From: a virus
Lineage: Duplodnaviria > Heunggongvirae > Uroviricota > Caudoviricetes
Reading direction: 5' to 3' (one strand)
DNA length: 3,875 nt
Virus record (IMG/VR): IMGVR_UViG_2667527839_000009
Coordinates: 1-3,875 of that record
Of this stretch, positions 1 through 3,875 are shown one piece after another. The notes below the pieces were generated by a model, which made no database searches, had not been told where the DNA came from, and saw nothing but the letters and a program-made list of their open reading frames with translations. Made by a program: the position numbers and the translations under genes. The stretch's first letter is position 1, and every line of letters starts with the position of its first letter.

Positions 1-672
1 ATGAAACAAATGTCACTAATTGAGATGGATGGATTTCTGAAAGGAAAATGCATCCCGCGAGACTTAAAGGTTAACGAAACAAACGCTGAATATCTGGTGC
101 GTAAATTTGGTGAGCTTGAATCAAAGATTGCATTACTTGAAGTGCAATTAAAGCTATCGGAAGCAGCAGAAAGAGCATGGGAGTCATCAATGATGCAGGC
201 TTGCGGCGAAGACGGGCCGAAATCAGTGGCTGATAAGTTTGCCGAACTTGAAGCCAAGTGCGCGGCGCTAGCAACTGATAACAAGAAAGCAATGGAGGCA
301 ATGAGGCAGGCAGATGCAGCCGTTAAGTTGGCACACGAGAAGTTTTCGGCGCTGGCGGCGGAGAATGCGATGTTGAAGCAACGGACACAGCAACTTATCG
401 ACATCATTAGTAATACTGACAATGACTACTGCATGTGTGGTTCTGCTATGAAAGACCACGTGCACAGCGGATGTGGTTATCCTACTGGCATGTTCGATTA
501 TTACTACAACCAGTGGCTGGAGTCAGATAACAAAACCCCAGCCACCGACGCTTTCCTGGCTGAAGTCCGGGCGCAGGGCGTGGAGATGTTTGCGGAGTGT
601 GCATACACACTTGAACATCATGATCACGCAGTAGCCTTCGCCGCTGAGCTTCGCAAAGGAGGCAACCAGTGA
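1..672 (+). CDS. Hypothetical phage protein: N-terminal coiled coil plus Cys/His-rich C-terminal domain, possibly Ea22-like; may be 5'-partial because the ORF begins at window base 1
   Basis: 223-codon ORF ending at TGA 670-672. Residues ~35-135 are heptad-like and Ala/Glu/Lys/Leu-rich (ELESKIALLEVQLKLSEAAERAW...AENAMLKQRTQQLIDII). The C-terminal part carries C144, C146, H153, H155, C158 (nt ~430-474) and C200, H206, H207, H209. An AGGAGG for the next gene lies inside its 3' end, consistent with an operon. The start cannot be verified because the frame is open to the window edge. Confidence 0.7.
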   Translation: MKQMSLIEMDGFLKGKCIPRDLKVNETNAEYLVRKFGELESKIALLEVQLKLSEAAERAWESSMMQACGEDGPKSVADKFAELEAKCAALATDNKKAMEAMRQADAAVKLAHEKFSALAAENAMLKQRTQQLIDIISNTDNDYCMCGSAMKDHVHSGCGYPTGMFDYYYNQWLESDNKTPATDAFLAEVRAQGVEMFAECAYTLEHHDHAVAFAAELRKGGNQ

Positions 673-968
673 GTGTATATCTTATTGATAAACGTCGACG
701 TGGGCAACAAATACCATCTGTAGGAATTCCGAATCACACATGGTTTTGCGTACTTGATATCGATGGTATGGATGCGTTGGTTGACACTCGTCATTACTGC
801 GATACCGCAACAGCTACTCCGGCGAAAGCAAAGAAAATGGCTGCTCTGATAGAAAACTGGACTCCACCTGATGGTTGGTGCAATGGGAATGATCGAGATT
901 GGCATGAAAAAATGAAGGGCTATATCTGCGATTTCTTACGTAAATGCAACGGCTTCAGGGTGATGTGA
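669..968 (+). CDS. Small hypothetical phage protein, Cys-rich (99 aa), GTG start
   Basis: GTG at 669-671 overlaps the upstream TGA stop (GTGA, 669-672). A consensus Shine-Dalgarno AGGAGG at 657-662 sits 6 nt upstream. The protein has Cys at 27, 44, 71, 87, 93 and His at 23, 42, 79. It occupies the position that ea8.5-type small genes hold in lambdoid phages, but I do not recognise its sequence. Confidence 0.65.
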   Translation: MSVYLIDKRRRGQQIPSVGIPNHTWFCVLDIDGMDALVDTRHYCDTATATPAKAKKMAALIENWTPPDGWCNGNDRDWHEKMKGYICDFLRKCNGFRVM

Positions 969-969
969 T

Positions 970-1380
970 ATGACCAAAATTAACTATCAGGCGCTGCGTG
1001 AAAAGGCAGAGAAAGCAACGAGTGGTGTGTGGTCGCTCGAATATGGAGAGGAGAGATTTGATGCTGGTGATGCGCTAATTCATCGTGAAGTTGTTGGATA
1101 TCTTCCCATTTGCAGAATTGAAGGAGCGTATCCTGAAAGCGGTTTCGATGAAGATTTCCAAATGGAACAGCAGGCCAATGCTGAATTCATCGCTGCAGCC
1201 AATCCGGCTACTGTGCTGGCACTGTTGGATGAACGGGAAAGAAACCAGCAATACATCAAACGCCGCGACCAGGAGAACGAGGATATTGCGCTTACGGTTG
1301 GGAGGCTGCGCGTTGAGCTGGAAGCCAAAGACCGGAGGATTGCTGAGCTGGAAATAAGCACTATGGCCCTGAGAGGATAA
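970..1380 (+). CDS. ead/Ea22-like family phage protein (136 aa)
   Basis: ATG at 970 lies 1 nt after the upstream stop (966-968). The N-terminus MTKINYQALREKAEKAT... and the motif ANAEFIAAANPATVLALLDERE match what I recall of ead/Ea22-like prophage proteins. A short C-terminal coiled-coil segment follows (RLRVELEAKDRRIAELE). The assignment is from memory, not from a search. Confidence 0.75.
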   Translation: MTKINYQALREKAEKATSGVWSLEYGEERFDAGDALIHREVVGYLPICRIEGAYPESGFDEDFQMEQQANAEFIAAANPATVLALLDERERNQQYIKRRDQENEDIALTVGRLRVELEAKDRRIAELEISTMALRG

Positions 1381-1383
1381 CCC

Positions 1384-2301
1384 ATGAGCACTATGACCAA
1401 ACAATGGCTGAAGCGGAAAATTGCAGAAATGGAAGCTGCCCGCGATGAAATCCCGTTCGGCCTGGACGAAGACGACAGCAATACACTTTCGGCGCTGCGT
1501 ATCGCGCTGGCATCGCTCGAAGCGGAGCCTGTGATTACCGTTGGCGATGATGGTGGTGATGCGCTTGCTTATCGCCGTCTTATTCAAACGTTCGCACCAG
1601 GAACGAAGCTATACACCGCCCCGTCAGCGCCAGAAAATGCTGACCCCGTAGCCTGGCTGTGGTCACACAGAAAACACCCTAGCGAAGTTACGCTTGTTCG
1701 TCCTGAAGATGACGAAAAAGCAGAAGCAGCTCTGTGGTCTGGATGGAGTTGTCAGGCGCTTTATGCAGCCTCTCCAGCGCCGGTATCTGTGCCCGCTGCG
1801 ATGGAAATGGATGATGACTTTGACAGCGCGTTTGAACACGGAAAAGCTGTCGGCTGGAACGCCTATCGCGCCGCCATGCTTCAGGCCGAACCTGTAAGTA
1901 ATAGTTATGAGTTACCGCTGGACTATCTGCAAGGACACAAAGACGGCCTGGAGTGGGCTGCACAATTGGCAGAAGCCAATCATCCGCAAACAGGTGACTG
2001 GTTGTACGACGACCCAATCGATCTTGCCAGGGCGATTCGCAAAGGTCCGGATATGCCTACTGTTCAGGGTGGCAATTCTCCGGTAACTCCGGATGGTTGG
2101 ATAAGCTGTAGTGAGCAGATGCCTTCCGCAGGGGAACAAGTGTTGGCGTACCGTCCAGACGCGCCGGAAAGTAATGATCCATTAATCAAGATGGCAACGT
2201 ACGTTGGCGGGTCAGCACACGGACACGGCTTTGATTGCTACTGCAAGCCAACCCACTGGATGCCGCTGCCAGCAGCACCGCAGGAGGTGAACCGTGGCTA
2301 A
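1384..2301 (+). CDS. DUF551-like phage protein (305 aa), acidic and Ala/Pro-rich, with conserved C-terminal ...THWMPLPAAP motif
   Basis: ATG at 1384 follows the upstream TAA (1378-1380) by 3 nt, with GAGAGGA at 1371-1377 as RBS. The C-terminal ~70 residues (PDGWISCSEQMP...VLAYR...THWMPLPAAPQE) resemble the DUF551 domain common in enterobacterial prophage early regions. The N-terminal two-thirds are rich in Asp/Glu/Ala/Pro. Stop is TAA at 2299-2301. Confidence 0.75.
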   Translation: MSTMTKQWLKRKIAEMEAARDEIPFGLDEDDSNTLSALRIALASLEAEPVITVGDDGGDALAYRRLIQTFAPGTKLYTAPSAPENADPVAWLWSHRKHPSEVTLVRPEDDEKAEAALWSGWSCQALYAASPAPVSVPAAMEMDDDFDSAFEHGKAVGWNAYRAAMLQAEPVSNSYELPLDYLQGHKDGLEWAAQLAEANHPQTGDWLYDDPIDLARAIRKGPDMPTVQGGNSPVTPDGWISCSEQMPSAGEQVLAYRPDAPESNDPLIKMATYVGGSAHGHGFDCYCKPTHWMPLPAAPQEVNRG

Positions 2302-2401
2302 CCTGCAACTTGCCGTCAAAGGTGAATAACAATCCTCGCATTCGCGGGGATTTCTTTTATCTGAACTCGCTACGGCGGGTTTTGTTTTATGGAGATGATA
2401 A

Positions 2402-2569
2402 ATGCACTTTCGAGTCACAGGTGAATGGAATGGAGAACCATTCAACAGAGTTATCGAAGCGGAGAACATCAACGACTGCTATGACCACTGGATGATATGG
2501 GCGCAGATAGCGCATGCAGACGTAACCAATATTCGAATTGAAGAACTGAAAGAACACCAAGCCGCCTGA
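2402..2569 (+). CDS. Small hypothetical phage protein (55 aa), not present in the supplied ORF track
   Basis: My own translation of ATG 2402 to TGA 2567-2569 gives MHFRVTGEWNGEPFNRVIEAENINDCYDHWMIWAQIAHADVTNIRIEELKEHQAA. GGAG at 2391-2394 lies 7 nt upstream of the ATG. The stop sits inside the stem of a terminator-like hairpin. The sequence reads like a compact globular protein, whereas the overlapping 86-aa ORF at 2235..2495 in another frame lacks an RBS and is low-complexity. Confidence 0.55.
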   Translation: MHFRVTGEWNGEPFNRVIEAENINDCYDHWMIWAQIAHADVTNIRIEELKEHQAA

Positions 2570-2581
2570 TGGCGGTTTTTT
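2559..2581 (+). terminator. Putative rho-independent terminator (GC stem, tetraloop, T-tract)
   Basis: CCGCC (2562-2566) pairs with GGCGG (2571-2575) around loop TGAT (2567-2570). The stem can extend through G2561-T2576 wobble and two A-T pairs. A run of six T (2576-2581) follows immediately. Confidence 0.45.
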
Positions 2582-2582
2582 C

Positions 2583-2622
2583 TTGCGTGTAATTGCGGAG
2601 ACTTTGCGATGTACTTAACACT
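2583..2622 (+). promoter_or_regulatory. pI-like cII-activated promoter: cII site TTGC-N6-TTGC straddling the -35 region, with the transcript start expected just inside xis
   Basis: TTGC at 2583-2586 and TTGC at 2593-2596 are separated by exactly 6 nt (GTGTAA), the architecture of lambda cII sites at pRE, pI and paQ. This is the only such pair I found in the window. By analogy with lambda pI, the start would fall a few nt past the xis ATG (2609), giving an int-only message. The -10 element and start site are not resolved from sequence. Confidence 0.6.
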
Positions 2623-2827
2623 TCAGGAGTGGAACGCACGCCAGCGGCGCCCAAGAAGCCTTGAAACAGTTCGTCGATGGGTACGCGAGTGCAGGATATT
2701 CCCTCCTCCGGTTAAGGATGGAAGAGAGTATCTGTTCCACGAATCAGCGGTAAAGGTTGACTTAAATCGACCAGTAACAGGTAGCCTTTTGAAGAGGATC
2801 AGAAATGGGAAGAAGGCGAAGTCATGA
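2609..2827 (+). CDS. xis: Excisionase Xis (lambda-type, 72 aa)
   Basis: The translation MYLTLQEWNARQRRPRSLETVRRWVRECRIFPPPVKDGREYLFHESAVKVDLNRPVTGSLLKRIRNGKKAKS matches lambda Xis as I recall it. GGAG at 2597-2600 lies 8 nt upstream of the ATG. Its 3' end overlaps int by 23 nt, as in lambda. Confidence 0.95.
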   Translation: MYLTLQEWNARQRRPRSLETVRRWVRECRIFPPPVKDGREYLFHESAVKVDLNRPVTGSLLKRIRNGKKAKS

Positions 2828-3875
2828 GCGCCGGGATTTACCCCCTAACCTTTATATAAGAAACAATGGATATTACTGCTACAGGGACCCAAGGACGGGT
2901 AAAGAGTTCGGATTAGGCAGAGACAGGAGGATAGCAATTACTGAAGCAATACAGGCAAACATTGAGTTATTTTCAGGACACAAACACAAGCCTCTGACAG
3001 CAAGAATCAACAGTGATAATTCTGTTACGTTACATTCATGGCTTGATCGCTACGAAAAAATCCTGGCCAGCAGAGGAATCAAGCAGAAGACACTCATAAA
3101 TTACATGAGCAAAATTAAAGCAATAAGGAGGGGTCTGCCTGATGCTCCACTTGAAGACATCACCACAAAAGAAATTGCGGCAATGCTCAATGGATACATA
3201 GACGAGGGCAAGGCGGCATCAGCCAAGTTAATCAGATCAACACTGAGCGATGCATTCCGAGAGGCAATAGCTGAAGGCCATATAACAACAAACCCGGTCG
3301 CTGCCACTCGCGCAGCAAAATCAGAGGTAAGGAGATCAAGACTTACGGCTGACGAATACCTGAAAATTTATCAAGCAGCAGAATCATCACCATGTTGGCT
3401 CAGACTTGCAATGGAACTGGCTGTTGTTACCGGGCAGCGAGTTGGGGATTTATGCGAAATGAAATGGTCTGATATCGTAGATGGATATCTTTATGTCGAG
3501 CAAAGCAAAACAGGCGTAAAAATTGCCATCCCTACAACATTGCATGTTGATGCTCTCGGGATATCAATGAAGGAAACACTTGATAAATGCAAAGAGATTC
3601 TTGGCGGAGAAACCATAATTGCATCTACTCGTCGTGAACCGCTTTCATCCGGCACAGTATCAAGGTATTTTATGCGCGCACGAAAAGCATCAGGTCTTTC
3701 CTTCGAAGGGGATCCGCCTACCTTTCACGAGTTGCGCAGTTTGTCTGCAAGACTCTATGAGAAGCAGATAAGCGATAAATTTGCTCAACATCTTCTCGGG
3801 CATAAGTCGGACACCATGGCATCACAGTATCGTGATGACAGAGGCAGGGAGTGGGACAAAATTGAAATCAAATAA
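2805..3875 (+). CDS. int: Tyrosine site-specific integrase Int (lambda-type, 356 aa), full length
   Basis: The translation matches lambda Int essentially along its whole length: the N-terminal arm-binding region (MGRRRSHERRDLPPNLYIRNNGYYCYRDPRTGKEF...), the motif HELRSLSARLY, and LLGHKSDTMASQY with the catalytic Tyr at residue 342 (codon 3828-3830, TAT). GAGGA at 2794-2798 precedes the ATG. Stop TAA at 3873-3875 is the last codon of the window. Confidence 0.97.
   Translation: MGRRRSHERRDLPPNLYIRNNGYYCYRDPRTGKEFGLGRDRRIAITEAIQANIELFSGHKHKPLTARINSDNSVTLHSWLDRYEKILASRGIKQKTLINYMSKIKAIRRGLPDAPLEDITTKEIAAMLNGYIDEGKAASAKLIRSTLSDAFREAIAEGHITTNPVAATRAAKSEVRRSRLTADEYLKIYQAAESSPCWLRLAMELAVVTGQRVGDLCEMKWSDIVDGYLYVEQSKTGVKIAIPTTLHVDALGISMKETLDKCKEILGGETIIASTRREPLSSGTVSRYFMRARKASGLSFEGDPPTFHELRSLSARLYEKQISDKFAQHLLGHKSDTMASQYRDDRGREWDKIEIK

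Follow-up and report, generated by a model that had tools for sequence, protein, structure and literature searches.

A DUF551 protein of the lambda-type exo-xis region is a mosaic of linker-joined cassettes

Introduction

What does a phage protein do when its only recognisable domain is a small C-terminal DUF551 module, preceded by some 230 residues rich in Asp/Glu and Pro/Ala? The window analysed here, i.e., the whole stretch of 3,875 nucleotides, contains such a gene. The first-pass annotation treated the preceding residues as a single acidic extension and, from composition, drew a speculative parallel with the anti-restriction DNA mimics Ocr and ArdA. We examined the genomic position of the gene, the composition of its product, its modular architecture and the conservation of its parts, and compared the protein with the known systems that it resembles.

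Gene and domain content

The gene (hereafter, the target) occupies positions 1384-2301 on the + strand, as do all features located below, and runs from ATG to TAA, encoding 305 aa plus the stop; the ORF list gives the same coordinates as the first-pass annotation. A Shine-Dalgarno-like sequence, GAGAGGA (AGAGGA), can be read at positions 1371-1377, 6 nt before the target ATG. This site sits within the last codons of the upstream ORF.

The conserved C-terminal module is DUF551 (PF04448), found at aa 238-300 (positions 2095-2283) with 52.2 bits against a cut-off of 22 (E 1.2e-13) and spanning profile positions 1-68 of 68. The edges that form the signature of the domain, GW(I/V)..S(E)RMP and (T)HWMPLP, are present in the target as GWISCSEQMP and THWMPLP, and the ending THWMPLPAAP lies at aa 290-299, as had been proposed. 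At its end, the protein has the C-terminal edge of DUF551, THWMPLPAAPQ, a stretch conserved much like the linkers described below. The two peptides previously quoted from the N-terminal region were also recovered, APSAPENADP at aa 79-88 and ASPAPVSVPAAMEMDDDFD at aa 129-147. For aa 1-230, Pfam gave no match at E<=10, NCBIfam and PADLOC were also empty, and PHROGs returned only families labelled 'unknown function', each on a different segment.

A protein identical to the target is present in NCBI/UniRef (P0001), where it is titled 'DUF551 domain-containing protein [Escherichia coli]'. Its gene lies on E. coli contig LLYP01000135.1, adjoining orf55-xis-int-ybhC, and the exact protein is on record from this one contig only. 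The target is thus an ordinary, already catalogued DUF551 protein of a known, uncharacterised family; what sets it apart is its rare combination of cassettes.

Genomic context

All the substantial ORFs of the window in the ORF list lie on the + strand. Upstream of the target are an acidic ORF of 223 aa (1-672) that matches PHROGs labelled unknown function, a DUF7739 ORF assigned by family match (669-968), and a 136-aa Ead/Ea22-like ORF (970-1380; PF13935, E 3e-29). Downstream are an ORF of the lambda 'orf55' family (2402-2569; phrog_676) and, by Pfam/PHROG-type family matches, lambda Xis (2609-2827) and lambda Int (2805-3875). Identity to lambda is 97.7% for positions 2326-3875, which begin shortly before orf55 and run through int, and 92% for positions 1212-1323, which match the coiled-coil segment of ea22, so that the window is collinear with lambda ea22 ... 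orf55-xis-int and the target lies on the pL strand, before xis-int. Since the contig that encodes P0001 runs past int into ybhC, the element is a lambda-type prophage at attλ; taken together with the lambda matches, this identifies the window as the exo-xis (early-left, pL) accessory region. From the alignment with lambda, the 1-kb segment 1324-2325, which holds the target, replaces the C-terminal half of Ea22 together with ea8.5. Among 80 related loci, 20 have orf55, xis or int downstream of the gene.

The ORF immediately upstream of the target comprises an N-terminal region and a coiled coil of the Ead/Ea22 type, without the C-terminal domain (CTD); over aa 1-81 of lambda Ea22, the identity is 43%. 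This ORF and the target share one reading frame and are separated by TAA CCC alone. The end of this ORF holds a vestigial copy of a cassette-gene start, which indicates that recombination scars exist at this locus.

Composition and charge

The computed pI of the target is 4.55 and its net charge is -23 (pI 4.47 and net charge -19 for aa 1-230). The protein is therefore acidic, as the first-pass annotation stated; "strongly acidic", however, does not describe it, as its net charge of -0.075 per residue and its D+E content of 15.1% compare with -0.239 and 29.1% in T7 Ocr. Similarly, the most negative 117-residue segment has a net charge of -17 in the target vs -28 in Ocr. The corresponding per-residue charges and D+E contents are -0.077 and 19.8% for lambda Ea22, -0.086 and 18.3% for lambda Ea8.5, -0.109 and 18.2% for lambda orf55, and, as medians, -0.076 and 15.2% for the relatives of the target (n=269); the D+E content of the neighbouring ORFs in the window is 15.7-19.9%. 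Clustering of Asp/Glu in the target is modest (12 vs 2.5 +/- 3.1 expected; 1.5% of shuffles reach 12) and confined to two patches, DEIPFGLDEDDS at aa 21-32 and EMDDDFD at aa 141-147. Because the charge is like that of the lambda exo-xis proteins, the neighbouring ORFs and the relatives, and because the clustering is modest, the composition is typical of the exo-xis slot.

The Pro/Ala-rich stretches that had been singled out are present, but not as clustering above that of shuffles of the same protein: the target has 7 Ala/Pro-rich 10-residue segments vs 3.2 +/- 3.4 expected, and 17% of shuffles reach 7. As shown below, these stretches are conserved linkers between modules.

These data bear directly on the proposal that the acidic N-terminal region imitates the phosphate backbone of DNA and sequesters type I restriction enzymes in the manner of Ocr and ArdA. 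The acidic pI and net charge, the two local acidic patches and the early expression of the gene are all consistent with such a role, and Ocr and ArdA are likewise early phage or plasmid proteins of acidic pI. Nevertheless, the charge density is ordinary for the slot and about three-fold below that of Ocr, and the architecture is modular and linker-rich, whereas Ocr and ArdA are single rigid charged bodies with no sequence match to the target and no match to its predicted fold, which is of low confidence in the middle region. Neither the Ocr family in Pfam (aa 1-230, E<=10) nor ArdA (PF07275) gave a match, DUF551 being the sole Pfam match in the target, and the PDB sequence search returned only the chance match 2npn (E 0.36, whole protein). 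Charge density, homology and architecture thus all disfavour the parallel; we regard DNA mimicry as extremely improbable here, and the lead can be dropped.

The most negative module of the target is cassette C, at -0.156 per residue. The C-terminal tip of SSB is DFDDDIPF, and one could imagine, as an idea only, that the stretch MEMDDDFDSAF mimics this tip, the motif being internal in the target and not C-terminal.

Modular architecture and recombination boundaries

Instead of a single extension of about 230 residues, the region that precedes DUF551 consists of a helical-hairpin head and four cassettes, at least five separately inherited modules in all. As we define them, the modules of the protein are A (aa 1-50), B1 (51-83), B2 (84-128), C (129-160), D (161-232) and the DUF551 domain, E (238-300). 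The head, module A (positions 1384-1533), is delimited by AlphaFold, PHROGs and a DNA homology island, and ends in the conserved linker LRIALASLEAEPV (1495-1533). Cassette B1 (1534-1632), present in 5 of the 269 relatives, ends in the linker LYTAPSAP; B2 (1633-1767; PVAWLWSHRKH...WSCQALYAA), present in 39, lies within the phrog_28084 match. Cassette C (1768-1863), found in 143 relatives, begins with the linker PAPVSVP, followed by the acidic patch MEMDDDFDSAFEHGKAVGWNAY. Cassette D (1864-2079) consists of the linker RAAMLQAEPVSN and a 50-aa core, ELPLDYLQ...KGPDMP (aa 176-225; 1909-2058), which is the most conserved block of the protein. The linker GGNSPVTPDGW (2068-2100) then connects D to DUF551. 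The Pro/Ala joints of the target are therefore ...LRIALASLEAEPV, LYTAPSAP, LYAASPAPVSVP, RAAMLQAEPVSN and GGNSPVTPDGW, and the conserved linkers can be summarised as ...SLEAEPV, LYxAPxAP, RAAMLQAEPVSN and GNSPVTPDGW.

Domain boundaries were found at these joints by several approaches. PHROG families match separate segments of the target (aa 1-52, 59-143, 128-178 and 224-304); PHROGs 5117, 660 and 3323 match aa 1-52 only, and phrog_28084 matches aa 59-143. In the alignment of 19 relatives (A1), blocks are kept, lost or replaced independently of one another: B1 is absent from most full-length relatives, and C is swapped for unrelated sequence in three proteins (P0079, P0106 and P0100). Using phmmer, 2,857 clusters at 50% identity matched the target at E<=1e-3, of which 150 representatives were analysed. 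The ends and starts of their matches cluster at aa ~1, 46-55, 76-90, 121-140, 151-172, 226-250 and 301-305, with the domain ends at aa 76-90 and the starts at aa 121-130 bracketing B2. Among these representatives, the six modules occur in 30 combinations, the commonest being D-E (32/150), followed by C-D-E (19/150); the full A-B1-B2-C-D-E order occurs in 4.

The same boundaries are visible in the DNA. The ends of blastn HSPs against 83 related loci accumulate on linker-coding islands, such as gene nt 106-150, where coverage is 60 vs 12-21 in the flanks; further islands lie at gene nt 361-405, 496-510, 676-750 and 856-918. At the D-DUF551 linker, HSPs start at gene nt 676-690 and end at 706-750, and phmmer boundaries fall at aa 226-250. 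The only internal repeat of the gene is a 24-nt linker sequence (LYxAxxAP) at 1608-1631 and 1758-1781, 150 nt apart and 71% identical. Internal tandem repetition was considered and rejected: the cassettes are not repeats of each other, and the linker alone is repeated.

In the classical model of lambdoid mosaicism, non-homologous segments are exchanged at short conserved boundary sequences. The target has this mosaic architecture within one gene, with linker breakpoints at domain boundaries. Pieces of the gene are present in 2,154 of 5,426 complete E. coli genomes (about 40%), and no place in these genomes or in 50,697 phage records covers at least 80% of it; swapping of cassettes between lambdoid prophages by recombination at the linker-coding islands would explain why the pieces are very common and the exact combination rare. 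For Ea22, mosaic boundaries within the gene and at domain boundaries have already been noted (PMC10834534).

Such shuffling could leave a protein that is largely a by-product of recombination, in which only D and DUF551 are functional, and B1, B2 and this particular combination are neutral passengers. The predominance of D-E and C-D-E, the rarity of B1, the occurrence of the exact protein on a single contig and the vestigial gene start upstream are compatible with that reading. It is harder to reconcile with an intact ORF whose reading frame is kept through every cassette junction, with the conservation of B2, which is well conserved across 32 distinct versions, or with the fact that the full six-module relatives belong to other 50%-identity clusters. 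We therefore judge the by-product reading to be quite improbable.

Conservation and predicted structure of the modules

The D core shows 82% mean column identity among 33 diverse sequences and is at least 82% identical in 52 of the 52 phage records that hold D, which are temperate phages of E. coli, Salmonella and Klebsiella. Among 22 distinct DNA versions of the core, pS is 0.243 and pN is 0.018 (ratio 0.07), indicating that it is under strong purifying selection. Since synonymous sites vary freely (pS as high as 0.94), the constraint acts on the protein sequence and not on the DNA. This variation, together with an Rfam search that was empty for the gene, led us to reject a concealed RNA or DNA element in the D-coding stretch. 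Cassette D has no Pfam, PDB-sequence or fold match. As a strongly selected module of a gene with pieces in about 40% of complete E. coli genomes, it represents a well-defined and cheap target for interaction screens.

DUF551 varies in a different manner. In alignment A6, its mean column identity is 35%, with W, S, P, W and P invariant; its edges are constant, and its core of 35-50 aa is hypervariable. Searching BFVD with this domain using Foldseek matched the DUF551 proteins of many phages, and comparison with PDB folds gave only non-significant Tudor/chromo/SH3-like matches. PDB sequence searches with the whole protein (phmmer) and with profiles of D (alignment A5) and DUF551 (A6) produced chance matches only: besides 2npn, these were de novo designed TIM barrels and AEBP2.

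AlphaFold was run on the full-length target with 120 relatives and on aa 155-303 with 29 diverse sequences. Confident predictions were obtained for the head and DUF551 only. The head contains helices at aa 6-22 and 29-46 (pLDDT 76-89), and it is the only confident part of the N-terminal region; DUF551 is a small beta domain with strands at aa 252-257, 267-273 and 291-294 (pLDDT 66-83). There was no confident fold for aa 79-235, the middle region having pLDDT <50 in both runs, in which D appears as three helices (pLDDT 31-50) packed without confidence. The head has several alleles, each beginning with MSTITKE and ending with RIALASLEAEPV. The latter is similar to RIAELE, with which the coiled coil of Ea22 ends; in some relatives, RIAELE is fused directly to AEPVSN and D.

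Sister proteins and counter-defence

Two relatives carry recognisable domains on the same scaffold. In P0225, the head, the linkers and the DUF551 allele are those of the target, and the place of C-D is taken by a Lar_restr_allev zinc ribbon (PF14354, E 7.4e-10); in P0135, C-D is retained and a MazZ-type dATP/dGTP pyrophosphohydrolase stands where the target has DUF551. Among the 150 representatives, Lar is found in 2 and the pyrophosphohydrolase in 3. A DUF551-bearing phage MazZ pyrophosphohydrolase is cited in the literature as inhibiting host restriction (PMC10834534).

These sister proteins raise the possibility that the cassettes form an array of counter-defence effectors, e.g., restriction-alleviating ones, that inhibit host immunity and are shuffled by an arms race, with the DUF551 core recognising the target molecule. 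The location of the gene in the early pL operon and the constant edges and hypervariable core of DUF551 would fit this proposal, which overlaps the explanation that we prefer and names another class of targets. On the other hand, the target itself has no recognised anti-defence domain in Pfam, PADLOC or NCBIfam and lacks CxxC pairs; a PADLOC-DB search with the target and four neighbouring ORFs (upstream and downstream) returned zero families at E<=1. PF14354 matched neither the target, nor its C region, nor the phage Louie homologue, whose 'Lar-like' annotation was not reproduced by Pfam or PHROGs. Moreover, as D is nearly invariant (at least 82% identity), it does not have the signature of an arms-race interface. 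Taking both sides together, we consider a counter-defence array rather unlikely for the target.

Cassette C was also considered as a degenerate Lar. By eye, its ...GWNAYRAAMLQ resembles the C-terminal ...VWNRRAAQLQ of Lar, but BLASTP of the target against the P0225 Lar cassette aligns only the shared LYxAPPAP linker and Pfam is empty at E<=10, so that this reading is not supported.

The linker islands at the cassette boundaries and the Lar and MazZ-like domains in sister slots make the diversification of the exo-xis/Ea22 slot concrete and testable, and they give a reason for lysogeny and counter-defence assays on these proteins.

Association with Ea22

The target itself contains no Ead/Ea22-like domain (PF13935, E<=0.1). 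Nevertheless, Ead_Ea22 is carried by 9 of the 150 representatives, and fused proteins exist elsewhere, such as Ead_Ea22 + D + DUF551 (P0215) and Ead_Ea22 + C + D (P0141); phrog_60 spans both the 970-1380 and 1384-2301 ORFs. In 29 of 80 related IMG/VR loci, an Ea22-like ORF lies at most 600 nt upstream, abutting or overlapping the gene in 9; these ORFs are mostly CTD-less and of 129-164 aa. At the other 51 loci, there is no Ea22-like ORF within 600 nt. The fusions and the gene neighbourhood suggest that the target acts with an Ea22-like protein or substitutes for the Ea22 C-terminal domain, and the upstream 136-aa Ea22-like protein is a likely functional partner of the target.

Ea22 has been described as mosaic, tetrameric and prolysogenic, with acidic C-terminal domains, and one Stx-phage variant bears DUF551 (PMC10834534, PMC7093339). 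The decision between lysis and lysogeny is shifted by further genes of the exo-xis region (PMC10834534, PMC7093339, PMC3824215).

Proposed function

On balance, we somewhat favour the view that the target serves in the Ea22/exo-xis slot as a modular early accessory protein, a protein-binding adaptor that tunes early development or host takeover. The gene product would be a non-essential early protein, expressed from the pL operon and located in the hypervariable Ea22-CTD/ea8.5 slot. Its modules would be arranged like beads on a string, i.e., head A, cassettes B1, B2, C and D, and then DUF551, joined by flexible Pro/Ala linkers whose coding islands would be the sites at which recombination between lambdoid prophages swaps cassettes. 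Its mode of action would be protein-protein binding and not DNA mimicry; conservation is what points to the cassettes as putative binding modules. The head may self-associate or, as gene adjacency and the fusions found elsewhere suggest, bind the coiled coil of the Ea22-like protein that lacks a CTD and is encoded immediately upstream. In this arrangement, the strongly constrained D and the variable core of DUF551 would be displayed to targets of the host or of competing phages. As with Ea22 and other exo-xis genes, the protein would in this way modulate early development, affecting either the balance between lysis and lysogeny or the takeover of the host.

A broader proposal, which we consider unlikely, is that the family constitutes a combinatorial cassette system in which the linker islands inside one gene act as recombination junctions, so that lambdoid prophages can assemble 'mini-polyvalent' early effectors. 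Their shared pool would comprise heads (A or Ea22), B/C/D cassettes, Lar, the MazZ-like enzyme and DUF551 alleles. Cassette D, within this system, would be a new, nearly invariant module of ~50 aa whose folding is coupled to binding and whose target is an essential, conserved protein of the host.

Comparison with known systems

The cassette D of proteins named 'EaA' in mEp043 c-1, Salmonella phages 65FD/66FD and Klebsiella phages is 92-100% identical to that of the target, and these proteins often share C and the linkers as well. 'EaA' proteins of P22-like and lambdoid phages belong to the same early-left accessory region, and their heads and C-terminal domains differ from those of the target. 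As 'EaA' is a positional name without an established function, the match adds no mechanism.

YfdS, from the CPS-53 prophage of E. coli K-12, and other DUF551 proteins share with the target the GW...P...THWMPLP signature and a prophage origin, but lack cassettes A-D; stand-alone DUF551 proteins of 65-100 aa are common in phages. DUF551 is the only domain reported in YfdS, whose deletion causes H2O2 sensitivity and whose over-expression with yfdQRT inhibits replication (PMC4776307). No other phenotypes are reported for a DUF551 protein. For the target, these phenotypes are indirect; they come from a much shorter protein and are not tied to the biochemistry of DUF551. In the case of Lar (PF14354, Rac prophage), the domain fills the same cassette slot on the same scaffold in P0225 and not in the target: P0225 has the HMM match and two CxxC knuckles, while the target is without the zinc-ribbon cysteines.

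Ea22 of lambda and Stx phages shares with the target the slot between exo and xis, the early pL transcription unit, a mosaic organisation of a head and variable C-terminal cargo, mild acidity and, in Ea22_V2, DUF551 as cargo. The target differs in lacking the Ead_Ea22 domain, in its 50-aa helical-hairpin head and four extra cassettes, and in being a separate ORF downstream of a CTD-less Ea22-like gene; a PDB sequence search gave no match to the solved lambda Ea22 CTD or Ea8.5.

Polyvalent proteins (Iyer et al. 2017, PMC5512222) are likewise strings of independently evolving, conflict-related domains that are combinatorially shuffled. They are, however, large proteins in which enzymatic or anti-restriction domains can be recognised, and they are frequently delivered together with the DNA, whereas the target has 305 aa, cassettes of 30-70 aa and nothing suggesting packaging; DUF551 alone is recognisable in it, and the Lar and MazZ-like domains are found only in its sister proteins. 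By analogy, the target is most like the cargo part of an Ea22 variant in its probable mode of work and, conceptually, resembles a miniature polyvalent protein without being one.

Junction between the Ead/Ea22-like ORF and the cassette gene

The Ead/Ea22-like ORF (970-1380) and the 305-residue cassette gene that follows it (from 1384) share a common reading frame and are separated only by the spacer TAA CCC. The product of the upstream ORF ends in RIAELE-ISTMALRG, in which RIAELE marks the end of the Ea22 coiled coil. Within this ORF, nucleotides 1357-1371 (ATAAGCACTATGGCC) match the start of the cassette gene at 1384-1398 (ATGAGCACTATGACC) at 13 of 15 positions. Judged from the sequence, this repeat looks like a vestigial cassette-gene start, a recombination remnant at the RIAELE junction. 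If the intervening stop were read through, the product would be an Ea22-type fusion of 443 residues.

Base composition differs along the window: G+C is 0.53-0.56 over the 3′ end of the Ea22-like ORF and the cassette gene (1200-2400), whereas it is 0.41-0.48 over int (2850-3750). This contrast is consistent with separate origins of the G+C-richer segment and the lambda-derived flank. Three terminator-like hairpins, each followed by a T run, lie on the plus strand downstream; two are in the 100-nt gap between the cassette gene and orf55 (2331-2352 and 2363-2382) and one is directly 3′ of orf55 (2559-2578). Because the DNA holding all three is 97.7% identical to lambda, these hairpins are lambda features located outside the inserted segment.

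Upstream of the junction, the DUF7739 ORF (669-968) begins with GTG, and this start codon overlaps the stop of ORF 1-672. The product of ORF 1-672 (223 residues, pI 5.1) contains the Cys/His cluster CMCGSAMKDHVHSGC, gives only weak, coiled-coil-type Pfam matches, and matches PHROGs 614, 14548, 492 and 368, all four of unknown function. Its relatives are found upstream of the cassette-gene homologues in 34 of the 80 IMG/VR loci that hold them.

DUF551 domain and annotation of the homologues

Alignment of the DUF551 domains of the cassette protein's relatives showed invariant edges (PDGWIxCSERMPE and VTHWMPLPAAPQQ) that enclose a hypervariable core of 35-50 residues. The allele in the window (domain at 2095-2283) carries HGHGFDCYC at residues 279-287, a sequence that is missing from other alleles and possibly a metal-binding motif.

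The homologue in phage Louie (PQ850616.1, 2501-3289) is annotated as a "Lar-like restriction alleviation protein". Its sole Pfam match at E<=10 is DUF551, and every PHROGs match is of "unknown function". The label was probably transferred from Lar-DUF551 fusion proteins, such as the sister protein P0225.

Cassettes C and D

Cassette D is 92% identical in Aeromonas phage pIS4-A (NC_042037.1) and Vibrio phage pYD38-A (NC_021534.1), a value no different from that in Klebsiella phages. This points either to a very recent spread of the cassette past the Enterobacteriaceae or to doubtful host assignments in these records.

Cassette C includes an acidic-aromatic patch, EMDDDFDSAF (residues 141-150; 1804-1833), which by eye resembles DFDDDIPF, the sequence that forms the C-terminal tip of SSB in E. 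coli. The patch in the cassette protein is internal and not at the C terminus.

Follow-up and report, generated by a model that had tools for sequence, protein, structure and literature searches.

Phage lambda orf55 upstream of xis in a mosaic lambdoid prophage: coding status, terminator-flanked context and possible function

Immediately upstream of the excisionase gene of a lambdoid prophage lies a short open reading frame (ORF) that ends in a terminator-like hairpin, which raises the question of whether so small a frame is a gene and, if it is, whether its position next to xis reflects a part in excision. We analyzed the whole 3,875-nt stretch of Caudoviricetes DNA in which this frame was noticed (positions 1 to 3,875 of IMG/VR record IMGVR_UViG_2667527839_000009; hereafter, the window). 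The window is part of a mosaic lambdoid prophage that carries orf55 of phage lambda, and the best coverage of it by any phage record is at most 56%. Positions 1–2301 hold a mosaic of accessory genes, namely, a 223-aa coiled-coil ORF (phrog_614), a 99-aa DUF7739 protein, a 136-aa Ead/Ea22-like protein and a 305-aa protein with a C-terminal DUF551 domain, the start and stop codons of which overlap or abut at 669/672, 968/970 and 1380/1384. Taken jointly, the claims that the frame is lambda orf55, that it is a real coding gene and that the locus is built as described below can be made with considerable confidence.

Identity and coding status of the reading frame

The frame extends on the plus strand from an ATG at 2402 to a TGA at 2567–2569 (orf55, 2402–2569; 55 codons and the stop) and is translated as MHFRVTGEWNGEPFNRVIEAENINDCYDHWMIWAQIAHADVTNIRIEELKEHQAA. 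A GGAG Shine-Dalgarno sequence (2391–2394, plus strand), located within the conserved block TTTTATGGAG, is separated from the ATG by a 7-nt spacer. The description of an unlisted 55-aa ORF with a consensus ribosome-binding site (RBS), made in the initial annotation from the letters of the window, is thus confirmed; the frame was absent from the ORF list because the ORF lister, by default, reports nothing shorter than 60 aa. The downstream neighbor is xis (2609–2827, plus strand; Pfam Exc, E = 3.9e-41), with its ATG at 2609, 39 nt past the orf55 stop. With 61 ORFs of 20 aa or more in the window, the length of orf55 is not by itself beyond chance.

Orf55 shares 100% identity with the protein encoded at 29121–29285 (minus strand) of phage lambda by an ORF that is named lambdap35 in RefSeq (NP_597778.1, “hypothetical protein, predicted by GeneMark”) and carries no annotation in the original lambda record J02459. 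The phrog_676 profile was matched over residues 1–55 of 55 (E = 6.6e-40), so that the database check proposed with the initial annotation yielded full-length matches to a known protein and a known family. The gene was presented there as an overlooked one, a view that has to be abandoned: it is annotated as ORF55 (AAA67903.1) in the int-xis record of phage 434 (M60848) and as “similar to lambdap35” in the GenBank record of HK140, was among the seven exo-xis region ORFs described by Sergueev et al. 2002 (PMC3824215), and was modeled in a later study (PMC8614690). Pfam yielded no match for Orf55 at E ≤ 0.1, and scans of Orf55 together with its divergent relatives against Pfam, NCBIfam and PADLOC matched no families. 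A match to copper nitrite reductase in a profile search of PDB sequences was dismissed as a chance 11-residue stretch (HFKVTGEWN; E about 0.9).

Conservation of the frame was assessed across related loci. A first set of 80 loci had been picked by protein identity, which biases the sample towards synonymous change, and was replaced by 120 loci collected with a 20-mer of the upstream hairpin, which lies outside the ORF, as the anchor. An intact 55-codon ORF was present in 72 of these 120 loci (46 DNA haplotypes), and three carried a frameshift or nonsense mutation. Among the 46 haplotypes, the Nei-Gojobori pN/pS in the orf55 frame was 0.238, whereas each of the other five frames either had a value close to or exceeding 1 or was broken by stops in almost every haplotype; an antisense frame with a value as low as 0.27, for example, contained stops in 45 of the 46. 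An antisense ORF of 57 aa with a TTG start (2387–2560, minus strand) overlaps orf55 almost completely and was rejected as a gene, since its pN/pS was 0.76 and stops interrupt it in 9 of the 46 haplotypes. The orf55 copy from Klebsiella (76% aa and 74.5% nt identity) differs at 11, 4 and 27 first, second and third codon positions, respectively, corresponding to a dN/dS of 0.118, with dS near saturation. After removal of duplicates, orf55 was intact in 83 of 86 distinct loci. The initial annotation had named an unconserved frame or frequent frameshifts as the observations that would speak against a gene; we found instead selection confined to the orf55 frame and disrupted copies amounting to about 3.5%. 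Judged by these substitution patterns, orf55 is a real protein-coding gene under purifying selection.

The family to which this gene belongs is narrow. An exhaustive search of 1.84 billion cluster representatives produced only 51 matches, including about seven truly divergent full-length relatives (36–53% identity, 51–57 aa), which have in common the motifs F-x-V/C-T-G-x-W-N-G-E-x-F, EAED, D-C, H-W and W-A; all four divergent relatives scanned against PHROGs fell into phrog_676. Residues W9, N10, the acidic loop E19-A20-E21 and W33 of Orf55 are invariant in the family. The family phrog_676 is confined to temperate phages of Enterobacterales. Within the lambdoid phages, orf55 has been described as less widely conserved than the other exo-xis genes; phi24B lacks it, and 933W has only part of it (PMC8614690). 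The segment was detected in 2641 of 5426 complete Escherichia coli genomes, with at least 80% of its length covered in 2175 of the 2641, under the PGAP label “hypothetical protein”.

Many database proteins (P0102, P0105, P0104, P0056 and others) contain Orf55 residues only in part. In some, such as P0102 and P0105, the C-terminal two-thirds (from residue 17 or 18 to 55) is fused in frame to upstream ASCH-domain or Ea22-like genes, and others contain only residues 1–24 or 26–55, which suggests recurrent recombination breakpoints inside orf55. Both disrupted and partial copies are to be expected of a dispensable prophage gene. In P0100 (141 aa), loss of the orf55 stop (AA-W-W-R-F-F...) lets the frame continue through the terminator into a small helix-turn-helix (HTH) gene starting with MQHELQ, as either a natural read-through fusion or a sequencing error. 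Two large proteins, P0116 (1149 aa) and P0118 (835 aa), show four to five weak repeated matches to Orf55 residues 5–46 (20–37% identity, E about 1e-5 to 1e-3); these probably arose by chance, the other possibility being a repeated beta-hairpin motif.

Flanking hairpins and cassette edges

The 3′ end of orf55 overlaps a predicted intrinsic terminator (2559–2581, plus strand) composed of a stem (2559–2566/2571–2578), the loop TGAT (2567–2570) and a run of six T (2576–2581). The stem has 8 pairs, 5 of them G-C, with the core CCGCC/GGCGG, and its 5′ arm encodes the last three residues of Orf55 (CAA GCC GCC, Gln-Ala-Ala). With its G+C-rich stem, short loop and U-run, the hairpin agrees with the terminator that had been proposed at the end of the ORF, just upstream of xis; the stop codon, previously placed inside the stem, turned out to lie in the 4-nt loop. 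A terminator scan of the window detected 6 sites compared to 3.5 ± 2.2 in shuffled sequences, which is not above expectation, and the hairpin region folds with z = −2.2. Given that the hairpin count is not beyond chance, the case for this feature rests on comparative evidence. The hairpin core is nearly invariant across the 86 distinct loci (dG about −13 kcal/mol), the HK140 record annotates this very hairpin as a rho-independent terminator, and the Klebsiella copy also has the TGA in the loop of a GCCGCC/GGCGG stem followed by a T-run, with the loop CACTGA versus TGAT in E. coli. In the relatives with 36–52% identity, no hairpins were found, and the genes overlap or abut their neighbors.

The hairpin occupies the site upstream of xis that is labeled t′I in the phage 434 record (M60848). 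In phage 434 itself (L002, 2060–2100), the ORF55 hairpin contains a mismatch (GGAGG), and the annotated t′I is a different hairpin located after ORF114, immediately before CTTGCGTGTAATTGC. Where ORF114 (the MSDLSM and MSDLAM classes) follows orf55, the 3′ hairpin is often weakened by a change of GGCGG to GGAGG or GGAGT, down to a mean dG of −5 kcal/mol in one ORF114 subclass, and a second terminator, t′I, follows ORF114. In these loci, the terminator function seems to have moved while staying adjacent to xis. Directly after the terminator T-run, the window contains TTGC-N6-TTGC (2583–2596, plus strand; read from the sequence, CTTGCGTGTAATTGC), which, by analogy with lambda, would be the motif recognized by cII in the −35 region of pI, the promoter of int. 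Homology between the phages breaks just 5′ of this motif.

Two hairpins precede the gene. The first (2331–2361, plus strand), AATCCTCGC-ATTC-GCGGGGATT followed by a T-rich run, corresponds to a feature that the records of 434 and HK022 label tL4. The second (2363–2390, plus strand), GAACTCGC-TACG-GCGGGTTT followed by TGTTTTAT, is terminator-like, lies immediately before the RBS and carries no annotation in the phage records examined; it occurs in GCGAG and GCGGG variants, with the stem paired in both (A-U versus G-U). The stems proper span 2331–2352 and 2363–2382, and the joint fold has a free energy of −28.9 kcal/mol (z = −4.24). Three terminator-like hairpins are found within 250 nt around orf55. 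An Rfam scan of the window returned nothing relevant, the two sub-threshold matches being located elsewhere in the window.

Among related phages, conservation extends from the first hairpin through the T-run of the 3′ hairpin, with divergence on both sides. Furthermore, in about 35 of the 120 anchored loci (2358–2400; L088–L202), tL4 and the TTTTATGGAG block precede different genes, including an ORF114-like gene (MSDLAMK...) and others starting with ATGGCCTGTTC..., ATGATTCTTGTG... and ATGCAACCAATC..., which points to a recombination junction right at the Shine-Dalgarno sequence. The Klebsiella locus has the same layout in different sequence, with a small hairpin and T-run, AGGAG, the gene and a terminator. 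By the comparison of these loci, orf55 is a terminator-bounded cassette in E. coli and Klebsiella phages, the edges of which correspond to recombination junctions.

Expression, neighboring genes and competing accounts

In the window as well as in lambda, 434, HK140 and Klebsiella, orf55 lies on the xis/int strand in the early-left operon, and the divergent members are also early-left. The interval from the upstream terminators to the ATG contains no predicted sigma70-like promoter. The moron model, in which orf55 would have a promoter of its own in the space from tL4 to the ATG, was considered and rejected, given that there was no consensus match and that a candidate found by hand was too weak and too near the RBS. 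In the pL operon of lambda, RNA polymerase modified by N at nutL reads through intrinsic terminators. From the promoter-less gap, the location in the pL operon and this lambda biology, we infer that orf55 would be transcribed mainly by N-antiterminated polymerase from pL, through tL4, as a delayed-early gene made from antiterminated transcripts. Unmodified transcripts would be stopped before xis by tL4 and by the 3′ terminator that abuts the cII site of pI. Further downstream, xis and int overlap by 23 nt (2805–2827), as in lambda, and one or more synonymous changes set the xis coding sequence apart from its lambda counterpart (TACTTAACA versus TACTTGACA).

The density of hairpins raises the possibility that the segment is selected at the RNA level, for its terminators or as a spacer insulating xis-int, and that the ORF is incidental or the antisense 57-aa ORF is the real gene. 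The hairpins are conserved, and the tL4-plus-RBS block also occurs without orf55, both of which would fit such an account, but it is refuted by the substitution pattern (frame-specific pN/pS of 0.24, dN/dS of 0.12), and protein homologs with 36–53% identity that lack any terminators and the confident fold prediction described below also argue against it. For the antisense variant, the pN/pS and the stops reported above are adverse as well, and we consider the entire RNA-level account barely credible. A different role for the RNA would be a device in which a ribosome at the end of orf55 hides the 5′ arm from pairing, so that termination before xis would be relieved only during translation of orf55 and read-through into xis-int would be under translation-coupled attenuation. 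The loop holds the stop codon in the E. coli and Klebsiella versions alike, although they differ in loop and tail sequence, and a ribosome terminating there would, judging by its footprint size, be large enough to span the 5′ arm completely. Yet overlaps between stops and terminators are common in compact phage genomes and need no regulation to explain them, and transcription of xis-int from pL in lambda relies on N antitermination, which ignores such terminators. In phage 434, as in 22 of the 86 loci, ORF114 and a separate t′I hairpin are placed before xis, and divergent homologs lack the hairpin. Attenuation appears very unlikely.

The position of the gene suggests yet another account, in which Orf55 would act with Xis and Int as an accessory factor of site-specific recombination, modulating excision or integration; the initial annotation had likewise raised a role in excision. 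Indeed, orf55 is directly upstream of xis-int in lambda, the window and the Klebsiella copy, in 60 of the 86 distinct E. coli phage loci the next gene encodes either an excisionase or a small protein with excisionase-like HTH matches below threshold, and one homolog with 45% identity is two genes away from an AlpA/DUF4224-integrase pair. However, the gene that follows the T-run varies among the 86 distinct loci, being lambda xis in 38, the MQHELQ small HTH gene in 20, ORF114 in 22 (where it intervenes between orf55 and xis, as in phage 434) and two others in a total of 6. (An apparent “MAVFYW” class was an artifact of an in-frame ATG in the hairpin loop reading into ORF114 and was merged with it.) At least five unrelated downstream classes are thus represented, and the commonest Orf55 allele is identical in every one of them, which argues against a specific partnership with any one excisionase. 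Moreover, the genes of the divergent homologs in Proteus, Morganella and a bat-faeces siphovirus, like that of P0117, are neighbors of N, kil, cIII or the repressor and lie far from int, and the terminator and the homology breakpoint part the cassette from the xis-int module. The adjacency is more simply accounted for if orf55 is the last accessory gene of the early-left operon. The proposed role in excision is not supported: a recombination factor is highly improbable, the adjacency to xis appears positional, not functional, and Orf55 is probably not a dedicated excision factor. A looser role in the balance between lysis and lysogeny, as reported for the whole exo-xis region (PMC3824215), is possible.

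Predicted fold and possible function

Orf55 is acidic (net charge −6) and was modeled by AlphaFold2 with a beta-beta-alpha-beta fold at a pLDDT of 93.2, in line with the earlier impression that the protein looks globular; only the six-residue tail, which is encoded by the terminator stem, is disordered in the model. A 2021 modeling paper had presented an AlphaFold model of Orf55 and speculated on its likeness to T7 Gp2 (PMC8614690). In our comparison, the resemblance to Gp2 was a weak match of a generic fold with non-significant scores, and p56/UDG, AcrIE2 and Dmd, small phage inhibitors with quite different targets, matched Orf55 about as well. By sequence, Orf55 matched neither PF16857 nor phrog_1307, and the hhalign probability was 2%; the T7 Gp2 control matched PF16857 at 4e-28 as well as phrog_1307. 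The strand-3 arginines R56 and R58 of Gp2, which contact the beta′ jaw, align with N43 and R45 of Orf55 (PMC8614690; also in our hhalign alignment). Hence, one of the critical arginines is replaced by N43, and R45 gives way to V, E, N, H or D in divergent members. The Gp2 analogy rests on the generic fold and fails at the level of both sequence and key residues.

These observations bear on the strongest version of that analogy, namely, that Orf55 is a functional counterpart of Gp2 that binds the beta′ jaw and sigma70 region 1.1 and damps sigma70-dependent transcription (PMC8614690), with binding to RNA polymerase depicted in a speculative docking model (PMC8614690). The non-significant scores, the lack of family membership and of conserved critical arginines, and the about equal fit of p56/UDG, AcrIE2 and Dmd all weigh against it. 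A further objection comes from the biology of the two phages: T7 brings its own RNA polymerase, whereas lambda relies on that of the host. We consider a functional Gp2 analog doubtful. Our own, tentative reading is that the small, acidic Orf55 might bind a host protein, or modulate one, during early lytic growth. Host RNA polymerase would be the leading candidate target because of the Gp2/epsilon-like fold; alternatively, Orf55 could contribute to the inhibition of host replication initiation in which the orf73-ea22-ea8.5-orf55 segment has been implicated (PMC9239242). The more specific proposal that Orf55 represents a lambdoid branch of Gp2/epsilon-like acidic proteins, which in early lytic growth bind host RNA polymerase, or another central host machine such as the apparatus for replication initiation, and mildly tune it without shutting it off, is rather unlikely; under this proposal, the placement of the terminators would restrict Orf55 to N-antiterminated transcription. 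If the proposal is true, one of the last lambda genes without an assignment would gain a molecular function.

The statement in the initial annotation that small proteins upstream of xis are poorly characterized holds for orf55, the product of which is represented in the literature by an in-silico model. A genome-wide CRISPRi essentiality screen skipped lambdap35, which has no PAM site (PMC10695390), and a re-analysis of lambda ribosome profiling does not mention the gene orf55. Effects on lysogenization, induction and host replication have been reported for the exo-xis region taken together (PMC3824215, PMC4195576, PMC9239242). The ORF, its name, the terminator and the structural hypothesis were all already known from GenBank records or the literature; this work adds quantitative support for coding, the structure of the cassette and its junctions, the case against an excision-specific role and a critical examination of the Gp2 comparison. 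The gene orf55 is common, its segment being found in about half of complete E. coli genomes, and is yet among the few lambda genes without experimental data.

Compared with known systems, the locus is closest to that of lambda itself. The DNA is 97.3% identical over 2326–2620, the RBS, the upstream tL4 hairpins, the 3′ terminator and its stop-containing loop, and the xis-proximal position are all as in the window, and the few differences between the cassettes are synonymous only. The upstream neighbor is a DUF551 protein in the window and ea8.5 in lambda, which is normal mosaicism. Orf60a, Orf61, Orf63, Orf73, Ea22 and Ea8.5 of lambda come from the same region and operon as Orf55 and are likewise small, non-essential accessory proteins; individual genetic or structural data are available for these other exo-xis proteins, in contrast to the in-silico model of Orf55 (PMC8614690), with Orf73 being a TraR-like RNA polymerase binder and NMR structures existing for Ea8.5, Orf63 and Ea22. 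The cassette is also comparable to phage moron-style cassettes, which similarly consist of a single small gene between terminators, with homology breakpoints exactly at the edges and several alternative neighbors; orf55 differs from these in that no promoter of its own was detected, and it appears to depend on read-through from pL.

Follow-up and report, generated by a model that had tools for sequence, protein, structure and literature searches.

A terminator-like hairpin matching lambda t'I abuts a cII-type promoter where xis begins in a Caudoviricetes sequence

Genes and features of the orf55-xis-int region

The window, by which we mean the whole stretch of DNA analysed, comprises 3,875 nucleotides of a Caudoviricetes record (IMG/VR IMGVR_UViG_2667527839_000009, positions 1 to 3,875). 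All of its substantial open reading frames lie on the + strand. The features of its right part that bear on the junction between orf55 and xis are as follows.

2331..2361, + strand: terminator-like hairpin, homologue of tL4 (-12.6 kcal/mol, z -4.84)
2363..2390, + strand: second terminator-like hairpin, in tandem with tL4 (-10.6 kcal/mol, z -4.73)
2402..2569, + strand: orf55 homologue, 55 aa (lambda hypothetical protein lambdap35; ORF55 of phage 434)
2559..2582, + strand: intrinsic terminator, homologue of t'I (stem 2559-2566 / 2571-2578; loop TGAT, 2567-2570)
2583..2596, + strand: cII-binding repeat TTGC-N6-TTGC of pI (TTGC at 2583-2586 and 2593-2596, 6 nt between)
2610..2615, + strand: putative pI -10 element TGTACT, with a predicted start near T2622 (geometry read from the sequence)
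2609..2827, + strand: xis, excisionase, 72 aa (Pfam Exc PF07825, E = 3.9e-41)
2805..3875, + strand: int, lambda-type tyrosine integrase, 356 aa (Pfam Phage_integrase and Arm-DNA-bind_1; alignment to lambda)

The window Xis is 99% identical to lambda Xis, and the start of int overlaps the end of xis by 23 nt. A GGAG at 2597-2600, within the pI spacer, is plausibly the Shine-Dalgarno sequence of xis. ORF55 is annotated in the phage 434 record M60848, and the orf55 of the window aligns to its lambda counterpart without gaps; a Pfam search returned no family for its product.

Positions 2326-3875 of the window align to lambda (J02459, 29361-27812) without gaps and with 36 differences in 1,550 bases, an identity of 97.7%. 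The 5' end of the window falls within accessory genes, and N, nutL, cII and sib lie outside it. The genes within 1-2301 encode a 223-aa protein with no Pfam match, a DUF7739 protein, an Ead/Ea22-like protein and a 305-aa DUF551 protein. Among the phage and E. coli records that we searched, none covers more than 63% of the window, and nowhere is the gene set of 1-2301 found together. The window reads as a mosaic with a lambda-like right part.

The tandem hairpins at 2331-2390 sit between the DUF551 gene and orf55 and, together with t'I, make three terminators within 250 nt upstream of xis. The second of them (2363-2390) lies directly before the ribosome-binding region of orf55 and is unnamed in the 434 and HK022 records; tL4 itself is annotated in the HK022 record X51962. 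Both have counterparts among the terminators that ARNold predicts in lambda, the hairpin at window 2331-2352 being t3_lambda and that at 2363-2382 being t4_lambda (PMC4195576 Table 4).

A stable hairpin and T-run end one base before the cII box

On the + strand, 2559-2578 can form an 8-pair hairpin, AAGCCGCC-TGAT-GGCGGTTT, with a 4-nt loop and a stem of five G-C pairs, one G-U pair and two A-U pairs. It is picked up by a consensus scan of that strand for terminators. Six T residues occupy 2576-2581 and are followed by C2582; the first three of them double as the base of the stem, and the run lies on the coding strand of all substantial open reading frames in the window. A preliminary description of the window had placed a hairpin with a T-tract ending at 2581, and the first TTGC of a cII site from 2583, at the start of xis, and these coordinates are right. 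We also considered a bidirectional terminator and ruled it out, since on the - strand the hairpin is followed by CTTGGTGTTC, which holds no T-run.

Folded alone, the 2559-2578 hairpin has a free energy of -12.5 kcal/mol, compared with -3.5 +/- 2.1 kcal/mol for dinucleotide shuffles (z = -4.35), and none of 200 shuffles folded as well. A folding energy and a terminator predictor were the two computational checks that the preliminary description had proposed, and both had in effect already been published: in the analysis of lambda with ARNold by Bloch et al. (2014), the identical sequence AAGAACACCAAGCCGCCTGATGGCGGTTTTTTCTTGCGTG is the predicted terminator t5_lambda, which Erpin and RNAmotif each call, with -11.2 kcal/mol (PMC4195576 Table 4). 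The core of the stem is short, at five G-C pairs, and the A-U and G-U pairs outside it are in competition with the U-run. A scan of the entire window against Rfam (E <= 1) returned nothing at 2559-2625 and two sub-threshold chance matches elsewhere. The window as a whole has six terminator-like sites where 3.5 +/- 2.2 would be expected, so that their total is not unusual.

The TGA stop codon of orf55 (2567-2569) forms the first three bases of the t'I loop. A ribosome ending orf55 would occlude the 5' arm and a large part of the hairpin, and tightly coupled translation of orf55 could in this way suppress t'I and leak a little N-independent transcription into xis-int, so that the element would work as an attenuator sensitive to translation and not as an invariable stop. 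We think this unlikely. The overlap of stop codon and loop is specific to the lambda-type junction: the upstream reading frame ends about 60 nt before the hairpin in 434 and about 55 nt before it in Salmonella phage 29485.

The cII box and the putative pI promoter

Immediately beyond the T-run, the two TTGC repeats of 2583-2596 flank a weak -35 hexamer, GTGTAA (2587-2592), which matches TTGACA at three of six positions. Separated from it by a 17-bp spacer is TGTACT (2610-2615), a four-of-six match to TATAAT that begins 1 nt past the A of the xis ATG. This geometry would put the transcript start near T2622, 13 nt inside xis, in agreement with the U start of lambda pI at about 29065. RNA from about 2622 would have no xis start codon and would be expected to encode Int only. 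The preliminary description had proposed a cII-type promoter 3' of the hairpin that gives an int-biased transcript from inside xis; the geometry fits pI, and the sequence corresponds to the pI region of lambda itself.

TTGC-N6-TTGC occurs only once in the window, at 2583-2596. At least one such match was present in 71 of 200 shuffles, and the motif match is by itself not significant. Because neither this match nor the number of terminator-like sites stands out against shuffled sequence, the case that the hairpin and the cII box are real rests on homology and conservation. A generic sigma-70 scan of the window did not call pI, as is expected of an activator-dependent promoter.

A third TTGC is present at 2604 and forms TTGC-N7-TTGC with the second repeat (2593-2607). 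This arrangement overlaps the GGAG at 2597-2600, the putative ribosome-binding site of xis, and its equivalent is named 'pseudo-CII site' in the complete 434 genome record OL657226.

The junction is that of lambda and is annotated in public phage records

Across 2513-2616 the window has no differences from lambda. The hairpin corresponds to lambda 29128-29109, the cII box to 29104-29091 and the xis ATG to 29078; the terminator as a whole (2559-2582) is identical to lambda 29128-29105. An A in place of G at 2617 is the sole difference from lambda within 2513-2646, and so also within 2559-2625, the interval that the preliminary description had singled out.

For xis the A at 2617, which lies at about -5 of pI, is a synonymous change, and HK022 has it too. 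Each of the two alleles is common, with TACTTGAC found in lambda and 434, and TACTTAAC in HK022 and in the Salmonella and Cedecea types described below.

The arrangement is also annotated in related phages. The phage 434 record M60848 has a feature 'terminator t'-I' 24 nt before xis, which falls in register with window 2559-2584 when the two are aligned, and it places a 'terminator t-L4' ahead of ORF55. In the complete 434 genome (OL657226), a terminator (PMID 6305007), a 'pI promoter; CII-controlled', a CII binding site and a pI -35 signal are contiguous, and the pI promoter feature covers the equivalent of 2583-2614. The same cII site is annotated in the HK629 record. That the hairpin acts as a terminator, which had been put forward from the sequence in the preliminary description, is therefore already an annotation of the homologous site in M60848 and OL657226, besides being what ARNold predicts for the identical lambda sequence. 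An integrase promoter and a T'I terminator in lambda and 434 were reportedly described by Benedik, Mascarenhas and Campbell in 1983.

As far as comparison of sequences can tell, the junction in the window is lambda's own arrangement of orf55, hairpin, pI and xis, the same sequence rather than an analogue, and the 2559-2582 element is evidently the t'I of the phage records, placed where the non-essential exo-xis (ea/orf55) block ends and adjoining pI. The placement of the hairpin before pI is already known, as an annotated t'I and pI in public phage records.

The hairpin is retained before pI in lambda-type Xis loci

Searching viral contigs, phage records and genomes, we gathered loci that have a pI core or encode a lambda-type Xis, and extracted the sequence 5' of the cII box. 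The 230 Xis loci obtained reduce to 22 distinct upstream sequences. In all 22 of these versions the cII box is preceded by a G+C hairpin with a run of 4-7 T, and in 21 of the 22 the T-run stops 1 or 2 nt short of the first TTGC. In the remaining type, represented by L175 and comprising 7 IMG/VR loci, the hairpin, AAAGGAGC-TTCG-GCTCCTTTTTT, stands back from the cII box by about 30 nt; direct abutment of terminator and cII box is therefore usual but not obligatory. In L175 (921-945 and 975-988) the cII box reads TTGCGAGTAATTGC and the upstream gene is a different one, a 219-aa open reading frame.

The stems differ in sequence in ways that keep them paired. Base pairs were counted variant by variant, as MAFFT left stems of unequal loop length out of register. 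The stem is closed at its apex by C-G in lambda but by A-U in 434 and HK022, and its basal pair, G-U in lambda, is G-C in those two phages. Within the 434-type stem, one locus (L111) has U-A in place of C-G. The Salmonella-phage type, whose xis is 78% identical, forms a CCAGC/GCUGG stem with a 5-nt loop and shows a change from C-G to A-U, and Cedecea colo and locus L168 have a GGCUGC/GCAGCC stem with a 6-nt loop. All the stem variants fold much more stably than shuffles of the same sequence (z -3.5 to -5.3).

These comparisons bear on whether the hairpin has any function at all. It could have arisen by chance, or could do no more than stabilise the 3' end of a processed upstream mRNA, and the total of terminator-like matches in the window, which falls within shuffle expectation, would be in keeping with that. 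Set against this are the failure of any of the 200 shuffles to fold as well, covariation across diverged Escherichia and Salmonella phages and a Cedecea prophage, and the agreement of two independent predictors with curated records in calling a terminator. We regard a hairpin of this kind as extremely unlikely.

A hairpin is kept before pI with any of several genes upstream: orf55, ORF114, the Salmonella or Cedecea modules, or the 219-aa open reading frame of the L175 type. HK629 retains no more than the final ~45 nt of orf55 beside its hairpin. This remnant implies that the hairpin travels with pI and not with a gene. The pattern as a whole looks like that of an RNA structure under selection and tied to the pI/xis module.

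These observations weigh on a simpler account, in which the hairpin is a mere end-of-gene terminator of orf55 or the accessory module, and its adjacency to pI reflects compactness and shared ancestry with no role in int or xis expression. Such an account would sit well with the stop codon of orf55 inside the loop, with the two further terminator-like hairpins just upstream, which indicate that terminators are frequent in the region, and with the 30 nt between hairpin and cII box in L175-type loci. It does not lead one to expect a hairpin before pI regardless of the upstream gene, nor its retention in HK629 beside so little of orf55, and we consider it improbable. It also largely overlaps the explanation that we prefer, as either way transcription ends before xis.

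A different possibility is that the T-run or the inverted repeat acts as DNA and is part of the promoter, either as an UP-like contact for the alpha subunit of RNA polymerase or as a protein site that aids cII at pI. The proximal subsites of UP elements lie around -46 to -41. Given a start at 2622, the T6 run falls at about -46 to -41, and in 21 of the 22 variants the T-run is directly beside the cII box. However, at lambda pRE, which is the cII promoter that has been studied best, neither a T-run nor an A-run precedes the TTGC repeats, the L175-type loci have no T-run adjoining the cII box, and the compensatory changes in the stem keep pairing rather than sequence, which points to RNA structure. 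We judge a role of this kind very unlikely, and an UP element as the main account of the T-run was dropped in view of pRE. Since the boxes of pRE and of the L175-type loci both do without an adjacent T-run, the run is best read as the U-tract of a terminator.

Some of the loci that encode Xis relatives call for separate comment. A search of genome contigs for such relatives gave 24 loci; unrelated taxa account for 22, most of these on short or low-coverage contigs. The Xis sequences in assemblies of Shewanella, Chromatium, Pseudomonas, Oceanobacillus, Kitasatospora and others (L129-L147, L149-L151) are 96-100% identical to that of lambda, and these copies look like contamination with lambda control DNA. 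Plausible native hosts among the 24 contig loci are Escherichia sp. and Cedecea colo only, and the Cedecea locus is the one that we examined.

Salmonella phages 29485 and SF6 (L126 and L127, 1527-2793 in each) carry a lambda-type xis with the hairpin and cII box. In both, a gene annotated 'mobile element protein' follows about 200 nt after xis, in place of a lambda-type int.

Discussion

We consider it very probable that the hairpin is an intrinsic terminator that halts unmodified leftward transcription before xis-int, and that cII activates pI to start an int-only RNA about 13 nt into xis. In vivo termination, N-dependent read-through and cII dependence are here carried over from established lambda biology. 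On this model, unmodified polymerase arriving from upstream would copy the G+C stem and U6 tract into RNA and release before xis, and stray transcription of the accessory region would thereby make neither Xis nor Int. Polymerase from pL that has been modified by N would read through t'I and produce a xis-int mRNA for excision, in line with the preliminary description, in which early-left read-through into xis-int would need antitermination. cII bound to TTGC-N6-TTGC (2583-2596) would recruit polymerase to the weak pI just 3' of the terminator, and the resulting RNA from near 2622 would encode Int alone and serve integration.

As a discovery this carries little weight: what has been re-derived from sequence is the classical integration-excision control region of lambda, and nothing in the t'I/pI arrangement of the window departs from the known lambda system. 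The window can now be annotated with confidence for orf55, t'I, pI with its cII site, xis, int and, upstream, tL4. The survey adds support for selection of the hairpin as an RNA structure in the lambda-type Xis modules of Escherichia, Salmonella and Cedecea.

Several known systems share parts of this arrangement. Insulating terminators of other mobile elements, such as Tn916, are described as keeping outside or unmodified transcription out of element genes, together with processive antitermination (PMC11658703); element and sequence are unrelated there, and the likeness is one of analogy only. Among cII-dependent promoters, lambda pRE resembles pI in that its TTGC-N6-TTGC straddles a weak -35, and differs in that no terminator lies immediately upstream of its cII box. 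Both pRE and paQ are, like pI, embedded in coding sequence; our sequence comparison covered pRE. The tL4 of 434 and HK022, with its window copy at 2331-2361, is likewise an intrinsic-terminator-like hairpin of the same leftward operon. Unlike t'I, it precedes orf55 rather than pI, and it is followed by the second tandem hairpin (2363-2390).

The closest counterpart is the t'I and pI of lambda and 434. Upstream, the window differs from lambda in that genes for DUF7739, Ead/Ea22-like and DUF551 proteins replace lambda's ea22 and ea8.5. At the junction, the order orf55, hairpin, T-run, cII box, xis ATG and int is that of both phages, and the sequence is that of lambda 29128-29070 save for the one base at 2617.
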